In this document: positions 1-40,642 of the stretch, one piece after another
Layout: each line of letters opens with the position of its first letter
Position numbering within the stretch: position 1 is the stretch's first letter
Virus record (IMG/VR): IMGVR_UViG_3300006046_000004
Coordinates: 1-40,642 of that record
Source: a virus
Strand: one strand, 5' to 3'
Length of the DNA stretch: 40,642 nucleotides
The notes under the pieces: model-generated
Told to the model about the DNA's origin: nothing
The model's database searches: none
Seen by the model: only the letters and a program-made list of their open reading frames with translations
Program-made: the position numbers and the translations under genes

Positions 1-90
1 CAATCCGCAACTTGCCGAATTGCAGGACAACCCCGTGCTCGCAGACCGCATTCGCACCATCGCCAAGGGCGAAAGCAATGATCCGCGCGA
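1..90. repeat. Terminal direct repeat: nt 1-90 are identical to nt 40553-40642 (closure overlap of a circular or circularly permuted genome, unit length 40552 bp)
   Basis: Base-by-base reading: both copies read caatccgcaacttgccgaattgcagg...gcaatgatccgcgcga. A reading frame runs through the junction without interruption. Confidence 0.95.
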
Positions 91-1822
91 GCAGCAGATC
101 ATCGCCGAGACGATCTTCAACCGCGCGGCTGCGCGCGGCCAGCCGCTCGAGCAAGTCACTCGGCAATACACCGGCCCGCAATCGACCGGCTATTACCCGG
201 CCTCGACCTTCGGGCGCGGGCAGATCAGCGAAGACGCGCTGACGCCGGTGCTGCGCGGCTCCGACATCGGCGGCGGCGATATCGGCTTCTCGCCGACCGG
301 CAACGCCTCGGCAGATGTCGCAGCTAATGGCATCCGCACCGGCCGTTACAATGCCTCCGGGCGACTTCCCGGCAGTGGCGAAACCTTCGTGCAGCAGGAG
401 CCGCCGGGACAACTGCAGCGGCTTGCAGCCACGCGCGTGCCCGCCAATTCCGCAGATGTCCAGGCGGCTCCCCCGGACGTCCCGCAAGTGGTCGCATCCC
501 TAAACCCGGCCGGTGCCCAAAGCGACACCGCGCCTGCGCCCCAGGGCTCGGCGCTGCCGGACCCGACCGCGATTGCGGCGGCACCCGAGGCCGTGCGCAA
601 TGGCGCGCTAACGCCGCCCGCAGCAGCAACCACGGGTCCGGCGCTGCCCCCTGATCCAACGACCATCGCGAAGGCACCGGGGCCTGGCCAGTTGCCGCCT
701 AACATGGCCGGCGCGACCCTGCCGCCACCAGTTGTGCCATACGATCCCGGCCCGGAGCCAAAGCGTACGCCGCCCACGCAATTCATGCAGAGGCTGGAAC
801 GCGCCGCCCAAGACCCCACGCTCAGCCCGGCACTGCGCCAGTCAGCGCACGATAAATACAGCGAACTATTCAAGGCGCAGCACGAGGAAGACCTCAACCG
901 CTGGAAAATCTGGAAACAGGAGGAGATCAAATCCAGGGACCCGGCGACGCGGCTTGCCTTGCAAAGAAGCAGTTACGACGTTGAGAAAGAAAAACGCGCG
1001 CTGGAGGGCGAAGGGTTCTTCGCATTGTCGCCGGAAGAAACAGCGCGGCTTGGTACACTGCCTGCAGGCGTCACCGCTTATAAGGATCGCTTTGGAAATC
1101 TGAAGACGATCCAAGGGCCGACGACAGTCAGCATCGATCAGGCCGGGGAGAAAGAAGAAAGCAAGGTCACGGGCAGGCTGGCGGCCGAGCGCGCCGGCAA
1201 GATGATGGAAAGCGCCAATACGGCCGGGACGACGTTGTATACGCTGAACCGCGCCGATGCCCTGCTCAACCAAATCAAGACTGACGCTTTGGCCCCAACA
1301 CGAATGAGCGTAGGGGCCATGGGACGGGCGCTTGGGGTATCGGACGAGGTGCTTGCAAGATTAAATCTCGATCCGAAGTCCATCGGCTCAGCGCAAGCAT
1401 TCAACGCTATCGTCGGCGACCTTGTGATTGGAAAGATTGGTGCCGGCGGCTTCCCCTCCAACAACTTCTCGAACACAGACCGCACGTTCTTGACCGACAC
1501 CGTTGCCAAGCTCGGGGACGATCCCGAAAGCAATCGCATCAAGCTCGGCGCTGCCAAGATGGTGGCGCATCGCGACCTGGAGAAAGCGCAAGAGTGGGCC
1601 GCCTTCCGGCGCGACAACCCCAACAAGAGCTTCGTTGATTTCGAGCATAGCTGGAATGAAAAGGTCAGCAACAACGATCTGTCCGGACAGTTGCGACAGC
1701 AGGCCGAGGCTTTAATCGCAACTGCAAAGGGCGGAGGTGACGACGCAGCGCGGGAATGGCTCAAAAACAACCCCAATGACCCGCGAGCTGGCGCCATCCG
1801 GAAAAGGTTGGAGGGACGGTGA
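1..1822 (+). CDS. 3' part of a junction-spanning virion (internal/ejection-type) protein gene; the complete gene is 40050..40552 plus 1..1822 (774 aa). It carries a SleB/CwlJ-like cell-wall hydrolase motif and an Ala/Pro-rich linker
   Basis: Codon phase from ATG 40050 continues into the track ORF 20..1822 across the 90-bp overlap. IRTIAKGESNDPREQQIIAETIFNRAAARG resembles the Hydrolase_2 (SleB) signature. The gene sits in the internal-virion-protein slot upstream of the tail fibre. Confidence 0.6.
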   Translation, partial: NPQLAELQDNPVLADRIRTIAKGESNDPREQQIIAETIFNRAAARGQPLEQVTRQYTGPQSTGYYPASTFGRGQISEDALTPVLRGSDIGGGDIGFSPTGNASADVAANGIRTGRYNASGRLPGSGETFVQQEPPGQLQRLAATRVPANSADVQAAPPDVPQVVASLNPAGAQSDTAPAPQGSALPDPTAIAAAPEAVRNGALTPPAAATTGPALPPDPTTIAKAPGPGQLPPNMAGATLPPPVVPYDPGPEPKRTPPTQFMQRLERAAQDPTLSPALRQSAHDKYSELFKAQHEEDLNRWKIWKQEEIKSRDPATRLALQRSSYDVEKEKRALEGEGFFALSPEETARLGTLPAGVTAYKDRFGNLKTIQGPTTVSIDQAGEKEESKVTGRLAAERAGKMMESANTAGTTLYTLNRADALLNQIKTDALAPTRMSVGAMGRALGVSDEVLARLNLDPKSIGSAQAFNAIVGDLVIGKIGAGGFPSNNFSNTDRTFLTDTVAKLGDDPESNRIKLGAAKMVAHRDLEKAQEWAAFRRDNPNKSFVDFEHSWNEKVSNNDLSGQLRQQAEALIATAKGGGDDAAREWLKNNPNDPRAGAIRKRLEGR

Positions 1823-3210
1823 TGGCTGAACAAAAGCCGTTCGACCCGGACGCTTATCTCGCATCGTCGCCTAAACAAGAGTTTAACCCGGATAAATATC
1901 TGGCCGGTGGCGAGCAGCCGGAGCCGACCCCAACCTATCGCGGCTCCGTTCTGCCTTTCACCACCTACAGCGACAAGAGCGTGCGGTTTGAGCCACTGAC
2001 TTCCGGCCTGACAGGCGGGTTGTACCAGGGTTACAAGCAGGCCAACGATTACGTTAACCGTGTTGTCAGCGGCGAAGCGTCCAGCGATGTCAGCGACCCG
2101 CGCGTGATGGGCGAGGTCTTCAACATGGCAACGCTGGGGCTTGGCACCAACCCATTCGTGCGTTCCGGCGACCGCGCCATTGCGGGTGTGAAGGGCGTAA
2201 AGCAAGACCTGTCGCTCGCACGGACACCGACCGTCCAGGAATTAAAGGATGTCGGTGGCAAGCAAATCAGCGATGTCGTCGATCTGCCGGTGAAGTATAA
2301 TCCGCAGCATATTCCGATACTGGCCGACCAGATCGAGCAGAACCTGCTCAAGGAAGGCGTGCTTCCCAAAGATGCCCCAGGAATTTACGAGACGCTCCGT
2401 TACATGCGGCAGTCCACCCCGCCCCCCGGCTCCACTGTCCACGTCGAGCCTGCCAACCTCATCTCACTCCGCAAGAACATCGCCAACAAGTTCGGCAAGG
2501 CTGACGAGAACCAGAAGGGCGTGGGGGTGGCGTTTGAGCACCTCAACAACTTCATTGAGAACCCTCCTGCGGGCGCTGTTCTGTCTGGACCCGCTGCCGA
2601 AGTCGGAACTCGCTACGCCACCGGCCGCGCCAACTATGCCGCCGGCATGCGCGGTGAAGAACTCGCCGACATTAGCCGCACCGCAGACTTACGAGCTGCC
2701 GCCGCCAACTCAGGACAAAATCTCGATAACTCAGTGCGCGGACGTGTCGCCACAGCAGTCCTCGACGATGCGCGAATGCGAGGTTTCGATCCCGCGGAAA
2801 AAGCCGCGCTAGAAGCCATCCCCACCGGCACGCCGGTGCGCAATTTCATGCGCAATTGGGGCAACCGTCTCGGCGGCGGCGGCGGCTTAGGCCAAGGCGT
2901 AACATCAGGGCTGGCGGCTGCCGGGGCCAATTTCCTGGGTGCAGGCCCGGCCGTCACAGGGGCGGCGGCGGTGATTGCCCCCGGCGTCGGGGCCTACCTC
3001 AAAAACCAAGCCGCCAAGGGCACTGTGGGTGCGCTCGAAGCGGTCCAGGAGGCCACGCAGCGCCGCTCGCCGCTGTTCCTGGAGAAACTGCCCGGCCAAG
3101 ATCTGGTGCCATCCACGCCTGGCCGCGACGCCATGGCGCGCGCCTTGCTGCAGATGCAATTGCGTCGGCAACAGTCGCAAGTGCCAGACTATGATCCAAA
3201 CCTCACATAG
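1822..3210 (+). CDS. Virion-associated protein of unknown function (internal virion protein candidate, 462 aa)
   Basis: Long ORF with high GC3. GGAGGG lies 6 nt upstream of ATG 1822, which overlaps the upstream TGA (TGATG); a GTG at 1819 is an alternative start. There is a Gly-rich hydrophobic segment near the C-terminus. Confidence 0.6.
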   Translation: MAEQKPFDPDAYLASSPKQEFNPDKYLAGGEQPEPTPTYRGSVLPFTTYSDKSVRFEPLTSGLTGGLYQGYKQANDYVNRVVSGEASSDVSDPRVMGEVFNMATLGLGTNPFVRSGDRAIAGVKGVKQDLSLARTPTVQELKDVGGKQISDVVDLPVKYNPQHIPILADQIEQNLLKEGVLPKDAPGIYETLRYMRQSTPPPGSTVHVEPANLISLRKNIANKFGKADENQKGVGVAFEHLNNFIENPPAGAVLSGPAAEVGTRYATGRANYAAGMRGEELADISRTADLRAAAANSGQNLDNSVRGRVATAVLDDARMRGFDPAEKAALEAIPTGTPVRNFMRNWGNRLGGGGGLGQGVTSGLAAAGANFLGAGPAVTGAAAVIAPGVGAYLKNQAAKGTVGALEAVQEATQRRSPLFLEKLPGQDLVPSTPGRDAMARALLQMQLRRQQSQVPDYDPNLT

Positions 3211-3243
3211 GAGGCCACATTGCCCCGCAACGGCTCAGGCGTC
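3207..3243 (+). pseudogene. Relic copy of the tail-fibre translation start (stop+SD TAGGAGG, 5-nt spacer, TTG, codons for PRNGSGV)
   Basis: 3207-3243 aligns position-for-position with 3878-3914, the true tail-fibre start. The peptide (L/I)PRNGSGV is the same but almost every synonymous site differs (ccc/cct, cgc/agg, tca/agt, ggc/ggg, gtc/gtg). The frame then decays and overlaps the HNH gene. Confidence 0.6.
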
Positions 3244-3302
3244 TCTGCCTTGCAATGGATCAGGAATAGGCGGACCATCGGACCTCCAACAGGAGGTCAA
3301 AA

Positions 3303-3881
3303 ATGGCAGTCACGAACAAGCTGCGAAACATATGGTACGGGCTCAAACAGCGTTGCAATAATCCAAACTTCAAACAGTGGAAGGACTACGGCGGTCGTGG
3401 CATCAAAGTTCGCTTCAAGTCATTCGATGAATTTTTCGCTGCGATAGGAGAGAGACCTCCTGGCATGGTGATCGACCGCATTGACAATGACGGCGACTAC
3501 GCTCGCGGCAATGTGCGATGGACGACGCGCGCTGTATCAATGGCCAATCGCAGAAATGCGGTCTTTGTAAAAATCAAAGGCAAGAAATATCGCGCCATGG
3601 ACCTTGCAAAGAAGTCTGGCATCAAGACCGACACTGTCGTGGAACGAGCCGAAAGAGGCTTGTCGCTTGCCAAAGTTTTATCGCCTGAGAAAATATATAA
3701 TCTCTCCGGGTTGGCGCTAGGTGGAGAGGCCTCTGGTGCAAAGAAGCGTGCTCTTGCGCATTGCTGCAATGGCCACGAGTACACACCAGAAAACACACTC
3801 GTCACGAAAGAGGGCTGGCGACGATGTCGGGCATGCCATCGATTGAAGATGCAACGTCGCTACGCTGCGGCACGGAAATAG
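3303..3881 (+). CDS. HNH homing-endonuclease-like protein (192 aa)
   Basis: The C-terminal CCNGHEYTPENTLVTKEGWRRCRACH fits the C-x2-GH...N...C-x2-C-H beta-beta-alpha-Me (HNH) layout. The N-terminal YGGRGIKV...IDRIDNDGDYARGNVRWTT is a repeat typical of phage HNH/NUMOD-type DNA-binding modules. The gene is visibly AT-richer than its flanks and is inserted between two structural genes. Confidence 0.65.
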   Translation: MAVTNKLRNIWYGLKQRCNNPNFKQWKDYGGRGIKVRFKSFDEFFAAIGERPPGMVIDRIDNDGDYARGNVRWTTRAVSMANRRNAVFVKIKGKKYRAMDLAKKSGIKTDTVVERAERGLSLAKVLSPEKIYNLSGLALGGEASGAKKRALAHCCNGHEYTPENTLVTKEGWRRCRACHRLKMQRRYAAARK

Positions 3882-3911
3882 GAGGTTAAAATTCCTAGGA
3901 ACGGCAGTGGG

Positions 3912-5681
3912 GTGTACAGTAGGCCGCCGGGTACGGACGGAATTCCTAACCTGACCATCGAGTCCACCAAATACAACGCCTACGTCGGCGACGTGGAGCA
4001 GGACCTCAACACGCCGCGGCCGATCGTGGCCGGCGGCACCGGCGCCACCACGGCCCGCGATGCCATGATCGCGCTGGGCGGCGAACTCGCCAACCAGGTG
4101 GTCACCAATTACGACAGTTTCCCGTTCGTTTCCGGCTCATTCATTTCCGACAACGCCGCCACCGCCAGCCCGCTCGACGGGTATTATTTCTCCGGCATTG
4201 CCACCGCCTACAACAACAGTTTCACCGTCCTGCATGCCTACGAGATCAACACCGGCGAGGAATTTGTGCGGGTGAAGACCACGGCCGGCTGGGGCCCGTG
4301 GACCGGCCCGCGGCTGGGCGGTGATGTCAACATCGCCAGCACCACGCCATCGACCGCATCGAACACCGGCGCGCTGACGGTCAACGGCGGGCTCGGCGTC
4401 GGGCTCGACATCTTTGCCGGCGGCAACATCCACGCCGGCACCGGCACGGTCTATCTCACCCCGACGCAGTATCTGTTCCACAACGGCACCGCGTTCAGCT
4501 TCTCCACCACGCCAGTGCAGATCACCTCGGCGGTGGACTCGACCTCGCCGACCACCGGAGCATTGACGATCGCCGGCGGACTCGGTGTCGTTGACAATGT
4601 CGTGGTCGGCGGCGACATCCACGGCGGCGACCTATTCGCCGTGCATCCGGCCTCGGCCACCACCGGGAAGCTCTATCTCGGCAACTCGAATGCCAAGTAC
4701 CTGGAGACTACTGGCTCGTTCTATCGCTTCGTCGCCGACCCGGTCGTGGTTGCATCGACAGCGTCGGCGGTGTCGCCATCCAACGCCGCGTTGATCGTCG
4801 CCGGCGGCATTGGCGTCGGTAACGACATCTCCACCGGCGGTGCCATCCGCTGCGCCAGCACCATCACGCTCGACAACGGCGGCGCCGACAGCCCGGAGTT
4901 GGTGCTCAAATCGGCCGGCTTCCCGGCCTTCAACATCGACAACTTCAATGGCACGCTGCGGTTTTTCGACACCGCCGTGCGGATGAGCATCTCGTCCAGC
5001 AATGGCGCCGTCAGCATCCCCGGTGGCATCACTGGCGACCTCCACGTTACCGGCAATGGCTATCTACAGGCGGTCGGCACCAGCGATGCCTATCAGGTCT
5101 TTGCCGACGAGACCGCCGCCACCAAGGGCTATGTCGGTTGGTTCCGCTCCAGCAACGGCGTGCGGCTGTTTAACGCCACTGCCGGCGATGGCATCATCAT
5201 CGATCCGGCCGCCAAGATTTATCTCGGCAAGGGAATATTCGGTAAAGCCGGAACCGCCGGTGCCTACGATGTCAATGCCCACAACTTCTATTGGACCGGC
5301 TCGGCCGCGCAGGCGTGGATCGACATCACCAACCTCGGCAACATCACGATCACTTGTGACTACCGCATCAAGAAGGACGTGGCCCCGCTCCGCAGCACCT
5401 GGGAGGTCGTCAAGCGCCTGCGCCCGATCACCTACACGCAGCGGGAATACACCCCGCCTGGTGCCACGCAGCCGCTGTTCGTCAATGACGACACTTGGCG
5501 CTGGGGCTTTGTCGCGCACGAACTGCAGGACACGCTGCTGCCGAGCGCGGCCAGTGGCTGGAAGGACAGTCCCACTGACATCCAGTCGCCCAACCTGCTG
5601 GCGATCGTGGCCGCGCTGACACGGGCCCTCCAAGAGGCCATGGAACGCATCGAGGCGCTGGAGGCGGCGCGTGCTCGATAA
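3912..5681 (+). CDS. Tail fibre protein with a C-terminal intramolecular-chaperone (peptidase S74-like) domain
   Basis: Conserved fibre N-terminus PRNGSGVYSRPPGTDG. The in-frame codons 3891-3911 encode IPRNGSG, so the true start may be ATT 3891, 5 nt after AGGAGG. Three to four internal repeats of type S.TGAL.V.GG.GV. The C-terminal CDYRIKKDV...WGFVAHELQ...LLAIVAALTRALQEAMERIEALE matches the S74 layout. Confidence 0.85.
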   Translation: MYSRPPGTDGIPNLTIESTKYNAYVGDVEQDLNTPRPIVAGGTGATTARDAMIALGGELANQVVTNYDSFPFVSGSFISDNAATASPLDGYYFSGIATAYNNSFTVLHAYEINTGEEFVRVKTTAGWGPWTGPRLGGDVNIASTTPSTASNTGALTVNGGLGVGLDIFAGGNIHAGTGTVYLTPTQYLFHNGTAFSFSTTPVQITSAVDSTSPTTGALTIAGGLGVVDNVVVGGDIHGGDLFAVHPASATTGKLYLGNSNAKYLETTGSFYRFVADPVVVASTASAVSPSNAALIVAGGIGVGNDISTGGAIRCASTITLDNGGADSPELVLKSAGFPAFNIDNFNGTLRFFDTAVRMSISSSNGAVSIPGGITGDLHVTGNGYLQAVGTSDAYQVFADETAATKGYVGWFRSSNGVRLFNATAGDGIIIDPAAKIYLGKGIFGKAGTAGAYDVNAHNFYWTGSAAQAWIDITNLGNITITCDYRIKKDVAPLRSTWEVVKRLRPITYTQREYTPPGATQPLFVNDDTWRWGFVAHELQDTLLPSAASGWKDSPTDIQSPNLLAIVAALTRALQEAMERIEALEAARAR

Positions 5682-6348
5682 GCCGACAGTAGAGTTGCCG
5701 CGGACATGGCGCGCACTGGCGGAGGACGTGACCGTGGTTGACGACCTGCTGCCGCCAAACACGCAGGCGCTGGTGCGAGACTTCCTACAACGGCCAGGCT
5801 GGCAGTTCGGCTGGAAGTCAGCGCGCAAGACCGATGTCTATTCGTTCTGGCACAAGCACTTTGCCGGGCATAGAAACTCCAAGAACGAACCGAAATACGA
5901 ATGCTCCGAAGAACTCTCGAAGAGCGCGCCGCTGGCGCACTGGTTCTGGGTGAACCTCAATAAGGTGGTGTTCCGCAACACGCACGCGCTCTATCGCTGC
6001 TATGCCAATGCGCAAACCTACGGCAGCGATGGCACCGTGCATACCGACAGCAAATCAGATCGCAGCTACACATGCGTGTATTACGCAAACGCCGACTGGC
6101 AGCCCAATTGGGCCGGCGAAACCGTGATATTCACGCCCGACAAATCTGACATCATCACCAGCATCTACCCGCGCCCGAACCGGCTGGCGATCTTTCGCGG
6201 AAACATGCCGCACGTCGCCCGCGGCGTCTCGCGCACCTGCCCGGTGCTGCGCGTTGTCCTCGCCTTCAAATCAGAGTTGCCCGATGATCCAGGACCAGCA
6301 CCGACACTTCCTGACGATCCAGGCGAACGCCAACAAGATCCGCCATAG
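5671..6348 (+). CDS. 2OG-Fe(II) oxygenase (prolyl-4-hydroxylase-like fold)
   Basis: HxD...H facial triad (TVHTDS ... NMPHVARGV) and a distal RVVLAFK strand. The start overlaps the tail-fibre stop. Confidence 0.7.
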   Translation: MLDKPTVELPRTWRALAEDVTVVDDLLPPNTQALVRDFLQRPGWQFGWKSARKTDVYSFWHKHFAGHRNSKNEPKYECSEELSKSAPLAHWFWVNLNKVVFRNTHALYRCYANAQTYGSDGTVHTDSKSDRSYTCVYYANADWQPNWAGETVIFTPDKSDIITSIYPRPNRLAIFRGNMPHVARGVSRTCPVLRVVLAFKSELPDDPGPAPTLPDDPGERQQDPP

Positions 6349-6823
6349 CGGCCGCAGCCTCTACGACCATCTACTTGGCACCCACGACCTGCTGCAGGCG
6401 TGGCGCAACCCGCCGGAAATCTGTACGGCCGGCCTGTTCCACTCGATCTACGGCACGAGGCATTTCCGCCACAAGACCTGGCCGCTCGAGGAGCGCAACG
6501 CCATCGTGCAACTGATCGGCCCCGAGGCCGAATTGTTGGTCTACATCTTCTGCGTCACGGCGCGCCCACGCGAACTGATCGAGACGACCGGCCGCGTGTT
6601 CAATACGCACAAACACGAGCTGCTGATGCTGTCGCCGGCCACGCTGGCGGCCTTGCTGGAGATCGAGGCGGCCAATCTGCTGGAGCAGGGCAGCCACGTC
6701 GGCAAGTGGCTCAAGGTGCTGCGCACCAAGGACATCAGCGACGCCGCCAAGCGCGCCATCGCGCAGCGCATGGTGGACACCGGGCACACCGCTACATCGT
6801 CAGCAGCACCAGCACCGCAATAA
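6284..6823 (+). CDS. HD-like / DUF6817-like protein (partner of the oxygenase)
   Basis: The motif run HSGRSLYDHLLGTHDLLQAW...CTAGLFHSIYGTRHF recalls the DUF6817/HD-like family. ATG 6284 is preferred over the track start at 6254. It overlaps the oxygenase 3' end by 65 nt in another frame. Confidence 0.45.
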   Translation: MIQDQHRHFLTIQANANKIRHSGRSLYDHLLGTHDLLQAWRNPPEICTAGLFHSIYGTRHFRHKTWPLEERNAIVQLIGPEAELLVYIFCVTARPRELIETTGRVFNTHKHELLMLSPATLAALLEIEAANLLEQGSHVGKWLKVLRTKDISDAAKRAIAQRMVDTGHTATSSAAPAPQ

Positions 6824-6920
6824 GCGCGATCGCATTGCCGAGCAGGCAGAGAAACGCCAGTGCAATCAGCATGGGGTGCAGGTTGAACATGCGTTCGATC
6901 TGCGTGGGCCATCCGCTCAT
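6792..6920 (-). CDS. Small single-pass membrane protein (42 aa)
   Basis: Hand translation gives MSGWPTQIERMFNLHPMLIALAFLCLLGNAIALIAVLVLLTM. Its ATG overlaps the TGA of the upstream ORF (ATGA). It is below the track size cut-off. Confidence 0.4.
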   Translation of the reverse strand: MSGWPTQIERMFNLHPMLIALAFLCLLGNAIALIAVLVLLTM

Positions 6921-7144
6921 GCCGGCCAGCCCGCCGTCACGGCACCATTGAACGTCGTCGGCACCAATGACGGCACCACCGCGCCGGCCTCAGTCACGAA
7001 CACGACAGGGATGCCGCCGCCTGCACCGGCTGTTTTGGTCACGGCAATTCCGCGGCCATTGGCGGCCTCGGTTACGGGCAAACCTCCGGTGCCGGCTGCC
7101 ACCGGCAACCCACCGCTGGTGACCGTGACGACCGCCAAGCCCAT
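6917..7144 (-). CDS. Gly/Val/Thr-rich small protein (75 aa), unknown function
   Basis: The internal ATG at 7144 lies 2 nt after the stop of 7147..7794. GC3 is high in this frame. It is coupled by ATGA to the next small ORF. Confidence 0.4.
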   Translation of the reverse strand: MGLAVVTVTSGGLPVAAGTGGLPVTEAANGRGIAVTKTAGAGGGIPVVFVTEAGAVVPSLVPTTFNGAVTAGWPA

Positions 7145-7146
7145 GA

Positions 7147-7794
7147 TCAGTACGGCCGCACCGGCGGCGGCTCGCTGAACACGTTCTGCTGCGGCTGCTG
7201 CGGCTGCTGCGGGTACGGCCCCTGCCACGGCGGCTGGCCCTGCTGGCCCGGCTGATCGGTCAGTTGCGGCTGCTCCTGCTGGCCCGGCTGCCCGCCTTGC
7301 TGCGACTGCCGCTCTAACCGCTGGTTCTCACCCTCACCGATCTCCAGCGGCGGCAGCACGTTGCTGCCAGGCGGCTCATTGATCGAGGGGTAACCCTCCA
7401 GCGCACTCGGCATCGGATTAACGGATATCGCCGGTGCATTCGGATTGACACCGCGGTGGCCAGGGTTGCCGGTGATGTCCTCAAGGTCGCGCGTTGACTT
7501 GTGCGGGTTGCGCTCGCCCGCGACCTCGCCGCTCGGCCGGTTGGCCGGGTCAAGCCCCGGCTGCGCGACATTGGCGTATTCCGCCTTGATCATGCCGGCG
7601 ACCTGCTCCATGTCGACGCCCTCGCCGGCGCCGCCCGTATTCTGCGCAATGGCGTTGCGCTCCTGCTGCTGCTGCATGCGCTCGTTGCGCTGCAGCGGCT
7701 GCTGCCACGGCCCGGCCTGGCGCTGGAGTTCGCCCGGCTGCATCCCGGCCTGTTGGCTCTGGCTCGGCTGGTTCTGATTCCACTGGTCGCTCAT
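7147..7794 (-). CDS. Gln/Pro-rich low-complexity protein (215 aa), unknown function
   Basis: AGGAGA SD upstream of ATG 7794. Q/P-rich termini (QQGGQPGQQEQPQ...PQQPQQPQQ) flank a more ordinary core. Confidence 0.6.
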   Translation of the reverse strand: MSDQWNQNQPSQSQQAGMQPGELQRQAGPWQQPLQRNERMQQQQERNAIAQNTGGAGEGVDMEQVAGMIKAEYANVAQPGLDPANRPSGEVAGERNPHKSTRDLEDITGNPGHRGVNPNAPAISVNPMPSALEGYPSINEPPGSNVLPPLEIGEGENQRLERQSQQGGQPGQQEQPQLTDQPGQQGQPPWQGPYPQQPQQPQQNVFSEPPPVRPY

Positions 7795-7834
7795 GATCGT
7801 TCTCCTGTTGCGGGTGCCGAGGTAACGCGCGAGA

Positions 7835-8416
7835 TCACGTAAATGTCCAGGTCTGGCTCGCAGTCTGCACGGTTCCTGCAGTGGTCACGACCACTGGCCA
7901 AGTGCCTGCGGTTAGCTTTTTAGTGGGCGTCGCCGTCAACGAGGTCGAACTGACGTAAGTCGTGGGCTGGGCCAGGCCGTTTACCGTGATAACACTCTGC
8001 TTTGTGAAGCCGGTTCCGGTCGCGGTGAGTGCTTGCGTGCCAGCACCCGATACGGTCGTGGTCGGGCTGATGCTGACCAGCGTCGTTGCCGCCGGCGATA
8101 GGCTGGACGCATGCTGCGCGTTCGGCGTGGTCGTGTAGTTGCCGAGGCAGGAGAATGCCAACGTCGGACACTCCGCGCGCGATCCCGGAGCGGTCACCAC
8201 GACCTCGGTGCCGGACCCCTCGCTGTCCACGCTGGGATAGCCGGTGTTATCGACCGAGGTCCGCTTGGCGGCGAATACTGTGACGGTACTAGATGTGCCG
8301 TCATCTATACTTGTTTGTGAAGGCGCGTTCGGCGGGGTCTGGCCAAGAAAGACGTTAGGAAAGTTGGTGGGCGGTGTAGGGTTAGGATTTAAAACCGTTA
8401 TCGCATTTTGCGCCAT
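7835..8416 (-). CDS. Ig-like (IPT/TIG-type) domain protein (193 aa), possible virion decoration or adhesin
   Basis: The C-terminal ISPTTTVSGAGTQALTATGTGFTKQSVITVNGL...TWPVVVTT has the IPT/TIG beta-sandwich pattern. AAGGAG lies 7 nt upstream of ATG 8416, which is preferred over the track start at 8539. Confidence 0.55.
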   Translation of the reverse strand: MAQNAITVLNPNPTPPTNFPNVFLGQTPPNAPSQTSIDDGTSSTVTVFAAKRTSVDNTGYPSVDSEGSGTEVVVTAPGSRAECPTLAFSCLGNYTTTPNAQHASSLSPAATTLVSISPTTTVSGAGTQALTATGTGFTKQSVITVNGLAQPTTYVSSTSLTATPTKKLTAGTWPVVVTTAGTVQTASQTWTFT

Positions 8417-8528
8417 GGCATGGCTCCTTGTGATTGCGGCCCCCGCCGCAACAGTGGCTAGACCGCGGGCGAGGGCCTTTGGTCGCGACGATTGTCTGGA
8501 CAGGATAACACCGCCGCAGCCGGCAGCA

Positions 8529-8771
8529 TCATGCATCATTTGCCGGCCGGATGAATAGGGCGAGCGCAGTCACGGCGGCAAACATCACGGCAGCCTGCAC
8601 TGCGCCCGGCCAACCGTAGCGACCGCCGTAGAATCCGACGGCCACGATGCCTCCGGCTGCAATCACGAGATCGATCCGGCGCAGGTCGTAGCGCGCCCAC
8701 ACCGGCACATTGCCGAAGCGCCCGAGCCAGCCAAAGGCATGCACCAACGGCATCGGCACCGGAATTTTCAT
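8529..8771 (-). CDS. Membrane protein (80 aa, two predicted TM helices)
   Basis: Hydrophobic segments IDLVIAAGGIVAVGFYG and AVQAAVMFAAVTALALFI. ATGA overlap with the upstream gene. Confidence 0.5.
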   Translation of the reverse strand: MKIPVPMPLVHAFGWLGRFGNVPVWARYDLRRIDLVIAAGGIVAVGFYGGRYGWPGAVQAAVMFAAVTALALFIRPANDA

Positions 8772-9061
8772 GGCTTCATCCTTCGCCGGTAGTGTGAGGA
8801 CAATCGTTGAGCTGTCAAAATGCGTTGATCGCCAGCGATTTTCACCATTTCGGCGTCGTTAAGATTTCGCAGCTCCAAATCCTTGTCAAAGGCCATGATG
8901 TGCCCACAGCCTATGCAGACGGTGATATCACCCGGGGTTGGCATTATTGTCTCGGATTCCAGACACACCGCAGCGTCGAGCGGCTTTCCACAATCCGTAC
9001 AGTGTGAGCGTTTTATTTGCATCCGGCAGTACTTGCATCCGGCAGTCCTTGCATCCGGCAT
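8768..9061 (-). CDS. Cys-rich zinc-ribbon protein (97 aa or shorter)
   Basis: CxxC pairs (CKYC, CTDC, CIGC). The start is uncertain: there is no good SD at 9061, and an in-frame ATG lies inside the third 16-bp repeat. Confidence 0.45.
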   Translation of the reverse strand: MPDARTAGCKYCRMQIKRSHCTDCGKPLDAAVCLESETIMPTPGDITVCIGCGHIMAFDKDLELRNLNDAEMVKIAGDQRILTAQRLSSHYRRRMKP

Positions 9062-9063
9062 GC
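9016..9063. repeat. Three tandem 16-bp direct repeats (plus strand yTTGCATCCGGCA at 9016, 9032 and 9048)
   Basis: Read directly: tttgcatccggcagta cttgcatccggcagtc cttgcatccggcatgc. The array lies immediately downstream (minus sense) of the terminator and over the 5' end of ORF 8768..9061. Confidence 0.85.
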
Positions 9064-9065
9064 CT

Positions 9066-9101
9066 CACAAAGAAACCCCCGCCTCGGTGCGGAGGCGGGG
9101 G
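9066..9101 (-). terminator. Rho-independent terminator after the anchor-protein pair
   Basis: 10-bp GC stem (9076-9085 cccccgcctc / 9092-9101 gaggcggggg) with a 6-nt loop, followed on the minus strand by TTTCTTTGTG. Confidence 0.7.
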
Positions 9102-9147
9102 CCCGGAAACGGCGGCATGGACAGGGGCGTCTGAGCCGCCGCCCCGA

Positions 9148-9723
9148 CTACGCTACGCCGTGGTTGCGCGCACGGCGCCTTTTGTTGAGACCCCACAGCC
9201 CGACCAGGGCCGCCAGGATGCCGGGGAAGCCGGCCCCGGCGATCGGGCCTGGCACCGCCACCGCGGTCGTGGTCAGGTTGCCGCCATAGCCCGAGGTGCC
9301 ACCGCCAGTGCCGGCGATGTTGAGGAAGTAATTACCGGCCGCCAGGATGGCGGAGCCGGCCAGCACCTGGCACCCGAGTGGGTTGGTCGGGCAAGCCACC
9401 GCCGCCACCAGCGGTCCCACGGCCGTATCATCGCCACCGCCAGGCAAACCATTGGCGCCTGAGTTGAACAACTGCCCGGTGAAGGCGGTGATGAAGTCAG
9501 TCGGCTGCGTGAAGTCGTTGGTGGCGCTGGCGAACGTGAGGAACTGCGAGCCGATTAGGTGGAAGGTATACTGATCGGTGAACGTCGTCCCGAGCACGCT
9601 GTTGTTGAATGCCCCGGTGGCGCTGTTGGGGTTGTTGCCCAAGTCCTTGATGATGAGCGCGTTAGCGGGAGACGCCGCCGACAACGCCAGCAGCGCCGCG
9701 ATGGGGAGTAGCATTTTTCTCAT
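9148..9723 (-). CDS. Secreted protein with a PEP-CTERM-like C-terminal anchor (191 aa)
   Basis: AAGGAGA SD. Signal peptide MRKMLLPIAALLALSAASPANA. The C-terminus AVPGPIAGAGFPGILAALVGLWGLNKRRRA gives the layout Pro motif + TM helix + Arg cluster. Confidence 0.75.
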   Translation of the reverse strand: MRKMLLPIAALLALSAASPANALIIKDLGNNPNSATGAFNNSVLGTTFTDQYTFHLIGSQFLTFASATNDFTQPTDFITAFTGQLFNSGANGLPGGGDDTAVGPLVAAVACPTNPLGCQVLAGSAILAAGNYFLNIAGTGGGTSGYGGNLTTTAVAVPGPIAGAGFPGILAALVGLWGLNKRRRARNHGVA

Positions 9724-9755
9724 TGGGAATTCTCCTTGTGAGGCCGTGGGTGGGA

Positions 9756-10517
9756 CTAAACCGGGTTGCGACGGCGCCGCTTCATCGCCAAGCCCCAGAG
9801 GGCGACCAGGCCGGCCAGGATGCCGGGGAAACCGGCCCCAGCCACCGGACCCGGCACCGCCTGCGGGCTCGGGATCGGCTGGATAAAGAAGCTGTCGGGC
9901 CCATCGTTGGCGTTCTGGATGTTCGCGAAGAAGATTAGCTTGTCGCCCAGATGAATGTCGGTGCCGAGCGAGATGTCGAAGGTCCCCAAGGTGTAGTCCG
10001 GGAACCCGGTGCCGTTGTTCTGGCTGGCGATATTCCCGGTCGTCCCGTTGATAAATGCCGACAACACCGTGTGCGTCGTCAGGTTCAACAAGAAGAACGA
10101 CTGCAACGTCTGCGGCTGATTGGTGTCGTTGGCGTCCACGCCCACCGTGAACCGCAGATTGTTGTCGCCGTTGGCAATCAGGTAATTGCGCAGGAACGTG
10201 CCGTCGTAACCGATGCCGATGGTGTTGGTGCCGGGATTGGCGCCGCCCGAGACGTTGGTCGAGAAATAGACCTCGGAGGTCTGGTTCCCGGCATTGCCAA
10301 AATCGGTGTAGCCAAACGTCGGTGACTGCTGCGGCTGGTTGGCGCCGCAGATGATGCACTGCACGTTGAGCGGCTGGTTGCCGCCGGGCACGACCGGCGT
10401 GAGCGTCAGCGTGTCAACGCCGTTGAAGCTCCAGGTCTGGCCGCCGAGGACGATGTCGGCGTGGCTGGCCATCGTCATGGCCAGGAGCATTGCGGTAGTT
10501 GCTAGCAAGCGTTTCAT
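9756..10517 (-). CDS. Secreted protein with a PEP-CTERM-like C-terminal anchor (253 aa), paralogous tail to 9148..9723
   Basis: Signal peptide MKRLLATTAMLLAMTMASHA. C-terminus AVPGPVAGAGFPGILAGLVALWGLAMKRRRRN. The internal ATG at 10517 is preferred over the track start at 10574. Confidence 0.75.
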   Translation of the reverse strand: MKRLLATTAMLLAMTMASHADIVLGGQTWSFNGVDTLTLTPVVPGGNQPLNVQCIICGANQPQQSPTFGYTDFGNAGNQTSEVYFSTNVSGGANPGTNTIGIGYDGTFLRNYLIANGDNNLRFTVGVDANDTNQPQTLQSFFLLNLTTHTVLSAFINGTTGNIASQNNGTGFPDYTLGTFDISLGTDIHLGDKLIFFANIQNANDGPDSFFIQPIPSPQAVPGPVAGAGFPGILAGLVALWGLAMKRRRRNPV

Positions 10518-10592
10518 GGTGGGGTTCCCCGTGGGGTGAGTGGTTGCAACGGCGCCATGTTGACAGGTCGTCACAGGGTAGGCAAGGGCGTT

Positions 10593-12059
10593 TTACTGGA
10601 CTCCCTGATAACGGTCGGCCGCCGCCAGCGCGCCCATCGCCGGCACCGCCCCGGCGAGGCCGTACTTGCGCATGATCTGGACGCGGCTGATCGGGCTTTG
10701 TGGGTTGAAAACCACGTAGTTGCTGGTCCTTGCATTGTTCCTGACATTCGCGATGTCCTTGGCCAAGTTATCCGCAGAGATTTGCAGTGCCGCGCGCCGG
10801 CTTCCTATTGAGCGACCGTACTCGTCGACGCCGCCCTCCAGCAATTTCATCAGCCGGGAATGCTCAGCCTCGATCATCGGCAGGTCTGCGCGCGAGCGCG
10901 ATCCCTGGTCCAGGTAGCGGATGCCGGGAATGCCGGCCTCGCGCAAAATTTCAGAAGCCGCCGCTTTATCGTTCCATGATCCAGCATGAGATCGAGCAAT
11001 GTTCTCATATAATCCTTTTCCAAATACAGAAATCGGAAACGGGTCAACGCCAGGGGCGGAGTATTGTTTTTCAAGTGGCACTTTGAATTGTTCTGCAACC
11101 CCTCGGACTTGCTGAGACTGCCCACTCAACGGCTTATCCCAATCCAAAAACTGCTCGGGCTTGGCGTGAATGCCGACCTCGTAGGTGCGCGGGCCGACCG
11201 GCTTGCCGCTTTCGAGCAGAGAAAGCTCATGTTGTCTCTGCGCTAGCATTTTTTCAGCATATGCGCGTCGCTGGCCCTGCTCCAATAGTGATGGATATTG
11301 AGATGGGATATTAGGCAACTCCTGCGTCCAATCCCTGATGTCCGTCTTGGTGCCGGCAATTGCGTTGTCACGATTGAACTCATGCAATCGCAATCGCTCG
11401 GCCGCGGCTCTTTCGGCCGGCGGAAATCTTTCTAAAAATTGCTTCCAATATTCCCCGCCCTGCCCGGACACCGCCGGGTTCTCGGCGACGTAAATCCCGT
11501 GCCCATACATCTGAAAGCCCTCGCCGGTCCCGATCTTGGAGAGGTCGAACCGATCGAAATCGTGCGGCGAGGAGTGATAGGCGAGGATCGGCTCGGCCAC
11601 GCTGCCGATCGGCCGCTCGGTGGGCTGAATGATCTTGCTCCCAGCGCCCATGGTCACAGCGCCACGCTGGCCAAAGCGGAACGGGTCGAACGTCATCCCG
11701 AACGCCGTCTGCGGCGCCCAGTCCCCCACCTTCTCATTCAGGTCCCGCAGCCGTTGTTCGTCGCCCTCGGACCACTGTCCCGGCACCTCCGGCTTGAAAT
11801 TAGCCACGGCATACGGCACCGCGAACGGGTCATGGGCTTTGGCGATATCGCCCATGCGGCCGCCGATCTCGGCGAGGTTGCCGCCCCAGCCCGGCAGCGG
11901 CAGCGGCAGCGGCAAGGGCCGCGCGTTGATGTCGGCGGCAGCCGCTACCCCGCGTGACCATGCCCCTTCGTCAGGTGGTTCCTGCCAGCCCGGATAGGCC
12001 CCGCGCGTAGGGTCAAGATTTGCCAGTGACCCCATGTAATAGTCGTCACGGGCCATCAC
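10593..12059 (-). CDS. Large accessory protein with a candidate PARP-like (H-Y-x) ADP-ribosyltransferase fold, similar to ART domains of phage/plasmid polyvalent proteins
   Basis: AYHSSPHDFDRF...GTGEGFQMYGHGIYVAENP supplies the H and Y elements. REAGIPGIRYLD and SNYVVFNP resemble the distal strands. The N-terminus has a PLPLPLPLP tract, and the central part is visibly AT-richer. Confidence 0.4.
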   Translation of the reverse strand: MMARDDYYMGSLANLDPTRGAYPGWQEPPDEGAWSRGVAAAADINARPLPLPLPLPGWGGNLAEIGGRMGDIAKAHDPFAVPYAVANFKPEVPGQWSEGDEQRLRDLNEKVGDWAPQTAFGMTFDPFRFGQRGAVTMGAGSKIIQPTERPIGSVAEPILAYHSSPHDFDRFDLSKIGTGEGFQMYGHGIYVAENPAVSGQGGEYWKQFLERFPPAERAAAERLRLHEFNRDNAIAGTKTDIRDWTQELPNIPSQYPSLLEQGQRRAYAEKMLAQRQHELSLLESGKPVGPRTYEVGIHAKPEQFLDWDKPLSGQSQQVRGVAEQFKVPLEKQYSAPGVDPFPISVFGKGLYENIARSHAGSWNDKAAASEILREAGIPGIRYLDQGSRSRADLPMIEAEHSRLMKLLEGGVDEYGRSIGSRRAALQISADNLAKDIANVRNNARTSNYVVFNPQSPISRVQIMRKYGLAGAVPAMGALAAADRYQGVQ

Positions 12060-12065
12060 GTCTCC

Positions 12066-12260
12066 TTACTGCGCATGCTTTTTCTTCCAGGCCGCGTGCT
12101 CCGCTTTCAGGTCAACATACCTTTTCCCATGCTGAGCCTTCCCAACCGCTTCATACATCGTGAGTCGCGGGTTGTCCGCCACCTCCAACATGGTTGCCAG
12201 GAACAAAGCATCCAAATCCAGCCCATCCGACAATGACAACAGTGGATTGTCCTTGGCCAT
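12066..12260 (-). CDS. Small hypothetical protein (64 aa)
   Basis: GGAGGA SD upstream of ATG 12260; ordinary composition. Confidence 0.5.
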   Translation of the reverse strand: MAKDNPLLSLSDGLDLDALFLATMLEVADNPRLTMYEAVGKAQHGKRYVDLKAEHAAWKKKHAQ

Positions 12261-12323
12261 CTGCGAACGTCCTCCGGTAGGTATGGCGCGCCACCGCGTG
12301 CGGCGATGGCGCGCCTTAAACGG

Positions 12324-12953
12324 TTAGCGTCGGCCGCCGCCCTGCTGGCCGCCCTGGTGCTGGCCGGACTGCTGGCCGCCCTGGTGCTGGCCGCCTTGAT
12401 GCTCTGACTGGCCACCCTGATGCTGCTGGCCGCCCTGCTGACCCGGCTGCTGTCCAGGCTGATGCTGGCCACCCTGCTGGCCGCCCTGACCGCCCTGCTG
12501 GCCTTGCTGGCCGCCTTGCTGGCCGCCCTGCGGCTGCGGCTGCTGGCCACCGGACCCGCCAGGGTTCGGCACGTACTGCCAGCCTTGGCCCGGTATCCAT
12601 ACCAACATGAATCCAGGAGGAGCGCCCGGCAGTGTGCCGGCCTGTCCGGGCGGCCCGCCTGGCAGGCCCTGATCCGGACGGCCGGGCTGTCCCGGCAGGC
12701 CCTGCGATGGGTGACCGGGTTGCCATGGGAGATTTTGCCCAGGCTGGCCACCTTGTCCGGGGAGACCCTGCGAGGGGTGACCCGGCTGATTTGGAAGTCC
12801 CTGCCCAGGATGGGCCGGAGCCCACGGCAGATTTTGTCCCGGATGTCCCGGTTGGCCGGGAAGAGATTGGTCTGGCCTTCCTCCGGAAGGCAATCCCTGC
12901 CCGGGGTAGGCGTTCTGATCGACGATCGTGATGTAGGCTAGGAAAGTAGACAT
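12324..12953 (-). CDS. Pro/Gly/Gln repeat protein (209 aa): collagen-like PGQ/HPGQGLP repeats followed by a GGQQ/HQGGQ repeat tail
   Basis: This is the only one of three overlapping open frames with an ordinary N-terminus (MSTFLAYITIVDQNAY) and GC3-rich codons. The DNA contains tandem ctgctggccgccctggtg-type units. Confidence 0.55.
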   Translation of the reverse strand: MSTFLAYITIVDQNAYPGQGLPSGGRPDQSLPGQPGHPGQNLPWAPAHPGQGLPNQPGHPSQGLPGQGGQPGQNLPWQPGHPSQGLPGQPGRPDQGLPGGPPGQAGTLPGAPPGFMLVWIPGQGWQYVPNPGGSGGQQPQPQGGQQGGQQGQQGGQGGQQGGQHQPGQQPGQQGGQQHQGGQSEHQGGQHQGGQQSGQHQGGQQGGGRR

Positions 12954-13022
12954 TGGCTTTGTCCTTGGGTTTGCCGCGTTCAGTTTTGGTCGCCATCACT
13001 AACACGCCAGGGTGACGCCTGT

Positions 13023-13232
13023 TCACGGGTTATCCTTGGGCTTGTCGAACGACAGCTTCGCGAGCGTGATCGGCGCGGTGCTGCGAGCCCGCAGGAATTT
13101 CCGGGGTATCGCCGCAGGCGCATCGCGATCGTCATACGCCGCCTGCTTGAACGAGCGGCGATGGTTCCCCCAAAGCTGCAGCGGCTTGCTCAGCCGCAGG
13201 TTTGACGGAAACCGGGGCTGGCATTTGCTCAT
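13023..13232 (-). CDS. Small basic protein (69 aa), translationally coupled to the portal gene
   Basis: ATGA overlap with the portal stop (13229-13232). Confidence 0.45.
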   Translation of the reverse strand: MSKCQPRFPSNLRLSKPLQLWGNHRRSFKQAAYDDRDAPAAIPRKFLRARSTAPITLAKLSFDKPKDNP

Positions 13233-15541
13233 GGCGTGAACCCTTTCGGCTGCTGATACGGCTGCGCGGCTTGCTGTGCAGCAGCTTCACCCTGCCGGGC
13301 AATTTCAGAAGCTTGATCGATGGCCATCTGCTGCTGCTGCAATCGGATATCCGCGGCCTTGCCTAACACATCCGCTTGGTGAACAGAGGTTTCGTGCAGT
13401 GCTTTCCTGTGGGCATCGGCAGCTTTAATGGCAGTTTCTCCTTGCCTTTGTTGGAGTTCGGCTAGTTTGAGTTGATGGTCACTGACAATTTTGGCAGTCG
13501 CCTGCTTGTCCTTGAGATCGATCTCTCTTGCTTTAAGTGCCACGTCCGCCTTGTCGCGCTCCGCCTGTCGTGCCGACTTCACTTGTTCTATCTGCAAGGC
13601 CGTTTTCGCTTGCTGTGTCGCAGGGTCGTCGCCCCTCGCCTGCCCGGCCTTGGCCTTGGCGTTCTCGACCAGCTCATCAATCGAGCCATCGAGTGAACGG
13701 CCGACGCGGAACGGCTCCACGGCAAACTTCAAGATGTCGCCGGCGAAACTCGCAGTGCCCGGCTCGGCCGCAACCATCTCCATGAGTTGCTGCAACACCG
13801 GGCTGAGCATCGCGAGAAATTCGGTGTGTTGCTGCTTGCTGGCGTTCTCGTCCGGGATGATGGTTGAGTCGGTCTCGATGTCGAGCACAAACGATTTTGC
13901 CCGATTGTTTTTAAGGAAAGTTAACACCTGCTCGATCGTCGGCTGCGCCTGCACCTTCTGATACTGCGACTGCGCCTGCTGCAAGGCCATCTGCACTTGC
14001 TGCATCTGTTGCGACAATTGGTCGGGCGGCCCCGGCGGCATGCCGGGCTGCTGCACGCTCTGCGCCTGCGGCGATTGCTGCAGCTGCTGCAGCATCATCT
14101 GCGCCCGCTGCACCTGTTGGCCGAGGTCGCGCAACTGCTTCTGTTGCATCGCCTGTGTCGGCAGTTGCGTCTGCGACATCTCGATGATGGTGGTCGCCTT
14201 GAATTTCTCGGTGATGATTTCCGAGGTGATCGCCACGAGGTCGCGCGCGATGCGCGCCATGGCGTACTGCTTGTCGCGCACGCGCGTCGAGCCGTATTGC
14301 GTCTTGAGTTCCTGCGCGCCGAGAGTTTCGGTGGGGTTCGTGGTGCCCCTCATGATATCGGATAACCCCATTATCTGGTAAATGTCGTCAATGACTTGTT
14401 TGCGCAGCGCGACCAACTGCGTGATGCACTCCGCAATCATGTCGATCGGCAGCCACACAATGACTTCTTTCGAACCACCAAACGCCGCCCAATTGCTGAT
14501 CGGCACGAGCAGCCGGCCGGGCGTTTTCATCTTCACGGCGGACTGCACCGCGTCGGAAATCTCGGCCCCGCCCGCGGGATAAAACCCCTTGGCCTCAAGC
14601 GCATCCGACAGCGCATGAATGCGCCCGGTCAGCATGTTCACCTCTTCGAGCTGATCGCGGTACTGCATCATGTCGGGGACGGGGACGAGGCTACCGCGCT
14701 GAGTGGTCCCGTACACCGGCTGCGGGCAGGGGAAATAGCAATCCAAATCCAGGTGCGGGTCGTCCTCGTCGAGGATGTCCTCGCAGCCCTCGGCCACCCA
14801 AACGACACGCCGCGAGGTCTTGTCCCAAATCTCCCAGAACTTCGCCCGCTCGCGGTTGTCGGCGCCGCCAATGCTCTGCGCGTCCTTGTCCACGCGGTAC
14901 TCGGCCTCCTGGTAGCTGTCGCCCGAGTGCGGCTCGAAGCGATCGCGCGCCTCCGATCGCGTCAGGTAGCTGGCCGCCGCCACCCAGGTGACCTCGTACC
15001 AGCAGCGCGAGATGCTGTGCAGGAAATCGCGCCTATGCTTGTAGTCCACACAGACGCGCTCGCTCTTGTTGTAATAGCCGTCGCCGCCGCCACTCTCGTA
15101 ACGGCACCACGCCACGCCGCGACCCGATAGAGCCAGATCGTCCCGCAGTTGCAACATGACATCGTTGATGTACGTCAGGTCGAAGCTGACAATCGCGCAG
15201 CGCTCCATGACCTCGGAAGCTTCCTGGTACACCGGCCTCCGGTCCTTGAATTTCGGCACCACGACCGGGACTGGCGCCCGCGCGTAAATGCTGGGCTTGA
15301 GCACCTCGCAATTGGCCCAGAACATCGCAAACTCGCGCTCGCGCGACATGTTGGCCAACCGCTCCAGGCTCGCATACTGCTTATCGATGTTGTCGCAGTG
15401 GTGGTTCCAGCTCTCGAAGGCCTTCTCGCTCTCGATCAGCAGGTTGAGCCAGGCGCGTGACTTGCGCGGCTCCATCGCGGGATTAAATTCGGCATCGTCG
15501 GTGCGAATATCTTCCTCGACGGGCGGCTTGTCGTCAGCCAT
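13229..15541 (-). CDS. Portal protein (770 aa) with a long Gln-rich C-terminal coiled coil
   Basis: Size, position in the terminase-MTase-portal block, an N-terminal WNHHCDNIDKQY...FWANCEVLKPSIYARAPVPVV motif typical of portal N-termini, and a C-terminal Q-rich helical extension reminiscent of the P22 portal barrel. Confidence 0.75.
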   Translation of the reverse strand: MADDKPPVEEDIRTDDAEFNPAMEPRKSRAWLNLLIESEKAFESWNHHCDNIDKQYASLERLANMSREREFAMFWANCEVLKPSIYARAPVPVVVPKFKDRRPVYQEASEVMERCAIVSFDLTYINDVMLQLRDDLALSGRGVAWCRYESGGGDGYYNKSERVCVDYKHRRDFLHSISRCWYEVTWVAAASYLTRSEARDRFEPHSGDSYQEAEYRVDKDAQSIGGADNRERAKFWEIWDKTSRRVVWVAEGCEDILDEDDPHLDLDCYFPCPQPVYGTTQRGSLVPVPDMMQYRDQLEEVNMLTGRIHALSDALEAKGFYPAGGAEISDAVQSAVKMKTPGRLLVPISNWAAFGGSKEVIVWLPIDMIAECITQLVALRKQVIDDIYQIMGLSDIMRGTTNPTETLGAQELKTQYGSTRVRDKQYAMARIARDLVAITSEIITEKFKATTIIEMSQTQLPTQAMQQKQLRDLGQQVQRAQMMLQQLQQSPQAQSVQQPGMPPGPPDQLSQQMQQVQMALQQAQSQYQKVQAQPTIEQVLTFLKNNRAKSFVLDIETDSTIIPDENASKQQHTEFLAMLSPVLQQLMEMVAAEPGTASFAGDILKFAVEPFRVGRSLDGSIDELVENAKAKAGQARGDDPATQQAKTALQIEQVKSARQAERDKADVALKAREIDLKDKQATAKIVSDHQLKLAELQQRQGETAIKAADAHRKALHETSVHQADVLGKAADIRLQQQQMAIDQASEIARQGEAAAQQAAQPYQQPKGFTP

Positions 15542-15565
15542 GGCATTACCTCGCTCTGCGCTCGG

Positions 15566-15691
15566 TCATTGCGTCACCTGCGCGGCCAGCAGCAGGATCA
15601 GCAGCACGACCGCCACCGCGACCGCAACCACCACCAGCGTGTGCCAGTGCGCCCGCAGCATCGTATGCGAGCGTTCTCGCCAAGGGCTCAT
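15566..15691 (-). CDS. Small single-pass membrane protein (41 aa)
   Basis: [41 protein letters not shown]; ATGA overlap with the MTase stop. Confidence 0.4.
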   Translation of the reverse strand: MSPWRERSHTMLRAHWHTLVVVAVAVAVVLLILLLAAQVTQ

Positions 15692-16581
15692 GGACGCGCC
15701 TCCATCACGGCGGCGATGAACTGCGCCGCGACTTGCGGGACGATGCAGTTCCCGTAGGCGCGCAGCCGTCCCACACGGCCGGCAGTCCGATGAGCCAACG
15801 GGAAAAGGCCGGGTTGAGTTGGCCGCGCCTTTCCGTCGCTGCAGGGGAGCCAGACGAGATCGGACCACGATGAACAACGTGATCGTTCAACCTCATTCCA
15901 CTTGTCTCCGGTCGATTGCGTTTCCAGTTGCTCCCGGCCGATCCAGCCATCTTCAGGTCCGTTGATGCCGGCGTCGGCCAGGAAGCCATCTCCGCCTGTT
16001 GCTCCAGGCCAGGAGGGCTCGACTCGCCGCCCTCGCGAGAGGACCTCATCGCTCGGTCGCTCTTGCGGTTCGATCCCGCCATCGGCGTTTGCCACGAACC
16101 ACACTCGCTGCCGGATGTGCGGCGCGCCGACGCTGTGTGCTCCAAGTACGGCCGCCCCCGTGGCGTAACCCTCCGCTTCCAGGTCTCCGAGAACAGCGTC
16201 GAGCCAGCCCCATCCAACCGCTGCCGCAACCTGCTCGCCAAAGATGATGTCAGGCTTGCACTCGCCGATGAGACGGCGCCAATGCGGCCATAGGTGCCGG
16301 TCGTCCTGGCCACCGCCTCCTTTGCCGGCGGCGCTGAACGGCTGGCAGGGGCAACTGCCTGTCCAAACAGGTCGCGGTCCCCATCCGGCGAGGTCAAGGG
16401 CGTGGTCCCAGCCGGCGATGCCTGCGAACCAATGCACGCGCTCGAACCCTTTGACATCGTCGGGGGAAACATCTGCGATTGATCGGTCATCGATGGTCCC
16501 CGGCGTGATGTGGCCGGCGTCCATCAGGTTGGACAGCCAGTCGCAGCAGTAGCGGTCGATCTCGTTGTAGTAGGCTTTCAC
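15688..16581 (-). CDS. DNA (cytosine-5)-methyltransferase
   Basis: Motif I FAGIAGW, motif [14 protein letters not shown], motif VI FGEQV, motif [12 protein letters not shown] and motif X GNCIVPQV. The GTG start overlaps the stop of the micro-ORF (GTGA). Confidence 0.85.
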
Positions 16582-16640
16582 AGCTGTATGCGTCCCCGCA
16601 TCGGCACATCGTCGGGCGGCGGGATGACGAGGTCACTCAC
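16578..16640 (-). other. 20-codon micro-ORF duplicating the terminase C-terminal tail ([20 protein letters not shown])
   Basis: Hand translation. The TerL C-terminus is SIPPPPEPQRGRIQL*. The shared residues are encoded mostly by different synonymous codons. Confidence 0.5.
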
Positions 16641-16785
16641 TTGCCGACCCTGTTAATTGATGCCGCAAAATGCATCCATAATCCTCACACAACCAGCCGT
16701 CTTCCGCCGCGCGGCAAGGTCCGCCAGTTATCGGGCACATGAACTCCTCGCCTTCCAATTCAAAGCCGGTTTCGTCAGGTTCCAT
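16633..16785 (-). CDS. Small acidic Cys-rich protein (50 aa)
   Basis: Hand translation gives MEPDETGFELEGEEFMCPITGGPCRAAEDGWLCEDYGCILRHQLTGSASE. It lies between the TerL and MTase genes and is below the track size cut-off. Confidence 0.35.
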   Translation of the reverse strand: MEPDETGFELEGEEFMCPITGGPCRAAEDGWLCEDYGCILRHQLTGSASE

Positions 16786-16805
16786 CGCAGTTCAAAGCTC
16801 CATCC

Positions 16806-18164
16806 TCATAACTGAATGCGCCCACGCTGCGGTTCGGGCGGTGGTGGAATGCTAATTCCTTGACGTGGAGGCACCCTGACGGTACGTAGCGGGGCTGGCT
16901 GCCATGCCATACTCAGATACCTAAAACTGTCGGCGAAATCGGTCGCCCAATCCTGGCGCGGCTTCACGCGAAAGCATTTCATGTCGTCGTCCCATTCGCG
17001 CTGGTACTGTTCAAGCGCCGCCAGGCCGCGCTCGCAGCGCGGATCGAACACGCACAGCGGCAGCGTGTGCCGCACCGCGTTGATGCCGTCCTCCACCGAT
17101 GCATCACGCACCAGCATTGGCGCCAGGCCGAGGCTCTTCATCATTTCGACGCGGGTGCGGCCACTGCCAAACTCTAGCACCTTGGCGTCGTGCGGCACGT
17201 AGTCGGTGCCGTGGGTCCAGCCGCGCTCGGCGTAAATCCGCTCAAGCTCGTTGCGGTAATACTCGATACCGGCACCCGATGCCGGCAGGCAGTCGAGCAC
17301 CCGGACTTGCGCGCCCGCTGACTGAAACATCCAGATCACAGTGGAGTGCCGCGTGCCCAGATCCCAGGCCCGATCGACTGGCCGGCCGGCGATCGCCTCG
17401 ATCGGCAGCACGCGGCCCTCGGCCCGCACGGCTGCCATTTCCAGCGCGAAGATACTGCCGAGCACGGCGGCGTTCCACGAGCACATGTACTCCTGATCAA
17501 AGGCAGCTCGTCCCATGTCGGTGCCGTAGAGCGCGATCAGTTCGGCTTTGGCCTCCGCCAGTGCGGCATCCGACAGCGCGCCGGTGTCACGCGCCGTGAG
17601 TACCTGGCTGAACCAATCCTGCGTGCTGGCGGCATGATCGTACATCGCCTTGCAATGGTTATGCCCGCGCGGCGTCGAGATGAATACCGCCCAGCCGTTA
17701 TTCTCCTCCAGGATGGGTTTGAAGAACGCCCACATGCTAGGATTAGATAACGCGTATTCGCTGAAGATAATCCCAGCGGTTGAGGCGCCCACCAGATTAT
17801 CCGAGTCGCTGCCGACCACGCTCCAGGTTGAGCCGTTCACCAGGCGAATCTGCATGGTTTGATCATTGGTATTCGTGCGCAGTTCGAGCGGGAACGCCTC
17901 ATCGATGCGGCGCTTGCCGGTATGCGGATTGACGGCGGTCCATATTGCGCGGCGCCCTTGCGTGTAGAGCGGCAGCACGTGCCAGTAATTCGCCGGCCGC
18001 GTCAGTGCAGCGATCGCGCTGTAATGCAAACAGACCTCGTCCTTGCCGGCGCGCCGGTGCCATATGGCAACCGCGCGCTTGCCGCCACCGCGCAAGTATT
18101 TGTACAGCGCCATCTGGTGCGGTCGTGCGCGCCAGCCGTTGTGCGGGATGAGGATGTCACTCAT
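16806..18164 (-). CDS. terL: Terminase large subunit
   Basis: Walker A-like WHRRAGKDE, Walker B-like AGIIFSEYA, and a C-terminal nuclease-type region (DCLP...VPHD). Size 452 aa; adjacent to a small-terminase-like gene. Confidence 0.85.
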   Translation of the reverse strand: MSDILIPHNGWRARPHQMALYKYLRGGGKRAVAIWHRRAGKDEVCLHYSAIAALTRPANYWHVLPLYTQGRRAIWTAVNPHTGKRRIDEAFPLELRTNTNDQTMQIRLVNGSTWSVVGSDSDNLVGASTAGIIFSEYALSNPSMWAFFKPILEENNGWAVFISTPRGHNHCKAMYDHAASTQDWFSQVLTARDTGALSDAALAEAKAELIALYGTDMGRAAFDQEYMCSWNAAVLGSIFALEMAAVRAEGRVLPIEAIAGRPVDRAWDLGTRHSTVIWMFQSAGAQVRVLDCLPASGAGIEYYRNELERIYAERGWTHGTDYVPHDAKVLEFGSGRTRVEMMKSLGLAPMLVRDASVEDGINAVRHTLPLCVFDPRCERGLAALEQYQREWDDDMKCFRVKPRQDWATDFADSFRYLSMAWQPAPLRTVRVPPRQGISIPPPPEPQRGRIQL

Positions 18165-18393
18165 CGGCGTGGCGGATGATGATGTTGAAGCCAGCGTTGT
18201 TCTCGCCGCTCACGAGCGTCGTCGTCTGTGCCGCCTTACCCCATCCGCGGTCGAGCAGGCTATTGGCTGCAGCCACACGGGACGCCGATGCTTCATCTGG
18301 CCTGCGCATGATGTCGGCGAGCGCGTGAATGCTTTCCTTGGTGTACTGGCGGCACAAGGACGAGATGTCCGGCGGTACTTTCTTGCGCGGCAA
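18157..18393 (-). CDS. Terminase small-subunit-like protein (78 aa, TTG start)
   Basis: AAANSLLDRGWGKAAQ matches the LLDRGxGKP motif common in small terminase subunits. It overlaps the terL start and starts directly after an in-frame TAA. Confidence 0.5.
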   Translation of the reverse strand: MPRKKVPPDISSLCRQYTKESIHALADIMRRPDEASASRVAAANSLLDRGWGKAAQTTTLVSGENNAGFNIIIRHADE

Positions 18394-18552
18394 TTACTTA
18401 AGGGGCACCCCCCCTCCCTGGTTTTGCAGCCGTTCGACCGCGGCGCGCAACTCGGCGACGGTGAGGTCGATCCGCTCGATATGGATCATGACCGCCTCGC
18501 GCAGTTGTCTGATCTCGTGGTCGATCAGCGACACGGTCTTAGCATTGCTCAT
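18394..18552 (-). CDS. Small coiled-coil protein (52 aa from ATG 18552)
   Basis: MSNAKTVSLIDHEIRQLREAV...ELRAAVERLQNQ. It is in the same frame as the downstream TerS-like ORF, separated from it by one TAA. Confidence 0.4.
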   Translation of the reverse strand: MSNAKTVSLIDHEIRQLREAVMIHIERIDLTVAELRAAVERLQNQGGGVPLK

Positions 18553-18588
18553 GCGCGGCAATATTTCACGCCAGGCGTGCGCGTGCAA

Positions 18589-18681
18589 TCACGGCCCCAG
18601 TGCGCCGACCAGCACGAGCCAGAGCGCGAAGGCGACGGTTACTCCGATGATCCAGAGCGGGGTGTGGATTGTCATGATCAT
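18589..18681 (-). CDS. Tiny membrane protein (30 aa)
   Basis: Hand translation gives MIMTIHTPLWIIGVTVAFALWLVLVGALGP. Confidence 0.3.
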   Translation of the reverse strand: MIMTIHTPLWIIGVTVAFALWLVLVGALGP

Positions 18682-18712
18682 GTTGGTTTGTGTCAGGTGA
18701 AACCTTGCCGGT

Positions 18713-19165
18713 TCAACGCCGGCAGCGCCACTGGTACTTTGTGCTCCATACCGTTCGCAGGTGGTGCTGGTTGCACAGTGGCATCCGCCTGGCGGCTGCG
18801 GTGTGGCTTTTCGGCAACGGCGGTTCCTGTGTCACAGGAGGCGGCTGGGACGGTTTTGGCGCTTGGAGGCCCTCGATGACCCCGGCCCATCCTGGAAACT
18901 GCGCCAGCGGGGCTACGGGCGGCGCTGCCGGCGGTTCTACGGCGGACAATCGGTCGGCCTTTGGCGGGACGGGGTTCGGTATGGACAAAACCTGTCCTTG
19001 GGCGGGGGAGGTTTTATCCATAGGCGCGACGGTACTCCGGTGGGCAGCACCGAGGCCGGCCAGGAGCAAGGGGATGGCACTGATCGCGGCAACCCATTTT
19101 CGGCCATTGATTTCGTTGGGGAAAAAATGCGCTAGCCCAGTCGTTTCAGGGGGGGGTGCCATCAC
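18713..19165 (-). CDS. Membrane-anchored proline-rich protein (150 aa)
   Basis: Signal-anchor RKWVAAISAIPLLLAGLGAA followed by a Pro-rich region. The GTG start forms a GTGA overlap with the upstream stop. A C8 tract sits in codons 3-6. Confidence 0.4.
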   Translation of the reverse strand: MMAPPPETTGLAHFFPNEINGRKWVAAISAIPLLLAGLGAAHRSTVAPMDKTSPAQGQVLSIPNPVPPKADRLSAVEPPAAPPVAPLAQFPGWAGVIEGLQAPKPSQPPPVTQEPPLPKSHTAAARRMPLCNQHHLRTVWSTKYQWRCRR

Positions 19166-19692
19166 CCTAGCCTGTCGGGGTTATCTCCGTCGTTTTTTGC
19201 AGCCCGCGCGGCCCTCGACTGGCAAGCCCCGGAGCAGTATTTTGCATCGGCCCTGGCGTTCCGTGGAATTGGGTTCTCGCACCGTGGGGCTTGGCACATT
19301 CGGCCGACAACGGCAGGCTTCAGGGCGTGCCGCTCTTCAGCAGGCAATTCCATGCACTTGGGGCAATAGGCCCATCCCTTGCTTTCGAACGTGGCGTTGC
19401 AGCCTTTGCAGTTGATGTAAAAGCCAACCGCCCCCTGCCGCATTGGGGTTTTCGGCAGGTAGCCGGGGTCTGGCCCTGCGATCGTTTTCCAGTTGGTGAC
19501 TTGGTAGGGATCGAAGCCGATCGAGTGTGCCCATCCGGACGCTCTGTCGTGCTGCCGTTCCTGCAGGCGTTCCTGCTGCCGATCGGCCTGCTTGGCGCGA
19601 TCATCGAGAATTTGCCGGGCAATCTTGTCGGTACGTTCGGTCATTGGCGTTTCGCCTCCTCGCCGCGGGTCTGGATCTGGCAATTTTTCCAT
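19162..19692 (-). CDS. Zinc-ribbon protein (176 aa; alternative start ATG 19644)
   Basis: CKGC...CPKC...CQAPRC...AKYCSGACQSRAARA, including the terminal YCS..C..RA motif common in phage/plasmid Zn-finger proteins. Confidence 0.55.
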   Translation of the reverse strand: MEKLPDPDPRRGGETPMTERTDKIARQILDDRAKQADRQQERLQERQHDRASGWAHSIGFDPYQVTNWKTIAGPDPGYLPKTPMRQGAVGFYINCKGCNATFESKGWAYCPKCMELPAEERHALKPAVVGRMCQAPRCENPIPRNARADAKYCSGACQSRAARAAKNDGDNPDRLG

Positions 19693-19758
19693 GCTTAGCC
19701 CTGGACGGCCTCCTGCTGGGCAGTATGCATTGCGTTTACGCCTAGCGTTGACGGCCTG

Positions 19759-20214
19759 TCAACCTACGTCTGGTATGTTCTGCGGCTTACCACCGAGCCG
19801 CAGGTAGATTGCGGCCAGCCAGTCGGCTTGCTGTGCGGTGAGCAGGCGGCGCCGGGTCATGTCGAGCACGAACTGCTTCTCGCGCTCGTGCAGCAGGGGC
19901 TCGAGTTTCTGGCAGCGGCGGGCGATCTCGCGCCAACTCAGGGCGCGGCGGGAGGTTTCCGGCCGGGCGTCTGGTGCAGCCTGGGCCTTGCCCTGCTCGA
20001 GCCCGACCTTGTAGCCGGCATCGAACAGCCGCTGCATGTCGTGGTCGGAGATCCTGCCATTGCCGCCGAGCTGGCCGGCGAAGGCGTGGAGGTCGCTGCC
20101 GGCTGCCTTAAGGGTGCGCTTGATGGCGGCGACGGCGGCCAGGACCTCGCCGTCACGATCGCTGGCCAGCAGGCGGATCAGGGCGGCGAGCCGGGGGATG
20201 GGGAGGGCGGGCAT
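19759..20214 (-). CDS. Hypothetical protein (151 aa)
   Basis: Ordinary composition with high GC3. It overlaps the 3' end of the peptidase-like gene by 37 nt. Confidence 0.55.
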   Translation of the reverse strand: MPALPIPRLAALIRLLASDRDGEVLAAVAAIKRTLKAAGSDLHAFAGQLGGNGRISDHDMQRLFDAGYKVGLEQGKAQAAPDARPETSRRALSWREIARRCQKLEPLLHEREKQFVLDMTRRRLLTAQQADWLAAIYLRLGGKPQNIPDVG

Positions 20215-20858
20215 GGGGCAGGTTTGATTTGCGCCAGGATTTTCCGCAGTTTGTCGCCCCTGATTTTCTCTTTTTCAAAAAGGTAGTTGGACAACCGAGT
20301 GAAGGGAACGGCATTCTTGCGCAGGATCAGCAGTACTGCTCTCCAGATTTGTTCATGCCAATGGCGTTCCGATTCGGTGTTGAGCTGTTCGAGGTTCAAT
20401 TCTGGTTTGAGCTTGCGGACTGCATTAGCGCCGAGCATTTGGGATATCACCAATTCATCCAGCGACGACGCCGGCTTATCCACGCGAGCGAAGGCTTCGC
20501 CAGCTAGTCCGGCAATGGTCATCCGAGAATTGCGGATATCGTCCTCAGGGCTCGTGCCGGGGTCTGACCGCCAAGCCTCGCCATCGCAAAGGCCGGCCCA
20601 TGCTTCGCCAAAGAGCGGGACCTGCCGGGAGAAGATTTTGACGCCTGTGATGGCCAGTCCTTCGTGGGTTCCGACGATGGCGTGCCCGGCCTCATGCGCA
20701 GCGGCGGCATCCTTCGGCATGGCGAAGGCAGCGGGGCCGTGCTTGGCGTAGAGCGTGCGTACCTGTTCCACAACGCAATCGTTGAGGTCCTGGGGGAGCC
20801 CCTCCGGGAACGACGGTGTTCGGACGATGGAAGGGAATGCTATTTTGGGAACGGGCAT
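20178..20858 (-). CDS. Stand-alone FtsH-type (peptidase M41-like) zinc metalloprotease domain protein (226 aa)
   Basis: AAAHEAGHAIVGTHEGLAITGVKIFSR parallels FtsH YHEAGHAI.G....D.V.KVTIIPRG. IAGLAGEAF and SSLDELVIS parallel LGGRAAEE and ASND. There is no AAA+ module. GGAGG lies 5 nt upstream of ATG 20858. Confidence 0.6.
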   Translation of the reverse strand: MPVPKIAFPSIVRTPSFPEGLPQDLNDCVVEQVRTLYAKHGPAAFAMPKDAAAAHEAGHAIVGTHEGLAITGVKIFSRQVPLFGEAWAGLCDGEAWRSDPGTSPEDDIRNSRMTIAGLAGEAFARVDKPASSLDELVISQMLGANAVRKLKPELNLEQLNTESERHWHEQIWRAVLLILRKNAVPFTRLSNYLFEKEKIRGDKLRKILAQIKPAPCPPSPSPGSPP

Positions 20859-20873
20859 GGTGTCCTCCGACAA

Positions 20874-21180
20874 GGATGCTGGGCCAAGTGGCGGGGCGGT
20901 GCCGCAAGCACTGCCCCGTTGCGCTGTTATAGGCCGGGGCGATTATAGCGGGCAAGGTTTCCTGTCGTCCCCCTCTTCCCCCCGGTGGGAGGTGGGGTCC
21001 CCCCCCAAAGGGGACCCTCTTCCACCTTCCACCGGGTATGGGGGGGTATGGGGGGGTATGGTGGCTAGGCCGGTGGAAGGCGGTGGAAGCGTTTTTGCTG
21101 GGGCACGGGAGGTATCATAATGGTGGTGGAAGGCGGTGGAAGAGTCGGTGGAACGGTATCATAATGGGCGGTGGAAGGCA
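20874..21180. promoter_or_regulatory. Iteron-dense intergenic region: putative replication origin and/or control region
   Basis: GGTGGAAG at 21072, 21082, 21125, 21135 and 21170, with the variant GGTGGAAC at 21147. Inverted copies CTTCCACC at 21019 and 21026. Tandem GGGGGGTATG at 21041 and 21051. The 13-mer GGTATCATAATGG at 21111 and 21155. Hairpin 20995-21002/21010-21017, plus a C8 tract. Confidence 0.55.
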
Positions 21181-22761
21181 TCATTCATGCTCCACAATTT
21201 TGGTACGCTTCCGGCTGGGGGGGCCTTCGGTAATGACTCTGATCGCCCTGGCATTGAACAGCCGCAGCATGGCTGCCGCCAATTCCTTCGACCCGATCTT
21301 GGCTGCTTTTGCCTCCAGTTCGTCGGCAAAGATGGCCGGCGCGTAACTAGTACCGGTTTTGTCGGTAACATTGCGTCCTTGGCCGATCAGCCGCCGCAAA
21401 AGCACAAGAAAAATGTCATTGGCCTTTTGCTCAGCAGCCGCCCGCTCAAGCGAGCCGGGACCGGCAACCGGCAGGAAAAGACCGCGCTGATATCGCAAGG
21501 TGAGGGTCTCACCTCGCGGGCCGTACTGGTTTTTCTTGAACTCGATCTCGCGTAGATCGCTGTCGAACGCCTCGCCGCCCTCGGTCTTGACGCCCTTGAG
21601 GTACTGTCGGAACCGGAAAGCACCATGCCACGCGGTAGAACCGCTTAGCCCCGTGCCGCTATTGATGCCTTGCAGGCTGGGGTGGCTCAAAATGGTTACC
21701 GAGCCACCCGTCACCATGGCCAGAGCCTGCATGTGCATAGCGAAAGCGTAGACTTGGACGCGATCCATCTCGTTGCCAGCGAAGGCACGTGAGAGGGTAT
21801 CAACACTAATGTTCTGTGGTTTGATGTCGCCTGCGGCCTCGTACAATTGGCGGTAAAGATCAGTGACTTCGATACGGCCGCTCTTGCCCCCCGCCGCGCA
21901 CAGGGTGGCATCGCGGCCGAGCAAGCACATTACTTGCAAACCGCCAGTAATCAGTTCTTCGAATGTAACCCCGTAATGCGCGGCAATGTCGTGGAAACGT
22001 ATGTGAATTTCATTCTCGTCGTCTTCCGCACCGATATACCACGCGGGCCCTTGCATCGGTAACGAGCCGAGCCAGTCCTTACCGGTAACATGCGCAACGT
22101 CTTTCATCATTTCGATGATGCTCTTGCCACCACCACCCTCACCGGAAAACAACCCAGCTTGCCGAGCCGGGACGCGGTTCAGGATTGACCATAGCCGCTC
22201 TGGTCGCGGCTCATGATCCCAGTTGGACATGTCCATCCAACGGATTGGCTGGATTGATGCGCTTGGCGCTTGCCCGCCGGGCTGCGGCGGCGGCCCGTGG
22301 CCCTTGCCGTTCTGGGGCGGCGGCTCTGGCTCTGGCAGCGGCGGCTCGTTCCACTCGCCGGTGGCGTAGTTCTGGGTCCGCTGGCCAAAAACCCGCTCCG
22401 CCTTCGCCTGCGCCTTGGCCTCGGCGATCAGGGCGTCGCCGCCCTTGTCGGCCATGATCTTCGCCATGGCCCCATTCATGGCCCCATGCAGGGTCATCAG
22501 GGTCTTGACGTCCGCGACGGCCCACGGCTGGCCGAATTTTGGCTTGAGCAGGCGCTCCACGATCTCGGCCAGCTGCCTGCCATCCATCTGCGCCAGCCGA
22601 CGCTGCGTGGCCGGCTCCTTGAGCGCCGCCGGGCCGCGGGTACAAAGGCCGTACAGCAGGGCTTCCAGCGTAGCCGGCGGCACCGGGCCCGGCGGCACAT
22701 CATTGTCCGCCACAAACTGCGCCAGCCGCCGCAGATGCGGGGGCACCTCTCGCTCGGTCAT
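21181..22761 (-). CDS. RepA-like / AAA_25-type RecA-fold replication ATPase (helicase-like), 526 aa
   Basis: Walker A GLFSGEGGGGKS, then VDTLSRAFAGNE and ILSHPSLQG..SGTGLSGSTAW, typical of the RepA/AAA_25 family. GGAGG lies 4 nt upstream of ATG 22761, which is preferred over the GTG at 22863. Confidence 0.7.
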   Translation of the reverse strand: MTEREVPPHLRRLAQFVADNDVPPGPVPPATLEALLYGLCTRGPAALKEPATQRRLAQMDGRQLAEIVERLLKPKFGQPWAVADVKTLMTLHGAMNGAMAKIMADKGGDALIAEAKAQAKAERVFGQRTQNYATGEWNEPPLPEPEPPPQNGKGHGPPPQPGGQAPSASIQPIRWMDMSNWDHEPRPERLWSILNRVPARQAGLFSGEGGGGKSIIEMMKDVAHVTGKDWLGSLPMQGPAWYIGAEDDENEIHIRFHDIAAHYGVTFEELITGGLQVMCLLGRDATLCAAGGKSGRIEVTDLYRQLYEAAGDIKPQNISVDTLSRAFAGNEMDRVQVYAFAMHMQALAMVTGGSVTILSHPSLQGINSGTGLSGSTAWHGAFRFRQYLKGVKTEGGEAFDSDLREIEFKKNQYGPRGETLTLRYQRGLFLPVAGPGSLERAAAEQKANDIFLVLLRRLIGQGRNVTDKTGTSYAPAIFADELEAKAAKIGSKELAAAMLRLFNARAIRVITEGPPSRKRTKIVEHE

Positions 22762-22870
22762 AGGTCCTCCAAATGGCTGCGCGCTCTGTTGCCATTCGGT
22801 CAACAGAGGGCCTTGCAACGATGGGGGCCGGATGCTAGGAAGGGTGGTATCCCTACTACTCACTTCCTAG

Positions 22871-22889
22871 CCCCGCCGTCCCGGCGGGG
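22871..22889 (+). other. GC hairpin (ccccgccg tcc cggcgggg) followed by a T-rich run on the plus strand
   Basis: Read directly. Its orientation suits termination of plus-sense (antisense) transcription, not of the minus-strand genes around it. Confidence 0.35.
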
Positions 22890-22942
22890 TTATTCTTATC
22901 CTGCGCGGCAGATTGCTCGCGGGCAAACTGATTTGCAACTTG

Positions 22943-23386
22943 TCAAGCTATGGGGGGTTTGGCCTTGGCGGCCATGCCAGCCCTGGTACGTTTGGGCTTT
23001 GTGATATCCGGCAGCGGCAGCGGCAGCGCAAACTCAGTCGCGCCGAGAACGAGGCCCCAGTCTTCAAGCTGCGCCAACGCCTCGTCCAGGCCCTTGCACA
23101 CGGCGGTCAGCCCGCCGGCGGCGCGGACATCCAGGAGGAACTGGTGCTGTAATGCTGTAGCTCTCGCATCCTTGAGGCGTTTTAATTCAAGAGCGAAAAA
23201 GGTTCCTTTGTGCAAGAAAATCAAATCGGAAACACCGGGGCGGACCCCCATGGCCTTGAATAGCGCACCCTGCCGACCCTGGTAATGCGCGCCCTGAGGG
23301 GAATGAAAGTAGACAAGCCCCGGCTTCGCCCGCCGCCGCAGATGCGCCACCAGCGCGATGTGGTCGCGCTGCTCGTCACGCCTCAT
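22943..23386 (-). CDS. VRR-NUC domain nuclease
   Basis: EQRDHIALVAHL...GVSDLIFLHKGTFFALELK...QHQFL fits the VRR-NUC D...ExK layout. Confidence 0.7.
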   Translation of the reverse strand: MRRDEQRDHIALVAHLRRRAKPGLVYFHSPQGAHYQGRQGALFKAMGVRPGVSDLIFLHKGTFFALELKRLKDARATALQHQFLLDVRAAGGLTAVCKGLDEALAQLEDWGLVLGATEFALPLPLPDITKPKRTRAGMAAKAKPPIA

Positions 23387-23934
23387 CGCTCGTCTTTCAG
23401 TGGCATCGGGATCACCGTGGCGGAGGCTGCTTGCCGGCGCGCCTTGCGAATGACCTCCATATTATGCAGCCACCGGGCATTCTCCTTTTGCCGGGCCTCC
23501 TCGTCGTCATGCGCTTGCTTGGTGATGGCCATCTGCTCAGGCGTCGGCCAGACAATCTCGATTCCAGGCCGCGTGATCACCAGCAGCGTGCAGGCACCAG
23601 GATAGTACCAGCTCGCCGCCTTGCCGGCGGGTGCCACATGCACGACTAGCCCCATTCGTTCGGCGAAGCGCGTAATATCCTCGGTGCCGTAATGCGTACC
23701 ACTGCCGGCGCCGCTACCATCGTAGTTGTGGCCGACGATAGCGATTGCACGACGGTTCTTGCGGTAATGCTCGGCATGGTCAGGCGGGCTGTCCCGGTAC
23801 CACTCGTAGCGCCCGTCGTTCACCCCACCGCGGGCCAACGTCTTGAGGCTGAAAGCACCGGGTGCCGCTCGCGTCCAGCCATTGGCCCTGGCAAACCACA
23901 ACCGCGCCCGCTCGAATGCAACGTCGTCACGCAT
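23383..23934 (-). CDS. Hypothetical protein (183 aa)
   Basis: GAGG SD upstream of ATG 23934; ATGA-type overlap with the VRR-NUC start. Confidence 0.55.
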   Translation of the reverse strand: MRDDVAFERARLWFARANGWTRAAPGAFSLKTLARGGVNDGRYEWYRDSPPDHAEHYRKNRRAIAIVGHNYDGSGAGSGTHYGTEDITRFAERMGLVVHVAPAGKAASWYYPGACTLLVITRPGIEIVWPTPEQMAITKQAHDDEEARQKENARWLHNMEVIRKARRQAASATVIPMPLKDER

Positions 23935-24002
23935 CTTTACACCTCGCAAGATCCCCGGTGCCGTGGGCCATCACGGCACCGGGGTACGCAACTCTACAAA
24001 AC

Positions 24003-24242
24003 CTAGCGCCGCAGCACCGACCGCACGGCCTTCACGAGATCGGGCCGCAGGTCGCGCGCGGTCAGGCGGGTAGCCTTGCAAAACGCCGGCAGGATCGCGT
24101 GACCAACCTGGCGCTCGCCGATCTCGATCTTATTGACGAGGCTGCGGGATACGCCGACCCGGCGCGCCAGCTCGCTCTGGGTCATTGGCGGGTCATAGCT
24201 ATGCCGCCAAATTTTCAGTGGATGTAGCGGTGATTTGGACAT
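24003..24242 (-). CDS. XRE-family helix-turn-helix transcriptional regulator (79 aa), first gene of the leftward arm
   Basis: MTQSELARRVGVSRSLVNKIEIGER is a classic HTH_3 motif. The internal ATG at 24242 is preferred; the N-terminal extension of the track ORF looks non-coding. Confidence 0.75.
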   Translation of the reverse strand: MSKSPLHPLKIWRHSYDPPMTQSELARRVGVSRSLVNKIEIGERQVGHAILPAFCKATRLTARDLRPDLVKAVRSVLRR

Positions 24243-24321
24243 ACCGCTAATGTAGACGGGAAGGGGACGGACGGCAACCTCGCCCGGTCCAAAAATTAAT
24301 TGGGACGGCCACGATTTGTTG

Positions 24322-24349
24322 TTGACAGGGTGTCTACAAGGCGTATGGT
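24322..24349 (+). promoter_or_regulatory. Sigma70-like rightward early promoter (TTGACA, 16-nt spacer, TATGGT)
   Basis: -35 at 24322-24327 and -10 at 24344-24349. The spacer contains GTCTACA (24332-24338), the inverted partner of TGTAGAC at 24251-24257 next to the HTH gene start, so the pair may be operator half-sites. Confidence 0.5.
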
Positions 24350-24362
24350 GGTGGCGGTCGAG

Positions 24363-24467
24363 CCGAGGGGCTTGGCGAGGTGGGACGAAGACGCCGCTAG
24401 ATTCCCGCAAGGGTTGGTGTCGGTGCAAGCCCGAGTACTCAACCCCCACCTCACTTAAGCCCCTCGG
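24363..24467 (+). promoter_or_regulatory. Long imperfect inverted repeat / structured 5' leader of the rightward early transcript
   Basis: 24363-24373 pairs with 24457-24467 (11 bp) and 24377-24384 pairs with 24445-24452 (8 bp). They enclose about 60 nt that includes a cccGCAAggg GNRA-type mini-hairpin. The element ends 20 nt before ATG 24488. Confidence 0.5.
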
Positions 24468-24487
24468 ACACCAGCAAGGGACAGACC

Positions 24488-24700
24488 ATGATCCGCACCG
24501 ACATTAACGACCTCGATGGCAAGCCCGTCGCCTGGAACGTCACCGCCCCCGGCGACGGCTGGACCTGGATCGTCCACCTCATGGTCCACCTGCACGGCTG
24601 TGCCGAAGATGAGGTTGATTTGCTCGAAACCGAAGCCGGTGACCTCATTTTAGTGCGCGGCGAGCCGGTGGCCGTGCCGGTCACGCGGTGGCCGCAATGA
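24488..24700 (+). CDS. Early hypothetical protein (70 aa)
   Basis: First ORF downstream of the predicted early promoter; good codon bias. Confidence 0.55.
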   Translation: MIRTDINDLDGKPVAWNVTAPGDGWTWIVHLMVHLHGCAEDEVDLLETEAGDLILVRGEPVAVPVTRWPQ

Positions 24701-24780
24701 GCTTTTTGGAACGCACCTTCGAACTGCAGATCATCGCATTCCTGCTCGCCGCCGTGCTGGCAATGTGGCTTACGTCATAG
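24697..24780 (+). CDS. Tiny membrane protein (27 aa)
   Basis: MSFLERTFELQIIAFLLAAVLAMWLTS; ATGA overlap with the upstream stop. Confidence 0.3.
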   Translation: MSFLERTFELQIIAFLLAAVLAMWLTS

Positions 24781-24792
24781 GGAGACGCGCTC

Positions 24793-25242
24793 GTGAGTGC
24801 CACGAAACCCCTGCCGCCACCACGGCAACTCATCACCTCGATCGGCGACCACCACCAACTGGTCGTGCTCACCAACGGCTACGGCATCTCCGGCGTGATC
24901 GTGCTGCCGGGCCACCCGTACTATAGCGCGATGGTCCCGCGCATCGAGCAGGACGGCCACATCCATCCGGTGTTCGTGGCGCATTGGCAGGATTTTTGGG
25001 GGCGGGCGCGCACCAGGACGTTCTCCTTCAAGCGCGAGGCCGACCTGTACACGGAAATGATCCTGCGACCCCTGCGCTTTGAGGAGATCAACGTCTGGCG
25101 GGGGGGCTCGCTGCGGCTGGAGGATATCGTCGCCGCCGACCGGCGCTGGCGAACCAAGTCAACAAGGACAGGACAACAACATGAAACGCAGGCAGAAGAA
25201 ACGCCGGAAACCTTTAGACCTCGGCAAGACGACGGCCCCTAA
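24793..25242 (+). CDS. Early hypothetical protein (149 aa, GTG start)
   Basis: ORF with coding-like composition. Its 3' end overlaps the next gene by about 60 nt. Confidence 0.5.
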   Translation: MSATKPLPPPRQLITSIGDHHQLVVLTNGYGISGVIVLPGHPYYSAMVPRIEQDGHIHPVFVAHWQDFWGRARTRTFSFKREADLYTEMILRPLRFEEINVWRGGSLRLEDIVAADRRWRTKSTRTGQQHETQAEETPETFRPRQDDGP

Positions 25243-25435
25243 AAGCCACACCTATGGCGACGCGCCCGCCGACCTCGAGCTGCTCAAGCAAGACCTGACC
25301 AGGGCCATCCATGTCGGGCTGGAGGCGGTCAACGCAGTCGCCACGCTCGGGCATCGCATCAACAATGTCATCATGGATCTCGACCAAATCCGCAAGAACT
25401 GCGATCGCCTCACCTTCCGGCCGCGCGGGAGTTGA
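25181..25435 (+). CDS. Early hypothetical protein (84 aa, basic N-terminus)
   Basis: AGGA-type SD upstream of ATG 25181; MKRRQKKRRKP... followed by a helical region. Confidence 0.45.
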   Translation: MKRRQKKRRKPLDLGKTTAPKSHTYGDAPADLELLKQDLTRAIHVGLEAVNAVATLGHRINNVIMDLDQIRKNCDRLTFRPRGS

Positions 25436-25437
25436 TC

Positions 25438-25734
25438 ATGGAAATCTTTTTGTTGGGCTTGGTGGCATTCGCCATCATGGTTTTGTTCGGGGCGCGGGTA
25501 CTGGCCGTGCTCGTGCTGTTGCCGGTCGTCGTGTGGGTAATGGCTGTCCTCTTTCTTGTCTTTGACAGGAGCATTCAAAGAGAACCTGCCGCTACTGCGA
25601 AGACTGTTTGCCTTTCCTGGGGACCAGAACAAACCCTCGAAGGAGACCCCCGTGTTTACCAACGCTGCAATCTGCCAGCAGTTGAAAAACCCATCCCGTT
25701 CCGCCCAATCCCACCGGCGTGGTGGTCACCATGA
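25438..25734 (+). CDS. Membrane protein (98 aa, two TM helices)
   Basis: GGGAG lies 6 nt upstream of ATG 25438. MEIFLLGLVAFAIMVLFGARVLAVLVLLPVVVWVMAVLFLVF. Confidence 0.5.
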   Translation: MEIFLLGLVAFAIMVLFGARVLAVLVLLPVVVWVMAVLFLVFDRSIQREPAATAKTVCLSWGPEQTLEGDPRVYQRCNLPAVEKPIPFRPIPPAWWSP

Positions 25735-25805
25735 AATACCTGCTCGCCCTGTTGCTGCTGTCGTCCATTGCCGCCGCGCAAGTCGAGGAACCTGAGCATG
25801 TTTGA
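25731..25805 (+). CDS. Tiny signal-peptide-like ORF (24 aa)
   Basis: MKYLLALLLLSSIAAAQVEEPEHV. ATGA overlap upstream, and it overlaps the next start. There is no lipobox Cys. Confidence 0.25.
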   Translation: MKYLLALLLLSSIAAAQVEEPEHV

Positions 25806-26205
25806 GATTGTCATTGTCGCACTTCTGGTCGGGATGATGCTCAACAACACCAAGCACGAAACTTTTGGCGAGCAATGGGTGCGTGAAGCACAGCACGAAC
25901 AGCGCCGCCCGCGCCGCCACAAAGGCAGCGCGATTGTCGGGGTCCTAGGAATTGTCTTCTGGTTGTTCCTGCTCCTCAGCGTCGCTCATCTCTTGTTTAT
26001 AGGCCCGGCTCGCGCGCAAGTCGCGCCGACCGAGGAGCAGAAAATCCAGGCGCTCTGGCGCGCCTACCAGCTCAACGGCAACTCGATGACGCGCTGGGGC
26101 TCGATCGACCTGAGCGGAGATTTCCCCAACTCGCGGCCGGTCAAGACCGTCCCGATTACGGCACCGCCCAAACCGAAGGGGCGCGACAATCCGTCAACAA
26201 AGTGA
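25798..26205 (+). CDS. Membrane protein (135 aa, two TM helices)
   Basis: FEIVIVALLVGMML and AIVGVLGIVFWLFLLLSVAHLLFIG, separated by a basic loop. Confidence 0.5.
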   Translation: MFEIVIVALLVGMMLNNTKHETFGEQWVREAQHEQRRPRRHKGSAIVGVLGIVFWLFLLLSVAHLLFIGPARAQVAPTEEQKIQALWRAYQLNGNSMTRWGSIDLSGDFPNSRPVKTVPITAPPKPKGRDNPSTK

Positions 26206-26216
26206 TAGGGTGAACC

Positions 26217-26447
26217 ATGCGAACCAATGACACACACAAGGCCACCAATCCGGCCGACGAAGAGCTGCCCAGCACCCACGCCGACGAGGGGCCGCCACCG
26301 GCACGCGCCACGCTGCAGCTCAACGATGACCTGCTGCGCTCGCTCTTGCGCGAACTGGACCCGATCTCCTGCGACCTGGAAGCATTGCATTTAAGCTTCC
26401 AGAGCTGGAGCGCGACCAGAGACAAATTGCTCAAGGAGTTGAAATGA
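26217..26447 (+). CDS. Hypothetical protein (76 aa)
   Basis: ORF directly upstream of erf with an ATGA-type overlap. Confidence 0.5.
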   Translation: MRTNDTHKATNPADEELPSTHADEGPPPARATLQLNDDLLRSLLRELDPISCDLEALHLSFQSWSATRDKLLKELK

Positions 26448-27172
26448 ACGAGCCGTCCCCCTTGGTCTACCAGCCGACCGTAATGCCGATCGTTGCCCCG
26501 ACGCCGCTGGAGATGTTGTCGCGCGCCGTCGCCTCGGGCGCCAGCATGGAGCTGGTCGAGCGCCTGATGGGGTTACAAGAGCGGTTCGAGGCTAACGTCG
26601 CCCGCAAGGCCTTCGATGCCGCCATCGCCGCCGCTAAGGCCGAAATCAAGCCGGTGGTCCGCACCGCTGTCGGGCACAACGCCAAACGCTACGCTGACTT
26701 TGCCTCGATTGCCCGCGCCGTCGATCCCGTCATCACGCGGCATGGTTTGGGCTACCGTTTTCGCACCGTGCAGACCGACCGCATCACGGTCACATGCGTG
26801 TTGTTCCACGAGGGTGGCCATCGCGAGGAAAACACCCTCTCCGGCCCGGCCGACACCAGCGGCAACAAGAACGCCATACAATCGATCGGCAGCACCTTGA
26901 CCTATTTACAAAGGTATTCGCTGGTGCAGGCATTAGGCCTCGCCGCCGCAGACGACGATGACGGTGTTATGGCCGATCAGACCGCCGAGTTTATCTCGAC
27001 AGATCAGGCAGCTCAATTGAGCAAATTAATTACAGAAACCGGCGGCGACATCGCCAAATTTTGTGCCTACGCGAAAATCCCATCGCTCGATCAATTGCCC
27101 GCTAGCCGCTACGAGGCCGCCGAGATCATCATCAACCGCGCCGCCGCCGCCCGCCATAAGGCCGCCTCATGA
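26444..27172 (+). CDS. erf: ERF-family single-strand annealing protein
   Basis: KRYADFASIARAVDPVITRHGLGYRF...VLFHEGGH...GNKNAIQSIGSTLTYLQRYSLVQALGLAAADDDDG matches the Erf pattern (YAdL...GS..TY.rRY...lG...DDD). Confidence 0.8.
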   Translation: MNEPSPLVYQPTVMPIVAPTPLEMLSRAVASGASMELVERLMGLQERFEANVARKAFDAAIAAAKAEIKPVVRTAVGHNAKRYADFASIARAVDPVITRHGLGYRFRTVQTDRITVTCVLFHEGGHREENTLSGPADTSGNKNAIQSIGSTLTYLQRYSLVQALGLAAADDDDGVMADQTAEFISTDQAAQLSKLITETGGDIAKFCAYAKIPSLDQLPASRYEAAEIIINRAAAARHKAAS

Positions 27173-27579
27173 CCGTGGTGTTCAACCGCACGATCGTCAC
27201 CTACCGCGCCATGGTGCGGCGCGCTTGGCGGCGGGCAGATAAGAAACTCGACAAGAAAAACCGCGGCGTAAAAATGATCCCGCATTCGCTGCGCCGGAAA
27301 TCGGAGCTGTCGCACGAGCGTATTGAAAAATTCTGCGAGGAAAATGCTCGGCTCGGCCTGCCGACGACGCCGCTCCGCCTGGCCGTCAAGGGCCTCACCA
27401 ACAGGGTTTCGCGTGCAAAAGTACCGATCGCGCTGACGCCGACGCAGGTCAAGGAAATCAACCGGCGCACCTGGTCGTCTGTGATCGCTAGAAAGGCCAT
27501 CACCGATGCCGCCCGCGCCCGCAAGCATGCCATCGACGCAATTTGCGGCCAGGGCCCCCGCCACCCCAAGACCGATTGA
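27169..27579 (+). CDS. Basic hypothetical protein (136 aa)
   Basis: ORF between the recombinase and exonuclease genes; ATGA overlap with erf. Confidence 0.45.
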   Translation: MTVVFNRTIVTYRAMVRRAWRRADKKLDKKNRGVKMIPHSLRRKSELSHERIEKFCEENARLGLPTTPLRLAVKGLTNRVSRAKVPIALTPTQVKEINRRTWSSVIARKAITDAARARKHAIDAICGQGPRHPKTD

Positions 27580-27586
27580 GAAATAC

Positions 27587-28225
27587 ATGACCGACACGCT
27601 ACAGGGCACCGATGCCTGGCGCACCGCGCGGCTCGGCTGCGCCACCGCCTCGCGCATCGCCGACATCATCGCCAAGACCAAGTCCGGCCCGAGCGCATCG
27701 CGCGCAAATTACCTCGCGGAACTGGTGGCCGAGCGGCTGACCGGCGTGCCGGCCGAGCACTACAGCAACGCGGCCATGCAGTGGGGCACCGATACCGAGC
27801 CGCAGGCGCGGGCCGCATATGCGTTCATCCACGGCGTTGACGTGACCGAGGTCGGATTTGTCCCGCACCCGAGGATTGCCAGGGCTGGTGCCTCGCCGGA
27901 TGGATACATTGGCGAGGACGGACTAATCGAGATCAAGTGTCCAGGCACGGCGGCACATATTTCCACGCTGCGCGGCGCCTGCATACCGGGCAAGTACGAG
28001 GTCCAAATGTTATGGCAGATGGCAACAACACAACGGAGCTGGTGTGATTACGTCTCGTTCGATCCTCGCCTGCCGGCCAATATGCAAATGCATGTGGAGC
28101 GCGTGGCGCGCGATGAGGCCCATATCAAGGACCTGGAGGCGCAGGTGCGCGCGTTCCTGGCCGAGGTCGAGGCGGTGGTCAAAGACCTGATTGCGCGCTA
28201 CGGCAACGCGGCGGTGGCAGCGTGA
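27587..28225 (+). CDS. YqaJ / lambda-exonuclease-like PD-(D/E)XK recombination exonuclease
   Basis: GTDAWRTARLGCATASRIADI (YqaJ N-terminus), GASPDG...GLIEIKCP (the D...ExK core) and YEVQMLWQM. Confidence 0.8.
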   Translation: MTDTLQGTDAWRTARLGCATASRIADIIAKTKSGPSASRANYLAELVAERLTGVPAEHYSNAAMQWGTDTEPQARAAYAFIHGVDVTEVGFVPHPRIARAGASPDGYIGEDGLIEIKCPGTAAHISTLRGACIPGKYEVQMLWQMATTQRSWCDYVSFDPRLPANMQMHVERVARDEAHIKDLEAQVRAFLAEVEAVVKDLIARYGNAAVAA

Positions 28226-28737
28226 GTATGAGCACGCCTCCGCCATTGCCGTTTCGGTGGAATGGCTCGGAGTTTGTCCCGAGGAACCTCACGGTCGCCC
28301 AGGCACATTTCGAGCGCGGCGGCGTTTATTTGCTGATCGTCCATGACGAGCGCAGCCAGGCCAGCCACAACGAATATTTCGCAGCCCTTGAAACCCGCTG
28401 GCAAACCCTGCCGGAATCGCTGGCGGCCGAATATCCCAGCCGCGAAAGCCTGCGGCACAAAGCCTTGATCCGCACCGGCTACTGCACCGAGAAGGATTTT
28501 GTGCTGGAGACCAACCGCGCCGCCCAGAAATTTGCCGCGGCATTGGTCGAGGCGGACGATGAGAACTACTGCATCATCGATTTGCGCGGTAAGGTCGTGC
28601 GGCGCTACCTGGCGATGTCGCAGAGCTACCGGAATATGGGCAAAAAGGATTTCGAAGCATCGAAGTCGGCCGTGCTGGATTGGATCGATCAGCACTTGTT
28701 GGGTGTCGATGTCCCTCGCAGCGCATATTCAGTATGA
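28222..28737 (+). CDS. Hypothetical protein (171 aa) in the recombination module
   Basis: Good coding signal. DERSQASHNEYFAAL...LPE...SRESLRHKALIRTGY only loosely recalls NinB/Orf-type mediators, so no assignment is made. Confidence 0.5.
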   Translation: MSMSTPPPLPFRWNGSEFVPRNLTVAQAHFERGGVYLLIVHDERSQASHNEYFAALETRWQTLPESLAAEYPSRESLRHKALIRTGYCTEKDFVLETNRAAQKFAAALVEADDENYCIIDLRGKVVRRYLAMSQSYRNMGKKDFEASKSAVLDWIDQHLLGVDVPRSAYSV

Positions 28738-28760
28738 TGCCTCTGTAAACGGAGGCTTCC

Positions 28761-28970
28761 ATGGTCCTCGAGCAAGCCGGCAAGGTCGCCACTGGCAGCA
28801 TCGACGCCTTGAAGTCGCAGCCGCTCATGCTCGCGCTGGTGCTGCTGCAGGTGTTCGTCCTGGCCGCCGTGCTATACTCAAGCATCAACCGCCAGACCTC
28901 GATCGACAAGCAGTTCACCCATGTGTTCGAGCTGCTGGCAGCCTGCATGAAAGGCCAGACGGTGCCATGA
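28761..28970 (+). CDS. Holin-like single-pass membrane protein (69 aa)
   Basis: TM helix LMLALVLLQVFVLAAVLY. ATGA-coupled to the following wall-hydrolase-like gene. Confidence 0.5.
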   Translation: MVLEQAGKVATGSIDALKSQPLMLALVLLQVFVLAAVLYSSINRQTSIDKQFTHVFELLAACMKGQTVP

Positions 28971-29470
28971 CGAGCATGAGGCTAGTTGGAAAATGTTCCA
29001 GCTTCGGCGGACCCGAAGACATGGGTGTCTCGCCATCAGAAGGGCTCGCATTTATTTTTGAAGTCTCCGACGCCCCCCACCTGTTCCTCGACGAGCAGCC
29101 GCCCGGCACCACCGGCCTAGCGCGCCGGCTCGATCCGGCGCAGTTCTACATCGCCTGCCGCTGGGATTATGACGAATATCCCAAGGAATCGCTGCTGCAG
29201 CACATGGCCCTGGTGCGCGCCCCGAGCACTGGCCTGCAATTTGCGGCGAGCCCTGCAGATTGGGGTCCAAATTCCAACACTGGCCGCGTGGCCGACATCA
29301 GCCCCGGCCTGATGGACGCGCTCGGCATCACCACCGATGACGATGTCGAGGTGATCTATCCAGCCCCCGCCGACGTCAACCGCCCCACCCCGACCGTGTG
29401 GGTTGCCGTCACCGTGCCTGATGGCGTAAATGTTGCCCTGACGGTCAACGGCACGCAGGTGTTCCCGTGA
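28967..29470 (+). CDS. Putative endolysin, RlpA/DPBB (barwin-like) lytic-transglycosylase-type (167 aa)
   Basis: SSFGGPEDMGVSPSEGLA...YIACRWDY...DWGPNSNTGRVADISPGLMDALGITTDD resembles double-psi beta-barrel wall hydrolases. Only the C-terminal part of track ORF 28499..29470 is used. Confidence 0.5.
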   Translation: MTSMRLVGKCSSFGGPEDMGVSPSEGLAFIFEVSDAPHLFLDEQPPGTTGLARRLDPAQFYIACRWDYDEYPKESLLQHMALVRAPSTGLQFAASPADWGPNSNTGRVADISPGLMDALGITTDDDVEVIYPAPADVNRPTPTVWVAVTVPDGVNVALTVNGTQVFP

Positions 29471-29787
29471 CGATCTATCAGGTTGCTCCTAACCGATGGT
29501 CAACCCGTAACCCGCAGCCAGTGCGCGCACAGTCCACCCTGCCGATGCCCTACGTCATCAGCGACACCATGGAGCCTACAGAACAGGTGGACGGGAAATA
29601 CTATTCGTCCAAGCGCGCCTTCCGCGCTGTCGGCAAGGCGCTCGGATTAACCGAGGTGGGGTCGGAGAAGCCGAAACCTAGGCAACGCACCAACGCCGGC
29701 AACCGCGAGAACAAACTACAACGCCATCGCCAACTTGAAATAGCGGCGGCGCAATACAAACAGGGCCGCCGGGCCCAGCGGGGATAG
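29467..29787 (+). CDS. Hypothetical protein (106 aa, GTG start)
   Basis: ORF overlapping the endolysin stop. Confidence 0.45.
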   Translation: MTIYQVAPNRWSTRNPQPVRAQSTLPMPYVISDTMEPTEQVDGKYYSSKRAFRAVGKALGLTEVGSEKPKPRQRTNAGNRENKLQRHRQLEIAAAQYKQGRRAQRG

Positions 29788-29789
29788 TC

Positions 29790-29969
29790 GTGCCCAGCAA
29801 GTCAAAAGCACAGGCGGACCTCTTCCGCGCGGTCGCTCACAGCAAAGAATTTGCCGCTAAGGTAGACATCCCGCAGTCAGTCGGTCGCGAGTTCTTCAAA
29901 GCCGACCAGCGCGTCAAGCGCCGCGGTGCTGCCAAGCGCGCCATCAAGAAGGCCGCCGCCACGGGCTAG
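29790..29969 (+). CDS. DUF3008-like small protein (59 aa, GTG start)
   Basis: Hand translation gives VPSKSKAQADLFRAVAHSKEFAAKVDIPQSVGREFFKAD..., the KSKAQ...IP..V..EF pattern. Confidence 0.45.
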   Translation: MPSKSKAQADLFRAVAHSKEFAAKVDIPQSVGREFFKADQRVKRRGAAKRAIKKAAATG

Positions 29970-30030
29970 ATTTCCAAAATGTCTTGGATCGGACTAGGGT
30001 GCCTCCCAGCATAATAGGGAGGATAATCCT

Positions 30031-31287
30031 ATGACCGACGTCGCCATTGCTCCAGCCCCAGCGCCGACCGCCCCATCATCTGCGCCAGCACCCGCTCCAG
30101 CCGCCGCACCAGCCCGCGAAGTCCCGATTAACGAGGCCCCGGTCAACTCACCCTCGCCGGTCGGCTCGCAGGCCCCGCCGCGCAGTAGCGACGACATCAA
30201 GGCGTCGCGCCGCGAGACCGTCTCAAAGGCGTTCGAGCGCGCCAGGGTGGAGCGCAAGGGCCCGGCCGAGGCCAAGATCGGCCACAACCAGCCGCCCGAG
30301 CCCACGGCGCGGGAGCGCCCGCAGCAACAGCCGCCGATCAACCTGCGGCAACGGCCGGACGCGGCGCAAAATTCCAATAATATTGCGCCCGCTGCAACCC
30401 GTGGAGAACATGGGCATTTCGCCCCGCAGCAGGCTGCGGCGCAAAATAATATTGCGCCCGCGCGCCAGCCGGGGCCGCAACTGCCGCCGACCTCGCCCTA
30501 TTACCAGCCGCCGCCGCGCATGGCCGAGCACGCCAAACGGGAATGGGCCGCCGTTCCCGAAGCAGTGCGCGGCGAGGTCTACCGCATGCACCAAGAATTT
30601 GGTCGAGCCTATGCGCAGCATCGCGCCGACAGCGAGGCCATGAACAGCATCCGGCATTATCACCAATTGGCGCAGCAGCAGGGCACGTCATTGGACCGCG
30701 TGCTGAACAACTACACGACCATGGAGCGCATGCTGCTGAGCGACCCGATCGGCGGTCTCGACAAGCTCGTCAACAACATGAATCTGCGCAGCAGTGATGG
30801 CCAACGCTTGGGCCTGCGCGATGTCAGTTGGCATGTGCTCAATCAAAGCCCCGATCAGCACCGCGCCACACAGTTGCAAAACTCGCAAGTAGCGCATGCC
30901 CACCAGCTCGCGCAGATGCAGGCACAGATACAGTGGCTTGCGCAGGAAAATAAAAAAATGCAGGATCGGCAGAAGTTCAACCGGATGCGGCGCGGAGTCG
31001 ATCGGTTCGCCGAAACCCACCCGCGGCTGGATGAACTGCATCAGTTTATTACTCGTGAACTCGGTCACGGCTACAATCTCGAGACAGCTTACCGGCGCGC
31101 TGAATTATTAGCACCGGCCCCAGCGGCTCAGACCCGCACCCGCACGGCTCAGACCCGTACCTCTGACAGGTCAATACACGGCGCTCCCGGTGGTGGTCCG
31201 ACGAACGGACAACGCCCGCGCTCGGCACCTGTCGGCCGCCGCGATGCCATCACCAATGCGTTCAAGCGCGTGAATGGCTCGCTTTGA
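30031..31287 (+). CDS. Scaffolding-protein candidate (418 aa)
   Basis: Immediately upstream of the major capsid gene. It has an AGGGAGGA SD, an Ala/Pro-rich disordered N-terminus, and a helical Q-rich C-terminal half. Confidence 0.55.
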   Translation: MTDVAIAPAPAPTAPSSAPAPAPAAAPAREVPINEAPVNSPSPVGSQAPPRSSDDIKASRRETVSKAFERARVERKGPAEAKIGHNQPPEPTARERPQQQPPINLRQRPDAAQNSNNIAPAATRGEHGHFAPQQAAAQNNIAPARQPGPQLPPTSPYYQPPPRMAEHAKREWAAVPEAVRGEVYRMHQEFGRAYAQHRADSEAMNSIRHYHQLAQQQGTSLDRVLNNYTTMERMLLSDPIGGLDKLVNNMNLRSSDGQRLGLRDVSWHVLNQSPDQHRATQLQNSQVAHAHQLAQMQAQIQWLAQENKKMQDRQKFNRMRRGVDRFAETHPRLDELHQFITRELGHGYNLETAYRRAELLAPAPAAQTRTRTAQTRTSDRSIHGAPGGGPTNGQRPRSAPVGRRDAITNAFKRVNGSL

Positions 31288-31314
31288 TTTAACGGGTAAC
31301 GCTGGAGAAGCACC

Positions 31315-32352
31315 GTGCCCAATATCGTCCCGTCTACCGCAACCGCCTATCAGCAAATCTTGTCGATGGCGCTGGAGGACCGCTCGCCCGAATACCAGGA
31401 CCTCGTGTCCAACAACAACGCGCTGCTCGCTGTCACCAAGCGCAAGGGCAACTGGCAGACCTATAGCGGCCCGCGCATCAGACAGACCCTGCAAATCGCC
31501 AAGCAACTTGTGCAGTGGTACTCCGGCTACGACCAACTGGTGAACCCGGCGATCGATTTGTTCAACGACGCGGTGTTCGACCCGAAGATGTGCGTCGTGC
31601 CAATCGTGCTGTCGTACCAAGAGATTCTCAACAACGAGGGCGAGCAACAGCTCATCGACGTGTTGGACGCCTACCTCGAGGCTGCCGAGCGCGCCCTCGA
31701 GGACGCCATGGACGTGGCGATTTACAGCGACGGCACGGCCAACGGCGGCAAGCAGTTGACTGGCCTTGCGACTGCACTGCCGACCATTGCCGGTACCACC
31801 ACCGGCATCTATGGCGGCATCGATCGCAACACCGCGGTGATCTGGCAGCCAAAGGCCTACGACGTGCAGACCCAGACCCTCATACCAGCGACCACGCAAG
31901 TCACCTCAACCTCGATCCGGCCGCTCCTCAACGCCATCATGACCAAAAACTCGCGCGGCCGCGATTATGCCGACCTGATCGTCATGAGCGCCGAGCACTA
32001 TGCTGCCTATGACGCCGCCACCATCGCCATCCAGCGCCAGACCAACGAGACGTCATTGGGAAAACTGGGCTTCAGCGCGCTCGAATATATCGGCGGCGGC
32101 AAGCGCGCGGAGATCGTGCTGGACGGCGGCATCGGCAGCAACATGCCGGCGAACACCACGTTCGGGCTCAACACCGACTCGTTCCGCATCCGCTACCACC
32201 CGCAGCGCAACTTCGACAAGCTGTTCCCCGGTGACGGGATGCAACCGATCGATAAGGACGCGGTGGCCCAGTTCATAGGCTTCATGGGAGAAATGACGGT
32301 CACTAATCCGATGTACTCGTGGAGACTTTACGACAGCAACCCGGCCGCATAG
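31315..32352 (+). CDS. Major capsid protein (345 aa, GTG start)
   Basis: Size and position after the scaffold gene, with composition typical of HK97-fold coat proteins of T7-like podoviruses. Confidence 0.7.
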   Translation: MPNIVPSTATAYQQILSMALEDRSPEYQDLVSNNNALLAVTKRKGNWQTYSGPRIRQTLQIAKQLVQWYSGYDQLVNPAIDLFNDAVFDPKMCVVPIVLSYQEILNNEGEQQLIDVLDAYLEAAERALEDAMDVAIYSDGTANGGKQLTGLATALPTIAGTTTGIYGGIDRNTAVIWQPKAYDVQTQTLIPATTQVTSTSIRPLLNAIMTKNSRGRDYADLIVMSAEHYAAYDAATIAIQRQTNETSLGKLGFSALEYIGGGKRAEIVLDGGIGSNMPANTTFGLNTDSFRIRYHPQRNFDKLFPGDGMQPIDKDAVAQFIGFMGEMTVTNPMYSWRLYDSNPAA

Positions 32353-32398
32353 CCATTGCAAGAATTCCTCCATGCTGCTATCCCACGAGGATCGTAAC

Positions 32399-32947
32399 AT
32401 GGAGGGTACCATGGCTCCGCCAAGGACTGTGACGCTGCCGACGCAAGAGGAATTACGGAAGCTGTTCCACTACGAGGCGAAAACGGGACGGATTTTCTGG
32501 AAGGCCAGACCTGGAGTGACCGGATGGAACACGCGCTATGCAGGAAAGGAAGCGTTCCTGTGTCTCACCAATGGACACAAGCGCGGGATGCTGTTCCGCA
32601 ACAGCGTCTATGCCCATCGCGTCATCTGGAAAATGGTGACCGGCGAAGACCCTCCTGAAATCGATCACATCGACGGAAACCCGTTGAATAACTCTTGGAG
32701 AAATCTGCGTGTTGCCGTCGGTGGTGCAAATCAAAAGAACTGCGAACTTCGTAACGACAACAAGTCAGGCCATGTTGGTGTTGTGCGCCGTGGCGATCGG
32801 TGGATTGCCCAAATCGGAGTGAATGGCACGACTAAGCATATCGGCATTTACGACAGCGTAGGACTAGCGATCGCTGCGCGCAAAAGAGCGCAGGAAGAAT
32901 ACGGTTTCCATCCCCGACATGGGCGAGCACCGTGGAAGGGTACCTAA
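32399..32947 (+). CDS. HNH homing endonuclease with an AP2 DNA-binding domain
   Basis: HRVIWKMVTGEDPPEIDHIDGNPLNNSWRNLR is an HNH_3 motif. SGHVGVVRRGDRWIAQIGVNGTTKHIGIYDSVGLAIAARKRAQEEYG is an AP2 domain. The gene is AT-richer than the capsid gene. GAGGA lies 8 nt upstream of ATG 32399. Confidence 0.85.
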   Translation: MEGTMAPPRTVTLPTQEELRKLFHYEAKTGRIFWKARPGVTGWNTRYAGKEAFLCLTNGHKRGMLFRNSVYAHRVIWKMVTGEDPPEIDHIDGNPLNNSWRNLRVAVGGANQKNCELRNDNKSGHVGVVRRGDRWIAQIGVNGTTKHIGIYDSVGLAIAARKRAQEEYGFHPRHGRAPWKGT

Positions 32948-32982
32948 TCCCAGGACGAGTAGGTCCTCCCACCCTGGGGCTT

Positions 32983-33016
32983 GAGGCTGCCGTTCGCTGT
33001 CACGGGCGGCAGCCTC
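32983..33016 (+). other. 10-bp GC-rich stem-loop downstream of the capsid/HNH genes
   Basis: gaggctgccg (32983-32992) pairs with cggcagcctc (33007-33016) around a 14-nt loop. There is no U-tract. Confidence 0.4.
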
Positions 33017-33055
33017 ATCACAGACTGTAACAACCTGATACACACGGAGAAGCCT

Positions 33056-33811
33056 GTGCCCGCTACCAATCAAAACGATGACGGCGACGCCGCGCTGGTG
33101 CCAGTGTTCAAGGCCTCGTCCATTCAAAATCCGGCCAAGAGCCTCCTCGCTGGCCGGCCGATCCACGACGACTGCGAGGTTGTCGAGATTAGGAAGCCCG
33201 GCTCACGCGACTGGCACGTGCATGGCGCGCACGAGCAGTCACACGCGGTGTACGACCCCTACAGCGGCGAGCGGTCGTATGTGACCTACGCCGAGCGGTT
33301 CCGCAAGCAGTATGAGCAATTCAAGTCGCATCAGGCGCAGACCAAGTCCGGCACGCCGTTGACGGAGGTGGGGTTCCTGACGCTGGCGCGCATCGCCGAG
33401 CTGAAAGGCCAGAACATCTACACAATCGAGGCTTTGGCGGCGATCGACGGCAACGAACTCAAGAACCTCGGCTATGCCGGTCGCGATCTCAAGAATAAAG
33501 CGCAGGAGTACATCGCGGCGAGCCAGCAGGGCGCTCCCAACGCCATCGTGCTGGCTGAACTTGAAGCCTCAAAGGCGCTCATGATGACGATGCAGCAAGA
33601 ACTGGACGCTCTGAAGGCGAACGTGACCGAGAAGCGGTCATCCGAGAAATCGCACCCTGAGAAGGAGCGGTTTGCAAAAATGACGATCGAACAACTGCGC
33701 GCCTACATCGAGGAGGCGAGTGGCGAACCGATCCTGGGCGGCTTTATCCCGAAGGCGATCCTGCTGCGTCAGGCCTACGACCTCGCGGCTAGAGCCAAGG
33801 CTGCGGCATGA
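33056..33811 (+). CDS. Structural-module protein of unknown function (251 aa, GTG start)
   Basis: GGAGAA SD 4 nt upstream of GTG 33056; helical C-terminal half. Confidence 0.5.
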   Translation: MPATNQNDDGDAALVPVFKASSIQNPAKSLLAGRPIHDDCEVVEIRKPGSRDWHVHGAHEQSHAVYDPYSGERSYVTYAERFRKQYEQFKSHQAQTKSGTPLTEVGFLTLARIAELKGQNIYTIEALAAIDGNELKNLGYAGRDLKNKAQEYIAASQQGAPNAIVLAELEASKALMMTMQQELDALKANVTEKRSSEKSHPEKERFAKMTIEQLRAYIEEASGEPILGGFIPKAILLRQAYDLAARAKAAA

Positions 33812-34527
33812 CCATCCAAACAGTGATCACAGACGTATGCGCGGTGATCGGCGTCACGGCGCCGCCGACGTCTGTGTTCGCCAACATCAACAACAACCGC
33901 ACGCTGTTTGAACTCATTGCGCTCGCCAATGAAATGGCGCAGCGGATCGCCTATGAGAGTAGGGAGTGGGGTCGGCTGAAGGCCGCTGTCACGTTTCCCG
34001 GTGACGGTGTCACCGCGGCGTTCCCGCTGCCGTCAAACTTCAAGCGCATGCTGCTGACCACCAATGTGTGGCGCTCCACGAGCAATCTGCAGCCGATGGT
34101 GTTCCATCCCGACACTGACGAGTGGCTGCAGCGGCGTGCCGCAAATTACGCCGACGCCTGGGGCGAGTGGACGATCTACGGCGGCAACATCCACATCTGG
34201 CCAGTCATGGGTGTGGGCGTCACCGCACGATTTCCCTACCTCGACAAGAACTGCATCGCGCTCACCAGCGGCGGCTACGGCGACCGCTTCCTAGCCGACA
34301 CCGACACGTTCGTGCTCAACGAGCGGCTGCTGAAATTGGGCATGATCTGGCAGTGGAAGGCGAACAAGGGCTCGCCCTACGCCGAGGACATGGCGAATTT
34401 CGAAACCGCCTTGGCGATCGTGGCTGGCGCCGACAGCCCGGCCCCGATCATCGCCGGCAGCCGCCCGCTCTCGATGGCGGTGCGCACCGCCTATCCGTTC
34501 CCGCTGCCGACACCTGGGGGGCCATGA
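33808..34527 (+). CDS. Tail tubular protein A / adaptor-like protein (239 aa)
   Basis: Position after the capsid gene in a T7-like order; ATGA overlap with the upstream gene. The assignment rests on synteny only. Confidence 0.4.
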   Translation: MTIQTVITDVCAVIGVTAPPTSVFANINNNRTLFELIALANEMAQRIAYESREWGRLKAAVTFPGDGVTAAFPLPSNFKRMLLTTNVWRSTSNLQPMVFHPDTDEWLQRRAANYADAWGEWTIYGGNIHIWPVMGVGVTARFPYLDKNCIALTSGGYGDRFLADTDTFVLNERLLKLGMIWQWKANKGSPYAEDMANFETALAIVAGADSPAPIIAGSRPLSMAVRTAYPFPLPTPGGP

Positions 34528-34530
34528 CAA

Positions 34531-36399
34531 ATGCCCTACAACAATCTGCGACGCCAGGCGGTCCCGCAGCAATACGCGCAGCAGCTACAAACCTCGACGC
34601 TGGCGGCACCAACCCGCGGGCTCATTCAGAACGAAAGCTCGGCCTTCATGGGGCCGGGCGGCGCCATCGTGCAGGACAATTGGTTTCCAACGCTGCGCGG
34701 CGTGCAGTTGCGCGGCGGGTTTGAACGCTGGAACGACCTGCACGCGCTCGACTACCCGGCCTGGACCAACTCGCACGCCTATGCGGTTGACGGCACCATC
34801 GCTTACGATCCCGCCGATGGCACGGCCTGGCTGGTGGCGGTCGCCCACACCAGCGCGGCATCGCCGACGACATTCTCCGTCGACCGTGCCGCGCATCCGA
34901 CCTACTGGACCGCGCAGCCGGCAGCAATCACGCGCGAGCCGGTGATCAGCGCGTTTGAGTATGTCAGCGGCAATGAGCAGAAGATGTTCGCCGCCAACTC
35001 CACGAAACTGTTCGAGGTGACGTTTTCGGCCGCGCCGATCCTGGTCAAGAACCTGCAGACATCCGGCAACTACTGCGCCGCCCAGATGTCGAACGCGGGC
35101 GGCAACTGGCTGATCGCGGTGAACGAGAGCGGCGATCCGCCGTTGCGGTTCGACGGCACGGCTTGGGAGGTACTGTCGGCCGGATTTCCTACCAACCCCA
35201 TCACCGGGCCGCCCGGCACGCCAGTCGTGGACGGCGGTGGCCTGTCCTACGTCTGGAAATACCGCAATCGATTGTTTTTCATCGGGGCCGGCACAATGTC
35301 GGCCTGGTACCTCGACATCGACAGCGTCGGCGGCGCGCTGCAGGAAATCCCCCTGTCGGGCTCGGCGGCCAAGGGCGGTAGTCTGCTGTTCGGGGCCGAT
35401 TGGTCGATCGACGCCGGCGATGGCATTGACGACAAGTGCGTGTTCGTGACCGACCTCGGCGAAGTGCTGATTTTCACCGGATCAGACCCCTCCAACGCGG
35501 CCAACTGGCGGCAGGAGGGTCGCTACTCCATCAGCCCACCGCTCGGTATGAATGCTCACGTTGCCGTTGGCGGTGAACTGCTGATTCTCACGGTGGACGG
35601 CATCGTGCCGATCTCGCAGGCGATCACCAAGACCGGCGGCCAGTTGGACATGGCCATGCTCACGCGCCCGATTGAGGTGCTGTGGCATCAGGCCGTGGAC
35701 GAGAAGCGCACCTGGGCCTGGAGCGCCAAGAAGTGGGACGAGAAGTCGGCGGTGTTCATCGCCACGCCCGGCGGCAATCCGGGCGACCGCTATTGCTTGG
35801 TCGTCAACAACACGACGATCGCGTGGTGTCGCTATCTCGGCTACGACGCGGTGTGTTTCATCCGCATGCGCGGCGACATGTTTTTCGGCACGCAGGATGG
35901 CCTCGTGATGCAATGCGAGCGCACCGGCTACGACGACGGCAAGCCGTACGTGGCCACCTTGGTCGGCGGCTGGGAGATGTTCGGGGCCCCCGCGAACACC
36001 GTCACTTGGCATCAGTGCCGCGCGGTGTTTCGCAGTGGCATCGCACAGCCGTTCTACCCGCAGCTATCGGCGACCACCGACTACGTCGTGACCATCCCGA
36101 CACCGCCCCCGCCGGGCGTCGATCCCGGCGTGCAGGACGTGTGGGACCAGGGCAAGTGGGGACCCACCGGCTCTGGTGACTTGAACCCGCCGCCGCCTGC
36201 CGACATCGCCGCCTATGCGCAATGGGACCAGCCCTCGGTGCGGCTGTCGCCGGTACGCAACACGCTGTGGGTCAGTATCGGCATGACCGGATTCGCGCAC
36301 GCCCCGATCGTGCAGGTGACGGTGGCGCAACAGGCTACGCCCGATGTCGAATTGCTGGCGCTATCGACCACCTACGAGCGCGCCGGCGTGAACGTCTAA
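34531..36399 (+). CDS. Tail tubular protein B / nozzle-like protein (622 aa)
   Basis: Large beta-rich ORF following the adaptor-like gene; assignment by synteny. Confidence 0.4.
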   Translation: MPYNNLRRQAVPQQYAQQLQTSTLAAPTRGLIQNESSAFMGPGGAIVQDNWFPTLRGVQLRGGFERWNDLHALDYPAWTNSHAYAVDGTIAYDPADGTAWLVAVAHTSAASPTTFSVDRAAHPTYWTAQPAAITREPVISAFEYVSGNEQKMFAANSTKLFEVTFSAAPILVKNLQTSGNYCAAQMSNAGGNWLIAVNESGDPPLRFDGTAWEVLSAGFPTNPITGPPGTPVVDGGGLSYVWKYRNRLFFIGAGTMSAWYLDIDSVGGALQEIPLSGSAAKGGSLLFGADWSIDAGDGIDDKCVFVTDLGEVLIFTGSDPSNAANWRQEGRYSISPPLGMNAHVAVGGELLILTVDGIVPISQAITKTGGQLDMAMLTRPIEVLWHQAVDEKRTWAWSAKKWDEKSAVFIATPGGNPGDRYCLVVNNTTIAWCRYLGYDAVCFIRMRGDMFFGTQDGLVMQCERTGYDDGKPYVATLVGGWEMFGAPANTVTWHQCRAVFRSGIAQPFYPQLSATTDYVVTIPTPPPPGVDPGVQDVWDQGKWGPTGSGDLNPPPPADIAAYAQWDQPSVRLSPVRNTLWVSIGMTGFAHAPIVQVTVAQQATPDVELLALSTTYERAGVNV

Positions 36400-36411
36400 C
36401 GGAGGGTTACG

Positions 36412-37800
36412 ATGTCTAACACCGACATGGGGATGCCGCAGGACGCCAACGCCCGGCGCAATATGCTGGTGCGGATGCTGCTGTGGCAGGAAGCGCAGCG
36501 CAATGGCGGCGGCGAGGATGGTTCCACCGGCGGCACTGGATTCGGTGGCGCGAGTGGACCAAGCGGCGGACCTGGTGTCAGCGGTGGTGGTGCCCCTGGC
36601 AATTCCGGGCCTGGCGGTGCCCCTGGCAATTCCGGGCCTGGCGGTGGGCCCGCTGTCAGCGGTGGTGGTGGGCCTGGCACCCCAGGGACTGGCACCCCAG
36701 GGACTGCCGCAGCCAATGCAGCCAATGCGGCCGCAGCAGCAGCAGCGGCCGCAGCGGCGGCGGCACCTGCGACTAGCAACAATCCCGGACTTGGCGGCGG
36801 GCAAATCGGCCCAAGTTTGCCGGGGGGGTACACCTACACCGGCCCGGTCGATCCGTTGGAGGCAAATCCAGTGACGCCGGTTGAGAGCCGCGGCGGGCTG
36901 CCACCGCTGCCCAGTAACGTCATCGAGGCCATTACCGGAAACGTTCCGCCGGCACCATCAATGCCGCCGGTGACAACTGAGCCGACCATTCCACCGGACA
37001 TCCCGGACATCCCGCCTGACACCCCGCCGCCTAGCACTCCGCCGCCTGGCGCCCCACCGCCTAGCGCCCCGGCCGTGCAGGGCAATGCGCCGGCGCCGCC
37101 TGGATGGGGGGCCAATGTCGGCCTCACTGGATTCCAGGAAGACATTTCCCCGTCCGCGTTCGCCGGGTTTTCAAGTGCTGCCTTCGGCCCCAACGCCGGT
37201 TACGGACCAAACGCCAGCAACCCAGGGGTCGGGAACATCGCCGACGTTCCGGGAGTGACAGCCACCACCACCTATGGTGCTCCCGGCTTCGGCAACACCA
37301 ATAATTTTTCCGGCTTCGGCCAGAATGAACCAACGAGCTTTGGCGGGGTCTCACCGGCAAATCCCAACACTGGGGCGGTGCCGTATGCCGATCAATTCGG
37401 CACCGTGCCGTTCGCTTCAATTGACAATCCCCCTGCTTCTTACGCCTCGGTGCCGGGGCTTAATCCCGACGAGCCGGCATTTACCGACGAACCGGCATTT
37501 ACCGGCGACCCATTTGGCGAGGGCTTTGGCGCAGGCTTTGGCGGTGGCTTTGGCGGTGGCGGGTTTGGCGGCGCATCCTATGGCGACCCAGGCGGAGGCT
37601 ATGGCGCACCTGGAGGTGCCCCTGGTGGCGCACCCGAAGGCGCACCCGAAGGCGCACCCGAAGGCGCACCCGAAGGCGCTCCCGAAGGTGCCCCTGATGG
37701 TGGCGCTCCTGGTGCCTCTGAAGGTGCCCCAGAAGGCGACGACGACGACGATGGCGCTGCTGACGGGGATGACGACGACGGCGGGGACGACGACAGCTAA
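36412..37800 (+). CDS. Intrinsically disordered Gly/Pro/Ala-rich virion-module protein with a poly-Ala tract, GFG repeats, (GAPE)n repeats and a poly-Asp tail (462 aa)
   Basis: The translated sequence has an ordinary 30-aa N-terminus followed by low complexity. DNA tandem repeats: a 27-nt unit x2 near 36588-36641, and a 12-nt unit gaaggcgcaccc x4-5 near 37633-37690. Confidence 0.55.
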   Translation: MSNTDMGMPQDANARRNMLVRMLLWQEAQRNGGGEDGSTGGTGFGGASGPSGGPGVSGGGAPGNSGPGGAPGNSGPGGGPAVSGGGGPGTPGTGTPGTAAANAANAAAAAAAAAAAAAPATSNNPGLGGGQIGPSLPGGYTYTGPVDPLEANPVTPVESRGGLPPLPSNVIEAITGNVPPAPSMPPVTTEPTIPPDIPDIPPDTPPPSTPPPGAPPPSAPAVQGNAPAPPGWGANVGLTGFQEDISPSAFAGFSSAAFGPNAGYGPNASNPGVGNIADVPGVTATTTYGAPGFGNTNNFSGFGQNEPTSFGGVSPANPNTGAVPYADQFGTVPFASIDNPPASYASVPGLNPDEPAFTDEPAFTGDPFGEGFGAGFGGGFGGGGFGGASYGDPGGGYGAPGGAPGGAPEGAPEGAPEGAPEGAPEGAPDGGAPGASEGAPEGDDDDDGAADGDDDDGGDDDS

Positions 37801-38288
37801 TGCTGCGCTATTTGTACGGGCAAGACCAACTGGTGGCGCGGTTCGTGGCGCAGATGATCCCGCGCCTCGGCGGCCGCGGCTTCGGCCCCTGCCGCGCCAT
37901 CGGGATCTGCAAGGACGATGACCTCATCGCCGGCATTGTCTGGCACGAGATGTCGCCATCGTCGCAAGCCATGTCGATGAGCGGGGCGGCCCTGCCAGGG
38001 CATCTGTGGATCACGCCGGCCTCGCTGCGGCTGCTGGCCTATCCGTTCATGGACTGCGGCTGTCAGATGGTGGTCAACCAAGTGCCGGCATCCGACCAGC
38101 GACAACTGCGAATACTGGCGGCGCTGAATTATCAGTTTGTGACTGTGCCACGCTGGTTCGGCCGCGACGAAGACGGCGTATTCTGCCTGCTGACGAAAGA
38201 GGACTGGCTCGACAGCAAGCTGTGCCAGCGCGCGTTCCGGCAAGGCATGCAAGACGACAACAGGGCCGGCAACAGAAAGGTCGCGTGA
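37800..38288 (+). CDS. GNAT-like small protein common in phage tail/virion modules (162 aa)
   Basis: The layout MLRYLYGQDQLVARFVAQMIP...AIGICKDDDLIAGIVWHE...LRLLAYPFMDCGCQMVVNQVPASDQRQLRILAALNYQF resembles phage GNAT-fold proteins. The start overlaps the upstream TAA. Confidence 0.4.
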   Translation: MLRYLYGQDQLVARFVAQMIPRLGGRGFGPCRAIGICKDDDLIAGIVWHEMSPSSQAMSMSGAALPGHLWITPASLRLLAYPFMDCGCQMVVNQVPASDQRQLRILAALNYQFVTVPRWFGRDEDGVFCLLTKEDWLDSKLCQRAFRQGMQDDNRAGNRKVA

Positions 38289-38602
38289 TGACGGACATGT
38301 ATCAAGGCGGCGGCTATGGCGACATCGTGCCACCGCAAGGCCCGCGCAGTCAGATCACGCGCGCCCTCATGCAACAAACTAATGCACCGCCAGTACCGCC
38401 CGGCAGTATGCAGTTGCCAGGCACCGGCATGATACCACCCCCGACGCCGGGGATGCCGCCAGCCGCGCCAGGACCAATGGCACCAGGACCGATGGGCGCA
38501 GGTGCTGCACCGCCGATAGGCGGTAGCATGGGCGCACAGCCAGGGCAGGCACTGCCCGGTCTGTCACCGCCAGGCATCCGGCCGCTGACACCGCAGTATT
38601 AG
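38288..38602 (+). CDS. Pro/Gly/Met-rich small protein (104 aa)
   Basis: ATG overlaps the upstream TGA. This is the internal part of track ORF 38006..38602. Confidence 0.45.
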   Translation: MTDMYQGGGYGDIVPPQGPRSQITRALMQQTNAPPVPPGSMQLPGTGMIPPPTPGMPPAAPGPMAPGPMGAGAAPPIGGSMGAQPGQALPGLSPPGIRPLTPQY

Positions 38603-38630
38603 GGAGATGGCATCCTAAGCCATTGAAAAC

Positions 38631-40049
38631 ATGAGCTTTTTATTTGGTGATCCGCCAACCCCTCCCGATCCGCGGCTGACGGCGGGCGCGCAGACCTCCA
38701 CCAACATCGGCACCGCGGTCGCGAATGCGCGGCTCAACAATGTCAACCAAGTCACGCCGACCGGCAGCCTGACCTACACCGAGACCGGCAACAATGTATT
38801 CACCGATCCGGCCACGGGCCAGACCTACAACATCCCCGCGTTCACCCAGACTTCATCACTGACGCCGGCCGAGCAGGCAATCCAGGACCAGAACCAGCGG
38901 GCTCGCACCAATCTGGCGACGACTGGTGCCGAGCAAAGCGCCAGCCTTGGCCGGTTGCTGGGCACTCCACTTGACGTGAGCGGGGCGCCGGCGGCCGGCA
39001 GCCCTTCAATGCTCAGCGGCGCTCCGCAGACTTCGTTTGCCGACACCGGCACGCAACAGGGCGGCCTCGGCGATGCCGGCGCGCTGACGCGCAGCTATGG
39101 GCCGGCCGATGATTTCTCCGCCGATCGTGGCCGCGTCGAGCAGGCGCTGTACGGCCGGCTCAATCCGCAGCTCGGGCTGGAGCGGCAGCACATCGAGCAG
39201 ACCCTGGCTGACCAGGGCATCCGCTACGGCTCGCGGGCCTATCAAAATGCGATGGACGCCTACAACCGACAGGCCAATGACGCGCGGCTGGGCGTGACGG
39301 CGGCCAGCGGTGCTGAGCAGCAGCGCCTGATGCAGATGGCGCAGCAGCAGGCCCAGTTCCAGAACGAAGCGCAGAACCAAGCCTATACGCAGCTGCTCGG
39401 CCGCGGCCAGTTCGGCAACGCCGCGCAGCAGCAGGCAACGGCGCAGGCGGCCACGCGCGGGCAGTTCGCCAATGCCGCCGAGGCGCAAAACTTCGCCCAA
39501 CAGCAGGCGATGCTGAACGCGCAGAACGCCGCGAGGGGGCAATATTTCACGGAGCAGTACGCCAACCGGCAGGAGCCCATCAACGAGGTTTCTGCGCTGA
39601 CATCAGGCGGCCAGGTCTCGCGCCCGCAGTTCGGCGCGACCAACCAGACCAACATCCCGACCACCGACATCGCGAGCTTGATCAACCAAAATTTCAACCA
39701 GAACCTCGACATCTTCAAAACCCAGTCGGCCAACACCAGCGCCTTGCTGGGCGGCATCCTTGGCGCCGGCGGCAAGATCGGCGCGGCATACGCCGGGGCG
39801 CCATCCGACCGCCGCATCAAAGAGAACATCAGCAAGATGGGCTCGGTGTTCGCGGCCGACCCGCAGGGCGACCGCCACAAGCTGCCGATCTATCAATACT
39901 CGTTCAAAGCCGATCCGGCCTCGCGCCGTCATGTCGGCCCGATGGCACAGGACGTGGAGAAATTCGACTCCGGAGCCGTGGCCGAGATCGGCGGCATCAA
40001 GCATTTGGACCGACGCCGCGTCATGGGCGCGATCTTGAGGGCGAGCTAA
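38631..40049 (+). CDS. Gln-rich virion protein with a C-terminal peptidase S74-like intramolecular chaperone domain (472 aa)
   Basis: C-terminal PSDRRIKENISKMGSVF...LPIYQYSFK...HVGPMAQDVEKFDSGAV matches the S74 signature S-D-x-R-x-K ... GfiAQev. The central region is QQ/AQ-rich. Confidence 0.65.
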   Translation: MSFLFGDPPTPPDPRLTAGAQTSTNIGTAVANARLNNVNQVTPTGSLTYTETGNNVFTDPATGQTYNIPAFTQTSSLTPAEQAIQDQNQRARTNLATTGAEQSASLGRLLGTPLDVSGAPAAGSPSMLSGAPQTSFADTGTQQGGLGDAGALTRSYGPADDFSADRGRVEQALYGRLNPQLGLERQHIEQTLADQGIRYGSRAYQNAMDAYNRQANDARLGVTAASGAEQQRLMQMAQQQAQFQNEAQNQAYTQLLGRGQFGNAAQQQATAQAATRGQFANAAEAQNFAQQQAMLNAQNAARGQYFTEQYANRQEPINEVSALTSGGQVSRPQFGATNQTNIPTTDIASLINQNFNQNLDIFKTQSANTSALLGGILGAGGKIGAAYAGAPSDRRIKENISKMGSVFAADPQGDRHKLPIYQYSFKADPASRRHVGPMAQDVEKFDSGAVAEIGGIKHLDRRRVMGAILRAS

Positions 40050-40642
40050 ATGTCCGACACCTACGATCCAACGACGCCGCGGCCGCCAGGGTCCATCTTC
40101 TGGGGCAATGCCAAGCCAGGCTCACCGCTGAGCTACGAGGCGCTACAGACCCGACGCAAGATCGCCGAGGCGCTGCTGGGGCAACGCTCGCCGTATCCCA
40201 GGAACGTGGGCGAGGGAATAGCCTCGCTCGGCGAGAGTATCGGCGGGGCCATACAATTATCCCGGCTCGAAGAGCAGGAGCAACAGAGTGCAGCGCGCGA
40301 GGCTGGCGTTCGCAAAGGGCTGTTCGGAGGCGAGCCGACGCCGCCGACTACAGCCGCGACACCCGCGCCCGACGAGATCGCCGCTGGAGCGCCGCGCGAG
40401 GCCGGACCGCCCGTCAGCAACGTCGTTCCTAGCAATGTGCCACTCACTCCAGCCTTCACCGGGCCGGGCTATGCGCGGCCAGGTGGTCGCGATGCCATCG
40501 CCACACAAATGGCTGGCGTTCCGCTGCCACCGCCGCGGCCAGTCTATGACCGCAATCCGCAACTTGCCGAATTGCAGGACAACCCCGTGCTCGCAGACCG
40601 CATTCGCACCATCGCCAAGGGCGAAAGCAATGATCCGCGCGA
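40050..40642 (+). CDS. 5' part of the junction-spanning virion protein gene (continues at nt 1; see 1..1822)
   Basis: ATG 40050 directly follows the TAA at 40047-40049. The frame is open to the window end, and its last 89 nt are the same codons as 2..90. Confidence 0.6.
   Translation, partial: MSDTYDPTTPRPPGSIFWGNAKPGSPLSYEALQTRRKIAEALLGQRSPYPRNVGEGIASLGESIGGAIQLSRLEEQEQQSAAREAGVRKGLFGGEPTPPTTAATPAPDEIAAGAPREAGPPVSNVVPSNVPLTPAFTGPGYARPGGRDAIATQMAGVPLPPPRPVYDRNPQLAELQDNPVLADRIRTIAKGESNDPR
40553..40642. repeat. Second copy of the 90-bp terminal overlap (identical to 1-90)
   Basis: Direct comparison of the two ends. Confidence 0.95.

Follow-up and report, generated by a model that had tools for sequence, protein, structure and literature searches.

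The tail-fibre gene in the 40,642-nucleotide stretch of viral DNA analysed here (the window) has most likely had its 5′ end replaced by a freestanding HNH homing endonuclease cassette, a reading to which we assign a probability of roughly 0.8. On the best reading, the cassette spans about positions 3244 to 3950 and lies inside the fibre 5′ end, after resident codon 8. It would supply a strong Shine–Dalgarno (SD) sequence overlapping the HNH stop, a start codon and the first approximately 8–20 fibre codons, respelled synonymously, and would be viable because it carries this replacement 5′ end for the gene that it interrupts. The resident SD, start and codons 1–8 would be left upstream of HNH as a relic.

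All features described here are on the plus strand. An earlier note on this DNA had described two 37-nt copies of the fibre start, at 3207–3243 and 3878–3914, and their positions and content were borne out. The copies are the same at 24 of 37 nucleotides and have a common layout: a TAG stop overlapping the SD GGAGG, 5 nt, a start and codons for PRNGSGV. In the left copy (the relic), A3207 is followed by TAG (3208–3210), GGAGG (3210–3214), the spacer CCACA and TTG (3220–3222); codons 2–8, ending at 3243, read CCC CGC AAC GGC TCA GGC GTC and are of resident type (CGC, TCA). In the right copy (the functional one), A3878 precedes TAG (3879–3881), GGAGG (3881–3885), the spacer TTAAA and ATT (3891–3893), and codons 2–8, to 3914, are recoded as CCT AGG AAC GGC AGT GGG GTG. 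Codon comparison upheld the claim that one peptide is spelled twice with five of seven codons synonymous (CCC/CCT, CGC/AGG, TCA/AGT, GGC/GGG and GTC/GTG). The left TAG is the stop of ORF 1819–3210 and the right one that of HNH ORF 3303–3881; as also noted earlier, the direct repeats flank the HNH gene exactly. Six-frame translation of the window yielded PRNGSG at these two sites only, PRNGSGV is expected 6 × 10−4 times per window and was contained in 0 of 300 shuffles; a chance origin of the two copies is excluded. Four independently assembled contigs from different samples were identical to the window over 1.8–9.9 kb and, because they match exactly, ATT 3891 is not an assembly error.

The HNH gene (3303..3881), for which 494 homologues were found, encodes a full-length protein of 192 aa that keeps all residues invariant in the family alignment. 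The protein matched phrog_3377 in PHROGs (E = 5 × 10−37). Its AF2 model (pLDDT 90) contains a C-terminal ββα element and gave 101 fold matches in BFVD, including phage HNH and homing endonucleases, with E values down to 1 × 10−13. Pfam, NCBIfam and PDB gave no match, so the protein is called HNH on the strength of PHROGs, its motifs as inspected by eye and the BFVD folds. The gene has a GC content of about 0.50 (GC3 0.56) compared with 0.62–0.70 (GC3 0.75–0.83) in its flanks. Of the 23 closest HNH cluster representatives, 11 have an MPRDG-like peptide of fibre type at their N-terminus.

The earlier note had proposed a comparison with relatives lacking the HNH gene. In four close ones (L006–L009), the homologue of position 3210 at the end of the upstream gene abuts a single fibre start, and the fibre reads MPRDGSGVYS.PPGT from ATG. 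The same single-start arrangement was present in 72 de-duplicated empty-site clusters, where the fibre usually starts with ATG-CCN-CGN-GAC-GGT-TCA. A second copy of the fibre start, whose presence in HNH-less relatives had been named as an argument against insertion, was absent from all 92 HNH-less loci that we scanned, which form 72 site clusters. All HNHs at least 63% identical to that of the window are directly followed by a fibre N-terminus; among those of at most 55% identity, none directly precedes a fibre N-terminus and no flanking duplication was seen. The slot is occupied in 10 lineages from at least three genome contexts, and each of the 10 carries a resident fibre-start relic upstream of HNH and a cassette-borne SD and start downstream. 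The anatomy recurs, and the gene is present or absent at one and the same site. Variants of the arrangement exist: the relic is shortened and fused to HNH in L010, L016, L228 and L229, the HNH of L199 is internally deleted with relic and cassette start retained, and L203 has a cassette-type junction and ATT but no HNH. From their sequences, L199 reads as a decayed cassette and L203 as the probable scar of a lost one, and the two together appear to trace the usual cycle of gain, decay and loss. Our search found no cultured phage carrying the cassette.

The upstream gene (1819..3210, 463 aa) is a conserved virion-module gene with 152 homologues and no Pfam or NCBIfam family; its TAG overlaps the SD that belonged to the original fibre start. 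Judged by its sequence, 3207..3243 is what remains of the resident fibre 5′ end; the nine other HNH-positive lineages have relics that agree with it in position and codon type. The TTG of the relic is probably the native start of the resident phage rather than a decayed ATG, because the HNH-less L145 (TAGGAGGCAACC) and L169 (GGGAGGCAACT) also start the fibre with TTG behind an SD at a similar distance. From this TTG an open frame of 75 codons (3220..3447) runs out of the HNH frame and overlaps the HNH start. This putative frame is probably a lengthened version of a short upstream ORF, as the L012 leader, which is homologous, stops with TAA where codon 12 of this frame is CAA (3253–3255). In the cassette leader (3244..3302), a hairpin of GACCUCC (3281–3287) and GGAGGUC (3292–3298) is predicted to occlude the HNH SD (GGAGG, 3292–3296); it was present in both MFE and centroid folds, and the fold of 3244–3312 had a z-score of −2.9. 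When the leaders of L012, L013, L017 and L095 were folded, the predicted SD-overlapping hairpin was strong in L013, weak in L017 and L095 and not found in L012.

Nuclease activity, cut position, self-immunity and AUU initiation are what we infer from these comparisons. The relic would supply, or once have supplied, the translation signals of HNH; in other lineages, relic and HNH form one in-frame fusion, or the relic is a short upstream ORF whose end lies just ahead of the HNH SD. The fibre would be translated from ATT 3891 via the cassette SD at 5-nt spacing, perhaps with some reinitiation by ribosomes that end HNH translation 9 nt upstream. During co-infection, the nuclease would cut the intact HNH-less fibre start, with the putative target consensus SD-ATG CCN CGC GAC GGT TCA GGN GTN TAC..., and the break would be repaired from the cassette-bearing genome, with homology provided on the left by the relic plus upstream gene and on the right by the fibre from codon 9. 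The cassette genome itself would be spared: the relic is without the right half of the site, and in the functional copy the left half is rewritten (ATG|CC abolished, CGN to AGR, TCN to AGY). That the recoding confers cleavage resistance is plausible.

Derived features common to the functional copies, together with resident-like relics, support the suggestion that a copy of the target 5′ end arrived with the insertion. ATT or ATG-GCA, AGR and AGY are common to cassette copies across phage backgrounds, and Arg3 is encoded by AGR in 8 of 10 HNH-positive functional copies versus 13 of 72 empty sites. Relics resemble the empty-site consensus, with CGN for Arg3 in the eight tabulated lineages plus L228 and L229. 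The suggestion is also backed by a local rise in synonymous divergence, or low GC3, limited to the first approximately 12–20 fibre codons. In the window, GC3 is 0.60 in fibre codons 1–20 (3891..3950) versus 0.9–1.0 in codons 21–70 and 0.83 overall (binomial P = 0.011), and this tract probably marks the extent of cassette-derived or co-converted sequence. Between L009 and L013, 12 of 36 nucleotides differ in codons 1–12, with one amino-acid change, compared with 6 of 126 in codons 13–54. The cassette tract is foreign in character. However, some residues are peculiar to one lineage yet found in both its relic and its functional copy (Asn4 in the window, Gly6 in L012, Asn7 in L228), which a simple model of resident relic and donor functional copy does not predict, unless there was patchy conversion or later selection.

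ATGCC opens 61 of 72 empty sites and seven of eight tabulated relics (also those of L228 and L229) but only 1 of 10 HNH-adjacent functional starts. Because cassette copies have a common ancestry, independence is overstated in all Fisher tests used here. In the other nine functional starts, ATGCC was lost by three routes, namely ATT-CC, ATG-GCA-CC and ATG-GG. This convergent disruption hints at immunity and strengthens the resistance reading, which has rivals. Disruption is not obligatory, since the functional copy of L013 retains ATG CCC CGC GAC GGT TCA; its differences cluster at codons 8–12.

One such rival, possible though not our preferred account, is that recoding and ATG loss mainly stabilise the cassette against repeat-mediated precise deletion rather than give immunity. 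Identical 37-nt direct repeats would permit loss by recombination or slippage; the two copies differ at most synonymous sites, with a longest common exact run of 8 nt, and would thereby withstand such loss. The exact flanking of HNH by the repeats fits this idea, precise loss would restore a viable empty site, and loss and decay do occur (L199, L203). The copies in L013 are still 21/24 identical, so strong recoding is not needed for viability. The idea does not account for the convergence on ATG|CC by three routes, some of them costly (a weak ATT start, an added or changed residue), nor for a cassette-type spelling common to different backgrounds. Stabilisation and immunity are compatible with each other.

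The synonymous differences could also be merely historical, which we regard as doubtful. On this view, co-conversion with HNH brought in the fibre 5′ end of a distant donor phage; its spelling, ATT included, would have hitch-hiked along, neutral or slightly deleterious, and would serve neither immunity nor regulation. Flank co-conversion is a known result of homing (PMC2988022), and synonymous sites are saturated among phages at this divergence. L203 and L221 have ATT fibre starts without HNH, so an ATT-start lineage could be the original donor. Yet ATT persisted while the associated HNHs diverged to 55–68% identity, although one T-to-G change would restore ATG, and where ATG was regained it came with an extra codon (ATG-GCA-CCC) that leaves ATGCC broken. 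Moreover, among empty sites AGR is enriched in non-ATGCC starts (6/11 versus 7/61 in ATGCC starts), as expected if these are ex-cassette or resistant alleles.

Counted from ATT, the fibre gene (3891..5681) has 596 codons and encodes an anchor domain at the N-terminus and a Peptidase_S74 chaperone domain at the C-terminus; Pfam PF13884 was matched. A start at the rare ATT had been suggested earlier, and the comparative data strongly support it: positions 1–75 of the phrog_24210 profile align from fibre residue 1, as do all tblastn matches, and homologues begin M-P-R-D/N-G-S-G at the position of ATT. Because a stop closes this frame 9 nt before ATT 3891 (0 nt in L012), no other start can cover the conserved codons. 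Among ATT lineages, codons 2–9 differ mostly synonymously; purifying selection evidently acts on the codons after ATT, and for this reason ATT 3891, rather than GTG 3912, is almost certainly the fibre start, and initiation would be at AUU. ATT occupies the Met-1 position of the family in 5 of 10 HNH-positive lineages versus 2 of 72 empty sites, and the layout stop/SD, 5 nt, ATT CCC AGA GAY GG. is also found in L012, L017, L095/096 and L229. In E. coli, AUU with an SD has roughly 1/6–1/8 of the activity of AUG (PMC3592434).

It is doubtful that ATT is mainly regulatory and lowers or couples fibre translation, either by IF3-sensitive dosage control or by a need for ribosomes that have just reached the HNH stop; under the latter option, losing HNH translation would become costly. 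All five HNH-positive ATT lineages have an upstream ORF stop 0–9 nt before ATT and a strong SD at 5-nt spacing; in the analogous infC, where a stop codon lies 3 nt before the AUU start, reinitiation and de novo initiation both contribute (PMC3592434). However, L221, a Rhizobium prophage, has an ATT fibre start with no ORF abutting upstream or terminating nearby, and ATG with weak SDs suffices in HNH-less relatives. A regulatory role is compatible with immunity.

A fibre start at GTG 3912, with the upstream ATT-PRNGSG codons as untranslated remnants, is very improbable. GTG is a canonical start and is where automated gene callers begin the fibre (589 aa), but there is no SD nearby (GGAGG is 26 nt away), PR(D/N)GSG.Y is conserved from residue 2 family-wide, and ATT lineages keep these codons with mostly synonymous changes. 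In addition, L012 is without a canonical in-frame start for 142 codons, none is called for 59 codons in L229, and in L017 and L095 the first comes no earlier than codon 16. Least likely of all are an isolated accident (illegitimate recombination or a chimeric assembly), self-splicing of an intron or intein, or a read-through fusion at the HNH stop: HNH and fibre do share one frame in the window, separated by a single TAG, and joining relic codon 8 to fibre codon 9 formally gives a full-length fibre, but the architecture recurs in 10 lineages and four assemblies are identical, there is no Rfam intron match and the non-coding part of the insert is only 59 + 9 nt, the relic is shortened and fused to HNH in four lineages, the frames of HNH and fibre differ in L010 and L013, and L203 and L221 have ATT starts without HNH.

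The preferred reading, in which a cassette exchanges the start of its target gene for a copy of its own, has parallels in known systems. Synthetic home-and-rescue or cleave-and-rescue drives, engineered Cas9 systems in insects, rescue an essential target gene with a recoded copy that resists cleavage. As far as can be read from sequence, the cassette would share this logic, in that an essential gene is targeted and a recoded segment restores function and escapes cutting.

The fibre start resembles infC and pcnB, which have a rare AUU, preceded by an SD, where orthologues have AUG, and infC also in the nearby stop codon upstream of AUU (PMC3592434). Enterococcus faecalis ebpA is likewise reported to be AUU-initiated (PMC4447247). 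Gene callers miss or mis-set such starts, as they do that of the window fibre. The window fibre differs as a structural phage gene whose ATT recurs with a mobile element, with no indication of IF3 autoregulation.

The freestanding seg and mob genes of T-even phages, known for 'intronless homing' and marker exclusion, resemble the window HNH: related phages differ in whether they have them between conserved genes, flanking sequence is co-converted and decay to pseudogenes occurs (PMC2988022). Translation of T4 homing endonuclease genes is restrained by hairpins that sequester the RBS (PMC2988022), and a similar hairpin is predicted at the window HNH SD. Those genes sit between genes or split them, whereas the window insertion lies inside an ORF and brings a rescue copy; unlike for the window cassette, no duplication or re-encoding of a neighbour gene's 5′ end was found for them.

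Fungal mitochondrial mORFs replace a gene terminus in Allomyces macrogynus atp6 and in Glomus atp6, atp9, cox2 and nad3 (PMC3630166). As in the window, a coding gene is interrupted by an endonuclease ORF, a foreign and largely synonymously diverged terminal segment is carried and becomes the expressed copy, the native terminus remains adjacent as a duplicated, unexpressed relic, and the sporadic distribution is attributed to horizontal transfer (PMC3630166). The window cassette is their mirror image: mORFs replace the 3′ end, and because the cassette replaces the 5′ end it has to bring an SD and a start codon as well. Its nuclease is of HNH type rather than LAGLIDADG or GIY-YIG, and its host is a phage of (probably) alphaproteobacteria rather than a fungal mitochondrion. 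Unlike in mORFs, the rescue copy is without a canonical start codon and the relic doubles as the place where translation of the nuclease itself begins.

The left copy of the fibre start (3207-3243), here called the relic, and the right, functional copy (3878-3914) were compared base by base. Both have the layout described in the earlier note: an A, a TAG stop and GAGG, then 5 nt of spacer, the start and the PRNGSGV codons. The encoded peptide is identical with five of the seven shared codons being synonymous alternatives, as had been claimed, at a nucleotide identity of 24/37, and the starts differ as described, with TTG at 3220 in the left copy and ATT at 3891 at the start position of the right copy. 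The TAG of the left copy (3208-3210) is the stop of the upstream ORF 1819-3210 and that of the right copy (3879-3881) the stop of the HNH ORF 3303-3881. Six-frame translation of the window revealed PRNGSG at no third place; the chance expectation of the repeat peptide was 6e-4 per window and none of 300 shuffles contained it. The window is a metagenome contig of 40,642 bp, and four contigs from separate assemblies and different samples are identical across this region. Because the same sequence occurs in four independent assemblies, an assembly error as the origin of the ATT is ruled out.

The upstream ORF encodes 463 aa and matched no family in Pfam, PHROG or NCBIfam; 152 homologues were found on phage contigs from metagenomes. 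Gene callers begin it at an ATG one codon past its GTG start, and an exact look-up of the 463-aa protein from the GTG start returned no record. Megablast of 1800-6000 against GenBank phages gave no match, and protein-level matches there were only distant. An IMG/VR scan with the upstream protein as single query found nothing, and one with the HNH protein as single query found one distant locus.

The four closest homologues of the upstream protein on record (58-78% identity; contigs L006-L009) are located on contigs lacking the HNH gene. In all four, 4-36 nt separate the upstream gene from a downstream fibre gene that starts with ATG and encodes MPRDGSGVYS.PPGT or a close variant. Thus, position 3210 originally adjoined the fibre start, which answers the question raised in the earlier note, and ATT 3891 occupies the Met-1 position of the family. 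An alignment scan of fibre N-termini added 93 further loci from IMG/VR and genomes; the named isolates were mainly Bradyrhizobium, Mesorhizobium, Rhizobium and other alphaproteobacteria, together with a few MAGs carrying other taxonomic labels. After de-duplication, the HNH-less fibre starts (empty sites) formed 72 clusters starting with ATG (65, two of them with an extra codon), TTG (2), GTG (2), ATT (2) or ATA (1), with the consensus ATG CCG CGC GAC GGT TCA GG. A second, relic-like copy was found in none of the empty sites; relatives with both copies and no HNH gene, which had been named as evidence against an insertion, were therefore not seen. The insertion site of the HNH gene, the initiation region of the fibre with the N-terminal motif M-P-R-D/N-G-S-G-x-Y, is a conserved and functionally constrained target, as expected of a homing endonuclease gene (HEG).

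The HNH has 494 homologues, and genomic contexts were obtained from look-ups together with two scans of sequence collections. A fibre N-terminus comes immediately after every HNH with 63% identity or more to that of the window. Among relatives of 55% identity or less, none adjoins a fibre N-terminus and none shows a flanking peptide duplication, so that the architecture was rejected as a general property of the HNH family. We use the term cassette for the HNH gene together with the replacement SD, start and first fibre codons. Cassettes were present in ten lineages (the window and the relatives L010, L012, L013, L016, L017, L095/096, L199, L228 and L229) covering at least three genome contexts, and in all ten a relic, consisting of a start codon and PRDG..., lies directly behind the upstream stop. 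The relic is a short ORF before the HNH SD in L012 (MPRDGGGVFAV and a stop) and in L017 and L095 (MPRDGSGSVL and two stops), an in-frame N-terminal extension of the HNH in L013, and, in shortened form, directly fused to the HNH in L010, L016, L228 and L229. Among the 23 closest representatives of HNH clusters, 11 have a fibre-type, MPRDG-like start peptide. Hence one homologous site is sporadically empty (L006-L009 and 72 clusters) or occupied (ten lineages), as is typical of HEGs. The earlier proposal of a homing-endonuclease insertion carrying its own copy of the target's 5′ end is essentially right, and the arrangement is a recurrent, structured element, not a single mosaic junction. This anatomy and evolutionary reading of the cassette are solid.

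The leader behind the relic is homologous in the window and L012. Codon 12 of the relic frame (3253-3255) is CAA in the window and TAA in the L012 leader; owing to this replacement, the relic ORF of the window extends over 75 instead of 11 codons and crosses the HNH start.

Codon spelling distinguishes the resident from the imported copy. Arg3 is CGN in the relics of all eight tabulated lineages (CGC also in those of L228 and L229) and Ser6 is TCN in 6/6, which is the spelling of the empty sites; the relics also carry resident-type residues. The TTG of the window relic, located behind TAGGAGGCCACA, resembles the native starts of the HNH-less loci L145 and L169. The functional copies of the window, L017, L095 and L229 read ATT CCY AGR GAY GGN AGY, that of L012 has the ATT-type spelling too with GGA as codon 6, and those of L016, L199 and L228 read ATG GCA CCC AGR GAT GGN AGC. 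Arg3 is AGR in 8/10 functional copies compared with 13/72 empty sites. Composition changes as well: GC and GC3 fall from about 3244 to 3950, the HNH gene has a GC of approximately 0.50 and a GC3 of 0.56 between flanks of 0.62-0.70 and 0.75-0.83, respectively, and GC3 of the fibre gene is 0.60 in the first 20 codons and 0.9-1.0 afterwards (P = 0.011). Between L009 (empty) and L013 (occupied), 12 of 36 nt differ in fibre codons 1-12, with one amino-acid change, compared with 6 of 126 nt in codons 13-54. Taken together, these data place the left end of the cassette immediately behind relic codon 8 and its right end at approximately fibre codon 12-20; the cassette brings its own SD, start and first fibre codons. 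Foreign composition and a co-converted flank, both features of HEGs, were thus observed. The fibres of L009 and L013, nearly identical in the N-terminal anchor (codons 13-54), are unrelated past about codon 57; this mosaic boundary, a short distance behind the HEG site, fits with the view that nucleases mark boundaries of genetic exchange (PMC10448857).

Some residues are shared by the two copies of one genome amid otherwise differing synonymous spelling. This applies to Asn4 in the window (3229-3231 and 3900-3902) and to Gly6 in L012 (4961-4963 and 5631-5633). In L228, Asn7 is common to relic codon 7 and fibre codon 8. A simple donor/recipient model gives no account of such lineage-specific sharing; it could have arisen if mismatch repair was patchy when the element homed, if the repeats underwent gene conversion afterwards, or if selection favoured residues compatible with the resident tail.

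The 192-aa product of the HNH ORF matched phrog_3377 'HNH endonuclease' with E = 5e-37, six more PHROGs of the same annotation and one PHROG 'restriction endonuclease'. No sequence match was found in Pfam, NCBIfam or PDB, and only four of 51 family members touch PF13392 (HNH_3), weakly (E ≥ 0.017). An AlphaFold (AF2) model from 51 homologues reached a pLDDT of 90 and contains a C-terminal beta-beta-alpha element (strands 165-167 and 173-175, then helix 176-191). Within it lie His158, Asn164 and His179 of the C-terminal sequence HCCNGH158EYTPEN164...C175RAC178H179; C154, G157, H158, N164, C175 and C178 are invariant in the 51 homologues. The model points to the beta-beta-alpha fold with His...Asn...His/Asn and flanking Cys pairs expected of an HNH nuclease. 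A fold search of BFVD (predicted viral structures) gave 101 matches with E < 1e-3, several of them named HNH or homing endonuclease; the PDB fold search gave nothing significant (best match, HNH nickase 4h9d, E = 0.57). The N-terminal part of approximately 130 residues is widespread in cultured phages, where it is annotated as HNH endonuclease, and neither the full-length clade nor the cassette was found in a cultured phage. In the window, a 7-bp hairpin (3281-3298, z = -2.9) occludes the HNH SD; a similar one exists in L013, weak ones in L017 and L095 and none in L012. T4 homing endonucleases are known to be controlled by hairpins that sequester ribosome binding sites (PMC2988022); being only partly conserved, the hairpin of the window was kept as a side observation.

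The suggestion that the fibre starts at the rare ATT 3891 is supported by the Met-1 alignment of the family, by SD spacing and by synonymous codon change. Position 1 of the fibre N-terminal family profile aligns with the ATT-encoded residue. ATT occurs at Met-1 in five of ten HNH-carrying lineages compared with 2/72 empty-site clusters, the lineages not being phylogenetically independent. In these HNH-carrying cases GGAGG or GGGAGG is located 5 nt upstream and an in-frame stop 0-9 nt upstream, leaving no other codon able to open the conserved PR(D/N)G(S/G)G.Y. Furthermore, the conserved codons of the ATT lineages differ mostly synonymously (window versus L017: five synonymous, two non-synonymous changes), which indicates that they are selected as coding sequence; from this purifying selection we infer that the cassette copy of the fibre is probably expressed. 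With AUU at the AUG position of the orthologues, an SD at functional spacing and retention in relatives, initiation at ATT is predicted. Gene callers place the fibre start late where the start position holds ATT: GTG 3912 instead of ATT 3891 in the window (7 codons), 6042 instead of 5616 in L012 (142 codons) and 3084 instead of 2907 in L229 (59 codons). In reporters, AUU reached approximately 1/6 to 1/8 of AUG, similar to UUG, and in infC, where a stop is located 3 nt before the AUU, both reinitiation and de novo initiation contribute (PMC3592434). IF3 discriminates against AUU-type starts (PMC2268962).

An ATT was also observed at two kinds of loci other than the occupied sites. L203 and L204 (1480-1540 of IMGVR_UViG_3300048899_000025 and 3300048894_000114) contain neither HNH nor relic, and their 496-aa upstream gene ends in a cassette-type junction, CAA TAG followed by GAGGCTAAA ATT CCA AGA GAT GGC AGC. 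This junction is either the scar left when an HNH gene was lost or the ancestor from which the fibre copy of the cassette derives. In the cultured Rhizobium sp. YTU87027 (NZ_CP098440.1, about 636,319), a prophage fibre (L221, 1501) begins with AGAGGAG, 8 nt and ATT CCC AGG AAC GGC TCA; upstream of this ATT there is no in-frame canonical start and no ORF ending nearby. This prophage offers a culturable system for ATT initiation.

The codons rewritten in the cassette hint at self-immunity. ATGCC is present in 61/72 empty sites and 7/8 tabulated relics (and in the relics of L228 and L229) versus 1/10 functional starts adjacent to an HNH gene; since cassette copies share ancestry, Fisher tests on these counts are unusable as independent evidence, and the more meaningful count is that ATGCC was lost by three distinct routes, ATT-CC, ATG-GCA-CC (added Ala) and ATG-GG (Pro2 to Gly). 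L013 is an exception, having kept ATG CCC CGC with its differences clustered at codons 8-12. The pattern would fit a nuclease recognition sequence spanning the initiation codon and the insertion point. In that case the relic would escape cutting because the right half-site is absent, and the rescue copy because its left half is rewritten. Empty sites without ATGCC are enriched in AGR (6/11 versus 7/61), which would be consistent with ex-cassette or resistant alleles.

These observations can be combined in a phage 'home-and-rescue' gene drive, to which we give a probability of roughly three in ten. In this scheme the HNH protein would recognise the fibre initiation region including the ATG, and a rescue copy with an ATT start and AGR/AGY codons would avoid self-cutting. 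Fibre translation would depend on the cassette SD and on ribosomes that terminate on the HNH stop, making loss or silencing of the HNH gene costly (addiction). As the fibre gene is modular and the cassette lies at its conserved anchor end, the linked receptor-binding module would be driven into co-infecting phages. If true, such a drive couples the spread of a selfish element to host-range exchange. Three rival explanations are partly compatible with immunity: recoding might serve to avoid repeat-mediated deletion, it might reflect a neutral donor history, or the changes might serve translational regulation. Nuclease activity, target site, immunity and ATT initiation are all predictions drawn from sequence.

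Rfam gave no match in 3000-4200 at E ≤ 1, hence no intron-like RNA family, and only 59 + 9 (68) nt of the insert are non-coding, for which reasons a self-splicing intron was dropped. The HNH ORF ends in TAG in a frame differing from that of the relic, and HNH and fibre frames differ in L010 and L013. Together with the fusion of relic and HNH in four lineages, this makes splicing, an intein and a read-through fusion all unlikely.

Loss of the element appears to be recorded as well. L199 (1384-1482 of IMGVR_UViG_3300031942_000024) carries a decayed cassette with an internally deleted HNH gene. What is left is a 33-aa ORF comprising the relic MPRDGS, DTVI and the last ~25 HNH residues (TLEGWRNGRACHRLKMHKRYQKV and a stop), followed by TAGGAG and the retained cassette start ATG GCA CCC AGA GAT GGT AGC. 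L199 represents a decay stage and L203/L204 probably a loss stage, in agreement with the gain, decay and loss expected of an HEG.

The closest precedent that we could document are the fungal mitochondrial mORFs, endonuclease ORFs in atp6, atp9, cox2 and nad3. They bring in a C-terminal segment of foreign origin, diverged mostly at synonymous sites, and the native C-terminus stays behind as a relic (PMC3630166). Both consist of an endonuclease ORF, a foreign copy of a gene terminus and a native relic. However, mORFs are of the LAGLIDADG or GIY-YIG type, organellar and located at the 3′ end, whereas the cassette is HNH-type, located in a phage genome and mirrored at the 5′ end, where an SD and a start codon must come with it. 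The cassette thus works like mORFs outside the mORF family, as their prokaryotic, 5′-end counterpart. T-even seg and mob genes share its homing logic but not the replacement of a gene end (PMC2988022). In our literature search, no precedent from phages emerged for a 5′-end duplication flanking an HEG; fibre duplications in Xanthomonas phages were rejected as such, being internal fibre-domain duplications and a different matter.

By bringing a re-spelled replacement of the displaced piece, a homing endonuclease can colonise the interior of an essential phage gene without intron or intein. Engineered recoded-rescue gene drives follow the same logic. Comparison of empty, relic and rescue sequences predicts the recognition sequence and the resistance changes, namely ATG|CC, CGN to AGR and TCN to AGY. 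Since it lies at the boundary between conserved anchor and variable distal fibre, the cassette may help phages to swap host-range modules. A gene family of phage structural proteins with a conserved ATT start also matters for the annotation of receptor-binding proteins in metagenomes; in this family they are probably mis-annotated wherever a cassette or scar is present.

The fibre C-terminus is a Peptidase_S74 chaperone domain. A second protein with such a C-terminal domain (472 aa) is encoded at 38631-40049 (+), and relatives carry its homologue two genes upstream of the HEG site. It was rejected as a paralogous source of the fibre-start copy because its N-terminus (MSFLFGDPPTPP...) bears no relation to the PRDGSG anchor. 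The gene directly after the fibre (5671-6348, +) matched Pfam 2OG-Fe(II) oxygenase families with E = 4e-9, in conflict with its best PHROG, labelled 'DNA endonuclease V'; L009 carries a similar gene elsewhere in the module. L012 contains two genes with the fibre N-terminal anchor (2536-4661 and 5616-7160). The first consists of a 191-aa ORF at 2536 and a 372-aa ORF, the second is the ATT-started fibre behind the HNH gene, whose called part is also 372 aa, and the pair may have arisen by duplication of the fibre or include a disrupted paralogue.

Follow-up and report, generated by a model that had tools for sequence, protein, structure and literature searches.

Each of the C-terminal sorting domains LPXTG, PEP-CTERM, GlyGly-CTERM and MYXO-CTERM has guided the way to an enzyme of its own that processes proteins at the cell envelope. 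Phage morons and exclusion proteins, for example bor and lom of lambda, T5 Llp, Cor and Ltp, are anchored as lipoproteins, as β-barrels or via N-terminal helices, and none is known to have a C-terminal tail of the PEP-CTERM class. Ltp, Imm and HK97 gp15 block DNA ejection by a superinfecting phage. Unimolecular spanins of the T1 gp11 type combine an N-terminal export signal, a C-terminal transmembrane (TM) domain and a β-rich periplasmic part. Here we describe two adjacent phage genes, A and B, whose predicted exported products end in nearly the same tail. Searches of the accessible literature on PEP-CTERM or exosortase with phage, prophage or Bradyrhizobium revealed no account of phage-borne cargo or of this tail; the two nearest papers do no more than mention PEP-CTERM genes of hosts or, for a Dehalococcoides element, a PEP-CTERM domain.

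Genomic setting of the cassette

The window, i.e. the whole stretch of 40,642 nucleotides that was analysed, encodes among others a portal, a large terminase, an SU10-type capsid protein, a tail fibre, ERF and YqaJ, which identifies it as phage DNA. Its first 90 nt are identical to its last 90 nt and the genome, of ~40.55 kb, is therefore complete. The source virus is a podovirus and a soil phage, and its host is probably a soil bacterium of the Hyphomicrobiales. Using the integrase of RHph_I3_18, the nearest cultured relative, as a tblastn query against the window returned no integrase.

Genes A and B are adjacent on the minus strand (Table 1). Both ORFs are present and have signal-peptide-like N-termini, as an earlier sequence-only reading of the DNA had proposed, and the intergenic gap of only 32 nt makes their co-transcription probable. 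For gene A the ATG at 10517 was taken as the start, since MKRLL is where the homologues begin. A 403-aa ORF with a GTG start (9148..10359) was rejected as an out-of-frame extension of gene B. The strong rho-independent terminator that had been proposed after the pair was recovered as a hairpin with a 10-bp G+C stem plus two G-U pairs and a 6-nt loop, followed by UCUUUGUG; the 101-nt terminator region has a folding energy of -54.9 kcal/mol (z = -2.3). Among viral genes that carry the tail, terminator-like hairpins are enriched about six-fold downstream. A scan limited to sigma-70-type promoters found none upstream of A, so that the status of the cassette as a 'moron' is incomplete.

Table 1 Features of the two-gene cassette, with positions in the window.
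Feature	Position	Strand	Description
Intrinsic terminator closing the cassette	~9064-9103	-	GGCCCCCGCCUC / loop CGCACC / GAGGCGGGGGUU, then UCUUUGUG
Gene B	9148..9723	-	191 aa; downstream slot; exported 9-strand β-sandwich with the same tail as A
Tail of B	9151..9258	-	AVPGPIAGAGFPGILAALVGLWGLNKRRRARNHGVA; same tail type as that of A
Signal peptide of B	9658..9723	-	MRKMLLPIAALLALSAASPANA; predicted cleavage after ANA, next residue L
Shine-Dalgarno of B	9731..9737	-	AAGGAGA, 7 nt ahead of the ATG; read from the sequence
Gene A	9756..10517	-	253 aa; upstream slot; exported jelly-roll β-sandwich with a VPGP-GAGxPG tail
Tail of A	9759..9860	-	AVPGPVAGAGFPGILAGLVALWGLAMKRRRRNPV; VPxP motif, Gly/Pro-rich TM helix, Arg cluster
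Signal peptide of A	10458..10517	-	MKRLLATTAMLLAMTMASHA; predicted cleavage after SHA, next residue D

The pair had also been placed among accessory genes, which holds in part. The cassette lies in a variable accessory stretch without counterpart in RHph_I3_18, which shares core genes with the window and lacks gene A. However, in the window gene A is part of the terminase-portal transcription block, and in a set of related 43-kb phages it is syntenic: six contigs (15-44 kb) have it directly after the portal, with genes for a protein of 683 aa and for TIG-domain proteins behind it. Gene A can thus not be called a sporadic accessory gene.

Such a position would suit a virion or assembly component, with the product of A located in the particle or acting in head assembly, and this is the argument for a reading that we regard as very improbable. 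Tailed-phage particles are assembled in the cytoplasm, whereas a Sec signal peptide and a C-terminal TM anchor would route A out of this compartment. RHph_I3_18 manages with the same core genes and without A, and in unrelated phages members of the A family are found among the early genes. Neither PHROGs nor structural comparison matched A to a virion protein; the PHROGs and PADLOC searches returned nothing for A, B or the neighbouring genes. Using A, B and the tail as tblastn queries against 50,697 GenBank phages yielded no match, although low-complexity tail queries are possibly masked by the BLAST filter. The A and B families are hence without a homologue in cultured phages and without a virion-family match, which counts in favour of the earlier reading.

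Two different bodies end in the same tail

AlphaFold2 predicts two β-sandwiches, which bears out the proposal of two different β-rich bodies. The N-terminus of A, conserved across its homologues, is modeled as a helix (residues 2-14) and the body as a β-sandwich (pLDDT 81.5) for which Foldseek found no significant fold match in the PDB or BFVD. Among the 606 homologues of gene A the body is marked by an invariant CxxC (C54/C57) and a GPDSFF motif. In B, an N-terminal helix (residues 5-15) precedes a 9-strand β-sandwich (pLDDT 87.7) with a conserved cysteine pair, C111/C118. Foldseek matches this body to sandwiches of the PPC, collagen-binding and C-CPE type with E 6e-5, which are generic folds. 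A weak match to the lysozyme inhibitor PliG was judged uninformative.

The body of B aligns with the FxDxF PEP-CTERM model NF038126 (model positions 5-145 of 165) with E 2.6e-9; its 37.5 bits fall short of the cut-off (50). Only the body is covered, and B stays under the cut-off because its tail is not PEP-CTERM. Phage-borne, PEP-tailed homologues with 54-56% identity to B pass the same model at 69.3 (P0101) and 80.0 bits (P0048). By these profile matches the body of B is a member of the FxDxF PEP-CTERM family. This family also has chromosomal members, and the close relatives of B that we found lie on phage contigs, not on chromosomes.

Profile-profile comparison of A with B aligns only the last 34 columns (97.8% probability, E 7e-13), and outside of this region the two bodies are, as far as sequence comparison reaches, unrelated. 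At the DNA level the two tails form a 113-nt direct repeat of 73% identity. Both proteins thus combine an N-terminal signal peptide with a tripartite and near-identical C-terminus, VPGPxAGAGFPGIL followed by a TM helix and KRRR, and both end 3-8 residues beyond the Arg cluster. AlphaFold2 places the TM helix at residues 229-250 in A and 166-188 in B. The prolines of the VPGP motif (P222/P224 in A, P158/P160 in B) are invariant or nearly so. When homologues of A are picked by their body, V221, P222, P224, G227, A228, G229, P231 and G232 are each at least 90% conserved. An HMM built solely from host chromosomal tails (see below), run against 782 window ORFs, recovered B with 42.7 bits (E 1.4e-12) and A with 32.1 bits (E 2.6e-9), while the best other ORF reached 6.8 bits. 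Since this model singles out A and B, chance cannot account for the resemblance.

Tails of the same body families are interchangeable

The sequence-only reading had likened the tail to PEP-CTERM sorting signals with PGP in place of PEP. The tripartite architecture agrees with this, but curated sorting-domain models reject the tails and the Glu of the Pro-Glu-Pro signature is replaced by Gly (V-P-G-P). In searches with NCBIfam and Pfam no sorting domain scored above its cut-off in A, B or the isolated tails. Against the PEP-CTERM model TIGR02595 with its cut-off of 16, the tail of A reached 10.3 bits and that of B gave no match, so that the expected hit was not obtained; host-type tails also remain below the cut-offs of TIGR02595 and PF07589. 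As positive controls, PEP-tailed homologues scored 20-27.6 bits with TIGR02595. The window tails did not match VPLPA-CTERM (TIGR03370, cut-off 25.35) or the LPXTG model TIGR01167. With the latter, host-type tails are borderline (15.9-17.5 bits, cut-off 15.9), but these matches cover only model positions 14-34, i.e. the TM and basic part, and the LPXTG motif is absent.

Failure with every sorting-domain model is what a plain tail anchor would produce. In such a case the tail would be an uncleaved membrane anchor whose helix packs against another, perhaps in an A-B heterodimer, leaving periplasmic modules tethered to the inner membrane that might, for example, block the ejection of superinfecting DNA. 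The modeling of each tail as a single TM helix fits, and superinfection-exclusion proteins typically have periplasmic domains that are tethered. Paired TM helices would also be consistent with tandem gene pairs, near-identical tails and the exchange of tails between partners, as in P0121, which has a body of the A type and a tail of the B type. The conserved Gly/Pro-rich helix could accordingly serve TM-helix packing, not enzyme recognition.

Against a plain anchor stand the tails of the homologues, in which curated, enzyme-processed sorting domains occupy the same position. In the B family, tails reading VPEPSTWAMM pass PEPxxWA-CTERM (41.1, cut-off 35) and TIGR02595 (27.6, cut-off 16), and in the A family homologues with VPLPA tails pass TIGR03370 at 35.9 and 26.5 (cut-off 25.35). 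A host family of 283 aa alternates between VPGP-GAGLPGL, VPEPSTWA and TPLPAALP. Interchange at the same C-terminal position was hence observed for three families of bodies, namely A, B and the host 283-aa family, and relatives of both window bodies have bona fide PEP-CTERM or VPLPA-CTERM tails. The GC content of PEP-tailed phage loci is 47-49% compared with 59-66% for VPGP-tailed loci, which indicates that the tail tracks the phage and not the body.

Soil bacteria use the tail on diverse proteins

We searched GTDB representative genomes with a DNA pattern for VPGP[x][AV]GAG[x]PG and obtained 93 loci, mainly from Bradyrhizobium and soil alphaproteobacterial MAGs. The tail occurs in Bradyrhizobium, Methylocella, Roseiarcus and Pseudolabrys, all high-GC soil alphaproteobacteria; the earlier reading had suggested looking for it in host genomes of high-GC alphaproteobacteria. 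Of 103 instances, ~95 have the motif 29-37 residues ahead of the stop codon, on bodies so diverse that 41 form singleton clusters. Many carriers per genome are the rule for this host-type tail: at least four loci in B. centrosematis, at least three in Bradyrhizobium sp. McL0615, and, among MAGs, five each in two of Bradyrhizobium and at least eight in MAG MFD00031.bin.2.178. Conservation extends beyond the search pattern to L13 (92%), A16 (75%), GG18-19, W23 (75%) and RRR25-27. The subtype of the window, GAGFPGI...LWGL.KRRR, is rare in the sampled host tails, of which 3% have F at that position.

Host-type tails are associated with exopolysaccharide (EPS) biosynthesis. In the middle of an EPS locus, B. 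guangxiense and B. centrosematis encode two tail proteins, next to Bac_transf, GT4s, Asn synthase, Poly_export, an epimerase and AT3. The PEP-CTERM orthologue lies in a locus with EpsI and DUF642 PEP-CTERM proteins. On this comparative evidence the tail is a real C-terminal domain used by hosts, more than an arbitrary anchor: its periplasmic-face VPGP..GAG.PG is conserved far beyond what an anchor needs and is common to dozens of unrelated host proteins, and its host genes reside in EPS loci like PEP-CTERM genes do.

The search for a cognate enzyme gave the opposite picture and counts for a plain anchor. The ~10 kb around the tail genes inspected yielded neither an exosortase nor a rhombosortase nor any other candidate, and no Exosortase_EpsH lies within +-10 kb of the EPS-locus tail genes of B. 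guangxiense. Of 23 ORFs with at least five predicted TM segments listed from the 93 host loci, 15 were examined; these are permeases, MFS and EamA proteins, AcrB, an M50 protease, AT3, a histidine kinase and a sugar transferase. A 735-aa EPS-locus neighbour was set aside, as its sequence reads as a secreted protein without membrane spans. Weighing both sides, we consider a plain tail anchor unlikely, though it is the strongest of the rivals.

The genes are widespread and modular in soil phages

The IMG/VR matches listed comprise over 130 genes with the tail, which fall into about six phage-specific families; of 134 viral tail proteins, 116 begin with a sequence resembling a signal peptide. A virus supplying such cargo had been called unusual; this stands for the accessible literature and for cultured phages, where it is absent, but not for soil viromes, where it is common. 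B and the host-type tail had no match in PLSDB plasmids, with the short tail query possibly masked by the BLAST filter. A two-slot tandem arrangement is frequent, found in 20 of 118 IMG/VR loci among the matches listed, with partners shuffled between slots and sometimes with an integrase or repressor next to it. In one cassette a family C gene is paired with B, ~1.1 kb from an integrase, and in an unrelated phage A-like and B genes form the pair. The presence or absence of the cassette genes varies among related phages.

In a Mu/P2-like temperate phage (L008) B lies between an endolysin and a repressor, and in another locus (L010) near a lysozyme. Together with the organization as a two-gene pair and a topology of signal peptide plus C-terminal TM domain that recalls u-spanins, this might suggest a lysis accessory, in which the proteins span the periplasm and aid envelope disruption as a uni- or two-component spanin analogue. 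A lipobox (LISCG or LVSCG) is also found in a few A homologues (P0174, P0175, P0188, P0197, P0235). Both window proteins, however, are without the lipobox Cys, most homologues have signal-peptidase-I sites, and the window cassette is ~19 kb away from the candidate lysis genes at 28761-29470. The bodies are globular disulfide sandwiches, not coiled coils, the body family of B is also chromosomal as FxDxF PEP-CTERM proteins, and some cassettes adjoin an integrase or repressor. A spanin-like role thus appears quite improbable.

Discussion

We lean, with slightly more confidence than doubt, towards a mobile cassette of the moron type, with products that enter a PEP-CTERM-like sorting pathway of the host and alter its envelope. 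Because homologues hold genuine PEP-CTERM domains at the position of the tail, the phage probably feeds cargo into a surface-sorting pathway of its host. Each product would be exported by Sec via a cleavable signal peptide, and its body would fold in the periplasm into a disulfide-containing β-sandwich resembling a binding module. The C-terminal helix would then retain the protein in the inner membrane with the Arg cluster in the cytoplasm. The tail (VPGP-x2-GAG-x-PG-L... W/L-RRRR) may be the phage copy of a Bradyrhizobium-type domain present on many secreted proteins, including some of EPS loci, and a Glu-less relative of PEP-CTERM and VPLPA-CTERM with the VPxP core in common. A cognate host enzyme might recognize and cleave the tail and pass the body on to the envelope or matrix. 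The pair could thereby change the surface that phages encounter and so exclude superinfecting phages, mask receptors or prevent re-adsorption; a change of the biofilm matrix, another proposal of the earlier reading, may also be considered. The gene structures, export signals, folds, tail family with its host use, tail interchange, distribution in phages and two-slot architecture are observed, whereas enzymatic processing, the place where the proteins end up and what they do for the phage are inferred.

More tentatively, and with less confidence than in the mobile cassette itself, we propose that the tail marks a sorting system of Bradyrhizobium-type soil alphaproteobacteria for which we found no description in print. 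It would be a sister of PEP-CTERM that lacks the Glu and has a separate processing enzyme. The phages, with at least six cargo families in a combinatorial two-slot cassette (A/C/D plus B/E/F), might hijack this system to rebuild the host surface, swapping tails (VPGP, PEP, VPLPA) to suit the machinery of each host. Neither NCBIfam release 20 nor Pfam has a model for the tail, and since it is unmodelled yet carried by several proteins per Bradyrhizobium genome, it points to a missing enzyme. Tail-bearing Bradyrhizobium are agriculturally important, and the tail marks a gap in the catalogue of sorting signals.

Supplying cargo to such a pathway would be a widespread and modular trait of soil phages, for which we found no published account. 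If the proposal is true, the proteins would add a class to the envelope effectors encoded by phages, perhaps as exclusion factors with an influence on phage-rhizobium ecology, and the type of tail could predict hosts and so link uncultured soil phages to them. The cassette is in addition a testable handle on the function of PEP-CTERM-class proteins.

Among described systems, unimolecular spanins share with A and B the export signal, the C-terminal TM domain and the β-rich periplasmic part. The two proteins differ from them by having no lipobox, by lying outside a lysis cassette, by their larger globular disulfide domains and by a tail that is shared with non-phage host proteins. With phage morons and lysogenic-conversion genes the cassette has in common that it is small, exported, non-essential-looking and equipped with its own terminator, that its insertion sites vary (after a lysis gene, beside an integrase or repressor) and that it is shuffled among unrelated phages; it differs in that a promoter was not found here and an integrase is not detectable in this genome. 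The body of B aligns with NF038126, from which B is set apart by its non-PEP tail and by relatives on phage contigs. From PEP-CTERM/exosortase (TIGR02595, PF07589; PEPxxWA-CTERM NF035944; VPLPA-CTERM TIGR03370) the window tails differ by Gly in place of Glu and an extra, nearly invariant GAG-x-PG-L segment, and the carriers studied here are phage genes of largely phage-specific families with no link to an exosortase. The likeness to this system comprises, at the extreme C-terminus, V-P-x-P at the outer membrane face, a hydrophobic helix of ~20 residues and a cluster of Arg/Lys; further shared traits are the signal peptide at the N-terminus, the large number of paralogous carriers in a host genome and the occurrence of carriers in EPS loci.

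Gene content and neighbourhood of the cassette

The first 90 positions of the window are identical to 40553-40642, indicating that the genome is complete at ~40,552 bp and either circularly closed or terminally redundant. It encodes a portal protein, large terminase, SU10-type capsid, tail fibre, ERF and YqaJ. Among cultured phages, the nearest capsids belong to Rhizobium phage RHph_I3_18 (57%) and to Brucella podoviruses (37%). In RHph_I3_18 the terminase, portal, scaffold and capsid genes are contiguous, without the A-B region, and its integrase has no counterpart in the window by tblastn. The 488-aa protein has no match in Pfam, PHROG or PADLOC; the related phage L001 lacks a counterpart and has a 683-aa protein after A instead. 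Directly downstream of the cassette terminator lie three tandem 16-nt units, CTGCCGGATGCAAGNA, overlapping the 5' end of an ORF for a 97-aa Cys-rich (Zn-ribbon-like) protein; the array could be an operator or iteron-like protein-binding site. The 2OG-Fe(II) oxygenase-superfamily gene is an accessory enzyme unusual at its tail-fibre-adjacent position.

Positions of the cassette, its neighbours and related loci
Feature	Position	Strand	Remarks
2OG-Fe(II) oxygenase-superfamily gene	5671-6348	plus	directly 3' of tail-fibre gene
97-aa Cys-rich ORF	8768-9061	minus	
16-nt repeat array	9014-9061	minus	
Terminator	~9064-9103		closes A-B pair
Gene B	9723..9148	minus	191 aa; AAGGAGA ribosome-binding site ahead
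Gene A	10517..9756	minus	253 aa; start set by homologues
488-aa protein gene	10593-12059	minus	immediately upstream of gene A
Candidate lysis genes	28761-29470	plus	69-aa single-TM protein (28761-28970), then ORF partly matching an Amidase_3-bearing protein
HNH endonuclease gene	32372-32947	plus	between major capsid gene (31315-32352) and next structural genes
Host exopolysaccharide locus	1157756-1178607		L227, B. guangxiense CP022219.1; also L026, B. centrosematis
Tandem-pair loci			L113, L114, L125, L134, L147, L148, L169, L179, L181
Tandem-pair loci, continued			L183, L188, L194, L211, L219, L222, L223, L225

Genes A and B encode proteins with export signals, unrelated bodies and a common tail

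Gene B lies 32 nt 3' of gene A, and the pair is followed by a G+C-rich hairpin and a U-rich tract, a rho-independent terminator. No promoter was detected upstream of gene A. Longer GTG-started ORFs were rejected because A homologues begin MKRLL, and a 403-aa GTG ORF because its frame differs from that of gene B. Each product has a typical Sec signal peptide at its N-terminus. AlphaFold2 models built with 65-68 homologues are confident (pLDDT 81.5 for A, 87.7 for B), each comprising an N-terminal helix, a β-sandwich and a single long C-terminal helix. The B fold resembles binding sandwiches of the PPC, collagen-binding and C-CPE types (Foldseek E ~6e-5; target TM-score <=0.67); A adopts a jelly-roll, and neither PDB nor BFVD gave it a significant Foldseek match. 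Invariant cysteine pairs (CxxC 54/57 in A, C111/C118 in B) are compatible with oxidative folding outside the cytoplasm. Since the export signals would remove A and B from the cytoplasm, where particles assemble, a role in the virion is unlikely.

Profile-profile alignment of A and B is confined to the last 34 columns (97.8% probability, E 7e-13), and their bodies are unrelated in sequence. At the DNA level the tails form a 113-nt direct repeat with 73% identity. The sequence-only reading had described this pair of secreted proteins with differing β-rich bodies, a near-identical C-terminus and a terminator; the description is confirmed in every particular, and its interpretation as cargo of a PEP-CTERM-type system is partly supported. 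The metagenomic protein P0121, 98% identical to A, joins an A body to a tail identical to that of window gene B. The mosaic indicates that genes A and B trade tails, the 113-nt repeat serving for gene conversion or recombination.

In five A-family members (P0174, P0175, P0188, P0197 and P0235) a lipobox, L-[IVA]-S-C-G, replaces the signal-peptidase-I site; from their sequences these would be lipoproteins with a C-terminal TM tail, a u-spanin-like topology. A spanin-like role for A and B is suggested by their topology, by these lipobox-bearing homologues and by endolysin neighbours found now and then, but a lipobox is missing from both window proteins, and ~19 kb separates the cassette from the candidate lysis genes. 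The second ORF of that lysis pair is, in its C-terminal part, 65% identical over 130 aa to an Amidase_3-bearing protein of another phage locus (L008).

The tail is used by alphaproteobacterial hosts

The back-translated pattern VPGP[x][AV]GAG[x]PG was searched against one-genome-per-species GTDB contigs and found at 93 loci, mostly in Bradyrhizobium (B. centrosematis, Bradyrhizobium sp. McL0615, several MAGs), Methylocella, Roseiarcus, Pseudolabrys and soil alphaproteobacterial MAGs. In ~95 of 103 host instances the motif lies 29-37 residues ahead of the stop codon. The bodies carrying it are very diverse, with up to 8 copies per genome, and conservation extends over a 29-residue consensus to positions that the pattern left free. 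An HMM from host tails alone recovers just the two window genes, at 42.7 and 32.1 bits, with the next ORF at 6.8. Few of the host tails sampled share the window subtype, GAGFPGI...LWGL.KRRR.

In B. guangxiense and B. centrosematis two tail proteins, divergently placed, lie mid-way in an exopolysaccharide locus with a priming sugar transferase, GT4 glycosyltransferases, an asparagine-synthase-type amidotransferase, Wza-type export, an epimerase and an acyltransferase. One measures 283 aa; the other, of 207-209 aa, carries the tail variant VPGPTVGGG. Exopolysaccharide loci are the classical setting of exosortase substrates, and the PEP-CTERM orthologue shares its locus with EpsI and DUF642 PEP-CTERM proteins. 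The same Bradyrhizobium locus encodes a 735-aa secreted protein, possibly a glycanase, which matches no family and whose N-terminal stretch is rich in Thr and Ser. No exosortase or other candidate enzyme was found within ~10 kb of any inspected tail gene.

The tail replaces PEP-CTERM-class domains

The window tails score only below threshold in NCBIfam release 20 (MYXO-CTERM 15.6 against a cut-off of 20, IPTL-CTERM 13.8/20.5, PEP-CTERM 10.3/16) and have no Pfam match; Gly stands in place of the Glu of Pro-Glu-Pro. The gene B body matches NF038126, 'FxDxF family PEP-CTERM protein' (E 2.6e-9), falling below the cut-off solely because the tail adds no score. Homologues selected by body retain V-P-x-P while the remainder of the tail switches. 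Many B-family members end VPEPSTWAMMLLGF...RRR and pass PEPxxWA-CTERM (41.1 > 35) and PEP-CTERM (27.6 > 16), and some A-family members end VPLPATVWLFG...RRRKK and pass VPLPA-CTERM (35.9 > 25.35). The three-way switch recurs in a third family, which is purely chromosomal and ~283 aa long, right after its conserved ...WAMTCANDVIQGQV end: VPGP-GAGLPGL in Bradyrhizobium, PEPxxWA or TPLPAALP in Phenylobacterium and others.

The main alternative is a plain anchor that is never cleaved and whose Gly/Pro-rich helix pairs the two partners. Failure of the sorting-domain HMMs on the window tails, the missing enzyme around inspected tail genes and the exchange of tails between partners favor it; host use, interchange with curated domains, genomic context and the B body argue against a mere anchor. 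We conclude that the tail belongs to the PEP-CTERM class as a new variant that is not yet catalogued.

The cassette is a mobile, modular phage trait

Metagenomic homologues at E <= 1e-3 number 606 for A and 280 for B, and all inspected contexts are viral. In contigs from related phages (up to ~44 kb) A comes directly 3' of the portal gene, and in a different phage it lies among early genes. A Mu/P2-like temperate phage that has an integrase carries B after an Amidase_3 endolysin and before a repressor, and an ArdC/UvrD-bearing element carries B together with an A-like gene. PEP-tailed B proteins adjoin a phage lysozyme or occur in a PolA phage. They pass the curated NF038126 cut-off, one (P0101) also TIGR02595, so phage-borne PEP-CTERM proteins exist and window B is their VPGP-tailed counterpart. 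GC is 47-49% at PEP-tailed loci versus 59-66% at VPGP-tailed ones; tail type tracks the phage, not the body. B-family tails in IMG/VR comprise ~14 VPGP-GAG, 3 PEP, 12 (V/T)PLP and 5 VPIPG.

Scanning IMG/VR with the tail pattern gave at least 120 loci, and the host-tail HMM found at least 138 tail-bearing ORFs on the listed loci. Among the matches listed these group into some six families specific to phages (A 41, C 36, D 13, B 10, E 10, F 9). The pattern-defined set holds at least 134 viral ORFs, 116 with signal-peptide-like N-termini, and just two clusters common to viral and host proteins among the matches listed. Neither A nor B nor the tail was found in 50,697 GenBank phage records.

Tandem pairs occur in 20 of the 118 loci among the matches listed in IMG/VR and appear to follow a slot rule: the upstream gene is A, C, D or another, the downstream gene B, E, F or another. 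The combinations A-E, C-B, C-E, C-F and D-B are seen, the window's A-B being one more, which suggests that both products act together. The C-B cassette of L183 lies ~1.1 kb from an integrase. Downstream of viral tail-bearing genes, hairpins like the cassette terminator show an enrichment of about six-fold. The window cassette is one case of a widespread, modular phage trait for which we found no published description.

Proposed function

A and B are very probably exported and anchored by their host-type tail, which would retain them in the inner membrane after Sec export. A cognate host enzyme may then recognize the VPGP face; we regard such enzymatic sorting as possible, at slightly below even chances. 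The bodies, which resemble binding modules, would then arrive in the envelope or the layer of polysaccharide. Superinfection exclusion, receptor masking or shielding progeny from re-adsorption are plausible roles, an exclusion-type role being a rather doubtful assignment. Literature searches turned up neither a description of the tail nor any account of phages providing cargo to exosortase-type systems. With its lysis, immunity and integrase neighbours in temperate phages, its own terminator and its phage-specific bodies, the cassette fits envelope-modifying morons.

Follow-up and report, generated by a model that had tools for sequence, protein, structure and literature searches.

Duplicated gene ends at mosaic junctions are an already described kind of relic. 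In mycobacteriophage Island3, gp68 ends in 18 residues that repeat the C terminus of the upstream gp67, a duplication of about 50 bp at a mosaic junction (PMC3029335). The locus described here lies in a 40,642-nucleotide stretch of viral DNA (the window) and resembles the gp67/gp68 case in that about 50 bp, or 16 to 18 codons, of a gene 3′ end are repeated downstream, in that the repeat adjoins a small inserted gene that has few homologs or none, and in that the repeat was found via a close relative without the insertion and is explained by recombination near gene boundaries. It differs from Island3 in three respects: the relic is not fused to the inserted gene but stands as its own micro-ORF in the +1 frame, the alleles from which the two copies derive are unlike at most synonymous sites, and the old stop/start overlap was later reused as the insertion point of a methyltransferase gene. 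Mobile endonuclease ORFs that carry a replacement terminus are a second point of comparison. One such case in the same phage group, an HNH gene at the portal start of the relative L004, likewise has a short copy of a gene end, written in other codons, beside the inserted ORF. In the window, however, the inserted ORF has no nuclease domain, and the whole of terL, together with its TerS-like partner, was exchanged rather than the terminus alone.

At +1 frameshift sites of the prfB and antizyme type, the P-site tRNA can re-pair in the +1 frame when a slow codon or a stop codon follows, and shifting is stimulated by a downstream structure or by a Shine-Dalgarno-like sequence placed 3 nt ahead of the shift codon; at the prfB site, the Shine-Dalgarno-like element lies 6 nt upstream of the stop. 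UGA is a weak stop when the next base is C. The locus shares with prfB (CUU UGA C plus an upstream Shine-Dalgarno-like element) a UGA-C stop beyond which the +1 frame is open, but it has no shift-prone P-site codon, no properly spaced stimulator, and no conservation, and its site is a recombination join.

The large terminase (TerL) and the portal are a textbook interacting pair. C-terminal arms of large terminases have been implicated in portal docking in phages D6E and T4 (PMC5727402), and the TerL of the window resembles them in that its extreme C terminus, beyond the nuclease domain, is a short conserved segment of basic character. The motif here, G-[WF]-x-IPPP-x-E-x-RRG-I-R-L-COOH, is by comparison unstudied, and its role is judged from its conservation and its covariation with the portal.

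Gene layout and the duplicated TerL tail

The genes of the locus lie on the minus strand. A TerS-like ORF of 78 aa (positions 18157 to 18393), whose stop overlaps the TerL start, is followed by TerL (452 aa; 16806 to 18164), an acidic 50-aa ORF with four Cys residues (16633 to 16785), a 20-codon micro-ORF with a GTG start (16578 to 16640), a C5 cytosine methyltransferase (297 aa; 15688 to 16581), a 41-aa transmembrane ORF (15566 to 15691) whose ATG overlaps the methyltransferase stop, and the portal protein (770 aa; 13229 to 15541; phrog_12082, E value of 1.8e-174), which belongs to the backbone. TerL has no Pfam match at an E value of ≤0.01, and it matches phrog_2, the terminase large subunit (E value of 4.7e-19; 5,551 homologs), and occupies the conserved place of a large terminase, since terL precedes the portal gene in all 84 relatives surveyed. 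The TerS-like ORF matches phrog_15261, a PHROG family of unknown function.

The description of the locus in the initial annotation holds in all its parts: the minus-strand TerL, Cys-rich ORF, 20-codon ORF, and methyltransferase are confirmed. The last 14 codons of TerL and its stop (16806 to 16850) read IPPPPEPQRGRIQL followed by the stop, and the micro-ORF spells the same tail with the synonymous codons listed there (att/atc, cca/ccg, cgt/cgg, ggg/gga, att/ata, and tta/ctg). Relative to the Cys-rich ORF, which ends in GAG TGA followed by C, the micro-ORF lies in the +1 frame, and its own TGA overlaps the methyltransferase GTG at 16581 (GTGA). In a six-frame translation of the whole window, RGRIQL followed by a stop occurs at two places only, the ends of TerL and of the micro-ORF. 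As judged from the proteins, the duplication is far beyond chance because the last 16 residues of the micro-ORF are identical (16/16) to the C terminus of P0032, the TerL of L004; the next best of the 120 TerL homologs matches at 9 of the 16 positions.

An assembly artifact was rejected, as ENA, JGI, and Logan contigs, each assembled independently, carry the arrangement at 100% identity, and it is also present in soil runs from at least five studies. Other copies of the window's phage are 100% or nearly 100% identical to it, and all contigs found to carry the Cys-rich ORF or the 41-aa membrane ORF belong to this phage, with 100% identity. In contigs from four soil runs covering 15400 to 18600, neither the Cys-rich ORF nor the relic is removed by any joint. 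The strain X7 differs at one position of the Cys-rich ORF (16652) and nowhere in the relic, so that variation is too sparse for a test of selection.

The micro-ORF as a remnant of a replaced terL

The micro-ORF is almost certainly a 53-base leftover of an older terL end (16578 to 16630), that is, an ordinary recombination scar and not a recoding device. The leftover aligns with positions 2592 to 2644 of L004 at 46 of 53 nt (86.8% identity), encodes 16 residues, and lies exactly where the alignment to L004 places the 3′ end of the L004 terL. All seven nucleotide differences are synonymous, as would be expected if they had accumulated while both sequences were working terL ends. The homology to the L004 terL 3′ end begins at TCGTCATC (window position 16630 downwards), and nothing upstream of the start of TCGTCATC aligns to that 3′ end.

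Sequence identity to L004 shifts sharply across the locus, with 89 to 96% in the flanks, about 66% in the block between them, and 87% in the relic. The upstream flank (18553 to 18428) is about 96 to 98% identical at the nucleotide level; at about 18428 the alignment breaks into an indel and roughly 65 to 70% similarity. Within the block, the TerS-like ORF is 50% identical in amino acids to a 74-aa L004 ORF at the same position, and the two terL genes are 63% identical in amino acids and about 63 to 66% in nucleotides over their whole length up to the stop; the whole gene, therefore, and not only its tail, was exchanged. On the other side, high identity returns (95.5% at 15690 to 15515, and 89% in the portal gene at the nucleotide level). 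The 41-aa membrane ORF has an L004 counterpart at 2641 to 2766 that differs by one amino acid, with the DNA 95.5% identical.

These alignments show the following history. The lineage of the window earlier carried an L004-type terL whose stop overlapped the GTG of the small membrane ORF just ahead of the portal gene, the arrangement still seen in L004, where this ORF starts at the GTGA of the TerL stop. The resident block was replaced by some 1.8 kb of DNA contributed by a diverged relative (about 18425 to 16631), comprising the TerS-like ORF as its first gene, a terL about 63% identical in protein, and the small, foreign Cys-rich ORF as its last gene. The left crossover fell in conserved sequence near 18420 to 18428, within the 3′ end of a 64-aa ORF, and the right join (16630/16631) was illegitimate, 2 to 3 nt past the Cys-rich ORF stop. 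The last 16 codons of the old terL survived because this join fell 53 nt before its stop. Donor DNA supplies the start GTG and the first three or four codons of the micro-ORF, and the relic supplies the remainder. The 20-codon ORF probably exists only because, at the join, a GTG happens to lie four codons ahead of the relic and in its frame. The +1 offset from the Cys-rich ORF would likewise be an accident of the join, and the peptide itself would be without function; the most that the relic would do is to keep the old stop/start overlap, through which terminating ribosomes can reach the methyltransferase GTG. As an ORF, the relic is intact, with zero nonsynonymous changes, which fits a recent event but does not by itself exclude selection on the peptide.

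Of the two readings of the duplication in the initial annotation, a recombination scar marking the acquisition of the methyltransferase module from a relative was one. A scar it very probably is, but not in the direction proposed: it represents the phage's own former terL 3′ end, left by the swap of the TerS-like ORF, terL, and Cys-rich ORF. It does not mark the entry of the methyltransferase, which was inserted in a separate event, precisely at the stop of the old TerL.

Separate insertion of the methyltransferase gene

The assignment of the methyltransferase to the C-5 cytosine DNA methyltransferases is clear, with a PF00145 score of 54.6 bits against a curated cut-off of 22 (E value of 1.5e-14) and a match to phrog_363 over residues 1 to 295 (E value of 1.2e-75). 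Comparison of CTGTGA|GCCC in L004 with CTGTGAAAGCC...CCATGA|GCCC in the window shows an insertion that, on this alignment, falls exactly at the old overlap of the TerL stop and the next gene's start (GTGA/ATGA). The wandering methyltransferase ORF entered this GTGA overlap in an event separate from the block swap, so that it now starts at the old GTG and gives the membrane ORF an ATGA overlap. The gene is mobile; its first 66 aa are 91% identical to those of a gene in L036 that lies in an unrelated, replication-module context. A TerL tail upstream of the methyltransferase relatives was found in none of 35 loci from IMG/VR and JGI metagenomes. Among the contigs searched, no intermediate with an L004-type terL directly abutting the methyltransferase was found.

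The Cys-rich ORF and the TerL-portal gap

The Cys-rich ORF is compositionally foreign, with a GC3 of 0.55 against 0.71 to 0.83 in the neighboring genes. It has no Pfam or PHROG match, and its sole homolog among 1.84 billion representatives is P0123, a protein of 61 aa that is 56% identical and keeps all four Cys residues. P0123 sits in an unrelated cluster of small genes, not beside a terminase, and ends without the tail; the gene upstream of it also lacks the tail motif at its end. Three further candidates (P0122, P0124, and P0125) were rejected as homologs, being compositional matches of acidic repeats in repeat proteins. Searches of a protein atlas gave only subthreshold leads, including small viral zinc-finger-like clusters at 0.83. 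No donor lineage, with a terL of >67% identity followed by a homolog of the Cys-rich ORF, was found among the sequences searched; the TerL search in GTDB genomes returned no relatives, and the exact junction 25-mer is absent from IMG/VR.

In the 84 relatives, the gap between TerL and portal ranges from −52 to 1,568 nt and is therefore an insertion hot spot; in one cultured relative, Rhizobium phage RHph_I3_18, the two genes are 9 nt apart. A second tail in this gap is absent from the other members of the group: a motif scan found it in 0 of 67 relatives with a gap of at least 60 nt, with 3 loose motif matches in the reverse-strand control.

The C-terminal arm of TerL

The tail motif appears to be the normal, family-wide C-terminal arm of this TerL family. 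An [I/L]PPP element lies near the TerL end in 113 of 120 homologs, and a basic-Gly-hydrophobic C terminus is present in 111. Among the relatives, similarity of the tail to that of the window follows portal similarity (rho of 0.55) more closely than does similarity of the TerL body (rho of 0.33). The last 36 residues of the incoming TerL are closer to the replaced allele than those of any other of 118 homologs, with only average similarity in the body. As judged only from this conservation and covariation with the portal, the TerL tail probably docks on the portal. The proposal that the tail is a docking-type motif holds for TerL itself; for the second copy it is not supported.

Alternative explanations

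The scar might have been put to use as a coupling leader, in which the micro-ORF is translated by reinitiation at the GTG overlapping the Cys-rich ORF stop (GTGAGTGA) and its termination feeds the methyltransferase start, the relic being kept for methyltransferase expression and not for its peptide. We regard this as rather unlikely. The methyltransferase GTG has a weak Shine-Dalgarno pairing about 12 nt upstream (−5.7 kcal/mol, the 25th percentile of the background), compared with −9.3 and −9.6 for the membrane ORF and the portal; the same GTG in L004 is served by its overlap with the TerL stop, relatives of the methyltransferase found in different settings frequently begin at an ATGA overlap, and the boundaries of the micro-ORF with the Cys-rich ORF and with the methyltransferase are both overlapping stop-start pairs. 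No promoter-like or terminator-like site was found in 15400 to 17000. Against a leader stand the start of the micro-ORF, whose pairing (−4.9 kcal/mol; background median of −3.6) is no better than background, and that of the Cys-rich ORF, itself poorly served by a GGAG 12 nt upstream; moreover, weak direct initiation may suffice for the methyltransferase. The relic may pass ribosomes to the methyltransferase start passively. A selfish cassette, in which the Cys-rich ORF inserted itself into the terL 3′ end and brought a recoded copy of the tail to keep TerL working, has a precedent in L004, where an HNH_3 gene follows the first seven portal codons and the portal start is duplicated, and the foreign composition of the region would suit it. 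With such a cassette, terL outside its tail would be expected to match the uninvaded L004 allele at about 90% identity, but the value found is 66%, and the TerS-like ORF differs too; this whole-gene divergence, as far as the alignments can tell, largely refutes the idea. The Cys-rich ORF also lacks an HNH, GIY-YIG, or LAGLIDADG family or any other nuclease domain in Pfam or PHROGs, and its sole homolog has neither a terminase beside it nor an upstream gene with the tail motif, which leaves the cassette very unlikely.

The second reading in the initial annotation, that RGRIQL-COOH is a functional peptide presented on two proteins, is highly improbable in the form of a free 20-aa product that binds the portal or TerS and competes or cooperates with TerL. 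The strong conservation of the tail, the docking role proposed for large-terminase arms (PMC5727402), the closer tracking of the portal by the tail than by the TerL body, and the intactness of the relic ORF all speak for it, although the ORF may be intact because the event is recent. The scan of the TerL-portal gaps, the tail-less homolog of the Cys-rich ORF, and the weak ribosome-binding site of the micro-ORF speak against it, the start of the micro-ORF was created by the join, and a free mimic of a docking arm would be more likely to harm packaging. A combined version, in which ribosomes relayed from the Cys-rich ORF translate the relic, the free L004-type arm of 19 to 20 aa binds the portal clip and either tunes packaging or hinders the terminase of coinfecting relatives, and termination drives methyltransferase translation, is scarcely credible. 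The +1 recoding link also suggested in the initial annotation, a programmed frameshift at GAG-TGA-C that would append an 18-residue tail to the Cys-rich protein, has next to no probability. The frames are arranged as needed, but the relation falls where two unrelated DNAs were apparently joined, 2 to 3 nt from the illegitimate join, and one join in three gives such a frame by chance. The features of known +1 sites are missing: the tRNA on the P-site GAG has no way to re-pair with the +1 codon AGU, the AGGG that resembles a Shine-Dalgarno sequence sits 13 nt before the stop, RNA folding at the site is nothing unusual (z of +1.15), the locus has no Rfam match, and conservation of the two frames is lacking in P0123, the only homolog available for comparison, which ends without a tail and lies in another context.

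Implications for packaging module exchange

For annotators, the locus is a warning that micro-ORFs copying gene ends and frames that look like recoding sites can be by-products of a join. As a remnant of a replaced terL, it is a clean, dated example of phage mosaic formation in which a packaging module consisting of a TerS-like ORF and TerL was exchanged between relatives whose TerL proteins are about 63% identical, and the leftover terL end proves which lineage was the recipient. The closeness of the incoming tail to the replaced one and the covariation of the tail with the portal suggest that the IPPP...RRGIRL-COOH arm is what matches TerL to the portal in this large family of soil phage terminases.

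Gene organization of the terminase-portal region

The genes between positions 13229 and 18588 of the window are all encoded on the minus strand. They comprise a 64-aa ORF (18394-18588), a 78-aa TerS-like ORF (18157-18393), TerL (452 aa, 16806-18164; phrog_2), an acidic 50-aa ORF with four Cys residues (Cys-rich ORF, 16633-16785), a 20-codon micro-ORF (16578-16640), a C5-methyltransferase (15688-16581; PF00145, phrog_363), a 41-aa membrane ORF (15566-15691), and the portal (13229-15541; phrog_12082). No Pfam family was detected for TerL or the portal at E ≤ 0.01, and the PHROG profiles alone recognized both; TerL of this abundant phage family has 5551 homologues at E ≤ 0.001. The methyltransferase has a 4-nt stop/start overlap with each neighbour: its GTG with the TGA of the micro-ORF (GTGA), and its TGA with the ATG of the membrane ORF (ATGA). 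The TerL C terminus reads IPPPPEPQRGRIQL, and in a six-frame translation of the whole window, RGRIQL directly before a stop is found at two sites only, in TerL and the micro-ORF. The duplicated tail described in the initial annotation is thus real, and all the synonymous codon differences listed there are correct. Every other contig or run with this arrangement is 100% or almost 100% identical and represents the same phage; its recurrence in soil metagenomes from five or more studies rules out an assembly artifact.

Origin of the second TerL tail

Among 120 TerL homologues, P0032, encoded on the 4-kb contig L004 from a related phage, has a C terminus identical to the last 16 residues of the micro-ORF, while the next best homologue matches at 9 of 16. 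The last 53 nt of the L004 terL share 87% identity with window positions 16630-16578, all seven nucleotide differences are synonymous, and the alignment stops upstream of TCGTCATC (window 16630). L004 is also closely similar to the window in its upstream flank (96%, 18553-18428), its membrane ORF and the start of the portal region (95.5%, 15690-15515), and its portal (89%, 15552-14759), whereas its terL is 66% identical to 17948-16840, with about 63% nucleotide identity maintained up to the window terL stop in a sliding comparison. The TerS-like ORF shares 50% protein identity with its L004 counterpart, and the ORF ahead of it is near-identical to L004 as far as ~18428. The left crossover lies in the 3'-terminal part of the 64-aa ORF (18394-18430), beside a G7 run and a TAA-TTG boundary, and the exchange may also account for the unusual start context of the TerS-like ORF.

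Because the flanks are L004-like while terL and the TerS-like ORF are diverged, the block from ~18425 to 16631 of an L004-type backbone was replaced with DNA from a diverged relative. The second tail is very probably a recombination scar, as one reading in the initial annotation held, since the 53 nt at 16578-16630 are an L004-type terL end (the relic) at the junction of the ~66% block and the 89 to 96% flanks. An L004-type terL end at this position requires a former L004-type terL, which shows that the window lineage was the recipient in the terminase exchange. The right-hand join lies 2 to 3 nt past the Cys-rich ORF stop and 53 nt ahead of the old terL stop, so the micro-ORF is chimeric: donor DNA supplied the start codon GTG and the initial three or four codons, and the relic supplied the remainder. 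Therefore, an illegitimate join placed the relic in the +1 frame relative to the Cys-rich ORF. Gene-end duplicates beside inserted small genes are of a kind already described: in mycobacteriophage Island3, a small gene without homologues has been inserted and the gene upstream of it has its last 18 codons (~50 bp) duplicated, the same pattern, ascribed to recombination near gene boundaries (PMC3029335).

The Cys-rich ORF probably represents a genuine small phage gene that entered with the terminase block. Its region has a GC3 of 0.55, compared with 0.71 to 0.83 in its neighbours. When 1.84 billion representatives were scanned exhaustively with HMMER, a single credible homologue emerged, P0123 (61 aa, 56% identical), which retains all four Cys residues. 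P0123 belongs to a series of small genes that has no terminase close by, and it does not end in the tail motif.

Accessory genes in the TerL-portal gap

L004 reads ...CAGCTGTGA followed directly by GCCCTTGG, with the TerL stop overlapping the GTG of the membrane ORF, and the window reads ...CAGCTGTGAAAGCC...(methyltransferase)...CCATGA followed directly by GCCCTTGG. The methyltransferase ORF was thus inserted exactly into the 4-nt GTGA overlap, with a stop/start overlap retained at both ends. This gene is mobile, and its relatives are spread over many unrelated phages. It also looks mosaic, because its closest relative (L036/L014), which sits in an unrelated replication-type module, is 91% identical over the first 66 residues and 63% over the full length. 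The TerL tail was found upstream of the methyltransferase in none of 35 related loci. In a strain from soil run X7, window positions 16249-16420 of the methyltransferase carry 15 substitutions and two small insertions in almost identical surrounding DNA, which could point to an exchange at this spot or to variability of a target-recognition region.

Across 84 relatives (L001, L003, L004, and L043-L122), the spacing between TerL and portal varies between -52 and 1568 nt, which makes this gap a hot-spot for accessory genes in this very large soil-phage family. In the cultured Rhizobium phage RHph_I3_18, 9 nt separate TerL from portal; L001 and L003 carry inserted ORFs, the first of which overlaps the TerL stop by 4 nt at its start.

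Proposed recoding, coupling, and selfish insertion

The GAG-UGA-C site, where +1 recoding was proposed to link the Cys-rich ORF to the tail, lacks every feature of known +1 sites: it has no shift-prone P-site codon, no RNA structure (z +1.15), and no Rfam match; an AGGG stretch lies 13 nt upstream of the Cys-rich ORF stop. Shine-Dalgarno pairing is near background at the micro-ORF and methyltransferase GTGs (-4.9 and -5.7 kcal/mol) and strong at the membrane ORF and portal (-9.3 and -9.6 kcal/mol). The methyltransferase took over its start from a site that depended on coupling to TerL; with low probability, the relic may still hand on ribosomes arriving via the overlapping Cys-rich ORF stop and micro-ORF start. 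In an alternative model, the second tail would be the replacement gene end of a selfish cassette, as for HNH genes, and this phage group has a further duplicated gene end next to an inserted gene at the L004 portal start. There, a 168-aa HNH_3 endonuclease ORF (L004:2791-3300, near window 15541) opens with the first seven codons of the portal (MADDKPP), and is followed directly by the portal gene, which begins anew with a slightly different start of its own (MADDGKPP). However, this model fails for the window, because no nuclease domain is present in the inserted Cys-rich ORF and the difference from L004 extends over the whole of terL.

Conservation and possible portal matching of the TerL arm

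The initial annotation also envisaged RGRIQL as a docking-type peptide presented on two proteins. A motif scan found a second tail in the window alone and in none of 67 relatives with gaps of at least 60 nt. A docking role of the tail is reasonable for TerL itself, since the C-terminal arms of large terminases, which have conserved basic residues, are implicated in portal docking (PMC5727402). Among the 120 best TerL homologues (58 to 68% identity), 113 have [I/L]PPP among their final 25 residues and 111 a basic-Gly-hydrophobic C terminus, with the consensus G-[WF]-x-IPPP-x-E-x-RRG-I-R-L.

The body of the incoming TerL is ~61% identical to the replaced L004-type allele (rank ~89 of 118), whereas its last 36 residues (16806-16913) are 78% identical and rank first of 118 (median, 47%). 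The DNA of these 36 codons is only ~63% identical to L004, and synonymous sites are saturated. In 63 relatives, which are not independent data points phylogenetically, the similarity of the tail to that of the window follows portal similarity (Spearman rho 0.55) more closely than the similarity of the TerL body does (0.33), and tail and body similarities are uncorrelated (0.01). These sequence comparisons hint that the TerL arm is matched to the portal, the most interesting by-product of the scar analysis. With the tail ranking first, the body ~89th, and the tail tracking the portal, they suggest that the swap was open only to a terminase whose arm was compatible with the portal.
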